In this document: positions 1 through 64,000 of the stretch, one piece after another | Layout of the letters: the number at the start of each line of letters is the position of its first letter | Numbering within the stretch: the stretch's first letter is position 1 | From: Phaeosaccion multiseriatum | Taxonomy: Eukaryota > Protista > Ochrophyta, other classes | Direction: 5' to 3' | DNA length: 64,000 bases | Assembly: GCA_965112735.1 (NCBI GenBank) | Contig: OZ218952.1 | Location: 1,240,001 to 1,304,000, forward strand | Program-made: the position numbers and the translations under genes | The notes under the pieces: model-generated | Told to the model about the DNA's origin: nothing | The model's input: only the letters and a program-made list of their open reading frames with translations | Database searches by the model: none

Positions 1-37
1 GAGGGCGTACAAGCAGCAGATTGACCGCGATCAAGTC

Positions 38-371
38 ATGGCCACGGCCACTGCTGCCAATGCCGCTGCGGTACACGGAGGAGGGTACGGCGAGCGCACG
101 AATGGTCACGATGGCACTCCGCAGCAGTCGTATGGGCAGCAGTACCAGCCGCAGCCGCAGCAGGGAGGGAGGTACGAGGTGCAGGAACAGACTTATGGGT
201 TGCAGCAGCAGTCATACGAGCAGCAGCAACACTTGCGACATGCACCACCTGTCGACCCCAAGAGGGCCTACGCAGAGCAACTTGCACACGACGAGAGAGT
301 GGCAGAGGCAGCCCGGGCAGCGGAGAGAGAGCGGGAGGCAAGACGAAACCCTTTGGAGAGCTCAGGGCCCC

Positions 372-412
<41 letters not shown>

Positions 413-3400
413 CAGTCCTATAGGCAACCGCAGCCACAGATGGACCCTCGCAAGGCCGCGCAAACCCTCTATGCCCAGCAGCTGGAGCAAGATATTCGGG
501 CAAAGGCCGCTCTGCAGCAGCTGCAGCGTCCCACGCCACCCCAGCAGCAGCTGCAGCAGCAGCCAGTGACTGGTGGAGGGGGAGGAGGAAGGGCCTTTGC
601 AGAGCTGGGGGGCGGGGCAGATCACATGCGAGAGGCGCAGCTTCGAACCATTCAGCAAGCGCAGCAACACCAGCAGCAGCTGCAGCAGCAGTACATGCAG
701 CAGCAGCAGCAGTTGGTGATACAGGGCAGGTCCCGTGATGCCCAAGTGGCGGCGCTGCAGGCCACCAATGAGGCTCCTGTGGGCCGAGGACAGCTTGGGC
801 CTGGATGGGAAATTGGGCCTCTGGGACAGCCTGTGAGGAAGGAGATGCACGCAGGCAATCGCCACGACCAGAAGCGAGGCTACGAGGCGGTGGAGCAGGG
901 CCTGCCTCTCCCCAACGCATTCGCCACGGCCATGGGCGTCCCACAACACACACACCAGTACCTCGGGGGTACGTCGGACGAGCCCCTCGCTGCCACCCTC
1001 GCTGCCACGCTTGCTGCTTCTGCTGGTGGCGGTGCTCCTGGTGCGGAGACTGTGGGAGGAGGAGGAGGAGGAGGAGGAGGGGGGGGGGTTGGGGGAGGTG
1101 CCGGCAGAGGGTCAAGGGGGGGGGGGCTTGATGACTTGATGGGCATTGACCGCATGGAGAAGCAAGCTCGTGCGACGGCGATGAACGAGCTTCTGCAGCA
1201 GCAGATGCGCGAGGCGGCGGACCGAAAGAAGGTGAGGGAGGGAGGGAGGGAGGGAGGAAGGGGGGAAGGGAGGGAGGAAGGGAGGGAGGAAGGGAGGAAG
1301 GGAGGAAGGGAGGAAGGGAGGGAGGGACAGAGGGAGGGAGGGAGGGAGGGAGGGAGGAAGCGAGGAGTGGAGGGAGAATTCTTGTGAAAGGAAATGGAGG
1401 GGCGCGTTGTGTTAGGCTTGTACTGCATCATCCGAGTCCTTCTCGGCTCCTTTTGCCTCCCTCGTCCCGCCCCCCCTCTCCGACACACCCGTCCACTCGC
1501 TGCGTGCTTGCGTGCACTCCTCCAGCTGGACAAGGAGAAGCGAGACGCAGAGGAAAGGGCGGACAATGAGCGAATCGAACGCGAGCTGAAGGAGATTGAG
1601 GACCAACGGAAGGAAGAAGACCGCAAGGAAAAGGCGCTGAAGGAAGCAAAGCTCAAGGAAGAAGATGAGGCGAGGCTCGCATTGAGAAAGAAGCTGGCCG
1701 CTGAAGAAGAGAGGAAGCGAGCAGAGCAAGAGAGGAAGGAGGAGGAGCGGCTTGAGCGAGATAGGAGAGAGCTGGCAGCGGCGGAGGCGGCGGAGTTGGC
1801 GGCAGAGGCGAGGAGAAGAGCAGGGCAGCTCCTCCCGGCTGCTGCGGTTGGACCTACTGGTGCTCAGCGAGAGCCTTCTCAGATGCCAGAACAACATCAG
1901 CAACTACATCGGCCGTTGGAAAACCCGCCCCACGGCCCGCATCAGGTCCGGCAGCAGCATCACGGAAGTGTGGTCGAGGAGCAGCAGGAGCAGCAGCAGC
2001 AGCAGCAGCAGCAGCAAAAGCATCGGGGGAGTGTGGTAGAGCGGCCTCTGCCCACTACGACTGCGGCCGAAGCCCGGCGGCTGAGCCTGTTTGGGGGTGA
2101 TGAGAAGGGCGGAGCGAGCGGAGAGGGGGGGGCTCCCCCCTTCCTTCGAGGGGATACCTCGAAGCAAGTGCCACGGGACGCAGGGCCGGGCGAGCAGCAG
2201 CAGGAGCAATTGGTGATACAGCAGCATCAGCAGTCTTATGGGCAGCAGGAGGAGGCCCAGGCGTCTTCGCCAGCGACGGAGCGGCGAGGCAGCAGGAGGC
2301 CCAGACCTGGATCGGGAGTGGGACCCGCATCTGTTCGACTGGGGAATGACTCGTCGGGTGTTGCTCGGCTTCATCGTGAGTTGGAGGAGCAGCGCAGACT
2401 CAACACAGAGCTCCAGCGACAGCTCGGGCACACCAAAGACAACACGCTGCCCTTGGTGAGTGAGTGAGTGAGTGAGTGAGTGAGTGAGTGGAATATGATG
2501 GGCAACACCCCTTCTACGGACCCTCCAATACTTGCGCCCCCCCGCCCCATACGCCTCCACCTAACCGCCGTGTGCCGTGCCTCTCGTCCCTCAGACGCAC
2601 CGAAGCGACGCCCCAGCGCCAGAGGAGCGCTGCTTGGCAACTCGGCGCCCTTCGCGGACCAAGCTGGGGCTGGGGGTACTCCCGCCGGAGCCTCTGCTCT
2701 CTCCCAAGAGGTACGGAAGCAAGCCCACGGCCGAAGACGGCGTCGCTAGCAGGAGCGGTGGCGGTGGCGGTGGCGGATCTGGGAAGGGGACCGTTCCGCG
2801 ACCTCTCCTGGAGCTGCAGGAGCTGGGGCGCAGTACCAAGAAAGACATGTGGAAAGTACCAGGGCCGCGAGGGTTGGGTGACTTGGAGAGTGAGGACGAG
2901 GAGGAGGGGAATGGTGGTGACTGGAGCACGGCAGGAGGGCACGGAGCGAGGAGGCTGAAGAAGAAGAACGAGACGACGTACCGCAGCATCAAGGCCACGT
3001 TGCGCAGCGCGTGTGAGGGGCTCGAGGGGACGCTCAATGAGGTCGAGCGGAGGGAGATGCACGTGAGTGAAGAGATGGCGGATGGCAGTGGATTGTGCTC
3101 GCTTCGTGCTGCTCTTCTCTTCTCCTAATTCTCTCACTGTGTGCGTCGAAAAATACTTCTTTTCCCGTTGGCTTATTCTTGTGCTGTTCGCCAAAACGCC
3201 GGTCCAGGAGGCTGCTCAATCCTCCGCAAGAGGGACGGGGCCTTGTGTCCGAGCAGCAGTGGACACTTACCGCCCCAGCAGCGAAGGGAAGGGGGCAGGC
3301 GCGGTACGAGGAGACCTTGGAGGTCACACCTCTCTCCACCGGCCTCCGCACCAGCAGCAGCAGCGATCCCAGAGGCCGAGGCGACCTTCCTACGAGGCCT

Positions 3401-3658
3401 GGCAAGGGGGACAGGAACACAACGCGGAAACGGAAATGACTTCCGAGCAGGCGAGGGCGCTGCTTCTCGCGGGTGGGACCGGGACCACGGACCCAGGCGG
3501 AGGAGGAGGAAACGAGATGGGCACGTCACGAAACGAGGTGGGCACGGCCGGCAGCATGTTGGACGCGGAGAGCACGTTCGTCTATCCAGAGGGGGGGGGT
3601 GGTGATGGCAGAGGAGGGGGGCGCACCGACTCCTCCTCCGCTCGCCCACTGGGGCCCG

Positions 3659-3689
<31 letters not shown>

Positions 3690-4206
3690 TGGCGACGACT
3701 TTACCCAATGTGGGCGCCACCACCACCGTCGCTCCGGCTCCCTGTCCAAGGCGGGTCGGCAGATCGCCGCCGCTCGCCCGGACTCGGCTTGCTCTTCTTC
3801 GCAGCGCAAGGACAAGGTAGTAGTGGTGCCGGGATTGGAACTCGGTGGTGACACCTTGGACGCTGCAAGAGGCGGTGGAGGCCGGGGAGGGGTCGGCGGG
3901 TCATCATCTGCGGCCCCCTTTAGCAACCGCACGGGTCGAACGACGACAGCACTGTCCGAGGAGGAGGGGGATGGCCCCGAGGAAGACGACTCCATGGACA
4001 TTGACTCCATCCAGAGGAAGGCGGAGGAGCGGTTACGGTGGCTGCAGGAGCTCGAGGATGGCCCAGGAGCGGGAGGAGGAGGTCTGCAGACGGGGGGGCC
4101 TCATCGCAGCAAGGGGCTCTCTGGGAGGGAAGGAAGCAGGCCCATGACGAGGTCCTCAGAGCACTCCATGCTCGGGGACTCTCGCTGGGCGACTCACAAC
4201 GATTAG
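38..4206 (+). CDS. Q-rich coiled-coil protein, CCDC66/CSPP1-like (4 exons: <38-1231, 1526-2455, 2595-3062, 3208-4206; probably 5'-partial)
   Basis: The frame is open from the window start. Three GT-AG introns are all phase 0 and join the ORFs in frame. Repeated 'AYxxQL' motifs and 'NELLQQQMREAADRKK|LDKEKRDAEERADNERIERE' resemble the CCDC66/CSPP1 coiled-coil. Confidence 0.6.
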
Positions 4207-4300
4207 ACTTGTTGATACATAGAACAAATAAGACGAGAAACGAACAAACTCCGGCTCCGGGCTGCCTTTGAGGCAATGTAATGTATCATCGTTCTTCCCC

Positions 4301-4517
4301 GTCCTTCTCTGCCATCTCCAGGGCGTCAAAGTCAAAGGTCCAGCGCTCGTTGCCGTCCACCTGCCCCAGCTTGAGCCCTTTACGCTGGGTCTGCGCCGGG
4401 GCCGACAAGAAGGGGCTGTAGATGGGGGTGGAGACGATGATGCCGGAGTTTTCCGGCACTGCACCGGTCGGTCCGTTGGTTGCGGGGGGAGGAATTGGGG
4501 CGCTCGTGAGTGGTGAT
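4301..4517 (-). pseudogene. Inverted partial duplicate of the PLP-enzyme gene (intron 3 end plus start of exon 4)
   Basis: Reverse complement of ~10081-10313 (encodes PENSGII.STPIYSPFLSAPAQTQR...NERWTFDFDALEMA), with a small deletion and retained intron sequence. Confidence 0.9.
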
Positions 4518-6520
4518 GCTTGTCACCCACTTTAGACTGAGGGACCGACAACCAAGCTGACTTGGCAGACCCCGTCATCATTGACTTACAACCATCCCCC
4601 AAACGGAGCACCCACCCACCCACTTGTCCTTTCTTCTGACTTGGCTGAGAGCCTCTTTCGGGTCCTGACACGCTGTCTCTCCATACTACTGGCTGCTATC
4701 GTAGCTACCACCAGGAGGCCGTCAACTTCTTCCAAAAGTGGCTGCGGCGAGCGAACATCTCCGCTGACGAGAAACTCCTCATGCTGGACCTGTGGAAGCA
4801 AGCGCGCTCCCTGCAGGGCGCACGACGGCACCTTCACGTGGGTTCATCTCATGAGCTTCCAACAAGGCAGATACACCATCTGCGCCGTCATGGGGTGGGC
4901 CTGCACCGACGGCTGCAACGGCCCCCGCGTCTGCTGCCTTGCCCTGGTGGCTGGGCACAGCTCTCGGAGTATAGGATGTTCCAGGACTTCCGCGACGAGC
5001 TCAAGTGCGTCGGGGAGATCCGCTACAGGGAGGGCGCCTTGAAGAAGGACAACACCAGGCGCCAGTACCTGAGTGTGCACTTCAAGGATCCACGAGGTAG
5101 GTATTTTCACCCCGCGCCTTGCCTTCTCTCCGCACCTCCTTCAGCAGACGAGCAGACGATCGCAATGTCCCACAACAAGAACGTAGCGTTTGGCTCCTCC
5201 TCGGCGGCCGAGGAGGGGGGAGATTGGCTGGCTCGAAGTTACTAAAGGGGGGAGGGTCGTGCCGCACAGCGTCAACCCTTCCGCGCCCCCCTCCTCCTCC
5301 GGGGCCAAGCCACCTTCAGCCTCAACAGCCACAAGGACTTCCCCCGCTTTTCCGAGGAGGCGTCGACAAAGGTCACCGACAACAACCCCGTCGGGGGGAA
5401 CAAGACCAACGCTGCTCCCCTCCGCGGATTTGAAAATCGACAAAACCAATGCTACATGGCGGCGGCGCTTCAGCGGGTAGCGGGTAGCTGAAGCGCCGCC
5501 GCCATGTAGCACTGATTCTGTCTATTTTCAAATCCGCGGAGGGGAGGAGCGTTGGTCTTGTCCGCCCCGACGGGGTTGTTGTCGGTGACCTTTGTCGACG
5601 CCTCCTCGGAAAGACGGGGGAAGTCCTTGTGGCTCTTGAGGCTGAAGTTGGCGCCGGAGGAGGAGGGGGGCGCGGAAGGGTTGACGCTGTGCGGCACGAC
5701 CCTCCCCCCTTTAGAAACTTCGAGCCAATCTCCTCCCTCCTCGGCCGCCGAGGAGGAGCCGTACGCTACGTTCTTGGTGTGGGACATTGTGATCGTCTGC
5801 TCGTCTGCTGAAGGAGGTGCGGTGAAGGAGGTGGGAGAGAAGGCAAGGCGCGGGGGTGAGAATACCTGCCTCGTGGATCCTTGAAGTGGACACTCAGATA
5901 CTGGCGCCCTCCCTGTTGCGGATCTTCCCGACGCACTTGAGCTCGTCGCGGAAGTCCTGGAACATCCGGTACTCCGAGAGCCCAGCCACCAAGGCAAGGC
6001 AGCAGACGCGGGGGCCGTTGCAGCTCTAGGCCGCTCGCCCACCCCATGAGGGCGCAGATGGTGTATCTGCCTTGTTGGAAGCTCACGAGATGAACCCACT
6101 TGAAGGTGCCGTCGAACGCCCTCCAGGGAGCGCGCTTGCTTCCACAGGTCCAGCATGAGGAGTTTCTCGTCAGCGGAGATGTTCGCTCGCCGCAGCTACT
6201 TTTGGAAGAAGTTGACGGCCTCCTGGTGGTACGATAGCAGTAGTATGGAGGCAGGAGGAAGAAGAAGATGATGATGATGAAGAAGGGCTTTGTGTTGTAA
6301 GTCAATGACAGCGGGTATTTGGGCCTCATACTGTAAGCAAATAGCACACAGGACGCCGAAAAAGGCTCTCAGTCAAGTCAGAAGAAAGGACAAGTGGTTG
6401 GGTGGGTGCTCCGTAGGGGGGATGGTTGTAAGCCAATGATAACGGGGTGTCAGGACCCCCAAAAGCCCCATTGCAGTACAGCTTGGTTGTCGGTCGCTCA
6501 GTCTAAAGTGGGGTGACAAG
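4518..6520. repeat. ~2-kb imperfect foldback (arms ~4518-5474 and ~5487-6520)
   Basis: Centre reads GCTACATGGCGGCGGCGCTTCAGC-gggtagcgggta-GCTGAAGCGCCGCCGCCATGTAGC. The arms align in reverse complement out to ttgtcacccactttagactgag / ctcagtctaaagtggggtgacaa. Confidence 0.92.
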
Positions 6521-7385
6521 TATTGCATACCGTGTACTGCTTGGCTGTGAAGGGGAAGGCATCGCCCACCTTTGCCCCGTCCAAGTCTTCGTCGGGCCTC
6601 GAACCAAATTCTCTGCGCCGCGCTGCGCCACTCGCGGTTCCACTCGAGCGACACAGGGTTAGCTTGCCTTCGAGCTCCACCGGCGCCTCGGGTGGTCTGA
6701 CATACTCGAGATTGGCGGTGAGCCATGCCGTCCTTGGTTCCCTGCGTAAAGATAGGGGCAGCCAGCCAAGAGACTTTCAGGGCAACGGGCAAAGGGAAAG
6801 GCAAACTACTGGCTACCCACCTTCTCCATCAACTGCTTGGCGTGGTACTGCTTACGGGGCAGCCCATCGTTGTCGTCGCCCTCCACCAGGACGTTGACCA
6901 AATGCTGCAGGGCGTCCCAGTCGGCGGCAAGAGGCAGCGCCTCCCGGATCTCGTCATCGCTCACGCCCTTATGAGAGCCCTGGGACGTTAGTGAGAGAGG
7001 CATGAGGGACAAGGAGGCGACTTGGGGGGGGCGGCGACTTTGCTGCTTACCTTGGGCTTTGGACGGACATTAAGTTCTCGCGCAGCCCTGTTCCTGCCGC
7101 CTCTCTGTGCAAACTATGGGGGGTCGGTCTTTGTCAGTCTCGCTCAACCAGAAGGTGTGTGTGCCACCAGCCCACCCCTCTACTGCGTCTCCAAGCCGTG
7201 TCCCGCCTAGAGGACACAGGCCTCTACTCTGCGTCACCACCCCGTCCCCCATATGCCTCTACTGCGTCTCCACCCCTCCCCCACATGCCCCTATTGTGGC
7301 CCGCCCAGGGACACAGGCCTCTACTCTCCATCTCCACCCCTTCCCCACATGCCTGCATCTACTCTGTCTCCACCCACCGCCCCCG
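5487..7385 (-). mobile_element. Internally deleted, inverted derivative of the 11.7-16.8 kb element
   Basis: Reverse-complement matches to ~12140-13070, ~13380-13545 and ~14640-15220, with the intervening parts missing. It includes the same GGGGTGGAGACAGAGTAGAGGC minisatellite. Confidence 0.8.
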
Positions 7386-7389
7386 CTCC

Positions 7390-8063
7390 TCACCTTGCTA
7401 GTTTTTGTGAAGGCATTGTCATTGCCCTACCGCTGCTGCTGCTCGTCGCCGTCGTCGAAAGACTCAGACCGCGCCCTCTTCGGTGGTCGTTGACGAAGGG
7501 CCGCCGCCTCCTGCTCACTGTCCAGCTCGTCGGCCACCGCCCCCCGGTTCGCTGTGCCCAAGAGAAGGGGCGCGCGCCCTCCGGGGGGAAGCTCCGGTGG
7601 ATGCGGATGCACTCCTCCAGCGACTTTCCCGCTCGGTCCCGGCGAAAGAGCTCGTCCTCTATGGCACAGGAGGGCTGTCCTCGGAGCTTGTCGAAATGCT
7701 GGGTGAACATCACCACGGGCTTTGGGAGGTACCACTCCAAAGCTGCCAGAGCAAAGCCGCCGCCGTAGGCATCGTTGGCCATTCCTAGCTCCGCCAGCGT
7801 GGCCCGCACCAGCTCCTCGTCACTCGCAAGCTGGCCTCCCGCGACAACCCGCACTGGCCTCAATAGCGCAAGAGGCGGCGCCTGCGGCACTCGCTCCACG
7901 ACCGCCACAACGTCCGAGCGAAGGCGGTGGGCCGCCTCCGAGTGCGATGCGAAAAAGCGCCCAAGTCGTCGCTGGGCCCACACGTGTTGATGAGGCTCAT
8001 GGGAGGCTCATGGAGTGCCATCATCCGCTTGGAGCATCGCAACAACCACGCTTCGTGCCACAA
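7390..8063 (-). pseudogene. Unidentified coding-like fragment, apparently frameshifted
   Basis: Overlapping ORFs 7860-8063 and 7390-7983 read like protein (EWYLPKPVVMFTQHFDKLRG...), but no family was recognised. Confidence 0.25.
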
Positions 8064-9291
8064 GTCGCGCCCGGGCGCTGGTGCTGGTGCTACTGGTCCT
8101 ACTGCTGCTGATGCGTTGAGACCGTCCGGAGCGAGGGAAGGGTGCGCTGCAGGGTGGGTGCGGCGAGGGAGGGGGGGCGCGGAGTAGCTTAAGAATAGGC
8201 GCAGGAGGCAGGGCTATCGATTGATCCAGGCTATCGTTTGTGGAGGGAGGAGTACAAGCACCTCCTCCCCTTGCTTGCGAAAACGGCGTTTTCATCCCCC
8301 CCCCCCCGTTCTCACCTCCGGAGCTTGGGGTCGCTAGGGATCCTGGGACTGAGGGGCACATTTGTCGGTCGTTACTTGCCGTGGGGACTCGTGCCTGCGG
8401 CCATGAGGTCCTCCCTGCTGTCGATCGGGATCTGCGGAGGGGCGGGGAGGGCGGAAGAAGGGCAGGGAGTGGGCGAAGAGTTGTCACAGCGGCGTCAGGC
8501 ACGAACGTAGGGCAGTGAGGAATGTTCGCAGGAATCAGGGCTAGCGAATGGTTCAGGCTTGTGGAGGGAGAAACCGAGGGGTGCGCACCACGTCGGTGCC
8601 TGCCTGTGGTAGCAACTTGAAGTAACGGGCAGCGTAGCAGCAGTGCGCGTGACAAGTTTCTGCCAGCGAGATCCGTATAGAGGCAAGCGGCAGCGGAAAA
8701 GACGCATACGAGTCGGGGCTATGCCTTGGTGATGTCTAGTCCCGCGGCCAAGGCATATTGACTGAAAACGATGGCCCCTAACCACTTGCAGCGCCGCCCC
8801 CCACCACTTGTGTGCTTTGAGAAAAAAAGAAGTAGACCTGCTGGTGCTCCGGCGGAGACCGAAAGAAGCGGAGCGCCAGACCTTGTGCGGTGATTCCCAC
8901 CCCTGACGGGCACCCTGCCCGGTCGTCGCGTGCCGGCGGGAGCTCCCGTCACGTCGACTAACCGTGGGGCTGCAGCCGCTCGAGTCGCCGCTTTGTCTCC
9001 ACAGTGAGCTCGGTCCGGGACGGCTAGCAGTCTGAAACGTGCGTGGGGCTTTCCCCTATCGGCCTCGGCTCGTGTAGAGCTGCTCTGCTGTGCCTTGCAT
9101 CTCCAAGATCGGCGCTATCCCCAAGATCGGCCCCAGCGCAGAAAAAAAAAAAAAAAAAAAAATGAACTGAAACTCAAGCTAGCTGTTACTTTTAGCCTCT
9201 CCTCCCCATCCCTCTCCCCCTCTCCCCTCTCCCCTTTCCTTCAGGGTTCAGGCCGGCGCGTGGATCCCCGACACCCGCGCGGCTAACCAAG

Positions 9292-11062
9292 ATGGCCGCG
9301 AAACTGGGCGTATTTGCGGTACTCTTGTGCGCAGCAGCTGGGCATGTACAGGCTTTTATTCACCCCACCACGCCCTTTCATCGTCTTCCAAGGTTCGCAG
9401 GGGAAGCAGCCATGGTAAACGACGAGGAGGGTGGGACGCGGTTTGACTTTAGCACCATGCCAGACCGCAAGAACACCGGGGCGCTCAAGTGGGACAAGTA
9501 CAAGGGGAGGGACATCATTCCATTGTGGGTAGCGGACATGGACCTCCCCACATGCCCTGCGGTGCTCGAGGGCTTGCAGAGCTACATTGCGAAGGGAGAT
9601 GGTAAGCAGGCGGGGTTGGGAGGGCATCGTGGCTGGATTGACTGGTGGACCATTGCGTGCAAAAGCGCGAGACTTGTATATAGATTGAGGATCCATCGCT
9701 TAATTCAAGGCTCCTCTTTGGCTGGCTCCTTTCCTCATGTGGACCCTGCCCGCTGCTCTTGTTCGCCCTGGCTGCTGCAGCTGTGTTCGGCTACACGCTC
9801 CCCACGAGTGAGGCCTACGCGGCGGTAAGAAGCTACATGGAGGAGCGCCATGGAGCGCAGGTGCAGGACAGATGGACCCTCTTCTCCCCAGGTACGGAGG
9901 GAGTGGGTTTAAGCGTAAGGATCGAGGGAGGAGCTAGCTGAGTTGGTTGCCCCTCTGCCCTCCATGACGTGTATATACTGCCTTGGTTCTCCCCCCCCAC
10001 ACCAACACAGGCGTGGTTCAGTCCCTCAACTTGTGCTGCAAAGTAGGTGAGTGAAGCCCTGTCGTTCCTCGTTCCTCCGCAATCACCACTCACGAGTGCC
10101 CCAATACCAATCCTCCCCGACCGACCGCCGCAGTGCCGGAAAACTCCGGCATTATCGTCTTCACCCCCATCTACAGCCCCTTCTTGTCGGCCCCGGCGCA
10201 GACCCAGCGTAATCTCATCCAAGTAGGGCTCAAGCTGGGGCAGGTGGACGGCAACGAGCGCTGGACCTTTGACTTTGACGCCCTGGAGATGGCAGTAGAG
10301 GGGCGCAAGGACAAGGTGCAGCAGGACGAGGAGGGGGAGCTAAAGCCCGTGAGCATGCTGCTGCTGTGCAATCCGCACAACCCCGTGGGGCGAGTCTTTA
10401 CGGAGGGGGAGCTGAGTCGACTTGGCAAGTGGTGCGAGAGCCACGACATTACCATCGTGTCGGACGAGATCCACTCCGACCTTGTGTTGGAGCCCGAGGC
10501 CGAGGGGCGTCACGTCCCCATGCTGGCTGTGGACGGGGGACGGTTTCAAGACCGAACCATTCTCCTCAACGCCCCCAGCAAGACGTTCAACACCGCGGGG
10601 CTGTGCTGCAGCTTCCTTGTCATCCCCAATCACGCGATTCGGAGAAAGTTCCTCCGCGCGGCCTCGGGCATTATCACGCAAAACCCCGCGCTGGGCTACG
10701 TCGGACTCGTCGCTGCCTTTACTCAGGGGTGGGAGTGGCAAGCAGCCCTCCTCACGCACTTGCGTGGCAACCGGGACGCCGTCTACGCCTTTGTCGAGGA
10801 GCGCCTGCCGGAGCTGCGCATGCGACCCATGCAGGCAACATACTTGGCCTGGCTGGACGTTACTGCGCTGGGCTGGCGGGACCCCGTGCTGACCTTTGAG
10901 CGCCACGGCGTGGGCCTCACGGACGGGCGCTTCTTCGCCGGCGAGCAGCACGTGCGCATCAACTTTGGCTGCCCGAGGGACGTGCTCATGGAGGGCTTGC
11001 GGCGCATGGAGGCAGCCGTCGTGGCCGAGCACAGGCAGCCCAAGGCGGCTGCAGCGGAGTGA
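9292..11062 (+). CDS. PLP-dependent class I/II aminotransferase, MalY/PatB (cystathionine beta-lyase-like), with predicted plastid bipartite presequence; exons 9292-9601, 9781-9891, 10011-10046, 10134-11062
   Basis: Motifs IPLWVADMD, FGYT, LCNPHNPVGRVF, IVSDEIHSDL, APSKTFN, QATYLAWLD and VRINFGCPR. Splice phases are consistent. The N-terminus is a signal peptide followed by 'VQA-F'. Confidence 0.93.
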
Positions 11063-12136
11063 CCGGGGTATGGCAGGGGGTGGGGGGATGGGAGTACCAG
11101 CAGCAGCAGGACGTCCGCTTTCATGCACCATTGATTGCTGCGCCCCGCCTTCCTCGCCTGGGGGAGGCGAGGGGCACGTCCATGCGTGTGCGAAGCAGGG
11201 GTGCAACGGCTCACCTCGGCCCGAGCAAGGAGGGATTGTTTCAGTGGCTGGGCATCGCGTCTGAGCAGGAACGAACAAGCTTTTTCTCTCGGCCGTTGCC
11301 GCAGTGGAAGCGACGAAGAGCAGCAGCTTGAAGTGGCCAGCCAGGCAGCTTTCCGTTGGTGGATTGTGGGAAGGGCACCACCACCAATGGATTCACCGCA
11401 CACTTTGCTGCACGGAGCTTCGTGGGCAGTGTGTGAGAGCAGTGTGCTGCAGCGGCGCTTTCCTGCACGGAGTTTGGTGGGCAGTGGAGAAAGAAAGGGA
11501 CTGTCTGGGTGTCAGGCACACACACACACACACACACACCAGTAAACACTTCCGCCAATGAGGCTTTGGTACCCCCCCCGAGTGGCGAGAAGGAGTCATG
11601 AGAGTGTCTCATCCGTGAGTCGAAGGATTTTCTCATTCGTGCTTGAGTGTGTGTGCATAGGAGGACGCCTGGTTTGATGCGTCGCGCTTGCACACACGTG
11701 GGTGAGTTTGAGTCGTGGGACTTTCTCATCCTTGGTTTTTGGCAGCAGCATACGGCGGCAGCACTGTGTGTAGAGCTTTAGTAGGCGAAACCGCTTGAGT
11801 TGCGTCGGGACACGCACGCAATAGTTTACTGTAGTTCAGGGGATGTTGGAAGGCTGACGACAGTAACACGTCAATGGCCCAGGCCCAGGCAGATGGCCCG
11901 TTTCTCCCGCTTGGTCGTTTAGGATGGCTCAGGGATCATGCGTTGCTATTACCGTGTCCTATCCCATGTGGAGAGCAACACGACTCTTTACAGTATTAAA
12001 AAATGATGGAGTGCGACGACGGTTACTTCCCCACACCTACGATTCCTGACACCGGTGCTGACGCCAAACACCACATCCCGTCCTCCTCCTCCTGTACATT
12101 GCTCCCACTCCCACTATTGCCGGGTCCACAAACCCC

Positions 12137-12505
12137 TGGGGTGGGGTGGAGACAGAGTAGAGGCGTATGGGGGTGGGGTGGAGACAGAGTAGAGGCATAT
12201 GGGGGTGGGGTGGAGACAGAGCAGAGGCAGGCATATGGGGGTGGGGTGGAGACAAGAGTAGAGGCATATGGGGGTGGGGTGGAGACAGAGCAGAGGCGTA
12301 TGGGGGTGGGGTGGAGACAGAGTAGAGGCAGGCATATGGGGGTGGGGTGGAGACAAGAGTAGAGGCATATGGGGGTGGGGTGGAGACAAGAGTAGAGGCA
12401 TATGGGGGTGGGGTGGAGACAGAGTAGAGGCAGGCATATGGGGGTGGGATGGAGACGCAGTAGAGGGAGGCATATGGGGGTGGGGTGGAGAAACAGAGTA
12501 GAGGC
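12137..12505 (+). repeat. ~30-35-bp G-rich minisatellite (GGGGTGGGGTGGAGACAGAGTAGAGGCATAT)
   Basis: About 11 tandem units read directly. A degenerate inverted copy lies at ~7180-7380. Confidence 0.9.
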
Positions 12506-12635
12506 CTGTGTCCTCTAGGCGGGACACAAAGTAGAGGCATGTGGGGATGGCTTGGAGATGCAGTAGAGGGGTTGGCGGGGACACCTTCTGGTTGAGCGAG
12601 ACTGACAAAGACCGACCCCCCCACACTTGGCACAG

Positions 12636-15600
12636 AGAGGCAGGAACAGGGCTGCGCGAGAACTAAATGTCCGTTCAAAGCCCAAGGTAAGCAGCAAAGC
12701 AAGTCGCCGCCTCGTCGCCTCCTTGTCCCTCATGCCTCTCTCACTATCGTCCCAGGGCTCTCATGGGGGCGTGAGCGATGCCGATATCCGGGAGGCGCTG
12801 CCTGTTGCCGCCGACAGGGACGCCCTGCAGCATTTGGTCAACGTCCTGGTGGAGGAGGACGACGATAACGTCGGGCTGCCCCGTAAGCAGTACCACGCCA
12901 AGCAGTTGATGGAGAAGGTGGGTAGCCAGTAGTTTGCCTTTCCCTTTGCCCTGTGCCCTGTGCCCTTTGCCCTGAAAAGTCTCTTGGCTGGCTGCCCCTC
13001 AGGCTCGTACACGATTGCCCAACCGTCTGCTGAGGGGGCCAATCTTTACGCAGGGAACGAAGGACAGCATGCCTGCGCCGCTCCACGTGAGTGAGGAGGC
13101 CCTCCTGGCTGCCAAGCGCCCCACGCTTCAGCATGTGCCCCACCAACAGGTTGGTGTGCAGCTAGTTTTTCGTTCCTTGTCTTTGAGCGACCCCAACGCA
13201 AGTGGCTGACGACTCTCGCTCACCCGCAGATTGAGTGCCCCAAGTGCCGCATCAAGCTCATGGCGGGGGCGGAGGACGAGGGGGTCCTGCTCCGGAGCTT
13301 GCAAGCCCTGTGGCACCGGCATACGCATGGGCACCGCTTTGGCGACGTCGTCTTCTCGCATTGCACCCTCGGGGACCCCCAGCTCACCGCCAATCTCGAG
13401 TATGTCAGAACAGCACCCGAGGCGCCGGTGGAGCTCGAAGGCAAGCTACCCCGTCCGTCGCTCGAGTGGAACCGCGAGTGGCGCAGCGCGGCGCACAGAA
13501 TTTGGTCCGAGGCCCGAGCGAGAGACTTGAACGGGGCAAGGGGGGGCGGCGGTGTCATCCCCTTGTATGGCAGTGTCATTGTCAACTCGGGCACGACGCT
13601 CAAGCAGCGGGTGCACAACACTGCCCTTCTCGATGTCAGCGTAGCCGACGCGCTGCCCGGAGGAGAGGAGGAGAACGCCAAGGAGGCCGAGTTTTTCAGC
13701 ATTCTGTTTGCCACTGGAATGGACACGCTCCGGGAGCAGCAGAAGGAAGCACAATCGGCAGGCGGGACCCAAGGGGGCGTCCGGACATGCGGGGTGGTCC
13801 GGGGGATGACATGTGGTCCGGAGCGCCATCTTGAGAGCACAAGACCCGCCATCTTTGAGCTACCTTCGACGTCCTTCCTGACGCGCTTCGACTTCCAGAC
13901 AGACATGGTCGCGAGGGGCATGAACGCCTTTGGCCTCTTGTGCACGGCCCAGAACTGGAACGACAAGGGCTTTCTCATGAACCTGAAGGTCCCCAAGATC
14001 TTGTACCCCAGAGAGCTGTTCGTCTTTCTCAGCAACAAGACGCGGTATACATTCTGGAAAGTCAAGGAGGGCAACAAGAAGAGGGGCCGGGACGCCAACA
14101 GCAACGACTGCGGCGAAGACGATGACGTAGACGTGGATGTGATGCTCCCGGGGGAGGAGGACGGGGTGCTTGACGAGAGAAACATGATCCCCGACGACGA
14201 CCTGCGGCTGGAGGAGCAAGACGAGGGGGGTAGCAGGGATCGCGACCTGCAGCTGGACCTCGACGACGATCGCGACCTGCAGCTGGAGGAGCAAGACGAG
14301 GGGGGTAGCAGGGATCGCGACCTGCAGCTGGACCTCGACGACGATCGCGACCTGCAGCTGGAGGAGCAAGACGAGGGGGGTAGCAGGGATCGCGACCTGC
14401 AGCTGGACCTCGACGACGATCGCGACCTGCAGCTGGAGGAGCAAGACGAGGGGGGTAGCAGGAGTAGGACGCAGCCGCGAGATCCCGTGCCCCAGAACGG
14501 AGAAGACCAGACCACTGGTCGCGGCCTTATCAAGTACCTTCGCGACGTCGGCATGTCAGAAGAGGCGTGCGCCACATTCGCACTGGCCATGTCGCGCCAG
14601 GGCATCAACGTGTACCAACACAACGGCCCCAGCGAGCCCGGGGATGCCTTCCCCTTCAGAGCCAAGCTGTACTCGGTAAGCAATGGACTGCCTGTCACCT
14701 CAGCCACTGTAGACTGAGCGACCGAAAACCTACCAAGCTGCCTTCCTCACCCCGTTATCATTGACTTTGCATGTCTTGAGCCTTTTTTCGGGGTCCTGAC
14801 ACGCTGCCTCTCCATACTACTGGCTGCTATCGTACCACCACCATCAGGAGGGCGTCAACTTTTTTCAAAAGTGGCTGCGGCGAGCGAACATCTCCGCCGA
14901 CGAGAAGCTCCTCATGCTCGACCTGTGGAAGCGCGCTCCCTGCAGGGCGCACGACGGCACCTTCACGTGGGTTCATCTCATGAGCTTCCAGAAGGGCAGG
15001 TACACCATCTGCGCCCTCATGGGGTGGGCCTGCACCGACGGCTGCAATGGCCCCCGCGTCTGCTGCCTTGCCTTGGTGGCTGGGCTCTCGGAGTACCGGA
15101 TGTTCCAGGACTTCCGCGACGAGCTCAAGTGCGTCGGGAAGATTCGGTACTGGGAGGCCGCCTTCAAGAAGGACAACACCAGGCGCCAGTGCCTGAGTGT
15201 CCACTTCAAGGATCCACAGGTAGCTACAACCTCACCATCTTGCGTGCTTCGCTCCTCGGACTCGCTGACTGACGTGCGTCATCCACTGCCGTCGTTCGCT
15301 TCGCTCTCTTGCTTGTTTCCGACCACCAGACGTTCTACTGCATCTGCTGCCTCTTCGGCAATGATTGCAGCAGCTCAAGGACCAGCTTTGACTGTGTGAA
15401 GCGTCTCTTGGCGCTTCGCACCATGGCTGGAAACCCAGAGGGCGACCTCTTCGACAGCGAGTCCTTCGCCCTGGCCTTCCTCGTCACCTTCGCCGCCCAA
15501 GTCTATGGGGACGGGTCCATCGGGAAGGGCGAGGGCGACGGCACAAGTCCAGCCTCCTTCCTCATCTGTCTTACCGCCTCCGACTATGGAAGTCTCACCT

Positions 15601-15968
15601 TCGCCCAGAGGCTTCTGCCTCTGGCCATCCGGAAACTCACTGGCGACGAGCTGGAGTTCAGCGGTGGCATCGACGGAAACCTCAAGTACCACGAGGAGAC
15701 CAAGGCCTTGATCGGCGTCGTCTACAGCCTGCGTTGGAGCGGCAAGCGAGACTGGCTGGTGATCAACTACGCCTTGAATAAGGCGTGGGAAGACGCGGGG
15801 GTGATGTTCCGCCAGCTCGAGAGGAAGCGGCGCGACGTGAGGCGTGAGGACATTGACGCGATACCGTTCACAGCAAGGCGCGCCAGCACAACCTTCGGGA
15901 GCGACTTTGCTCCGTACGTTGGGGTCGTGCCCCCAGCAGCCGCAGCAGCAGCAGGGGCAGACGTGTAG
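12636..15968 (+). CDS. Spliced protein with N-terminal CxxC..H..H motif and C-terminal double-motif LAGLIDADG-like domain; exons 12636-12686, 12756-12917, 13003-13149, 13230-14675, 14848-15219, 15330-15968 (start codon not identified)
   Basis: Five GT-AG introns, all phase 0, give 2817 nt with no internal stop. Motifs LMGWACTDG and FAAQVYGDG(SI) are followed by 'VYSLRWSGKRD'. Confidence 0.6.
14199..14461 (+). repeat. In-frame 75-bp tandem repeat, ~3.5 copies (DLQLEEQDEGGSRDRDLQLDLDDDR)
   Basis: Near-identical units at 75-bp spacing (e.g. acgagggggg at 14221 and 14296). Confidence 0.95.
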
Positions 15969-17019
15969 TGCGGCCATTGGTGATACGGCGTCATCATCCG
16001 TCAGTGGCTGTCCCATCCACTGAGCAAGCATGGGTACAAAGGAGAAGGAGAAGGAGAGAAGAGGGCTGGGGTTGGGGTTGGCAACAAGAAGAAGTGGGAG
16101 AAGCAAGAAGGGGGGGTGCAGGAGGGGAAGGTGAAATAGGGCGCACGGGCGGGAGGAGCAAAGTAGGAGGGAATCACACATGGCGAGTCCGGGATGTGGA
16201 GGGGTTTGTGGACCCGGCAATAGTGGGAGTGGGAGCAATGTAGAGGAGGAGGAGGACGGGATGTGGTGTTTGGCGTCAGCAACGGTGTCAGGAATCGTAG
16301 GTGTGGGAGGGGGTATGGTGGAGCCGCCTTTGCACTTGAGGAAGTAACCGTCGTCGCATCCATCGTATTGTACAGAAAGCAGAGTCTCGTGGACAAGAAT
16401 TTTGGTTGTTGATACTGTAAAGAGTCGTGTTGCTCTCCACATAGGATAGGAGTAGACGCATGGACGAGGTAATAGCAACCCCAAAGCCAGCCGCAGCCAG
16501 CCTTGTATCTATTGGCATTATCCCTGAGCCATCCTAAACGACCGACCTGCTGGGAGATGAGTGAGAAACGGGCCACGCCACCCGTTCTCACCGTATCTGC
16601 GTGGGCCTGGGCCATTGACATAGTACTGACTTTCAACATCCTTCAGCCTTCCTCCCCCTTCCAACATCCCCTGAACTAAACTATTGCGTGTCCCCACGCA
16701 ACGCAACGTAGGCGGTTTCGCCTACTAAAGCTCTACACACAGTGCTGCCGTATGCTGCTGCCAAAAACCAAGGACGAGAAAGTCCCACGACTCAAACTCA
16801 CCCACGTGCGTGCGCGCGCGATTGAGGGAGTGGGTGAATGAAGGAGAGGTGACAAGGGGAGGGAGCTCCCGCTCTCACTCCCTCGCTTGCATACTCACTC
16901 ACTCACGACCGTATTCACTCACTCGCTCCGTCACTCTCATCAACTCGCTACTTCACCCACACACACTCCCTCACTCCATCCCTCTCTCCCTTTGCATCAG
17001 TCTCCCTCGACCTGTCTCT

Positions 17020-18425
17020 CCCTCCCGCAAAATGGCATATCTAGCTATGGCCCGCCTTTGGCTCTGACGGATTGGTAGGGAGACAATGTTTTACCAGTAG
17101 TGCCATCGCAGTTTTTAGGGAGAGGCCATCGTCGTGCCTGACTGACAGTCTCATTGCCCTATCTACTGACTGCCTCACTGACTGACTTGTAGGTGATTGC
17201 GAGTTCACAGACATGGACCTGGGCGGTCTTGGAGCGGGCCCCGGCCGGGCGGACACGGCCCATGACCCCAAGCAATGTTCTCTCTGAGCTCGCAGCTGCT
17301 CAGCCTCTATCAGGTCAGTCAGTCAGGTAGTCCGTCGGTCAGTCGGTCAGTCCGTCGGTCAGTCCGTCAGTGAGGCAGTTGAGCAAGTGGCTCAGTCAGT
17401 CGGTCAGTCAGTCGGTCAGTCGGTCAGTCAGTCAGGCAGTCAGTCAGTCTGCCAGGCACCCCCGCCAGGCAGTCGGTCAGGCAGTCGGCCCGTGACTGAG
17501 TCAGACCCCCAATCGAACTCTATGAGTCTCTGTCTCCTCCGTCTGCCACCATCCTCTCTATACTACTAGTCCGACCAAGGTTTTGGAGTGCGAGTGGACG
17601 ACGAGTCAGACTGTGGGCGGAGGAGGCGGCCTCCCCAGTAGCATGGGTCAAGAACGGCAGCGCGCAGGTGGGGCCGCAGGACTTTAGCTGGAGACAAACC
17701 CAGCAAGGAGCGAGGGGGAGGAGGAGGCTATGGGCAGTACCGCGGCGTACCTTTCCCAGAGCCAGGACACCTCCTTGCTCATGCGTAACATTGGCGGAGA
17801 CAGCGGTGCCGGCGGTGGTGGAGGCGTGACGGGGCGGCGCTACACAGCAGTCGCATCGAGGGGGGTGGTACGGGCGAAGCAAGGCGCCACGGCAAAGGAC
17901 GGAAGACCGCCGAAGGACGCCATGTTCAGGTACGTTCGGGTTTGTGAGGTTTTACAAATGTAGAGGTGGTTTGGGTGGACCTGTGACCTGTTTCGATGGC
18001 TGGTTCAAACACTTGTTTGGATGGAGGCGGGGGGAGGGGAGGTTGTCGCACGCACCGGTCGTAGAATAGTGCAGAGTACGCTGTTCTAGTACAAGCAGTT
18101 TGCGTAAAGTGGCACTCAAGTGAAATTTCGCCCCTCCTCCCTCCCCCTCCTTTTGTCCGGCACACGCAGGCGGTGCGTATCGGCAGGGGGAGCTCCCGGA
18201 CATTGAGATTCCTGTCAGGGACATACTAAAGCCCCTGCAGCACCTCGCCATGCTCCATGGAGGAGTGGCAAAGGAGCTCTTCGTGCAGTACTTCAGCCGT
18301 CTATACGTCGGGGGAGGAGGAGGAGGAAGCGCGCTTCCAGGTGTGGGGACGGGGCGTGGGCAGCACCAGCAGGATCACCAGTTGGTGGTAGCTACAGCAG
18401 CAGCAGTTGGTGATACACCAGCATG
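17020..18425 (+). pseudogene. PRKDC: Internal fragment of DNA-PKcs with introns and frameshifts
   Basis: 18175-18306 encodes AYRQGELPDIEIPVRDILKPLQHLAMLHGGVAKELFVQYFSRL, matching the DNA-PKcs 'YRxGDLPDIQI...PLQ...AKxLF' block. Upstream pieces read DCEF..., PMTP..MF and S/T-Q-rich sequence. No flanking exons of this very large gene are in the window. Confidence 0.72.
17312..17490 (+). repeat. (CAGT/CGGT)n intronic microsatellite
   Basis: Direct reading. Confidence 0.85.
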
Positions 18426-18441
18426 AGAGACAAGAGTGTCA

Positions 18442-18736
18442 TCGGCTCCCCGCGGGGCTTCTCGGGCCCCCCGATAAGCAGAAGCCCGAGGTGGCCTGCG
18501 GCCGGCCGAAAGCAAGAAGCCCTGCAGGAAAGTAGCGAGAAGCCCAAGTCTCCCATCGTTTTTCCGCGCTTCGCGCGGAAAGTGATACACGTGGTCGAAA
18601 TTGATACACTCTTTATTTCATCGGCTCCAGACTGGCCTAGAAGCCTAGGCCTAGAGACGAAATTCGGCCGGCCTAGGGGGGGCGCAGGCCCCCGGCCTAG
18701 GCCTTTTGTTGGCGCAGCCCCCCCGGCCTAGGCCTA
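18442..18736 (+). mobile_element. Truncated relative of the TCGGCTCC-terminus MITE
   Basis: 18442-18565 aligns with 23855-24000. A second TCGGCTCCAG lies at 18621, followed by repeated GGCCTAGGCC palindromes. Confidence 0.6.
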
Positions 18737-21700
18737 TCGACCCTGGCCAAGATTACGGTGTGCGTCCCGGCCGTAATCAGTAAACAGCTCTCCCTCTCTC
18801 CCTCCCTCCCTGCCTGCCTCCCACCCTCCCTGCCTCCTTCCCTCCTCCCTCCCTCCCTTCCTCCCTCCCTCCCTCCCTCCCTCCCTGCCTCCCTCCCTGC
18901 CTCCCACCCTCCCTGCCTCCTTCCCCCCTCCCTCCCTACCTTCCTCCCTCCCTCCCTCCCTCCCTCCCTGCCTGCCTGCCTCCCTGCCTCCCTCCCTCCC
19001 TGCCTCCCTCCCTCCCTCCCTCCCTCCCTCCCTCCCTCCCTCCCTCCCTCCCTCCCTTCCTTCCTCCCTCCCTCCCTCCCTGCCTCCCTCCCAGCCTCCC
19101 TCCCTCCCTCCCTCCCTCCCTCCCTTTCTCCCTCCCTCCCTCCCTCCCTCCCTCCCTCCCTTCCTCCCTCCCTCCCTGCCGGCCTCCCTCCCTCCCTCCC
19201 TCCCTGCCTCCCTCCCTGCCTGCCTCCCTGCCTCCCACCCTCCCTCTCTCCCTCCCTCCCTGCATGCCTCCCTCCCTCCCTCCCTCCCTCCCTCCCTCCC
19301 TCCCTCCCTCCCTCCCTCCCTCCCTCCCTCCCTCCCTCCCTCCCTCCCTCCCTCCCTCCCTCCCTCCCTCCCTCCCTCCCTCCCTCCCTCCCTCCCTCCC
19401 TCCCTCCCTCCCTCCCTCCCTCCCTCCCTCCCTCCCTCCCTCCCTCCCTCCCTCCCTCCCTCCCTCCCACCCTCCCTCCCTCCCTCCCTCCCTCCCTCCC
19501 TCCCTCCCTCCCTCCCTCCCTCCCTCCCTGCCTGCCTCCCACCCTCCCTGCCTCCCTGCCTCCCTTCGACCCTGGACAAGATTACGGTAAGCGTCCCGGT
19601 CGTAATCAGTAATCAGCCCTCCCCCTCTCCCTCCCTCCCTCCATCCCTCCCTCCCTCCCTCCCTCCCTCCCTCCCTCCCTCCCTCCCTCCCTCCCTCCCT
19701 CCCTCCCTCCCTCCCTCCCTCCCTCCCTGCCTGCCTCCCTGCCTCCCACCCTCCCTGCCTCCGTGCCTCCCTCCCTCCCTCCCTCCCTCCCTCCCTCCCT
19801 CCCTCCCTCCCTCCCTGCCTCACTGCCTGCCTTCCTCCCCCTCTCCCTCCCTCCCTCCATCCCTCCCTCCCTCCCTCCCTCCCTCCCTCCCTCCCTCCCT
19901 CCCTCCCTCCCTCCCTCCCTCCCTCCCTCCCTCCCTCCCTCCCTCCCTCCCTCCCTCCCTCCCTCCCTGCCTGCCTCCCTGCCTCCCACCCTCCCTGCCT
20001 CCGTGCCTCCCTCCCTCCCTCCCTCCCTCCTCCCTCCCTCCCTCCCTCCCTGCCTCACTGCCTGCCTCCCTCTCTCCCTCCCTCCCCCCATCCCTCCCTC
20101 CCTCCCTCCCTGCCTACCTCCCTGCCTCCCACCCTCCCTGCCTCCGTGCCTCCCTCCCTCCATCCCTCCTCCCTCCCTCCCTCTCTGCCTCCCTGCCTGC
20201 CTCCCTGCCTCCCTACCTGCCTGCCTGCCTCCCACCCTCCCTGCCTCCCTGCCTCCCACCCTCCCTGCCTCCCTGCCTCCCTCCCTCCCTCCCTCCCTCC
20301 CTCCCAGCCTCCCTCCCCGCCTCCCTCCCTCCCTCCCTCCCTCTCTCCCTCCCTCTCTCCCTCCCTCCCTCCCTCCCTCTCTCCCTCCCTCCCTCCCTCC
20401 CTCCCTCCCTCCCTCACTCACTCACTCACTCCTTCCCTCCCTCCCTCCCTTCCTCCCTCCCTCCCTCCCTCCCTCCCTCCCTGCCTGCCTGCCTGCCTCC
20501 CTGCCCTCCACCCTCCCTGCCTCCCTGCCTCCCTGCCTCCCTCCCTCCCTCCCTCCCTCCCTCCCTCCCTCCCTCCCTCCCTCCCTCCCTCCCTCCCTCC
20601 CTCCCTCCCTCCCTCCCTCCCTCCCTCCCTCCCTCCCTGCCTCCCTGCCTGCTGCCTCCCTGACTCCGTGCCTCCCTGCCTCCCTCTCTCCCTCCCTCCC
20701 TCCCTCCCTCCATCCCTCTCTCCCTCCCTCCCTCCCTCCCTCCCTCCCTCCCTCCCTCCCTCCCTCCCTCCCTCCCTCCCTCCCTCCCTCCCTCCCTCCC
20801 TCCCTCCCTCCCTGCCTGCCTCCCACCCTCCCTGCCTCCTTCCCTCCTCCCTCCCTCCCTTCCTCCCTCCCTCCCTCCCTCTCTCCCTCCCTCCCTCCCT
20901 CCCTCCCTCCCTCCCTCCCTCCCTCCCTCCCTCCCTCCCTCCCTCCCTCCCTCCCTCCCTCCCTCCCTCCCTCCCTCCCTCCCTCCTCCCTCCCTCCCTC
21001 CCTCCCTCCCTCCTTCCCTCCCTCCCTGCCTCCCTCCCTGCCTGCCTCCCTGCCTCCCACCCTCCCTCTCTCCCTCCCTCCCTGCATGCCTCCCTCCCTC
21101 CCTCCCTCCCTCCCTCCCTCCCTCCCTCCCTCCCTCCCTCCCTCCCACCCACCCTCCCTCTCTCCCGCCATCCCTCCCTCCCTCCCTCCCTCCCTCCCTG
21201 CCTGCCTCCCACCCTCCCTGCCTCCCTGCCTCCCTTCGACCCTGGACAAGATTACGGTAAGCGTCCCGGCCGTAATCAGTAATCAGCCCTCCCCGTCTCC
21301 CTCCCTCCCTCCATCCCTCCCTCCCTCCCTCCCTCCCTCCCTCCCTCCCTCCCTCCCTCCCTCCCTCCCTCCCTCCCTCCCTGCCTGCCTCCCTGCCTCC
21401 CACCCTCCCTGCCTCCGTGCCTCCCTCCCTCCCTCCCTCCCTCCTCCCTCCCTCCCTCCCTCTCTGCCTCACTGCCTGCCTCCCTCTCTCCCTCCCTCCC
21501 CCCATCCCTCCCTCCCTCCCTCCCTGCCTACCTCCCTGCCTCCCACCCTCCCTGCCTCCGTGCCTCCCTCCCTCCATCCCTCCTCCCTCCCTCCCTCTCT
21601 GCCTCCCTGCCTGCCTCCCTGCCTCCCTACCTGCCTGCCTGCCTCCCTGCCTCCCACCCTCCCTGCCTCCCTGCCTCCCACCCTCCCTGCCTCCCTGCCT

Positions 21701-23854
21701 CCCTCCCTCCCTCCCTCCCTCCCAGCCTCCCTCCCCGCCTCCCTCCCTCCCTCCCTCCCTCTCTCCCTCCCTCCCTCCCTCCCTCTCTCCCTCCCTCCCT
21801 CCCTCCCTCCCTCCCTCCCTCCCTCCCTCACTCACTCACTCACTCCTTCCCTCCCTCCCTCCCTTCCTTCCGTCCCTCCCTTCCTCCCTCCCTCCCTCCC
21901 TCCCTCCCTGCCTGCCTGCCTGCCTGCCTCCCTGCCCCCCACCCTCCCTGCCTCCCTGCCTCCCTGCCTCCCTCCCTCCCTCCCTCCCTCCCTCCCTCCC
22001 TCCCTCCCTCCCTCCCTCCCTCCCTCCCTCCCTCCCTCCCTCCCTCCCTCCCTCCCTCCCTCCCTCCCTCCCTCCCTCCCTCCCTGCCCCCTGCTGCCTC
22101 CCTGACTCCGTGCCTCCCTGCCTCCCTCTCTCCCTCCCTCCCTCCCTCCCTCCATCCCTCTCTCCCTCCCTCCCTCCCTCCCTCCCTCCTTCCCTCCCTC
22201 CCTCCCTGCCTCCCTGCCTGCTGCCTCCCTGACTCCGTGCCTCCCTGCCTCCCTCTCTCCCTCCCTCCCTCCCTCCCTCCATCCCTCTCTCCCTCCCTCC
22301 CTCCCTCCCTCCCTCCCTCCCTCCCTCCCTCCCTCCCTCCCTCCCTCCCTCACTTCTTCCCTCCCTCCCTCCCTCCCTTCCTCCCTCCCTCCCTCCCTCC
22401 TTCCCTGCCTGCCTCCCTCCCTCCTCCCTCCCTCCCTCCCTCCTTCCCTGCCTGCCTCCCTCCCTCCCTCCCTCCCTCCCTCCCTCCCTCCCTCCCTCCC
22501 TCCCTCCCTCCCTCCCTCCCTCCCTCCCTCCCTCCCTGCCTGCCTCCCACCCTCCCTGCCTCCTTCCCTCCTCCCTCCCTCCCTTCCTCCCTCCCTCCCT
22601 CCCTCCCTCCCTCCCTCCCTCCCTCCCTCCCTCTCTCCCTCCCTCCCTCCCTCCCTCCCTCCCTCCCTCCCTCCCTCCCTCCCTCCCTCCCTCCCTCCCC
22701 TCCCTCCCTCCCTCCCTCCCTCCCTCCCTCCCTCCCTCCCTCCCTCCCTCCCTCCCTCCCTCCCTCTCTCCCTCCCTCCCTCCCTCTCTCCCTCCCTCCC
22801 TCCCTCCCTCCCTCCCTGTCTTCCTCCCTCCCTTACTCCCTCCCTCCCTTACTCCTTCCCTCCCTCCCTCCCTTCCTTCCTTCCCTTCCTTCCTCCCTCC
22901 CTCCCTCCCTCCCTCCCTCCCTCCCTCCCCCCCTCCCTCCCTCCTTCCCTCCCTCCCTCCCTTCCTTCCTTCCCTCCCTTCCTCCCTCCCTCCCTCCCTC
23001 CCTCCCTCCCCCCCTCCCTCCCTCCCTCCCTCCCTCCCTCCCTCCCTGCCTGCCTCCCTGCCTCCCGCCCGCCCTCCCTCCCTGCCTGCCTGCCTCCCTC
23101 CCTCCCTCCCTGCCTCCCTGCCTGCCTCCCTGCCTCCCTCCCTCCCTGCCTCCCTGCCTCCCTCCCTCCCTGCCTCCCTCCCTCCCTCCTTCCCTGCCTC
23201 CCTCCCGACCTCCCTCCCTCCCTCCCTCCCTCCCTCCCTCCCTCCCTCCCTCCCTCCCTCCCTCCCTCCCTCCCTCCCTCCCTCCCTCCCTCCCTCCCTC
23301 CCTCCCTCCCTCCCTCCCTCCCTCCCTCCCTCCCTCCCTCCCTCCCTCCCTCCCTCCCTCCCTCCCTCCCTCCCTCCCTCCCTCCCTCCCTCCCTCCCTC
23401 CCTTCCTCTCTCCTTCCTCCCTCCCTCCCTGCCTTCCTGCCTCCCTCATTTGTTCCCTCCCTCCCTCACTTACTCCTTCCCTCCCTCCCTCCCTTCCTTC
23501 CCTCCCTCCCTTCCTCCCTCCCTCCTCCCTCCCTCCCTCCCGCCCTCCCTCCCTTCCTCCCTTCCTTCCTCCCTCCCTCCCTCCCTGCCTCCCTCCCTGC
23601 CTCCCTCCCTGCCTCCCTCCCTCCCTGCCTGCCTGCCTGCCTCCCTGCCTCCCAGCCACCCTCCCTGCCTCCCTGGCTGCCTCCCTCCCTCCCTGCCTGC
23701 CTTCCTGCCTCCCTCCCTCCCTCCCTCCCTCCCTCCCTCCCTCCCTCCCTGCCTCCCTCCCTCCCTCCCTCCCTCCCTGCCTGCCTGCCTGCCTCCCTGC
23801 CTCCCAGCCACCCTCCCTCCCTCCCTCCCTCCCTCCCTCCCTCCCTCCCTGCCT
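18737..23854 (+). repeat. ~5.1-kb (CCCT/CCTG)n polypyrimidine satellite with higher-order structure; resumes at 25965-26240
   Basis: Direct reading. Variant landmarks (cactcactcact, tgactccgtg, ctgcatgc) recur in order. Confidence 0.95.
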
Positions 23855-24109
23855 TCGGCTCCAGGCGAGGCTTATCGGGCCCCCGATAAAGCAGAAGCCT
23901 GCGGCGGCCTGCTGCCGAAAGTAAGAAGCCTGCGGCTGGCCTGCGGCCAGAAGCCTGCAGAAAGTAGCGAAAAGCCTGCCAAGTCCCCCATTTTTCTCCC
24001 AGCCTGCGAAGCCTGAAGCCTGACCACTGGCCTACGGCCAGAAGCCCGAAGCCTGGAGGGGGCTACGGCCCAGCCAGAAGCCTAGCTACTAAAGCCCGAG
24101 AAACCTCGG

Positions 24110-25949
24110 GCCACACCGATAAAATTAGTTGGAAAGCGTCGCACATTTTTCAAAATCTGCCGCGGGCGGGCGGAAAAAACCGTCGGGGCAAAAATAAACC
24201 GTAGACGGCCCTGTACACCCCCCAATGAGTGTCCCTCTTGCAGTATGAGTGTGTGTAGGCCTCTATTATGCTTACATTAGTCCAAATTAGGTCCAAACAG
24301 CCCATAGCAAAGCGCCTAAATCACCTTCTGACCGGCGGAGAAGGTGCCCTCCTTAACTTCCCCCTTTGCCTTTCCCTTCTGCTCTCTGACCCGCCCATTC
24401 ACACTCAACCCCGTCATCTTGGTCCCCTGGACGTCTCTGTACCAGCCCGGCATGCCTTCGGTCCTGGAGCCCACCCAGAGCCGCCCCCTCCTTCCTCTAA
24501 ATCGAGAACGCGATGATACATTGCGGCGCGCGAGACAGCCAAAAATACCTTTCTTCTTACCACGCCAAGCGCGAGGCGGCTTGGAGAAGACTCTTCTCGC
24601 CTTGATCTCCGTCTAAGACTGGCTTCAGCTCCTGTGCACCTCTGGCTGCTGCTGCTACCATGTCGGGACCGACCGAATCAAGCAAGGCGAAGAGTTGGCA
24701 AAACTTTTGGTGGGGCGGTATCGCGGCCATGCGCTGGTGTAATCCCCTCAACACCCTGTAGGATAAGAGGGAACGAGCGGAGCATCGTCAGCATCACAGA
24801 AGAGCACCATGACTCTGGTGGGATCAAACACTAAAGGACATACTTACCTTCATTGTCATGCAGCAGCGCCCCGTCCCAGGCACATTAAAAAAGCTGCGCG
24901 GTGAAACTTTTCGCATGGTGAATCGAATGACTTTGAAGCTATACAAAGCTTGGAGCTTACACAGATCCAAATCAGTGTCCACACAAGTCCACCTTCCCAG
25001 GCTCTGTGCCATCCCATCTTGGGATATATGTACTTCTGCCAACTCCTTCAGCACGCAGGCCGCTGCTTCCACCGTTGCCACTTCCTTTTGCTCCTGCTCT
25101 GGAATGTCGCGGCCGGTAGATGGGTAACATTGTGGAGTACTGAGCACTGGGGACTCCATCGTAGCCACGCTCAAACGGCCACATTTTCTGGTCAAGTGTT
25201 CAGGGGAAAATGGTTAATAGCGGCATCCAAAGAGGAGATCCCGTCGTACAACATCCTCTCGTCTTCAACAAGTATAACAAGGTACATGGTGTTGCAACTC
25301 TGTTACGATATAAGGCATCCCATTATGCCTTCAGTATTATCCAAACGTTCGGAATAAATATATTACTGAAGGCATATTGGGATGCCTATATCGTAACAAA
25401 AGGTGCGCTCGGTGAGTCCTATACCTTCACACCGGAGGATTGGTGCTACCGAAACGTTCGACCCCTAATACTGTCCCATACCAGTCTCCTGCTGCTTTCT
25501 TTTCGGGGGGGGGGGGGGAATAAAATTAATGACGGTTTCATCGTTGGCATAATATTACTCATGGGTTTGGCGGGGCGCGGGGTGATATCACAAGAGGAGA
25601 CCGGCTCATGTACCAGTACCAGTAGCGGCATGGCGACGATAAGACGTGTTAGCGTTGTGAAAGCGACCAGAATGCATTGTTTGGGTTTGCCCTGTAGCGA
25701 TAAACTGAGCTGCTAAGCCCCTCTTAATAAAGGTTCCCAAATTGAAATTCGAATTGATTACTCGTGAACCCTGTTTTCAGAGTCGGGGAGGTGTGCTTTC
25801 TTCTCTGCTCACACTGTACACGACCTAAGGCCCTCTCTCAGCCCACTCAGAGGCCTTTCTACGGTTTTTTCGCCTTCTACGGTTTATCGGCGGCCAAAAA
25901 ATTTCCGCCGCGGGCGGCGACGCTTTCCAACTAATTTTATCGGTGTGGC
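24110..25949. mobile_element. Non-autonomous DNA transposon with perfect 33-bp TIRs
   Basis: GCCACACCGATAAAATTAGTTGGAAAGCGTCGC at 24110-24142 and its exact reverse complement at 25917-25949. AAACCGT subterminal repeats occur at both ends. The interior is lower in GC with only broken ORFs. Confidence 0.88.
25301..25398. repeat. 98-bp hairpin with ~35-bp stem and TGTTAC...GTAACA ends
   Basis: tgttacgatataaggcatcccattatgccttcagta ... tactgaaggcatattgggatgcctatatcgtaaca (one indel, one mismatch). Confidence 0.88.
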
Positions 25950-26286
25950 GACGCCTGGAGCCGACTGCCTGCCTGCCTGCCTCCCTGCCTCCCAGCCACC
26001 CTCCCTGCCTCCCTGCCTCCCTCCCTCCCTCCCTGCCTGCCTCCCTCCCTCCCTCCCTCCCTCCCTCCCTCCCACCCTCCCTGCCTCCCTGCCTCCCTCC
26101 CTCCCTCCCTCCCTTCGACCCTGGACAAGATTACGGTGTGCGTCCCGGCCGTAATCAGTAATCAGCCCTCCCCCTCTCCCTCCCTCCCTCCATCCCTCCC
26201 TCCCTCCCTCCCTCCTTGCCTTCGACCCTGGACAAGATGGTCGGGAGCGGCTGTAGGCCGCTCGGCCTAAGATCTTAGGGAGAAGG

Positions 26287-26318
<32 letters not shown>

Positions 26319-26354
26319 AAAAAAGAAAAAAAGGCAAAAGGGGATTTGAACCTG

Positions 26355-26426
26355 AGTGTCGACCCGGGATCGAGCCGGGGACTAATCGAGCTGCAATCGA
26401 TCACTCTGCCACTGAGTTACCGACAC
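26355..26426 (-). tRNA. tRNA-Cys(GCA) with non-canonical T-loop (C54)
   Basis: Folds as acceptor GTGTCGG/TCGACAC, D-stem ACTC/GAGT, anticodon stem ATCGA/TCGAT with loop TT-GCA-GC, T-stem CCCGG/CCGGG with loop CTCGATC, and U73 discriminator. T-runs lie downstream. Confidence 0.85.
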
Positions 26427-27107
26427 ACGTGATGAGATAACATTGAAAATTATGGGTGTTTGAAGTTAGAACTAGAGTTTTTCATGTCGAGTTTTGAAGC
26501 CATGAGTACCACCCTATGTGTGGAGTCGCCAACACACACACACACACAAGAAAGGACAACCAACAGATCGGGGATCGTACGTGCTTCGATCTGCGACTGA
26601 TCATGCATACAAACGGAGCGTCCCCCACATGTCGACGATGACCCGGATTCCAACACGTGTACCACCTTTGAGACTCCACAGCGATGAGCCACCCTAGCTA
26701 TATGTATGGAGTCGCCAACACACACACAGGGGATCGCACGTGCTTCGATGTAATTACCAACTCTCCTTGTCTCCATCCACCACCTGCGACTAATGATGCA
26801 GCAGTTGGAGACACAGAGGGGGGGCGAGGGGGGCGAGGAGGCCTCTCTGTGCCTGAGTGTGCAGTTTGGACACACTGGACTGTTTGGAGAGTTCACAGGC
26901 TGGCTCGCTCTCGCTCTCTCCCTCGCGGACTCGCTCACAGCAGGAGGAGAGAGGGGAGGAGAAGGGTTGCTTAAGGTGTGTCAGCTGCGTCAGTCACATA
27001 TGGCATCGTCGTTCCCGTACTGGCTGTATCACCAGCGTGTGTGATGCAAAAGCCTAGAGAGCCGCCTTGACACAAGCAGTGCTTTGCTTTGTTTTGCTTC
27101 GCCTCAC

Positions 27108-28330
27108 TTTGCTTCGCTCGATGCATGCATGCTCTGGCCCTAGCAACAACGCGTCGACAACTGCTTCTCCATCCCCTGCCGTCCGTCCCCTGCCGTCCAT
27201 CCCCTCCTCCATCCACTGCCCTCCATCCCCTGCCGTCCCTCCCCTCCATCCCCTCCATCCACTGCCGTCCATCCATCCCCTCCATCCACTGCCCTCCATC
27301 CATCCCCTCCATCCACTGCCGTCCATCCCCCTCCATCCACTGCCGTCCATCCACTGCCGTCCATCCCCTCCATCCACTGCCGTCCATCCCCTCCGCCATC
27401 CACTGCCGTCCACCCCCCTCCATCCACTGCCATCCATCCCCTCCATCCACTGCCGTCCATCCCCTCCTCCATCCACTGCCGTCCATCCCCTGCCGTCCAT
27501 CCCCTCCATCCCCTCCATCCCCTCCATCCACTGCCGTCCATCCCCCTCCATCCACTGCCGTCCATCCCCTGCCATCCATCCCCTCCATCCCTCCATCCAC
27601 TGCCATCCATCCCCTCCGCCTACTGCCATCCATCCCCTCCATCCACTGCCATCCATCCCCTTCGCCCACTGCCGTCCATCCACTGCCGTCCATCCCCTCC
27701 ATCCCCTCCATCCACTGCCATCCATCCCCTCCGCCATCCACTGCCATCCATCCCCTCCAACCCCTGCCGTCCACCCCCCTCCATCCACTGCCGTCCATCC
27801 ACTGCCGTCCATCCCCTCCATCCACTGCCATCCATCCCCTCCTCCATCCACTGCCATCCATCCACTGCCGTCCATCCACTGCCCTCCATCCCCTCCATCC
27901 ACTGCCATCCATCCCCTCCATCCACTGCCGTCCATCCCCTCCATCCACTGCCATCCATCCCCTCCGCCATCCACTGCCGTCCACCCCCCTCCATCCACTG
28001 CCGTCCATCACCCTCCATCCACTGCCGTCCATCCCCCTCCATGCACTGCCGTCCATCCCCTCCGCCCACTGCCATCCATCCCCTCAATCCACTGCCGTCC
28101 ATCCCCTCCGCCATCCACTGCCGTCCATCCCCTCCATCCCCTGCCATCCATCCGCCCACTGCCCTCTGCCGTCCATCCCCTCCATCTCCTGCCATCCATC
28201 CGCCCACTGCCCTCTGCCGTCCATCCCCTCCGCCATCCACTGCCGTCCATCCCCTCCGCCCACTGCCCACTGCCGTCCATCCCCTCCGCCATCCACTGCC
28301 GTCCATCCCCTCCGCCATCCACTGCCATCC
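27108..28330 (+). repeat. ~23-bp minisatellite (CCATCCACTGCCGTCCATCCCCT)n, ~1.2 kb
   Basis: Direct reading. Confidence 0.95.
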
Positions 28331-28685
28331 AGCCTCTTTTTGCTACTCCTCCCTCAGCTTCCCGCCTGGCTGGCTGCTTCGCAGTGGCTGGAGCACGATT
28401 CCATCGCTCCACGTACTTGGCTGAGGGACGTGTGGGTGGTGGAATCAGGTAGGCTTCCAACCTTTCCACACGGGGGCTCCCAAGCACGCTTGCTGGGGGT
28501 CGAGTTTTGAAGCAATCCCAAAAAGACTAGCTACATGCGATTTTCAGAGGGTGCACCTTACTGAGCCACACACCTTGATTATAGTGTTCGTGTTAGTCGC
28601 TTTTTGTTTTCTTTCTTGCAAGCTCGAAGCATTAGAGGCGCGCCGCCGTCAAAACCCTCTCAAGTCTTTTTCCGTCAGCTAAGAC

Positions 28686-31465
28686 TCAACTCCTGCGCCG
28701 TCTCGGGCAGGCCCTGACGTCCGCCAGCCGCTTTAGGGCGTCCTTGCAGGCCGTGTACTTTGCCACCGCCGCTGCCTCGTTGGCACGCACCATGGCTCCC
28801 GGGTCCGACTCGAGCCCCACCAGCTGCGGGAAGAAAAGCTCCTGCACGAGCTTGCCTCCGGCGACGAATAGTCTGCTCGAAAGAGAGAGAGTCGTGACCC
28901 CGACCGCCATGGCTAAACTCCCCATCGCCACCGTTAGGGGTGCGTTGCCGCGATGCGCTCGTTGCAGCTGCCACCACCCCCCCGCGGCTTTCATGACGGA
29001 CCTGCACGCCGTATTCCCCTTCTTCAGTCCCTTCAACTCGGTGCCGGACAACGTCCGGCCGGGCGTGTGCACGACGGTGCGGACCACCGCCGTGTACGCC
29101 TCCTCCACACTGGACGTGCGCCTGCCGCTGTCAAAGGGGAAGGCGTCACGGTACAGCCCTAGGGCCCTCACACCCTCCGGTGCGAGGACAAACATGAATG
29201 TCTGAATCAGCAATTCCGCGCTGGCCGCTGGGTGAGGGGGAGGGGGGGTAGGTAGTGCAGGGGTGACAGGGGTGAAGAAAGCGGAGCATTGCAGAGCACC
29301 GCACTCCAACCATGACTCACCCGTCTTGGCCAGGTTGCCTTCCAGCTCGCCCGCCCACGTGGTGTACAACTTGGAGTTGCTCAGCGCGAGGACCTTTGCC
29401 TTCATCTCCGGCGACACGTCAGGGTCCGCCTCCATCGCATCAGCCACAACACTTCTGCGGGTGTGGTGCAAGCAAGAGCAGCAGGAATTGATGAGCATGT
29501 AGCTAACGGGAGAAGCATAGCGACAGGTCCTCACTTGATTGCCGCGTACTGAGTCGTCGTAAAGTGTGCCATGGCGGCAAGGCGGGGCACCTGCACCTCG
29601 GAGACGCACTGCGCAATGCCGGTCATGACCAGGACAAGAAAGCGGGTGTTGAGCTCGAGGAACCTGTCAAGCGGGTGCTCTCCCCGTGGCAATTCGCTTT
29701 GGAGCGCCCAATCATGGAGCTCCGGGTCCGGCTGGCCCACCCGTGTATTGTTGACATTTTGCATCTGGCAGTCTTCAACAATGCACTTGCGGTCATGCAA
29801 GAGGAGGGCTTCTCTTGCTGCTGCCGCTGTCCCGGGGGGGCTGTCCGCTTCGGCAGGGTAGGCGTCGTTGGAGCTTTCGTCAGGTCGCCCAAGGAGCGCA
29901 AAAGCGAGCTCCTTTGCCGCAGTCTGACCCTTCTTGGCCACGTCCCTACACGGTATACGTGCATCGTGCCACGTATACATCCTGCAGGCCAGGCGGGGAA
30001 GGCGGGTTAATGGTGATGCGACCCAAAACCCAAAGCCTTCCTTTTGAGATGCCCACCTACCTGCCCAACAACTTGTCGTGGCGCTTCCCGTGGTCACACT
30101 CTTGACGGGTCAGCATGCCCATGGCGGAGGGGAGCACCATCGCCCACAGGACGATGAATCGGCCATCATACCCGTCCGCCTGTTGGAGCAGTAGCTCCCT
30201 CTGGTCCCTCCCACACACCCTCACACACCGAGACGCCATCCTCCCTGCTCTATTGAGCTCCTCGACCATCATGCCGCCATGCTCGACTATGCAAAAGCTG
30301 CCACCGCCGTAAGACTCCAAGGCATGTGTGAGCCCCTGTCTGTGTATTTTGGAGGGGGCAGCGGTCAATGGACATGACGGACCCCGTACACCACCATGTC
30401 GCTTGTAGCTACGCACTCACTTCAGGGTCATGTCGTTTCCGAACGTCTCCGTCTGTCTCTTGTCCACTTGCTTGCGGTAGCGCCGAGCTGCAGGGTAGGA
30501 CTGCGCGTGTGCCTCCACGAATACCAAGGCATTCCGGACGTGGTTGGCAAGGAAAGTGCTCTTGCCGCCGCCTATAGGCGCAGCCATGAGAACCACACTC
30601 GTGGGCACAAACGTTTCCGTGTCGCCACACACATGCCCGTTTCCATTCTGTGCAAGGGACGACATGGGTGAGGCAGTAGGCAAAGCGACTTACTCGCTCG
30701 GGGGGGGGGCTACCCAACGCACCTCCCATCGAATCCCCCGTGCACGCCACTGTGGGCTCGGAGTGTTGGGGGCAGGGGGGGCTCTCCTTTTCCCGCCATC
30801 GCGGTCATGGGCGGTGGCGGAGCTGCTGCTGCTGGCGGAGCTGCTGCTGCTGGCGGAGCTGCTGCTGCTGTCCTTCTTCTTCTTCTTGTTCACATGCTTG
30901 CTCTCCTCCTCCCGCGGACCCACCAAGTCGCCCACGTTGGTGGCTAGCACGCCCGTGGAAAGGGTGAGCAGGCACTGCATCATCATCTCGGGCTGGGACC
31001 CATAGCCGGACTTGAGACCAGAACACGACAGAAACTTGGTGCAGGCCCTCATGCCGATGATAGCCTTGGCTCGCTGTGACCCGGGCTTGCACTTCGCCAG
31101 GCCGTTACTGGTACAACAAGACAAGACGAGGAGCAGGACGAGTCATGGGAATCAGAAGAAAGAAACTCGCGGGGACTTCAGAAGAAACGACTCACGTCAT
31201 TGCGCCCAGAGGCTTGTCCTGGCCTCCAAACTCCATGCAAGATGCGGTTGTTTTTGCGCTGTACCAGCAGGCAACCGGCTTGTCCAAGTTTGGCAGTGGG
31301 TCTGCCATCCTCCCTGCGCAGCCCAGGGGTGAGTGGGGCAGGCAGCGATGTGGCGATGCCTGCGATTGCGGTGTTGCGGTGGTGCAGTGAAGCGGTGGGA
31401 AAGGGAAGGAGAGAAGCAAGGGAGGAACGAGAGGAAGGCAAAATCTCGGCGGTACTATCCAACAC
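28686..31465 (-). CDS. Multi-exon P-loop NTPase, DUF3987/YfjI-like; 5' end uncertain
   Basis: Walker A VVLMAAPIGGGKST, then across an intron NDMTL..GLTHAL, SFCIVEHG (degenerate Walker B), RELLLQQADG and DKLLGR. The stops between ORFs fall inside GT-AG introns. Confidence 0.45.
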
Positions 31466-31599
31466 AGAATCCCATCTCTTCTCCCTTGTGGAAGGTATAT
31501 CCGGCGGCCTTTTTCCTGCGTGTGCGTTGCCGTGGTGCTGGAGCTGGAGAGATCTTCATCATAATTTATAATTTAGGTGCGTAGGGGGGGGGTCTGTAC

Positions 31600-33110
31600 G
31601 CAATGCGTCCAGACCCGGGTCTGGACGGAGCAAAAAGAGGTTCACGTGTTGGACATACGCAGAATCACAGGACCACCAGCACCCGCGTCGCGTCGTTGCA
31701 GAAGCGGGTATCATCGGTGACACATCATCACGTGCTGCTATTTTTGCTGCTGCTGTAGCTGCTGCTCCTGCTGCTGCTTTTCCTACAGTTCCTCCTGCGA
31801 AGAAAGAGAGAGGGCGAGGACGTCCCCGAGGGAGCAAGGACACTTCCGCCAAAATTCTAGCAAAGAAGGCTGCTGGGCCAGTAAAGAGAGGGCGAGGAAG
31901 CAAGAGCGCGAAGGGAAGTGTAAAGCCAGGCCCTGTACGCCAGGAAACGGTGGACAGAAATCGGGGTAATTGGGCCAAGATGGGATTTGTAGTTCCAGAC
32001 AGCTTTGAGGAGGGAAAGGTCACAGTTCTGGGCTCTCCACGAAGACGTCTTCTCCGCCCCTCCCACGCGCCCAAGCAGCTGCTGCTTGCGCCAAGGAAGC
32101 ATCAGCAAGAGGGACACCGGCAGATAGCTCAGTAGGAGAGGGAACAGCTGCGGCTGGCGCCAAGGGAGGGCAGGCGTCTGCAGGAGAGGCATCGCGTCAC
32201 GCAGCTCGTCATGCAGGTGGGTGGGTGAGAGAGAGAGAGTCCTTCGGGGAGGGGAGGGAGCATAGAAGAGGAGCATGGGAAGAGAGGCATAGGAGAAAGT
32301 GGAAGATGCCCGTAGGAGTTGATGTGCTCCCTCTCTCCCTCCCCCCTCCGTCCCTCCGTCCCTCCAGCAGAAAGCTCCGCAGAGGCAGCTGCCGAGACAG
32401 CAGCAGCAGCAGCATCTCTACGAGGAGGCATCACATCACGCCGCTCGTCATGTCATGCAGGTGGGTGGGTGAGAGAGGGAGAGTCCTTTGGGGAGGGGAG
32501 GGAGCATAGAAGAGGAGCATGGGAAGAGAGGCATAGGAGAGAAATACAAGACGCCCGTAGGAATTGATGGAGTGAGGGAGTCCTCGGTGGACAGAGGTGC
32601 CGCAGCCGGGCGACGACCAGAGAGGGGAGAGTTGTTAGCGAATTGTGCGATCGACTTTGCCCGCTGGGCTTGCGTCTGGAACAAGGACTCGGCAAGTGAA
32701 GCAACGTTTTCCGCAAGACGAGTGCACATCTGCGCCAGTACCACGACCTACTCAAGAGGAGGATGAACACGAAGGCCACTATGAAGCCGATTCTTCAACA
32801 AAGGGGCCAGCCTGACAACAGACTTGAGGCGACCGGCGCCTGGGGAGGAGTTCGCCAGCTCCCTCTTAGAGCCACAGCCGACGTGCCCATCGCCAGGACA
32901 GCTCGAGCAGCAGAGGCGGCTGAGAGAGGAGCCCATGCCTTTGGTAGCAGCAACTGCTGCGGCTGCGGCTGCGAGTAGCGCCGAGGCATGCACCCTGTGG
33001 GAGCAAGCCCCCTCCCGCCTAAATAGCGGTGCTGGTTGTCAACCGGCCACACTTCGCGCTAAATCACAGCGGAAGAGGGCCTGTAAGATGTGCGACAAGT
33101 GTGGGCATTA
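31600..33110 (+). pseudogene. Decayed ORF with AT-hook and CxxC..GH knuckle remnant
   Basis: KKERGRGRPRGSK at ~31800-31838 and KRACKMCDKCGH* at ~33073-33111, with stops between. A ~110-bp direct duplication lies at ~32197-32310 and ~32436-32555. Confidence 0.35.
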
Positions 33111-33572
33111 GCAGGAGGCTCGGAGGGGTGGCGTGGGCGTGCACACAGGGAAGGAGGAGAAGACTTGTTGCATACCGACAAGCGGACCAGGAAGCGCAAT
33201 CGCAATGGCGAGCTCATTCCAGAGACCCAGTCCGCCAGCAAGATGTATGGTGGGCCCTGTGAGTGTGTATTCTGCAGTTCATTCGCAGCTTCTAAGCCAT
33301 AGAAAGGCCAATACAGGGCCAATAAAGGGGGGCAAAGTCTCTTCGCTTATTGTAATCCACTAGCCAGTCGCCAGTTGTGGTGGTGTAATTTGAATTTAAT
33401 TAGCTGGCGCCAGTGGCCCGAAATTAATGCCCCCTTCCCCCTCCTCAAGAGGGTCAACGCTGCTTGAAGGATTTCTCATGGCAGGAAGGTGGCAGGGCTG
33501 GTATTAGCAGCAGCAGTCAAGCAAAGAGAGGTACATTTCAAATCACCACACCACCAGCAGCACCAGAGACAA

Positions 33573-34081
33573 ATGGAGGAGAATCAAGAAGCCGGAAAAG
33601 GGGGGGAAAAGGTTAACTGGATATCAGTGGAAAGGCCGCAGGAGCGCACGACGACGATGACAGTGCCAGTGACGCAAGCCGGTGCTGCCTCTGGCACATG
33701 CAGCCGCTGCGACCGCTTCGAAAACTGGCACTCAAGCGAGAGTGAAGGCTGAGCTTAGTCAAGCATGCACAAGCAGCAGGAGAAGAGTGGCGGCGGCGGC
33801 AGAGCGGGACCGCGTGAGGCCAGTAACGACCGAGGACCTCGCACACCTCTCCCTCTGCAGCTACACGAGCCAGGACTACACCAGCCAAGGCTATAGCAGC
33901 AACGGTCGCCCCGGCTCGCCCAGGAAGGAGCCCCTCACGCCCCGAGCGTACCTCAGGAGTAAGCACGGATCGGGTAAGGGTAAGGGTGTGTGGAAGGGGC
34001 GTGCATGTGTGGGTGCGTGCGGGCGTGCGTGCGGGGGCGCATGTGGTCACAGCAGGAGGAATAGCGGCAGTACCGTGGGTC

Positions 34082-34136
<55 letters not shown>

Positions 34137-35425
34137 TGACCGTTCCTTTCCTCTTGGTACGGCCTCACATACTTCCCCAAATCATCTTCTTTGTTTGCTT
34201 TGTTGGTATGTTTCGTGTATTTATCCCCTCGCTCACTCACTGTCGTCTGAACTAAACACTGCACCGACCGACCTACCAACCGACTCAGCAGCCGTCTGCA
34301 AGACAGCACCGCTTACCGACACGGCCTCTAGGATTGCAGGGGCCTGTGCCCACCAAGAAAGCTAACCCCACCATGCTCACACATACACTGGCCGAGCTGC
34401 ACGCGAGGAGGGACGGCAAGCTGCTGCTGGCAATGGTGGGGCTGCCGGCGAGGGGCAAGACGTTCATCGCCAACAGCATCACACGCCACTTGGTGAGTGG
34501 AGGCCGTGTTGTTGTCTTGTGTGTTTGTCTCGAGTTGGGCTCGTCTTTGTCTCGTGTTTGTCTTGCCCTCTTCGCTATGCTCACTCCCTCACTCGCTCAC
34601 TCACTCACTCCCTCCCTCACCCACCCACTCACTCACGCACCGCAACCCCCCAGGCTTGGCTGGGCTACAAGGTCAAAGGGCTACTACCGCCGGAAGGTCA
34701 AAGGGCAGGTAGCCTCAGCGGACCTCTTCGACCCTGGTGAGTGAGTGAGGGAGTGAGTCTGTTACATTGACTCCATTTTTGGTTTCAAAACTGAAAACTG
34801 AAAACTGAGTGAGTCTGTTCGGCCCTGGTGGGTGAGTGGCTGAATGAGTGAGTCCATTGACAGGGTGAGGTACAGCCTGTTGGGAGAGACAGAGGAGAGA
34901 AGAGAGAGACAAAAGAGAGGTAAAGTAGAGGAGACTGACAATGAAACGAGAGTTCGCTCCCTCCCGAAGGATTGACGTCAGATGGTGCCAAGGTTGTGCG
35001 TTCACACAGGGGGACTGTCGGCCAAAGGGGTAAAGCGCTCCTCGCACCCTATGGCACCCTATGGCACCCTAGAGGAGCTTCCCAAGCAGCGCATTAGTAC
35101 TCATATTCAGATCCTTAGCTCCACGCGCTCATCTCCTCTCTCCACTGTCGTTTCACTGTCGTTTCACTGGCGTTACACTGGCGTTACCTGCTGCCCCCGC
35201 CCCCCCTTGTGCCTTGCCCCTCGCTATGCGCAGACAATCCGGAGGGCAAGAGGTTCCGAGACAAGTGCGCGGAGCTCGCCCTTCACGACGCGCTGCAGGT
35301 GCATGACGAGAGGCTCTGCTATACCCAATTAGGCCCAACTTGGCCAAGCTAGAGGCCCAATGGTCCTCTTGCATTGCGCCCTCACGGGTCCACCCCCTTG
35401 GCAGCCCCGTCTCTCTCTCTTTGTC

Positions 35426-35482
<57 letters not shown>

Positions 35483-36424
35483 CAGCCCCCCATTCCCTCC
35501 TCTTGTCCCTCTTGGGTACCCTATGCAGCTGACTGACACTGATCCGCGATCATTCTACGCCCTGTCTACACCCATTGGTCGTACGGCCACTCGGCTCACA
35601 GGCCCTGCATGCAGACGAACTAGACATCGCGATTTTCGATGCGACGAACACAACGAAGAGCCGCAGAGCCTGGCTAAGAGATTCCATCGAGCTCAGCAAC
35701 AAAACCTTCAAGGAGGAGCTCGGGCTGCTGGCCACCGGGGAGCTGCAGACCGGTCACAAGGGTAGGGAGGAGGAGGGGGAGGAGGACAAGGAGAAGGCTA
35801 AGAAGGAGGGGGAGACGGTGGTCAAGGAGGGGGGGGGGAGGGAGGAAGGGAGTGGCGGCGGTGGAGGCGTTACACAAGGCGCTGAGGAAGGAGAAGAGCC
35901 TTTCTTGGCCGCCAAAAATGCGGCCAGGAAAATTGTGGCCGGGGTGCCGGGGGAGGAGGAGGAGGAGAAGGAGGAGGAGAAGGAGGAGGCGGCCGCGGAC
36001 AAGGCGAACGGAGAGGGAGAGGGAGAGGGGGAGGCTGGGGGAGCGCAGCTGCGGAAGAAGCGAAGCGGCATTGCCGGCAAGCTCTGGGCTCGCAAGGACC
36101 CGCTACCTGGTGTCGGGGCCGACAAGGGACAGCCTCCCAAGACGGAGGACCAACTGGCGGACATGCGCCAGTCGCGGCTCAGTCGCCTTTTGAGCAACGT
36201 GGAGCGCTGGAAGGAGGAGCAGAACGCTGCGTCTATGGTGCTCCTCGTGTTCTTGGAGAGCGTGTGCGATGACGAAGAGAAGGTGAGACACACACGCACA
36301 CACACACGGACACGCACACACACACGCACATACACACACAGAGAGAGAGACACGGACACGCACACGCACGCACACACGCACGCACACATGCACACACACA
36401 CACACATGTACAAGCACGCACATA

Positions 36425-36475
<51 letters not shown>

Positions 36476-38232
36476 GCAAGCACACTCATGCACTGCCATC
36501 CTCTGCCCTCAGGTGTGGCCCAATGTGCGAGACGCCAAGATGAGCAGCCCCGACTACCTGGGGTGGAAGCCCGAGGACGCCATGAAGGACTTGATGGAGA
36601 GAATCAACATGTACAAGAGAGTGAGTGTGTTTGTCTGAGCTACAACTTGAAGTGGCGTGCAAATCCATCGTTTATTTGCCGTCAACGATGGTGAGCCTCG
36701 AGGCCAGTCAAGCCCCAAGCTTCATCTTCCATCTTTTCTCATTAGGTGCTTCCCTCCCTCCCTTCCCTCCCCTCCCTTCCTCCCTCCCCTCCCCTCCCTC
36801 CCTCCCTCCCCCTCCCCTCCCTTCCCTCCCTCCTGCAAAGGTGTACGAGCGGCTTGATGAATCCGAAGGTCACTCCTTCATCTGCCTCGAGAACGCGGGG
36901 GAGGAGTGCGAGAAGCTTGTGTCGTACAAGTCCAAGGGCTACTGCATGGGCCGCATCATGCAGCTGCGCACCTCCACCAACCTCATCCTCAGACCCATCG
37001 TGCTCTCCAGGCACGGCGAGTCGCTCGCCAGCAGCCGGTAGGGTAGGGTAGGGTAGGGTAGGGTAGCAATAGTAAGGGAGGAGAAGGGAGAGGAGGCGAA
37101 TGTATGTGTGGCGGGAGGAGGGGATAGCGCGTTGTGGAATAGCGCGGGTAGTCTCTCCCCATCCAAAGAGTGCCGTCACCAACGCCCACCGAAGCGACCC
37201 CTCGAGCAATCGAATCAGGCCGTGCTGCGCTTGGGTCTTGTTGGGCCTCCTGGCGTGTCTTGTTGGGCCTCCTGGCGTGCTTGCTTGCCTTGCATGTCCC
37301 TAATTGATGCTACTGTGCTTTGCTTTACTTGTGCCTGGCGCTGTGCTGTATCACCAACTGCTGTATGTGCAGGCTCGGTGTGGGCCACTCGGGGAGCTGA
37401 CAGCGAACGGCCTCCTCTACGCCAAGAGACTCAGAGGTATATGGGCAGACAGGCAGGCAGGCATATGGGCAGGCATACGGGCGTCCGCACAAGCTTTCAC
37501 GCGGGGTTGTGCGATCCCCCCTTGTACCACTCACTCACTCACTCACTCACTCACTCACTCAATGTCCCCTCTCCCCTCTCGCCTCTCCCCCCTCGCTCCC
37601 CTGTCCCTGGTCACAGATGGCATGGAGTGGTTCAGCAAAAGGAGCAGGAGGACACTTGTACTCACAGGCGACACCTACCAGGTACATCTCTCTGTGTGTT
37701 TGTATATTCTCTGTGCTTTTTTTGTCCCCTGTCCGTCCTGGGAATAATTGTGAGACCTTCAACCCCACAATCTCAAACGGAAACTGAGACTGAGAGTGAA
37801 ACTGCCTTTTTGCTCCTCCCCCTGCCTTCCTGCTCTCCCCTGCCCTTCCCTTCTCTCCCCCCCAGGCGTCCCACGTCGTTGACATAATCTCCGACCTGGA
37901 CCGCACCGAGTTGCACCAAACTCCGGCCCTGAACGAACTCAATCCGGGCATCATGGCCGGCATCACATACAAGCAGTTCGCAGAGCAGGTGAGGGAGTGA
38001 GGGCGGGGGGGCATTTATTGACTTAATAGCAATCACCTAAGAAAAAAAAGGAGAAATGGCGTGAGGGAGGGGGGGGGTGTGAGGTTCTATCACAATATCA
38101 GTTTCAGTTTCAGTTGGAGGGTAGATAGGGCCTTGCCAAATGAGCCCAGCGGAGCGGCGGCAGCTCAGGGCATTCCGTGTGTAGGAGTGGAGTGGAGTGT
38201 GTGTTGGGGGGTGGTGGCTGCTGGTGTGTGTG

Positions 38233-38264
<32 letters not shown>

Positions 38265-38358
38265 TGTGCGATTGTGTTGGTGAGTCATTTTCTCGTCTGT
38301 CCTGTGTGACTTCCTCTACCCTCCCATCCTTCTGACGCCCTACCCTCTCTCACACACA

Positions 38359-38407
<49 letters not shown>

Positions 38408-38515
38408 TGCTCCGACGTCTTTTCCCTCCCCTCCCCTGCCCTGCCCTGCCCTCGCAGTTCCCAGAGGAGTGTCTGGCGAGGTCCCTGAACAAGCTCGAGT
38501 ACAAGTTCCCGGAGG
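33573..38515 (+). pseudogene. PFKFB: 6-phosphofructo-2-kinase/fructose-2,6-bisphosphatase, frameshifted and 3'-truncated
   Basis: Motifs [50 protein letters not shown] and KLEYKFPG. The exon at ~34654 has lost the 'VFN' motif and shifts frame. No C-terminal exons follow 38515. Confidence 0.8.
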
Positions 38516-38549
38516 TAAGTACGTCATGCTTACGTAAGGGTACGGTGTC

Positions 38550-38675
38550 CATCAAAGGAGACGAAGTTGTTGCTTATTGAATGGTCCAGAGGCTGCGGGT
38601 TGAGGAGGGGCAGGGGCAGCGGCAAGGGCGAGGTGGGAGGAAGAGGAAGAAAGAGAGGGAAGAGAGAGAGGGGAT

Positions 38676-38732
<57 letters not shown>

Positions 38733-40423
38733 GAGAAAAGGGGAGACGCAAGCCCTTGACTATTGGAATGGGGCGGGGCACTGGGGGACACTGGCAGCCG
38801 AGCGCTGTGGAGAGAGAGCCCCAGCACCTCGGATAGGATACATGATAAAGAATCGAAAAGTATCGCTCCCCTCCCCATTCCCTTCCCAACCCTCTTCCCT
38901 TTCTCCTACCTCCATCCGCTCCTCCCGTCATCCCTCGCCCCCAATTGTGCCTGCCAACCGACTCGCGACTTCCCAACATCACACGCCTCGACTTCCGGCA
39001 ATGTCGAAACTATCGATGCTCTAAATGGATGCGCAACAATCGCCGCAGCACAAGAGGAGAGGCGGAAACAATTGCAGGCAGCAAGGCAGGACTTGCTCAA
39101 CCAGAAGGCGACTTTAGAAGCTGCTTACAAGTATTGGAGGAGGACAAAACCCTTTGAGGTTGGTTCAGCTATAAAAGGAATTCAAGAGGATTTCCTGCTC
39201 CCAGCGGAGCAGGAAGAGAAGCGAAACAAGGAGATGGAGGAGAGTAAGAAGAAGGGCTGTGACATGTCTTCGAGGTGCAAGTGGTGACCACTTCGTAGGG
39301 CTTTCTTCGCCGCCCCTTGGTCGCACGTCTAAGCGGTACGTTCTCAATTATCGCCTCTTCCTTCTTGAGGCCTGACTGCTCCTGTCGACGCCCCCCCCCC
39401 CACCCCCCTCTCGGGCAGCCCTTTCTGTACATACCTTGACACACTTTCTTCCCCCTGCTGTTTTCTACATCTTTTTTGTGCTAACAGGGGTGAAAACGAC
39501 GAGGATGGTAATACGGGCGAGGAGGGTTTGGGACGAAGAATAGACCACCAGCGCAGACTGAGTTCATCAAGGTAGCACCAAAGGATCCAGAGAAAGGGTT
39601 GTCTACTTGGGAATCTCCCTACTTCAGGGCCTCTACGGCTGAAGTGGGAGGGTACGCCCAACTTGACGTGTTTGTCTGGGCCCCCCACCTCGGACGGCAC
39701 CGCAGCGGGCTGTGTATGTCACCAGCCTCGAGGACAACTTTGTCATGGTGGGGACAAGGCATCGGTGTACAGAGCGATTGGACGAGAAGAAACGGATGAA
39801 AGCGGAGTACAACGAGGCGAGAAGAAGAAGGAAACGTCACAAGGTTCGTGTGCTTCGGTTGTGTCTCATTTGCGCTACTCTCTGGGGCTTTGGATGAAGC
39901 CGCCGCGCCTCACTTCTTCGCCCTCCTTCCTTGTGCCCACCCCTGTCCAGCTTGCCGCTCAGAAGAACGCCATTTGCGAGTACTCGACCTCCTTCTACTC
40001 CTACGACCCACGCGTGACCACAGCGTACAAGGAGAACTTACGCATCCTTCCAGTGGGTGACTTCAGAGCTGCCCGTTGAGGTAGGACCAGGCAACACGGC
40101 CCTTACAACCTCAGCGGCCCTGCTTCTCGTGCGAAACGGTACATCAACTGGCAGCATCGGTGACGCAGAGAAACTGTTTAAGGAACTCAAGTCGCATTCC
40201 CTGTGCCGAATGCAGCTACAGTTTCTAGGGTCTGCCGCATTATATCCTCCAGAGGGTCGACTCAAGCGGCGTGGTGAGCAAGGGGCCGAAGCAGAAACAC
40301 AAAAGCACGCGCGGGGCACAGGGAAGCGGGGCAGCGTCGAGCACACTCGATGCTTGGGTACGCGGCAGCAGCAGCACGGGGCAGGGGCAGCACCAGCGGG
40401 GGGCAGCAGCAGCAGGCGTCGGT

Positions 40424-40473
<50 letters not shown>

Positions 40474-43400
40474 CAACAACCGCAGCAATAGTCGATAACG
40501 GCTGATAGTGTGGGCATCTATGTCCCAGGCTTTGGAGCATTGCGCAGGTTTTTACTTCAAAAGTGTGCGCGTGGAAAGGAGTGGCAGCTGCTACAGGCTA
40601 CAGATGATCTGGGGGCGCATGCTGCAGGTGAGGAGCAAGAAGGGCTCATCATTCTCGTAGCTAGAGTCAGAGGATGCTGCCTGCTGATGTGTACCATTGC
40701 TGAGGCCTTCACTCTTGCGTGCCCTCACCCCATTTTCCACTCTTCCCCGCCCTCCATTGCCGTGTGCTTTGCCGATGTTCAGCTGGATCACTGTCCCTCG
40801 AGTTTGAGGGTGTGCGGTTCGCCAACATCCGACTTACCATCTTCTCTGCAGAGATGAATGCTCCAATTCTTCGCGTGAACGTCGACTCGGGCAGCTACAA
40901 TGACCCAGCATGCACCCGAGCTCTTGAGGCGTTTCGCAAGGCGGCAGAGGGTCGGCCGAAGGTTGAGGTGGCCACTATTGACAACATGCGGGATGCTCGC
41001 TTGCTGAGGCAGCGCCCCCCCCCTTCGAGGACGCTGACGCTGCTGCCACCGATGCTCTTGAAGTCATCAACTTTGAGGCAGGGGGGGGCAAAACCATGTT
41101 TGTGAACACTGTCGAGCAGGTCGACGTGGCAGTTCGCGCTTTGCTTGACGATGCACGGCGCGTGTTAGTCGAGGGCCGGCAGCTCCTCCTTGGTTTTGAT
41201 CGTGAGGCATACGCTCCTCTGCAGAGGAGTGCGTCCACTGGCAAGACAAGCGTGATTGCTCGCCAGCGAGATTCTGAGCCGGGAGGACATTGTGTGAAGG
41301 TAAGCTTTTGCAGGGGAGAATGGGTGTTTGCTGCTCTGTGCTGCTCTGCTTGTCTGTTATCTGTTGCTCGCTTTTTCGCTGCTCTGCTGCTCGACTTGTA
41401 TGTTGTTCCGCTTCTCTGTCGCTTTGCTGCTCTATTGCTCTGGTCCTCCACTGCGTTGCTGCTCTGCTGCTGGTGCTGGTGGAGAGGGGCTGAGACTTTG
41501 CCTTCCACTTGGCCTCGACGGATCAACCCCATTTGCTTCTTTCCCCTTACTCCTTGCCCTTGTCTTTGCTGAAGGGTGCTGCAAACGTCAAGGGGGATGT
41601 TACGGTCTTGAAGATGGAGTTTGATGTGGATGTAAAAGGCGCCCTTGACATAGTTGTCGAAGCGCACAGCTCTCTCCAGCTCAAGCAGGGGCAGGGGAGC
41701 CACAGACTCGATGACATGGTTGCTCTAGTTACGAACAAGCGTCTGGACAAGAGCATTGGGGGAGATGCTCATGGTCATGTGTCGAGGCTTGGGAATGGGG
41801 CGTTGTCTGACTGGCGCCGCTGGCCACTTCTCAAGGATCAGGCTTGTTACGCCGCGAATGACGCCTATGCAAGCTGGCTACTGCAGCACACCATCTGGAC
41901 GAAGCAAGGGTGTACAGCAGCGAGTGGAGAGAAAGTGCCTGGGGAGGGACAGCACGATGAAGGCGCGGAGCAGATCGAAGCTGGAGAGAGAGCTGAGCAG
42001 AGGGGGAGAAGGTGCGGTTGGAGATGAATGGGTGGATACGGAGGAGACTCGGGAACAAGCTGCTGAGGCCCGGCGTGTGTGCGAAGACCCGGACGAGGGG
42101 GAAGCAAGATAGCGACGAGGAGGAAGAAGGAGAAGAGCGAGGGGGGGAGGCGAGCCGTTGGAGCATGCCGACATTTTGGAGCAACAAGGCGAGGGAGCGA
42201 CCGAGGAGCCGATGAGTGATGCTTACTCTGACATAGCGTTGGTCTTTGTTGACAAGTATGCAAGAACTTCTGAATGGGAAGAGCCCCTGCTTCTGCCAAT
42301 GGGTCTCACGAAGACGGCGCGAGCGACTGTGTACAAGAGAGCTGAGGGGCTGGGGCTCACGCACAAGAAGGTGGGAAGCGGTACTGATCAGTAAGAGGAA
42401 GGGTTACCGCTGCCCTGCCCAGCAAGCTGACGCTGCTTCTGAGAAAGAGAACGAGGGCAGGGGACGCCTGGAAGGACGTGCGAGTAAAGTACGACATCTA
42501 TCACTGGATGGCAAGGTGAGCAGCGAGATGGCACTAGAGTGTACAAGTACAGCTCACTGACTTGCTCTCTATTGATCTGATTCGTTTTGCCGCCTCCTTG
42601 GTTGGCAGATTTTTTCTCTCATGGCCCAGTGCCACTCCAAGGACTCGCGCGTGTACCGATTCTTCGCTATTGCCTTGAGCGATGCGGTGTTTGTCATGAT
42701 GGCCGGTGAAATGGAGAGGATAAAGAAGCACCGGATTTAAAGAAGCACCGGAGAAAGTTCTTGAGGAAGCACTGCCGCTATACCATCCCCTCTCCCAAGG
42801 TGCGTAGCGCGGGTCGACTCGCAGTGCTTGTTGAAGTGCCTGACCTGCTCACTTACACGTCCAGTTGAGTGAGGCTACCTTGACTCAATTTGGCCTCGTT
42901 CTTCCTCCTTCTTTGTAATGTACATAGGTCTTGGCGCAACGGGTGACCATGGTCTACACGTTCTTCAAAGACGTGAAGAAGCCCTCAACCGGCCTGCCCT
43001 TCTTCAACAGTAAGCACGCCGCCATCTTCAAGACTGCCATGAGCCACATCATGGCCGGGAGGCTTTCGGGCAGGCCGGGAGTGGACATGTATGTGTACCT
43101 ACGGACGACGAAGACTGGCCTGATGATTTCCGCTGCTTGCGCCAGAGCTCTGCTCTGGAGGGGTACCACCTTCACTTGAGGCTTGTGCTGTCTGCTCTGT
43201 CGAAGGGCGCAAGCGCGGAGTTGGTGGACGCCATAGTCAACGAGTTTGACTTTCGCTTCTTCTGCGTGAATGCTGTCCGCAAGCTCGACAGATTCCCCTG
43301 TGATGTCTTCCACTACGACCTCGAGATGCTTGAGCAAGTGGCCGCCTCGCTTGGCCGCCTGGGACCCCTTGATCGTTCTGCACCCCTTGTGCTTCAACAA

Positions 43401-44286
43401 GGCATGCACTACGCGTGGGAGGCGCAAAGGGAGGCATGCGAGTTGGAGAGCTCAGAGGTCGCAGTAGCGACTACCACCCCTTCATCACCGGCGCAGCTGC
43501 CGATCTCGCCTGGGGTGGAGTCTTTTGTCACGACGGGAAGTGCTGCTGGTCAAGTGCAGGAGGTGGTGGCGGGCACATTCAGGGGAGGTGAGTTTCTGGC
43601 AGCTCGCCTTGGGAGACAGGGGGGGCGGCTTCGAGGAACTCAGAAGCTTACGAAAGAGGAATTGGCGACCTTGATGCGCGCATCGATTCCCGAAGTGGGG
43701 TCGCTTCAAGGCAGATGTGGGTGGGTGGCTCTTTGGCCGCCCTTGCCGCTCGCATGGGAGTGTTTCTTATGCCATCCACTGCAGAAGCTTACTTGCAGTC
43801 TGTCTTCCACTCAGAACTCGCCTACAACGAGCTCAGGAGCAGCCACTTCTTCGAGGCTGTTCAGCGGTCCCTTCGGAGGGAAGTGGGCCCATCTGCAGCC
43901 GCCGTAGGACCTGTGGACAAGGCGGGGGTGCAGCAGCTTTTGCCCAGGGCACAGACTCTCGCGGCACCACAAGAGGACCACGACGCCATCGAGGGGCAAG
44001 AGCGAGCAGAGAACCCTGCTCCAGTTGCGGGGGAGGGTGGAGACCACTTCAGCGAGGAGTATGTTGGCGGAGCTACTGCGGAGGGTACAGCAGCGAGTGG
44101 CAGCATGGGCTACACCCCCCTCCCGCTTTCCGGGATGGAGTCTGCCGCTGCTGGAGGCGGAGGAGGAGGAGGCGGAGGAGGAGGAGGAGGAGGAGGAGGA
44201 GGAGGAGGAGGAGGAGGAGGAGGAGGAGGAGGAGGAGCTGCTGCTGCTGGAGGAGGAGGGGAAGGAGGAGGACGAGGAGGGGAAGG

Positions 44287-44339
<53 letters not shown>

Positions 44340-44856
44340 GACCACCGCCGGCACCAGCAGCCGCAGCACTGTGGCCTGCAACGGGAGGATCAGGGGCAGG
44401 ACCGGCAGCGGGAGGATCGGGGGCAGGAGCAGCTGTAGCACCTGCAGACTCTGCTGCCGCAGAGGGTGGTGTCGCTCTCGGGGGAGGTGAGAGAACCCGC
44501 GAGACAGAGCTACGGAAGAAGAGGGAGGCCGAGAAAAGGAGAAGAACAGAGGCAGGCGCGGAGGGGAGGGAGAGGGCAAAGCTCCAGACAAGGGCAGCGC
44601 GGAAAAGGGAAAGGGAAAGGTTGCAGCAGGCTAAGCAGGGCCCTCCAGGGTGACTCATACCTTTCTGTGTACGTAGTAATGTAAATACGAAAACATTGGC
44701 TTTCTTCACTTGCCTCTACTGTCGCGCACGCTTCGTGGGAGCATGTACATGGAGAGGGGTGGTGAAGGCGGGGAAAATTTCTAATTTCTTTTTCTTCTCC
44801 TTTTTTTGGGCCGGCGGTCGACACTATTTTTTAAAAGTGCGCTTCTCCCTTTGATG
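38550..44856 (+). mobile_element. Decayed Zisupton/KDZ-like (DUF6729-type) DDE transposon with embedded 3'-5' exonuclease and R3H domain
   Basis: DUF6729-like motifs VFVWAP, FYSYDP and LPVE..TAL. Candidate triad QLDH (~40785), TIDN (~40980) and LRQSSALEGYH (~43157). Also GLPFFN..HIMAGRLSGRPG..MY..GL. Imperfect ends CATCAAAGG / CCTTTGATG. Many frameshifts. Confidence 0.62.
41096..41900 (+). pseudogene. WRN/Mut-7-like DEDDy 3'-5' exonuclease domain within the transposase
   Basis: LLGFDRE (ExoI), NVKGD (ExoII) and LSDWRRWPL..Q..YAANDAYAS (ExoIII). Confidence 0.78.
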
Positions 44857-44874
44857 TGATGCTGCCGTAATGCT

Positions 44875-46290
44875 TTGATGAGGCCGTGGCCTCGGCGCCA
44901 GCTCGCCTGCTGGTTGCTGCTGGTCCTGTACTTTGCAAAGGCAAGCAGACAAGACGGCGCGTGCAACGCTGCTGCCGGACAAGACCCTTCCTCATTTGCA
45001 AGTCAGTTCGACGCGCTGCGTCCTGACAAGGCCCTTGCATTGTGGGGAGTGGAGGGTGACGGAGAAGAAGAAGCAGAGGAGGCACCACCAGAAGCTCCAA
45101 ATACCAAAGAAAATGCAGGGGTGCTTGAGGTGGCAATCGGGGTCATCTCCTCCGGCGTGAGCGAGGCTTCCCGCGCACGGAGGCAGGCGATTCGGGACAC
45201 TTGGATGACCCACCGGCCCCCCGTCCAGCAGCCCGGGGGTATGCAGATTCACGTGACCTTCAAGTTCTTTCTAGGGCTCTCTCGTCCCGCAGCAGCGGCA
45301 GTGGAAGGAGGCAGCAGCAGCAGCAGCAGCAGCAGCAGACTGCGCGTACCCTCGGCCGTGACGGAGGAGGAGCAACAGTTTGGCGACATTTTGGTTGTTG
45401 GAGTGGAGGAGACGTATGCCAACATTTACTACAAGGCCATTGCGGTGTTCCGCTGGGGGGCCATGGACTGCTCCGCGGACTTTGTGTTCAGGTAAGAGAC
45501 GCTCGGGGGCGGGGGGGGGGGATGCTTATCCCTCCTTGTCAAGAAATGAAATGCCCCACGTCCTTGACTTTGCCTGCATCTACTATGCTCCCTCAACCTC
45601 CCCCTCCCCAGGATCAACGACGACAACTTCGTCCTCCTCGCACCGCTGCTGCACTCCCTCTCCTCCATACCGCCCCAGCTTGTCTACGCCGGTTACTTCC
45701 TCGAAGGGGTCCGTGTGTGCCGCCCAGACTCTGCCGACCAGCACCGCCGCAGCCTCTGCCCCTCCCGGGAAGACTACCCGAGTGACGAGTACCCCCTCTT
45801 CGCCCAAGGGAACGTTGTCGTCCTGTCTGGGGACCTGGCTTATGTGCGTGCACTTGGCTCTGTTTCTATCGTCTGTATCCCCCCCCCCCCCCGTCCCTCT
45901 CTCTCACGCGTGTCCATTGGGCGCCAATGGCGGCATCAAGCCACATTGCTGAGCAATTCCTCTTCCGCTTGCGCCATGATGTGTGGACACCTTGTCATTT
46001 CTTTGTGGATGCGTACCTCCCAACTAACTACATGTCCTTCTGCTTTGCCCTTTTGCCTTTGCCGCCCACCCATCCACACACGTACAGCACGTGGGGGAAT
46101 TGTCGCAGCAGCCCTGGTGCACCCCTCTGCCGGACGATGTTTCGGTGGCTCTGGTGGCGCTTGCACACAGGCCTTTCATGCACGATATTCCCGCCAGCTT
46201 CGCTCCCGACCAGGCCCCAATCGAGTGCAATCCCAACGCCCTACTGCACATGGACCTCGATGTGGAAACCATGTACAGGATGGGAGGTGA
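44875..46290 (+). CDS. GT31 family beta-1,3-galactosyltransferase-like protein (exons ~44875-45491, 45611-45843, 46088-46286; 3' end uncertain)
   Basis: N-terminal signal/anchor, then RRQAIRDTW, EEQQFGDIL...ETYANIYYK, FVFR|INDDNFV, YPLFAQG..VLSGDL and PDDVSV. Confidence 0.85.
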
Positions 46291-46294
46291 GGCG

Positions 46295-46685
46295 AAAGGG
46301 AGGGGGGCGCGGAGAAGGCAGAGAGGGTGGGCAGAGGGCGCTGGCTGCGAGGGCAGAGAGGAGGTAGGGAGAGGGCGGGGAGGGAGCGGAGAGAACGGGC
46401 CGAGGGAATGTAGAGAGGACACAGAGGACAGAAGGAAGGTAGAGAGAGAGCGGGGACAGGGCAGAGAGAGGAAGGTAGAGGAGACAGAGAGAGCGAGGAG
46501 AGGGGAGAGAAGGCAGAGAGGGTGGGCAGAGGGCGCTGCGAGGGCAGAGAGGAGGTAGGGAGAGGGGAGAGAGAAGGTGGAGAGGGCGGGGAGGGAGCAG
46601 AGAGAAGAGAGGACACAGAGGACAGAAGGAAGGTAGCGAGGGCGGGGAGGGAGCAGAGAGAACGAAAGAGAGCACCGAGAGGGCG
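46295..46685 (+). repeat. GA-rich repeat with ~190-bp internal duplication
   Basis: gagaaggcagagagggtgggcagagggcgc at ~46312 and ~46506. Confidence 0.8.
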
Positions 46686-47375
46686 GTGATACCTCACCAC
46701 GTCGGTCGGCCGATCAGGCCTCGGTGTGGGGAAGAGTGAGGACACCTACGCATGTAGAATGCTTGGCTGAGTCCAAACGCAATGCTTGCTGGGTACAATC
46801 ACTCACACTTGCCTGTTGTTGCTGGGCACACTTCGCTTTGCCTGCTGCTGGATACAATTCCACACTTTGCCCGTTTGCAGCAGGACACCAATGCTTGCCA
46901 CCAGCACCTTCCCTGACAGCCGTTTCATCTCTGCCCCTTCTGCTTCTCCCCTCTACTCCGTTCTCCCTCCGATCCTTGTCCTTTCCTCGCATCGTCGTGT
47001 TTCTCCCGCGCTTCTCTCAGACCTCTTGCAGCAGGGGAGAAACCCGTGCGAGGGCACGCCCCCCTGGAGAGCGGCCCCGTGAGGGCAATTTTTTTCATAA
47101 GTAACAATCCGTGTATTGTGTTTTTACATAAAAGCGCCACGCCTGTCCAACTACAGTATGATACACGCAAGGGCATTGGTCGGCGGACCAAACAAAGAGC
47201 GACAACGACACGATGGATAGACACATGCGGCGGCGGTGCGAGCGATGAAAAGGAAATAAAAAATAAAAAAAGCCTCAACCCCACACGACACGGACGCGAT
47301 ACAGTACACACAAAGTAAAAGAGCGACGCGACAAGGTGGGCCCCACCCCCAATGAAAGGAAGGGCCCGTCTGGTG

Positions 47376-47535
47376 CTACCGCCTGCCGCTCGTCGCACCG
47401 CCAAACGAATTGCTCTGCGCCGTCTTGAGTCTCTTTTGAATGCAGAGGGCCTCTCGAGGGGTCTGTACTCGCAGCCACAGGGACGTGCTCTTGTTGGCGG
47501 CCCCACCACTGTAGCCCATATGACTGCTGCCGCCG

Positions 47536-47567
<32 letters not shown>

Positions 47568-50500
47568 CAAGCCTCCCTGCTCTTTGCCCTCCGACACAAA
47601 GTAGTTGCTGTTATCCTCGTCACGCCACCGCCGCTGCGAGTTGAGGTGCTGCTGCACGCTGCCGTGGCTAGGGGCCTGCGTGTCCTCCTCGTAGATTGAC
47701 AACAGGACCTCCTCCCCCACCACGGTGAACGTGTGGAGGGCGTAGCACGGCCAGCACGACGTCATGCTCCTGCCCCCCAATCCTCCTCCTCCTCCCATGC
47801 CCAGCCCACTCCCGTCAGCCTTGTTGGCAGTCGTGCTGCTACTCGTACCGCTGCTGCTGCTGCTGCTGGTAGAGGTGATGCTCAAGTCTTCGTCGCTGTA
47901 TAGGCCAATGATGGTCTCGGTGATGAGAAGCTTTGCGCGCACTGGCAGCGTGTCGGGACCGGCAATCACACCCACGCGGAAGAAACCCTCGACGTCGTGA
48001 GTCTCCTCACCGTGCCGCATGCCCTCTTCCCCTCCTTCATCGTCCTCCTCCACTATAGTCTCTAGGAAGCCGCCTCCAAACGAAGACTTTCTCTTGCGCC
48101 TCGTCTTCGTTCCCACACCATTGGCCTGTTGCCCCTGCTGCTGCTGCAGCAGCTGCTCCTCCTGCTGCTGCAGCGACGGCAAGCCGCAGTGCCGCCGGTC
48201 TCGAATGAAGCGAAACACGCCCTCTTGCATCGTCAGCACGGCCAGGCTCAAGTCCTCCACCACAAAAATGTAGGAACGCTCCACGCCCCGCACCCTCAGC
48301 TCCAAGGTAGACTTGGGGGGGTCCACCACCCAACCATCAAGCTCCTCAAACGCCCACCCTTTGAGCTCCCGCCCGCCATTCTGCTCACTCGGCTCCGAGA
48401 CGATGCGTACCCGACTCGAGTCCACCAGCAAGTCCGCGTGAATGGGGGGCGAGTGCGTACCCATGGGGTCTTCGATACACTTGACGGTGAACAGGCTCGG
48501 TGCCAGAGAGCCTGCCAGAGCCTTGTGTCGGTAGTGCCCCGCCGCTTCGTCGAGCTTGCAGAAAATATCCCGCAGAGGAACAAAGCTCGCCTGCCCAGGG
48601 CTGCCCCCCCTGCTGCTGCTGCTTTTGCTAGTGGTCTGTGTCTTGTCCTTGCTAAAGATGCCTCCCATAACACTGGCGCTTTCCACCTTCCCCGCAGCCT
48701 TCTTCTTCAGGTCTTCATCACCTGCCTTCTCAGCCGTCCCCTCGCCCTTCTTCTGGCCATCACCATCCTCACCCTTCTTCTCCATCGTTTCGTCTACATC
48801 CTTCACCTCCTCCCCCCCGCCCCCCGCGGCCTCTGACTGGCCTTCCTTCTGCATCCCCTCCTCATCCTCGCTGCCCTCCTCCACACCGTCCCCACCCTCT
48901 GCACCTGCTGCTGGAGCTGCTGCTGGTTGGGTTGCATCTGCCTCCTCCTCGTCATCAGTCATGCCAAAGAAGGCCCTCGCCTTGTCCAAAAAGGTGGGGG
49001 ACTTGGGAGGGACAGGATGGGGAGAAGAAGGGGAAGCATCCTCTTGTTGCTCCTCCTCTCCTGCGGTGGACGGGGGGGGGGCATCTTCTTCTTGCCCCCC
49101 CTCTCCTCCGGTGGTACCGCTGTCAGGGGAAGCATCCGCCCCCCCTTCTTCTTGCTCCTCCTCCCCCGCGGTAGTGCTGCGGTCGCTCGACCCTCCCACG
49201 TCCACGCCAACCTCCTCCGCCTCCTCCTCCTTTTCCTCTTCCTCCTTGTCCATATCCTCCACGAGGATAGACTTCTCCTTTGGGGCAGACATGAGCCCCA
49301 GCGCCACCATCTCCGCGTCAGTCAACACGTCGGGCACGTCTCCATCAGTAGCAGGAGAGGGGCATGAAGCGTGGGGCGCTGTCACTTCTTCCGCCACTGC
49401 TCCCTCCACTTCTGCCGCTACAGGCACCTCTATGGACAAGACCTTCTCCTCCTCGTTTGCCGTCGACTCCTCCTCCTCCTGCTCCTCCTTTTCTACCGTC
49501 TCCTCCTCCTGTTCTGCCGTCTCCTGCTCTTCCTCATCCTTCTCTGCCTGCTCTTGCTCCTCCTGCGCCTTCTTCCTTTCCTGCTCCTCCCTCAGCTCCC
49601 TAACCTTGCTCCGGATGGTATAGTTGACGGCCTTGAGCTCGTCTCCGTGCCCCACCGCCTCCCCGGCAAGCATCTCCAAGTCCAAGTTGACGCCGTCCTT
49701 GCCCCTTCCCTTGATGACCTGCAAGCCGCACACACCCGGGTCGTCGTAATCGTACTCAATCAGATACGCCTCCACAGCTTCCGTGAGGGCCACGCGGATG
49801 GGCTGGGACAGCGGTACTTGGATGGGGTAGCGAGAGCGCCTGCCAATCCAAACCGACACCTCCACCGTCTCCTCCTCTTGTTCCTCCCCCTCCCCTTCTC
49901 CTCCTGACCCTTCTTCTAGCATCTTCTGCTTTGCCGCTGCCGCAGCAGCCCTCTTTTTGCCCTTCTCCATCTTCTCCTTGAGCTTTGCCAGCTGAGAGCA
50001 AGTCACCGGCACCGCCATGAGAATGCATCCGTGCTCCAGCGCCGCCGCCGCCGATAGCCCCAAGTCCACCTTCAGAGTGTCCTTTACTACGGCAGAATTG
50101 GCTGCCGCTTCCACCTCCGCTGCTGCTGCACACTGGGTGAGGGGTAGCTTGTTTCGCTGATTTGGTGTCGGCGAATTGGGGGGAGCGTGCACCCTTCTCA
50201 GGCCGCAAAACTTTTGCTGCCGGTCCTTCCGTGCCCCAGAGAACTGGTGCTGCTCACATGCTTGCCTGGGCACAGGGAATACGAGAGAGAATGGAGTCAG
50301 GAACCCGCGCCCCCCCCAACCGATCTTTCAAGACCATTCCTCCCCCCCCCGTCTTTTAAAAAAGAAAAGGGACAGAAAAAGGCATCTTCGGCTCACCTCA
50401 GCACCACCCCCACAGTGGTAAGAGAAGAAACCACCTCGACCAGGTACACGTCAAAGTGCTTCCCGGGCCCATCCCCGCTAAAGCTCACCCAGAGCGACTG

Positions 50501-50722
50501 CCGAGGCACGGCAAAGGCCCTGATCAGCCGCAACGCTTCCCAATACGCAGTCACGTCCACCACGCACTTGGCCTGCACCTCCACCTCCTTCCTCTTCCCA
50601 TGCTCCTCGCTCGCACCGCCTTCGCTACTGCTGCTGGCGCTACTCTTGGTGAGGGTCCAAGGCATCACCCTGTAGACTGGCCCGTTTGCGTTTACGGAGC
50701 CGGAATCCCCCTCGGGGAACAT
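47376..50722 (-). CDS. Large acidic protein with two C-terminal PH/PTB-like domains (exons ~50722-50398 and ~50133-47376)
   Basis: 965-aa ORF plus an upstream exon ending at a GTGAG donor. Long E-rich linker. Two beta-rich blocks: 'ADLLVDSSRVRIV...GWAFEELDGW' and 'AKLLITETIIGLY...CWPCYALHTF'. Confidence 0.6.
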
Positions 50723-50964
50723 TATTGACTTACTGTATTTCCGCTGTTTGGAAATCGAATACGTTAATTGGCAAATTTAGAAGGGCGAGGATGCGGTATC
50801 GTAGGGTGGGGCCGCTCCTTGAGTAAGGAAGGTGGAGGGGGGGACAGGGGGTGTCTCTGCTGGTGCCACTGGGGGACCGGTGGAAGCTTGCCGGCTGAGC
50901 AAGCAGCAGCAGGAGAGAGGGAGGAGAAGAGGAGAGAGGTGGGAGGAGAGAAAAGAAGTTGAGC
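50723..50964. promoter_or_regulatory. Putative bidirectional promoter region
   Basis: About 240 bp separate divergent ATGs at 50722 (-) and 50965 (+). Confidence 0.45.
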
Positions 50965-53900
50965 ATGTCGTTGCCCTCGCAGCAGCAGCAGCAGCAGCAG
51001 AAGCAGCAGCCACCGCAGCAGGTGCTCTCGCCTCGGTCCAGCCAAGATACGCAGGCGGAGGAATGGCTGCACAGGTACCAGACTCGCAAGGTCCGGTCTT
51101 GGAGGACAGACAACAAGCGAGTACTCGCGCTCGGCAAGAGCTGCTTTGGGACCATGGACCCCAGCACCACCAACATGGCTGTGACCAACACATACCCGTA
51201 CGGACTCATGTTGACGGTGAGTGAGTGAATGAGTGAGTGGGCTCAGGACGGGGGCGATGTTCCGAAAGGCCCTGTCGGAAGACCTTCTCACTCGCTTGCT
51301 CCTGAGCTCCATTAGGCGTGCCTCGCTTCGAGCCGTCTCTGTCATTCCCCTGGGATTGTCCACGACTGGATGGGGGTCTCAAATCCACGGAACCTCCACG
51401 GACCTTCCCTCCCCACCTATACCCACACCCACAACTTGACAACAACAGGTGGTGGCCTCTCCGACGGATGCCGAGGAGTTTACCATCGACGTGGAGGGCT
51501 CGGGACAGCTCAAGTTTAAGTGCAAGTACCGAGACGACCTGCTTACCGAGCTCCTGCGGCTCTACACCTGGTCGGAGCTCGGCAACACGAGCTGGCAAAT
51601 GTCCAAACACGCCCCGGCAGCAGCGGCTGGGCAGCGACTCCGCCGCTCGGGGGACAGGTGCCCCTGCATCCTCATCGCCCTCCCTCACGCCATGGCCGAG
51701 CTGTCCACCAAGTGGAAGCTGCTACAGGAATACCGCTACTCCAGAATAGAGGTCCGTCGAAGTCAACGAAAGTCGTGTGTACCGAGGACTGACTCCTCTT
51801 TCTCTGCCTCATGGGCACTGGGGTGGCCGTCGTCGACGATCCTCGCCCCGCTCGGTCGGTCCCTCTCTCTCGGCATCATCGCGCGGCTGCTGTAACTCAT
51901 CACACTCCCCTGCCCCCCTCCCCACACCCCCGCAGAGCGTGTTCATCGCGTCGGACGACAGCACCACCCTCGTGATTCGATACGAGGGCAGGTCTCGCGT
52001 GTTCCTGAGCAACACCCGACAGGCGCTGTTGCAGGCCATCTGCGACAAGGCGGAGGTGGCGGGCATGGCCCTGAATCTAGGCAGCCCGCAGGGGCTGGAT
52101 CAGGTGAGTGAAGGGAGTTACAGAGTGACAGTCCACCACTGGATCCTGATGGAGGGCCCAACCCACCTTTAGCCCAGGCTCGATGTGTGTGTGGACGCGC
52201 GGGTGTGAGCAAGACTGTGTGCTGAGAGGGATTGCTTCGCGGTCTTACAAGAACGTTGCGATGGCAGTTAAAGGGTCCCTCCCTCCCTCCCCCCTGCAAG
52301 GTGGTGAAGGAGAAGCGAGCGTACCACAGTCGGTCACGCCGAGCCGCCGCCACCTCCTCCTTCAACGTAGACAAGCCCTCCCGGCGCAGGGATCAGACCG
52401 TGCCCAGGAGGCTGCAGCTCGTGGAGACCTCCCTGCTGGAGATTGATGTGGCGCAGTACTCGGTGGTTTCCGCTCGGCGACTTGTTGACATCTTTGCTCT
52501 TGTCCGCCCCACGGGCAGCGCTCGGGAGCTGCACATTGAGTTCATGGACGGCACCAGTAAGACATACTGGTCGGCCCAGAGAGACACTCTGTTGGCGTCT
52601 CTCCTGGATGCGGCGGGGGGGGCGGGTAACAAGCGAGTCATGCTCACGAGTAAGCTGAGTGACAATCTCCGTTTGCTGCCTCGGCACGTGACGGAGCAGC
52701 AAGAGCTTGAGAGCTCCAAGCTTGAGGCCATCATTTTCTCCTCTGTGTTTGGGAACACCACCGTGGAGCAGTGGTTTCTGAAACGTCTCTCCAAGGTGGC
52801 CAACTTGGCAGTGAAGGTATGTATGTGGTATGTGTGTGTGTGTGTGTGTGTGGGTATCTGAGTGGGTGGGGGGGTATGTGTGTGTACAGTGTACCTACGA
52901 GTAACCCTCTTTGCCTTCTTATCAGCCGGACTCGATGGGGGCCGGACTCCCTTTTTGTGTAGCAAGCAGGCACGATGCTTGCCTGCCTCTGTCTCTCTCC
53001 CCTCAGGAGCGAGAGCCTTCTCTCATTCGTTTCCACGAGCCGCTGCCGCTGCCGTTGCTGTTGCTGTTGCTGTTGCTGTATGGTATTTCCCCCCCACCAT
53101 TCCCGACACGTGTAACACTCACACGCACCCCCCCACTCTCTTTACAGGACGGGAATCTGACGGAGCTGATTGAGGTTTCCGCCGAGTTCAGCGCCAACGT
53201 GGAGGTGGGGGGCATCAGCCCGGGGGCGGACGTGAGGGTGGTGAAGCCCGTGCTGTTAGGGCTTGTGACGGCCCTCGCCACCCTTACAGAGAAGGCCCAG
53301 AGCGTGCAAACGAGTCGGTTGGCCGAGCTGGAGAGCGCCATTGCTGTGCTGCTGCAGGTCAGTTTGAATTGGAGATGGAGTTGGGGTTTTAGTTTGGAGG
53401 GGCACAGCGGCTCGGCTTGGCAGTTTTCGTGGGTTGCTACCTCCCAAAACTGCTCCTCCCTTCTTGACTTTCCCTCTCCTTTCGTACCCTTCCCCCACCC
53501 CCGTGTGTGCGTGCTGCAGGCGCTGTGCCGGTTGCTGCCGTGCCCCTTCTGCTTCACCATGTTTGTGGACGTGTGCGGAGAGGCGGGCTTCACCACGCTG
53601 CTGCGCTGTCTGCACGTCAAGGATGCCGTTGTCGCTATGTGGGCCCTCGCTGCGCTCACTGCCCTGATTCAGCAGAAGGTGAGGGTGAGGGATGGAGGGA
53701 GGGAGGAAGGGAGGGGGGGAGATAAGCTCTTGAATCTCTTGTCTGAGCGAAGGCTGTGCGCTTGATCCCCCTTCATGGATCGCTACGCCATCTCTCTCTC
53801 CCGCCCCCCCCTTCTTCATATGTTGCCCCTTCTCAACCTCTACCCGTATCTCCTCTATTTCTCCCTTGTTTTATCAGGGAGGTACCACAGATCCCAAGGC

Positions 53901-53991
53901 GGAGTATGTCAATAAGCAGGTATTGCTCGGGCCTGCGTCGGTCTGCGAGGCTCTAGCTGCCTTGCTTCGCCCGGAGGAGGAGAGGGGACAG

Positions 53992-54034
<43 letters not shown>

Positions 54035-57000
54035 GGAGAACGCACCACTCCCTGTCAACGCACCACCTCCTCCCCTCGCTCCCACCCACCCACCCATGCA
54101 CCCTCCATCCCCCCCCCCCCACACACACACCCTCACCACCCCACGCCCCATGCCCACTCAGGCCCGAAGTGCCCTTGTGATTAGGGAGGCATCCCGGCTG
54201 CTGGAGGCAGTGCTTGTGAGTGGCAAGGAGACGACGAGTCCCGAGATCTTCCGTCAGTGCCTAGCGGTGGTGGGCATGCAGCATCAGGTACTCATGGACA
54301 TGTTGAGATCTCCCTGTCAGAGCGTTGTGGAGAACGGCATCGTCTTGATGCAGGTGAGGGAAGAGGAGGAGGGTACACGGTGGGAGGCACACACCACACA
54401 CACCCAACGCAAACACCACCGATTATGCACGTCCCTTCACGCTCGTCCTTAGCCCTTCTTCCCCACCGTCAGTAGTACTTCAATGTCTAGCCCCGCCCCG
54501 CGGCTCTTTCCGCACGCCATGCTCTCTCCTAACCCTGTCCCTCTCCGTCCTCATTTCCCTCCTCCTCCTCCTCCTCTGCCCCTTAGGTGCTGGTGGACAA
54601 CTCCCCTGAGGCCGCTCTGCGACTCCAAGCATTGGCCATGAACCAAGCACTGGCCCTTCGCCACTTCCACGCTGCCTGCTTCTCGCCCAACGCCAATCAA
54701 CGCGCCATCTCTCGCTGGTTATGCAGCATGTGGATGGCGGGGCCGGAAGGTGCGACAAGGGAGGGTAGGGAAGGAGGGAGGGAGGAAGGAAGGAAGGAAG
54801 GAAGGAAGGAATCAGCCGCCCAAGTCCACATCTAGTGTCATCCCTTGTCTCTGTTTTGCATGAGGAAAGCGCGGCTTTGTCTTTCTTTGTATCTCCTTCT
54901 TCCCCGACTATCTGCCTCAAACTCCACTTCCTCTTCTGCGCACTCCACTCTGTTATCGACTCACCGAACATTATCAACAACTAGGCACCCCCGGCAAAGA
55001 CATGCTGAAACGCATACTCCCGGGGGGCATGATGCAGTACCTCAAGATGCCCGAGCTCAGTGCGGCGGAGCTTGGATGCCTTGACGAGCTCGAGAAGGAT
55101 CTGTTGAAGGGGGGCATGGCTCCTCCCCCCGTAACGGCTACGGGGTCGGGAGGAGGAGGGGCAGCAAGAGGAGGAGGGGCAGGAGGTGGAGGGGGGGGGG
55201 GTGGAGGAGGGGAAGGAGGAGGAGGGGCAGCAGGGGACGGGAGTAGCTTGCAGCCGGACCAGAACTGGTCAGGTAAGCTGCAGCACAGCGGTGGCACGTT
55301 GGTGAAGGGCGAGAACTTCCGCGTGCTTTTCTTTCAGCTGCTGCAGGACCAAGCGCTGCCCGACCTCATCTGGAACCAGGTATGTGCGTGCGTATGTATG
55401 TATGTATGTGTGTATGTAGGTATGTAGGTATATGGGTTTTGATGGGTTTTGTGGGGGTGGTTGCAAAGGGCGAAGCCTCAGGCCTTGGGAACGATCAGAG
55501 GGAGACTCTGCAGCCCTCGTGCGCGCCATGTCTTACACTCTCTCTCCCCTCCCTCTCCCACACACAAACAGGAAACAAGGCAGGAACTGCGTGTGGCGCT
55601 GGAGGCCGAGCTGCAGGGCTTCGAGAGGCAACAGCAGCTACAAGGGGTGGGCAGGGTAGCCTGGCACTTCAGAGAGTTTCACGTTCCTTACGAGTCACTC
55701 AAGACGGAGCCGTCCGTAGGAGGGATGTCGCTCCGGCTGTTTCTGGAGGCGAGCGACAGCTTCCTCCTGACGAGTGTGGACGACCCTAGGCGCTTCACCG
55801 AGCTTCTCTTTCGCAGGGTGCTCTGTGACTGGCAGGCTCGACCGGCCTTTGCCATCAAGTGCTTGCAGTGTCTGGGCCATCTGTACCGCTTGCATGCGGC
55901 GAGGGTGGGGCCCTTTGAGGATATGATGGTGGTGGTGGATATGCTGCGCACAGGGAGCGATATCGAAGTGCAGCATCGGTTGCTGGAGCTGCTGGGCACG
56001 TTGAGTCGAGAGCACTCTGACAACCTCGATCGTCTCACTAACAAGGATGCAGTGGGGCTGCTGGTGGAGCTGGCCACGTGTGCGCATGCCGACGAGGAGG
56101 AGATTAGCAACTCACTGACGCGAGAGCAGGGAGCAACAGCAGCAGCTGTTGGCGACACGGGGGCAGGAGGGGGCGGAGGGGTAGGGGCACGGACGCCTCG
56201 GTTGTGGTACTATGCGCCGGCATCACCGTGCCCACCCTCGCCCTCGTCCATTCACGGGCCGGTGCTGCTGGCAGACTTGAAAGACATGTACAAGAGCGGG
56301 GAGATCAATGAGCGTATCCTGGTAACGGCGGGGCAGGTGGAGGGCGACTACGACGCTTCAAGTGTGGTGATTGACACGGGCCGATGGAAGGCCTTGGGGG
56401 AGATTTTCGAGCTCCGTCTCGCGATTGTCAGCGATGGGAAGCGCGTCTTCACCCCAGCAAAAGTCTCTCTCATGGCGCTGGAGCTGCTGCAGAGAATCGT
56501 GTCGCTGCACCCATCACACGATGGAGAAGGCACCCCCCTGTGGCCGCTGCCCAGAGCCAAGCGCCTCCTATCGGCACGCGAATCCCTCGGTGTGCTGGCG
56601 ACGCTCCTCTCTGCACGGGACCCGCTTGTGGTCGCACGGGTAGCCGAGCTCCTGCTGGTGTTGTGCGAGAACAACCCAGGCGCCATGGAGAAGCTGTACT
56701 TGACGGGGGCCTTTTATATGGCGGTGGCCTACACAGGGAGCAATTTCCGGGCCGTGGCGGCCTTTCTGGCGGCCACGCACACGCAGCAGAACTTTCGCAC
56801 CTCTGGAGCGGCGGTGGCGGAGGGACTCGCCCTGCGAGAGCGGAGCGTGTTGGGCACAATCCTCCCAGAGGCGCTGCTGCACGTGCTGGAGAACTACGGA
56901 GCAGACAAGTTTGCAGAGGTGTTTATCGGCGAGTTTGACACGCCGGAGGTGATTTGGGACCCTGAGTTGAGGCGCCATTTGGTGGATCAGGTTGCACAGC

Positions 57001-60000
57001 ACTTTGGTGACTTCCCTCAGCGGCTAAAGGAGCATCCCACAGGCGCCTACACCTTTTGCCCCATTCCCAACATTGTGTACCCTCGCCTGGAGAAGGAGAT
57101 TTACTGCCACAACTACTACCTCCGGAACCTCTGCGATTCGGTACGGTTTCCGGACTGGCCTATTGCCGAGCCTGCCGCCATGCTCACTGCCATCTTCGAG
57201 GCGTGGAGGGTGGAGATGCGTAAGGCCGACGACGGATCACCAAGCGGTATGGGTGGAAGTGCCCAGCAGTCGCGTGATGAGGCCATGAAGCTGCTCGGGG
57301 TGTCTGGACCTGCCGGCCCTTCGCCTGCCCTACGAAAGGCCTACCGAAGCATGGCACGCAAGTACCATCCCGATAAGAACCCGCAGGGGAGGGACATGTT
57401 TCAGAGAGTGCAGGTGGCCTACGAGCTGCTGTGCACCTCCGGAGAAGAGGAGGACCAGGGGTGAGTCCTTGGCTGGGTTTATTTGAGTGCTGTGAGGGGT
57501 TGGGCGTTGTGGAGTTTGAGTTTTGAGTTTTGTGCAACTGTGGGTCGAAGGTTGAGCGCGCGCTTTGAAGGTTGTTGCCGTGCGAACGAATCACTGCCTT
57601 CCTCTTTGCCTTGTTACTCCTACACTGCACGCTCCAATAACCAACCCTTTGACTCCTTCTTACCCACCCGCAGGGGCCCCGATGGCGAGACTGTGTATCG
57701 CTTGATGATGGTGCAAGTATCTCTGTGCCGGAGGTACACGGCAGACATTGCATCATACAAGTACCCAGGCTACCCTCTGCTGCTGCAGGTGCTCGTGTTG
57801 GGGGGCAAAGGTAGTAATAGTGGCGGGGGTGGATTGGCAGGCGGAGAAGACAGAGGGATGCAGCTGAAACTCCGCCACGCAGCGACGGAGCTGGCGTCCA
57901 CCACGTGTGCAGTGAATGCGCTCAATTCGGAGGAGTTCGCCCGAGAGGGAGGGTGCCCCATTCTCCTGAGTATGCTGGAGGAGCTAGTCACAGCAGCCGA
58001 GGAGGGGCGGAGCAGCAGTGGAGGTGGGAGTGGGCTGGAGGTGGAGGAGCTGGCCTCCCTTGATGCCGTGTGCCACACCCTGGCGGTGCTCGGCAAGTTC
58101 GAGTCGTGCAGAGCCTTGTTGGCGGCGTCTCCGCCTGCCCGACAGCGCCTGGCGGAGAACCTTGCTCGTGTCATGGACGGCGTTGAAGGGGCAGGAGGAG
58201 AAGGGGGAGGAGGAGGAGGAGGAGGAGGAGGAGGCGATGGTCAGATGCAGCAGTACAGGAGGCAAGGGCAAGACGGGCGGCCTCCGCGATTGGCCGTGCA
58301 GTACGCGATTCAGGCGGTGTGTTTCCTTTCCAAGCATGCGGAGATGCAGATGGCGCTGGCCTACGCCGGTGTCATGTGGAGAGTCATCCCCATGCTGCTA
58401 AAGTACGACCCCACGCTCACCGCAGACGGAGGAGGAGGAGGGCAGCAGAGTGCCCAGGCCACAGCCAATGCCACGGCAGCGATGGCAGCTTGGTCGCTGG
58501 GCTGCTTGGGGGGATACATGACCAAGGACTTGGAGACGACCACGCAGCCTGCCGTGCAAGCAGCACTGTCCGCCTTGCTGACGCCTCAATTGGCGTCGCT
58601 GCTGCGCAATCGCGACTCCACGGAGCTGCTCCAATGCGTGAATACCAATGTGGAGCTGGCCACGCGTATTTGGCGGGCGGATATGCGGGCAGAGTTGCTT
58701 CGTTTCCTGCAAGACACACTCATGCACTCGGAGCGACCGCTGCGGCATAGCGATACTTCGGGGGGCGAGCTGCGGAGGGCGAGTGAGTTTGTGTACTCGT
58801 CTCTACGCAACGAGCTGCAGATTGGCGGCATTTACATTCGGCTCTTTGTGCGAGACCCAGAGGGGTCATTGGCCCTTCTGTTGGCCCCGGCGGCCTTTTG
58901 CGCCGCGCTGATTGCGGTGCTGGAGAGAGATAAGCAGACGCAGCACGACGACGCGCCCTTCGTGTCGGGCTTGCAGGCGCTGAGAGACCTCGTTTTGCAC
59001 GCCACCAAGGGCCCGCTGTGTGAGGAGACTTTGCTCATGGACGTGGACCCAAGCAGGAGCGGGGGTGCTTCATTAGGAGGGGGAGGGGGAGGGGCTGGAG
59101 GGAGCGACGTGTACAGTGCTTCCTCCTTGCTCGGAGGAGGAGGAGGAGGAGGAGGAGGAGGAGGAGGGGGCGGGACGTACTCCGGAGTACGACTGCTCTT
59201 CTCTCTGCTGGCGCTGTGCCCGCCTCAGGCCAAGGCATTCGACCTCTCTGTCCAAATACTGACTCACAGCGTGGCCAAGCTGCCCTTTGCGGTGGCAGTG
59301 GTGGAACAGCACCAGCTCCTGCCGTTTCTGCGCCTGCTCGCCACCAAAGACTTTGGCTCCGGCGCCCCTCCGTGGGGCATTTTAGACGCGCTCTGCACGA
59401 CCACCGAGGTGGTGCAGGAGCTCATTCGCACGGGTGGCATCTTCATGTTTGTGGGCATATTGAGCGGTTACGAGGGTTTCACTACCTCGTACCAGGACCG
59501 ACTGGGAGCGGCGACAGCGCTCCACCGCCTGCTGTGGAATCAGAGCATTGGAGACTCGGCCGGGCAGATGCTTGTGCGTCTCCTCCCCACCACCCTCGTC
59601 ACGCACCTAAGAGAGGACGCAGCGACGGCGCTTGCCACCTTCGACACCAACCACGAGACTCCGGAGCTCATATGGACGGCGGAGATGCGCGGAGAGTTGC
59701 AGGTGGGCCTGACTCGCGTCTTGCCAAGGGTGCTCGCGCTGCCTCAAGGGCAAGACTTGATTCTGCCGGCGGAGCTGGATGTCAAGTACGCTGTGCTGGA
59801 GGCAGAGCTCTATCTGGGGGGGGTCTATCTGCGGCTCTTTTTGCGCGACCCCACGTTTGATTTGCACCATCCTGCCGTGTTTTTGGAGAAGCTCATGGAT
59901 GTGTGGTACGTGGAGTGCAATACGCAGCTTGGGGGGGGAGGAGCAGCAGCAGGAGGAGGAGCAAGAGGAGGCGGCTTTTCACCGCACGGCAAGGCCGAAG

Positions 60001-62275
60001 ATGTGGGCAAAGGCGGGGGGCAGCAGAGCACGGCCATCACGCTGGGCCACGAGGACTTGCTCAGCCTCTACACCTCGGCCATTGTGTTTGTGCTCAAGAG
60101 GAGGGGAGGCATGGCAGATCAGGTACGGTCAGAGCAGTCAGTTGAAAGGACTCGGATGCTTTTGCAGGTATTTGGCCTGGTTTGGGCCTTGCGTGCTGTG
60201 CACGTGTGCCCACCTACAACTGTAAATGGGCGGGAGGGAGGGAGATGAGGGGGCCCAATGATTCATGCATCTCTGTTTGTATACCGTCCCTCTCTTTACT
60301 CCGCAATTGACCCCTCTTTTCTCTCTTTCTCTCTCGGTCGCTCCCATCCCCCCCCCTCTCTGACTCTCCTCCTCCTTCCTCCTTCCCTTCTCTCAGTTGG
60401 TGGAATGGGGCTTTGTTCCCCGAGTGGTGTCCCTCCTCGACAAGGCCGTGGATGTTGGAGCTCGAGGTGTGCCCATGATGTCTTGCGTCCGCCTCTTGCA
60501 CGAACTTGCCTCCTGGCGCCAATGCGTAGAAGCAATGGTGGCCTCCAACGTCGGAGTTGGACCCTCTTTCTTGCAGTGTTTAACCCCGCCTTTACCCAGA
60601 GACTCGGGCTTCATCATGGAGGCGCTGAAGCGTATCTTCGCAGTGACGAATGCACATGGGTGGTTGGACATGGCTCAGAACGCGGTGGAGTACGGAATTG
60701 TCAATTTTTTGGTCCTGCGAGTGTTGGAGGAGCCTTCGCTGAACGGAGTCAGTGACGCCAGGTGGGTGGGTGAGGGGAGGAGAGGAGAGGAGAGGACAGC
60801 ATAAGATGGGATGGAAAGAGAAAGGGGGAGGGGCAAGGGGCTTTGTCGTCGGTGGCAGAGGGCAAGCTACAGCAGGCATGAACCTTTTTTTTGGGCTTGA
60901 AGAGCGTGTATGGATGACCCCGCTCCCCCCTGTGTGTCCCGTCCCGGCCCTCTCCTCTCCTCTTGTCTTGTCTTGCTCTCATGTGGTTGTGCTTCCTCCC
61001 TTCCTTCCTTCCTTCCCTCCTCTTTGCGTGGACAGTGCGACCAAGGTACACACCATCGACCTCTTGAAGGCCCTCAGCCAGAACGGCATGGTTGGGGAAG
61101 TGGTGCGAGAGCAACTCGGGGCGCTGCCGGCCTGGGGCAAGTACCAGCATCAGGACCACTCCCTCTTCCTCACTAGAGAGAACAAGGTGGACTACTTCCT
61201 CATGAATGATAAGGCCGTGGGGGATAGGCTCCTCCTCACGGGGGGCGGGCAGAGCACGGGACAGGGGCAAGGGCAGCAGAACATTCCGTTTGCGCAGCAG
61301 GGCCAGAGCGCAGCAGCTCCGGCTCCATCATCAGCAGCAGCACCTTCGAGCTTCCCAACCATGCGGACTGGCTACGCTACTGGGGAGGTGGTGGCGAATG
61401 GCATTGGGGTGGACAACGGAGGCAGCGGCAGCAGCAGCGGCAGCACTCAGGTGGCAGGGGGAATGGGCACGTTCTCGACCCCATCAGCAGCTCCTCCCAC
61501 TGCCAATGGTAACGGCCACCTATCGGCAAACCCCTCCGGAATGCCCTCATTCGGCGCGTCTCTACCGTCTGCTGGCGGGCCCTCGGCCGCTGGGACGGGA
61601 GGGCTTGCTGGCACCAGCACACTGCCTGTTGCTGCTTCGGCCCAACCCTCGGCGAGCATCTCGCTGAGCAGCGGCAGCTCTCTCGCTCCGAGTGCGAATG
61701 TGGCGTCTGGAGCTGGGGCAGGAGGAGGAGGAGGAGGAGAAGGAGGAGGAGGAGATCCCTTGTCTGGCTTCTTCGACTTTGATCCCATGGCGCCGAGTCA
61801 AGGAGGCACAACTTCGCGGCCACCAGCCCCAGCGGGCCCGTCGGGGGCTTTGCTGTCGTCGCCCCTCGCCCCCCCTGCTGCTGTCGTTTCCTCACTAGGA
61901 GGAGCGACGGGAGGAGGGATGGGGGGAATAGCTCAGAACGGCGCCGCTACTGCAGCTGCTGTTGCGCCAATATCAGCACTGCCCCTCTCAGGCTCAGTAG
62001 GTGGAGGTGTTGGTAGTATCCTCAACCTCGTCGTCGTCAAGGGAGACTGGGGGCTGGGTCTAGAGCTGCGCAAGGAGAAGCGAGGCGCGACGGACGCGGC
62101 CATTGTCAAGCTCGTCAAGCCGGAGGCTCAGTTCGCAGGGGGTGCGGCTCTGCAGTGCGGAGACGTCATTACGGCGGTGAACGGGGTGGGGTGCGGCAGC
62201 TTCGGCCGAGCCGTGACGCTGCTCAAGGCCGCCGAGGGACACATTCGGGTGCAAGTGGAGCGGCCTGCGGTGTGA
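50965..62275 (+). CDS. DNAJC13: RME-8/DNAJC13/GRV2 orthologue (multi-exon) with C-terminal PDZ domain
   Basis: N-terminal 'RSWRTDNKRVLALG..VTNTYPY'. IWN repeats PDLIWNQ, PEVIWD, RIWRADMR and PELIWTAEMR. GYF-like WYY..HGPV. J-domain RKAYRSMARKYHPDKNPQGRDMF. YKYPGYPLL. Confidence 0.93.
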
Positions 62276-62479
62276 CTTTTGTACAGCGTTACTTTTTTTT
62301 TTACAACTGGCACTTAAACTGAGACCCCTTTTGGACCATTTATTATTACCCCGGGGGAACCTTTTTTTTTCTCTTCCTCCTCCTCCCCTTGCCTCTCAAG
62401 ACTTCTCTCTCCTTCCTCTAGCAAGAGAACGCCTGAAATAATAAACAGAGGGGAGTGGTAGCACGCAAGGGGTCCAAAG

Positions 62480-63433
62480 ATGATGCGCGTACTGGTCCAG
62501 AAGAAGATATACCAGTACTCTCCGCCGGCCGAGAGGAGGGGGGAGGAACTTGTTTGCTATCCCTCCCCTCCCCCTCACGATCTCACATCACAGCGGATCT
62601 CGAGGGAGAGGGGAATACAAACCGGGAAATGGACAACCAATTGGGAGAATACCTCGCTGATTGTGGAGACGGGAAGTCGAAAGCAGATGGAAGAGAAAGT
62701 GCTCCAGCAGCTTTCCACCAACAATGATAACGAAGGTACGCCTACCCAACAGCGGAGTGATGGCAAGAGCAAGGATTCGGAGGGTCACAGCGCAGTTGAT
62801 GTGAGAATGGGCAAGGAAAACAAGGGAGAGACAATCTTCAAAGTCCTTGCTCCCATGGAAGAGGGCGGAGGTGGACGATACATCAAGCTTGGTCGACTGG
62901 ATGAGACCGGCACCTTTGCTCTCAACGCGGCTCTTGGTGGCGGTGCTGATGCTTATGAGACTGCTTCTGATGGTAGCGGCGAGGATACTGTCAGGGAGAC
63001 GAGCGAGGCCCTCTCGGGAGCCTCAACTGTGGAAGCGGTGATGGAGCGGCTCGGCATGACTGAAGAACTGAAGCTGACTGCAGTGGCAGACGACGACATC
63101 GCTGCTGCCCAGGGTCGGACGGCCGTGAAAGGAGGCATGACAGTGTATGCAAAGACGGACCCCTGCCTACTGCCCAAGAAGGTGACCAAGGACGAGGGGG
63201 GGGACGAGAATGATGACGGTGAAGAGCTTTTTGTGCGTCCGGTGATGAGCATACTGCAAAAGCAGGAGTTTCAGGTCAACATCCTGTTCAAGGGGGAGAG
63301 TCACACGATCAAGACCGATTGCAGGAGCGTGCCGGCCTTAGCCCGTGAAATTGCAAACCTCACCGGCGTGCCTCCTAAGAAGCAGGAGCTGTCGTTCATT
63401 CACTACCCCAGAGAGGAAGAGAAAGAGGGCGAG
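62480..63433 (+). CDS. Hypothetical protein with ubiquitin-like segment, 3'-partial
   Basis: Open frame from the ATG at 62480 to a GTGAG donor at ~63434, ending FQVNILFKGESHTIK...AREIANLTGVPPKKQELSF. It is absent from the ORF track, presumably because no stop is reached in the window. Confidence 0.55.
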
Positions 63434-63474
63434 GTGAGAGCGGAGGCGGACAAGGAAGGAGAATGGCAGTCAAC

Positions 63475-64000
63475 TCCCTCCCTCCCTCAGTCACTCACTC
63501 CCTGCATCCCTCTCTCCTCTCACTCCCTCCCCCCCTCCCTCCTTCCGTGCTACCCATCGTCTATCCCTCCCTCCCTCCCTCCCTCCCTCCCTGCCTCCCT
63601 GCCTCCCCGCCTCCCTGCCCCCCCCCCCTCCCTCCTTCCCTCCCTCTCGCCCTCCCTCCATTCCCACCTACCCACCTCCCTCCCTCCCTTCCTTCCTTCC
63701 TCCCTCCCTCCCTCCCTCCCTCCCTCCCTCCCTCCCTCCCTCCCTCCCTCCCTCCCTCCCTCCCTCCCTCCCTCCCTCCCTCCCTCCCTCCCTCCCTCCC
63801 TCCCTCCCTCCCTCCCTCCCTCCCTCCCTGCCTCCCTGCCTCCCCGCCTCCCTGCCCCCCCCCCCTCCCTCCTTCCCTCCCTCTCTCCCTCCCTCCATTC
63901 CCACCTACCCACCTCCCTCCCTCCCTTCCTTCCTTCCTCCCTCCCTCCCTCCCTCTCTCCCTCCCTCCCTCCCTCCCTCCCTCCCTCCCTCCCTCCCTCC
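63475..64000 (+). repeat. (CCCT)n intronic microsatellite
   Basis: Direct reading. Confidence 0.9.

Follow-up and report, generated by a model that had tools for sequence, protein, structure and literature searches.

In the stretch of Phaeosaccion multiseriatum DNA analysed here (the window, 64,000 nucleotides), two inverted repeats enclose one spliced gene, which by its composition appears to be real and nuclear and is predicted to encode approximately 912 residues with host-like codons. Our preferred explanation is a tentative one, to which we give somewhat less than an even chance: the locus would be a lineage-restricted nuclear gene cassette of five exons, in which the C-terminal 260–300 amino acids form a very diverged double-motif LAGLIDADG-type domain. 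The locus is a candidate, and the LAGLIDADG reading of it is unproven.

The four introns (12918–13053, 13150–13229, 14676–14847 and 15220–15329) all have GT-AG borders and lie in phase 0, and retention of any one of them would cause an in-frame stop or a frame shift. Their GC content is 53–59%. The GC3 values of the five exons range from 0.78 to 0.89 and correspond to the codon signature of the host; for example, GC1/GC2/GC3 values of 0.67/0.42/0.81 were obtained versus 0.67/0.43/0.84 for an exon of the neighbouring aminotransferase gene. A sequence-only reading of the same DNA had proposed six exons joined by five phase-0 GT-AG introns into 938 codons. Four of these introns are sound, but the proposed first exon (ending at 12686) contains no ATG in its frame, and the upstream ATG at 12667 belongs to another frame. 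The in-frame ATG is located at 12732, within what had been taken for the first intron, which leaves five coding exons with 912 codons (Table 1). The ATG and the splice sites of exon 1 are also kept in a copy of the gene at 6745–7170. The sequencing runs that contain the locus seem to be DNA-like, since their contigs pass uninterrupted across the introns. The product of exon 3 has a Cys/His-rich start, followed by an unassigned stretch and an acidic repeat of 25 amino acids (3.5 copies), which is encoded by a 99%-identical 75-nt repeat at 14198–14462. The two peptides quoted previously, LMGWACTDG and FAAQVYGDG, are present in exons 4 and 5, respectively, and are indeed split by an intron, the last of the four.

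Table 1. Features of the repeat-flanked gene and of its partial copies in the window.
Feature	Position	Strand	Remarks
Pseudogene copy A (3′ end of the intron preceding the motif-1 exon, and motif-1 exon)	4649–5103	+	90% identical; frameshifting indels +4, +5, +1
Degraded, internally deleted gene copy	5863–7375	-	Tandem array, exons 1-2, pieces of exon 3, intron before the motif-1 exon, motif-1 exon
Left inverted-repeat arm	11682–12137	.	456 nt; outer end sharp
Tandem array of a G-rich unit	12138–12505	+	Unit of 32-37 nt, ~11 copies; inside left arm, upstream of gene
Coding exon 1	12732–12917	+	From first in-frame ATG; GC3 0.81
Coding exon 2	13054–13149	+	GC3 0.78
Coding exon 3	13230–14675	+	482 aa
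Coding exon 4 (motif-1 exon)	14848–15219	+	124 aa; LAGLIDADG-like motif 1 at 15016-15042
Coding exon 5	15330–15968	+	212 aa and stop; LAGLIDADG-like motif 2 at 15489-15515
Right inverted-repeat arm	16200–16821	.	622 nt

None of the exons matched a family in Pfam, PHROGs or NCBIfam, even at E ≤ 10, in agreement with the earlier statement that no recognisable transposase lies between the repeats. A sequence search of the PDB with exons 4 and 5 gave no match at E ≤ 10, and phmmer found no relatives of exon 5 among 1.84 billion representative proteins. Word-seeded homologue searches with exons 3 and 4 were empty, also when exon 3 was searched again with its non-repetitive part alone, and no relative was detected in the viral contigs scanned or, using exons 5 and 4, in the metagenome contigs scanned. 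In the Atlas language-model search, exon 5 as a whole was not recognised, and exon 4 was weakly RRM-like, at chance level. By these comparisons, the encoded protein appears to be an orphan restricted to its lineage. In the literature, we found no account of algal LAGLIDADG elements that are nuclear and bounded by repeats. The lack of a family match or homologue in any search speaks for an ordinary orphan gene, neither nuclease nor mobile element, with motifs that are LAGLIDADG-like by chance and a C-terminal domain of some other alpha/beta fold. We consider this a serious possibility, though not a probable one.

Proteins of the LAGLIDADG superfamily cleave DNA site-specifically or act as intron RNA maturases. 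They contain two motifs approximately 90–150 amino acids apart (one in homodimers), in each of which the helix terminates in a conserved acidic residue, and their fold consists of two alpha-beta-beta-alpha-beta-beta-alpha half-domains packed via the motif helices. In the algal protein, the starts of the two motifs are 121 amino acids apart, Asp-Gly is kept in both, and the LAGLIDADG-like region stops approximately 30 amino acids before the C-terminus. The spliced C-terminus was compared by hhalign with a profile of 38 phage double-motif proteins, of which nine out of ten sampled members belong to Pfam LAGLIDADG_3 or LAGLIDADG_1; this profile recovers the solved structures of I-AniI, I-MsoI and I-CreI. 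The resulting alignment (score 29.15, P = 5.8 × 10−4, probability 29%) placed both motifs in register, with half 1 on half 1. The same score was reached by one of 400 shuffled sequences (empirical p ~0.003) and by at most six of 276 natural decoys, a set contaminated by true family members. When both motifs were masked, the score fell to approximately the 95th percentile, and the alpha2-beta3-beta4 stretch of half 1 kept the same alignment register. Taken separately, exon 4 aligned to the first half of the profile over 54 columns (P = 0.014, probability 3%) and exon 5 to the second motif over 23 columns only (P = 0.012, probability 3%). Exon 5 was the top scorer among the 17 coding-like ORFs of the window. 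Among the 100 named Atlas clusters nearest to half 2, 46 occurred in sets with 11–20% LAGLIDADG-family members, all at very low scores.

A second template class, comprising single-motif or first-motif proteins, did not align with half 1, and its match to half 2 was limited to the 11-residue motif. Both motifs scored negative with a subfamily motif matrix, for which the chance rate is approximately 10−3 per residue, and HMM ranks of 21 and 46 were obtained among approximately 2000 decoys. Comparison of one half with the other gave no signal of an internal repeat (z = 0.3). The silence of Pfam is weak evidence against LAGLIDADG, since even verified phage members reach E values of only 10−5 to 10−9 in it, and one member has no match. 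A P-value of about 10−3 is not compelling either, because the choice of this sequence from an entire genome was itself based on the motifs.

For the idea of a chance resemblance in an ordinary orphan gene, one can cite the rate at which single motifs match by chance, the marginal score after masking and the failure of the second template class. Against it stand the collinear, in-register arrangement of both motifs at an empirical p of ~0.003 and the register that is kept in the masked alignment. The two-motif LAGLIDADG assignment made previously is a candidate one: both motifs are present with their Asp and the profile alignment is in register, but standard database searches are silent and the masked score is marginal. 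Overall, the profile signal for LAGLIDADG seems to be modest, motif-dominated and in register. It suggests that the C-terminal domain might have the LAGLIDADG fold, for which we see a chance somewhat short of even.

Single-sequence AlphaFold predictions, made separately for exons 4 and 5, reached pLDDT values of 38.5 and 49.7, and the models are unusable. At this low confidence, each half shows its motif followed by a helix and then two strands, as would suit LAGLIDADG, but motif 1 was modelled as a strand instead of a helix. Foldseek searches with the low-confidence exon models gave no match. We also considered a DDE/RNase H reading of the motif-1 region; judged by the predicted strand order of the low-confidence model, it fits less well than LAGLIDADG.

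The surrounding genome is GC-rich. A homing element of the intron, intein or WHO type occupies a fixed target site within a host gene, and alleles free of it are cleaved. The algal gene is intergenic, located 620 bp downstream of the stop codon of the aminotransferase gene, and is adjoined by a palindrome. Other copies of the gene in the window are limited to frameshifted fragments at 4.6–7.4 kb, which lack the repeats. Between exon 4 and copy A, 6, 3 and 14 substitutions were counted at codon positions 1, 2 and 3, respectively (chi-square p ~0.015), and the motif-1 exon is less diverged from its pseudo-copy than the flanking intron. The degraded, internally deleted copy keeps introns and contains the tandem array of the G-rich unit once more (7220–7381), and has no inverted-repeat arm. 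A retrocopy origin of the fragments could be ruled out, as intron sequence is kept. One pseudo-copy is adjoined by a fragment of the aminotransferase gene, namely the start of its last exon in inverted orientation.

Contigs of the gene body had the depth that marks single-copy sequence in the run concerned (approximately 38 in run X1). There was no second full copy in the window, and no empty site was seen at loose contig ends. The earlier description of the element as multicopy finds no support in the single-copy depth and in a window with only frameshifted fragments devoid of repeats. These fragments are not products of a moving repeat-bounded unit. Single-copy depth, the lack of a target-site duplication (see below), nearby copies without repeats and host-like codon usage would all be in line with an ordinary orphan gene, and the flanking repeats would then be left over from unrelated repeats or from an inverted duplication at this place. 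However, pseudogene debris and a palindrome are unusual neighbours for a simple host gene, and the sharp ends of the repeats also argue against this reading.

The inverted repeats of ~455 and ~620 bp reported in the sequence-only reading are present at the places given there and have sharp ends. Alignment of one arm with the reverse complement of the other showed identity at 409 of 448 aligned positions (91%) and ten indels, 182 nt in total, nearly all of which represent surplus sequence in the right arm. Approximately 170 nt of the right arm form blocks that are absent from the left arm, including a short hairpin-forming segment common to a high-copy repeat. The summed k-mer depth of 16468–16651 was approximately 60 times the baseline, whereas the contig across this segment has single-copy depth. 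Similarity between the arms ends abruptly at 11682 and 16821, and a search for an extension of the inverted repeat beyond these positions revealed low-complexity matches only. Elsewhere in the window of 64 kb, neither the KDZ region nor any other part matched the arms. No target-site duplication of 3 to 11 bp was detected at any offset within 6 nt of the ends; the longest perfect direct repeat has at most 4 bp and the best 8-bp candidate agrees at five of eight positions. The outer 50–180 nt of the repeat showed a depth of approximately three times the baseline, and some contigs diverge at 11730, which might reflect one additional copy of the repeat end.

Such a further terminus, together with long, sharp-ended terminal inverted repeats, a subterminal tandem array and an interior filled by a single large gene, would suit an autonomous DNA transposon of the cut-and-paste type, from a superfamily that is either undescribed or diverged beyond recognition. 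The repeats would then be the binding sites of a 912-residue transposase with a DNA-binding Cys/His part at its N-terminus and a catalytic C-terminal part. The strands, instead of a helix, that AlphaFold places at motif 1 with low confidence would also be compatible with this, and the Asp of motif 1 and a Lys-Lys-Asp-Asn approximately 45 residues later can be read as the first two DDE residues. We nevertheless regard a transposon as quite unlikely. Neither a target-site duplication nor a transposase family was found, the depth of the gene body is that of a single copy without a second full one, and the internally deleted copy has no repeats. Moreover, the arms are 9% diverged with many indels, and the model, at low confidence, has one strand from the Asp to the helix, as opposed to the beta1-beta2-beta3-alpha order of RNase H-like folds.

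Least probable, and in our view distinctly improbable, is a non-autonomous cargo (Pack-type) element, or a gene trapped between inverted repeat copies, that was moved in trans, e.g. by the KDZ/Zisupton-like gene at 38.5–44.9 kb: the repeats do enclose a host-like gene without a transposase signature, but they match nothing else in the window, KDZ region included, and the single-copy locus has no target-site duplication. With no target-site duplication, a single-copy gene body and nearby fragments without repeats, the previous interpretation as a mobile element is weak, and so is the case for mobility of the repeat-bounded unit.

According to the cassette explanation that we prefer, the gene would be bracketed by old, imperfect inverted repeats of 0.5 kb and would encode a Cys/His-rich and acidic N-terminal region preceding the putative LAGLIDADG-type domain of 260–300 amino acids, which might bind or cleave DNA. 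The gene family may spread at low copy number via break-triggered events at the DNA level (repair, ectopic recombination and foldback synthesis), not by cut-and-paste of a repeat-bounded unit, and this low-copy spread would leave rearranged pseudogene fragments nearby. In a more far-reaching form, which we consider unlikely, the gene would belong to a family of nuclear LAGLIDADG nucleases that is confined to algae, contains spliceosomal introns and is still selfish. Repair synthesis at the breaks made by these nucleases would copy the gene along with pieces of neighbouring host genes. Over several such rounds, this could have given rise to the pseudogene debris, the duplicated aminotransferase fragment, the palindrome and the inverted repeats, and the locus would represent a WHO-like homing system of independent origin, distinct from introns, inteins and transposons.

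To our knowledge, free-standing nuclear LAGLIDADG genes have so far been found in budding yeasts (HO, WHO) and in plants, where they have been domesticated for splicing in organelles. An independent, intron-bearing nuclear LAGLIDADG family in an alga, if true, would mean that homing-type selfish genes also occur in a further lineage of eukaryotes, and might be a source of new rare-cutting nuclease scaffolds. Should the protein turn out not to be of the LAGLIDADG type, the locus would come down to a constrained orphan gene with old flanking repeats, of local interest only.

Long-TIR DNA transposons (MULE or hAT-like, and their Pack-type derivatives) resemble the locus in their half-kilobase, sharp-ended inverted repeats, the subterminal tandem array, the one gene in the interior and a nearby derivative that has lost internal sequence. 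They differ in that the algal locus has no target-site duplication or recognisable transposase, that no second copy with the same ends is present in the window and that the deleted derivative lacks the repeats. With the double-motif LAGLIDADG endonucleases (LAGLIDADG_3/LAGLIDADG_1; I-AniI, I-MsoI, I-CreI), the algal protein shares two nine-residue motifs approximately 120 amino acids apart that end in Asp-Gly, a collinear weak profile alignment and, as far as predicted, a short beta hairpin after each motif, then a helix and another hairpin. It differs from them by the absence of a significant sequence match, by an N-terminal extension of approximately 600 amino acids and by being Cys-rich, and its gene is nuclear, with spliceosomal introns and host codons, and is situated in neither an intron nor an intein.

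The nuclear location is less exceptional than had been stated, as nuclear-encoded LAGLIDADG proteins are known in plants, e.g. the organellar splicing factor OTP51 with seven PPR and two LAGLIDADG motifs (PMC9275481). Like the algal gene, with its LAGLIDADG-like motifs, OTP51 is a nuclear, intron-containing gene with two such motifs, whereas the algal protein has no PPR or other domain by Pfam and no detectable homologues, and its gene is accompanied by pseudogene debris and flanking inverted repeats. In the yeast HO and WHO proteins, an intein-like region, in which a protein-splicing domain surrounds the endonuclease domain, is followed by a C-terminal zinc finger (PMC7282813); by Pfam, the algal protein contains neither domain, and its Cys/His region is N-terminal. 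WHO elements also lack inverted repeats, unlike the repeat-flanked algal gene, and the host fragment duplicated in the alga is the inverted start of the last exon, not the 3′ end. Nevertheless, HO and WHO are, like the algal gene, nuclear and free-standing, and the algal locus has in common with these elements an intact gene just downstream of a housekeeping gene, pseudogene copies in the vicinity and a fragment of the housekeeping gene beside a pseudo-copy.

The window has a GC content of approximately 60%; its introns are GT-AG, its coding sequence is strongly biased in GC3, and its DNA is read as nuclear and algal. All five exons of the orphan gene enclosed by the inverted-repeat arms show GC1/GC2/GC3 values near those of the adjoining class I/II aminotransferase exon (0.67/0.43/0.84; Pfam PF00155), and its introns have a GC content of 53–59%. 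This is strong compositional evidence that the orphan gene is a real, host-adapted coding gene. Each of the four introns contains an in-frame stop or would shift the frame if read through. The sequence-only reading had proposed six exons with about 938 codons. The four GT-AG phase-0 introns of that model were retained; its first exon, ending at 12686, was discarded, as it has no ATG in frame (that at 12667 lies in another frame), and an in-frame ATG at 12732 yields 912 aa instead. The four sequencing runs holding the locus behave as DNA, since their contigs traverse the introns at flat depth. A 495-aa minus-strand ORF (13220–14707) antisense to the large exon (exon 3) was rejected as a gene because its high-GC codon position is in the wrong phase; it is a by-product of the GC-rich coding sequence. 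The large exon also has an in-frame 75-nt tandem repeat at 14198–14462, with 99% identity over 3.5 copies; the unit codes for 25 aa of acidic character, and the array looks like a very recent expansion.

Features of the orphan gene, its repeat arms and its fragmentary copies (window positions)
Feature	Position	Strand	Remarks
Left inverted-repeat arm	11682–12137		MAFFT alignment
Tandem array, 32–37-nt unit	12138–12505		Immediately inside left arm
Intron	12918–13053		GT-AG, phase 0
Intron	13150–13229		GT-AG, phase 0
Intron	14676–14847		GT-AG, phase 0
Intron	15220–15329		GT-AG, phase 0
Right inverted-repeat arm	16200–16821		MAFFT alignment
Degraded gene copy	7375 to 5863	minus	Internally deleted, frameshifted, introns kept
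Second motif-1 exon copy (pseudo-copy A)	4649–5103	plus	

The motif-1 exon (coding exon 4, with the candidate motif LMGWACTDG) differs from its fragmentary second copy, pseudo-copy A, at 6, 3 and 14 sites of codon positions 1, 2 and 3, respectively (124 sites each), and has diverged less from it than the adjoining intron. This pattern fits purifying selection, but GC3-related mutation bias could be part of the cause.

By all searches performed, the protein is an orphan. Pfam, PHROGs and NCBIfam gave no match at E ≤ 10, which bears out the earlier statement that no DDE transposase is recognizable. A PDB sequence search gave no match either, phmmer with the last exon (coding exon 5) against 1.84 billion representatives returned 0 matches, word-seeded searches with the large exon and the motif-1 exon were empty, and scans of viral and metagenome contigs showed no relative.

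For a targeted LAGLIDADG test, natural phage and viral genes with the canonical motif provided 38 double-motif ORFs as templates; nine of ten sampled ORFs matched Pfam LAGLIDADG_3 or _1 with modest E-values and one had no match. The profile built from the 38 ORFs retrieves the solved I-AniI, I-MsoI and I-CreI structures. Both motifs fell in register when the spliced C-terminus was aligned to this profile by hhalign (score 29.15, P 5.8 × 10−4, probability 29%). Of 400 shuffles, only 1 attained this score; among 276 natural decoys no more than 6 did, and that set still includes true family members. By profile score, the last exon ranks top among the 17 coding-like ORFs of the window. Alone, the motif-1 exon aligned to the template first half (hhalign P 0.014, 54 columns) and the last exon to the second motif (hhalign P 0.012, 23 columns). 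Masking of both motifs left the alpha2-beta3-beta4 stretch of the first domain half in the same register, at a score only around the 95th percentile.

In plain HMM searches with approximately 2000 shuffles for comparison, the real sequence came 21st and 46th, a second template class gave no signal past the 11-residue motif, and with a subfamily motif matrix the chance rate of comparable matches is about one in 1000 residues. No internal similarity was found between the two domain halves. Single-sequence AlphaFold models were unusable (pLDDT 38.5 and 49.7); in them the expected helix and subsequent hairpin follow each motif, but motif 1 itself is a strand, and a Foldseek search with them returned nothing. 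In an Atlas search, the second half was far from everything (best score 0.30); as a weak lead, 46 of its 100 nearest named clusters fall in sets with 11–20% LAGLIDADG-carrying members. The LAGLIDADG assignment of the sequence-only reading has a modest, mainly motif-driven signal in its favour from the in-register two-motif alignment, and none from database matches, the second template class or a usable structure model. Because the sequence was chosen for its motifs out of the whole genome, we give a predicted LAGLIDADG fold of the C-terminal region somewhat less than an even chance.

The inverted repeats are real and lie at exactly the ends originally claimed. The arms are identical at 409 of 448 aligned positions (91%) and differ by ten indels totalling 182 nt, almost all of them extra blocks in the right arm. 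Their ends are sharp, with nothing but low-complexity similarity outside 11682 and 16821. No target-site duplication was found at the element ends, and within the window the arms match no other sequence. Raised summed depth is limited to 16468–16651 in the right arm and, in the left arm, to its outermost part. At 16468–16651, summed k-mer depth is approximately 60× baseline, yet the contig across it has single-copy depth; this short hairpin-forming segment is common to a high-copy genome repeat. A short stretch a little outside the left arm (11600–11660) is similar to the terminal motif of that arm (GAGTCG..GGA.TTTCTCAT), possibly what is left of another terminus. A (GTCA)n / 12-nt array (17314–17488) lies shortly to the right of the element, and 18790–23854 is a 5-kb (CTCC)n array of approximately 1270 units with extreme strand skew.

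The element had also been described as multicopy, which was not supported. Gene-body contigs are at the single-copy depth of the run (approximately 38 in X1, one run holding the locus), and the only other gene copies in the window are the degraded copy and pseudo-copy A. Neither has inverted-repeat arms, so these fragments were not made by moving a repeat-bounded unit. Together they form a near-perfect 1.6-kb palindrome (4679–6250; 87% between arms) composed of two inverted motif-1 exon copies and their downstream sequence. At its centre (approximately 5470–5560, minus strand), a peptide GFENRQNQCYM..LQ resembles the Cys box of ubiquitin-specific proteases, without a Pfam match. The aminotransferase (last exon 10133–11062, PF00155) is situated between inverted copies of the orphan family (5863–15968), the degraded one upstream on the minus strand and the intact one downstream on the plus strand. 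The intact gene lies 620 bp downstream of the aminotransferase gene, with the degraded copies on that gene's other side. Furthermore, 4300–4517 is an inverted, 85% identical copy of 10082–10305, a 224-bp fragment comprising the end of the aminotransferase intron and the first part of the last exon, and directly adjoins pseudo-copy A.

Provided that the fold is real, the protein keeps both of the Asp residues that bind metal in the LAGLIDADG family, which would fit an active nuclease better than a maturase. Because terminal inverted repeats to our knowledge play no part in known LAGLIDADG homing, and there is no target-site duplication, transposase or second full copy, spread or rearrangement by break repair is favoured over cut-and-paste transposition. 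On that view the inverted repeats would either have arisen as by-products of foldback repair or be what remains of an unrelated carrier.

The repeat-bounded LAGLIDADG-like gene is a genuine candidate that the evidence neither proves nor refutes, and our literature search turned up no account of an element of this kind. Long-TIR DNA transposons have the inverted repeats in common with it, but it shows none of their other defining features. The orphan gene resembles double-motif LAGLIDADG endonucleases, a likeness only, and is a candidate member. Nuclear LAGLIDADG splicing factors of plants, for example OTP51 (PMC9275481), also belong among the closest known kinds. Nuclear HO and WHO homing genes show similar genomic behaviour but a different architecture: the orphan protein has no detected intein-like region and its Cys/His region is N-terminal, and WHO elements, unlike the orphan gene, lack inverted repeats. 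Nevertheless, the layout loosely recalls the yeast WHO clusters (PMC7282813), with a housekeeping gene between an intact copy downstream and degraded ones on the other side, and an inverted fragment of that host gene next to a pseudo-copy.
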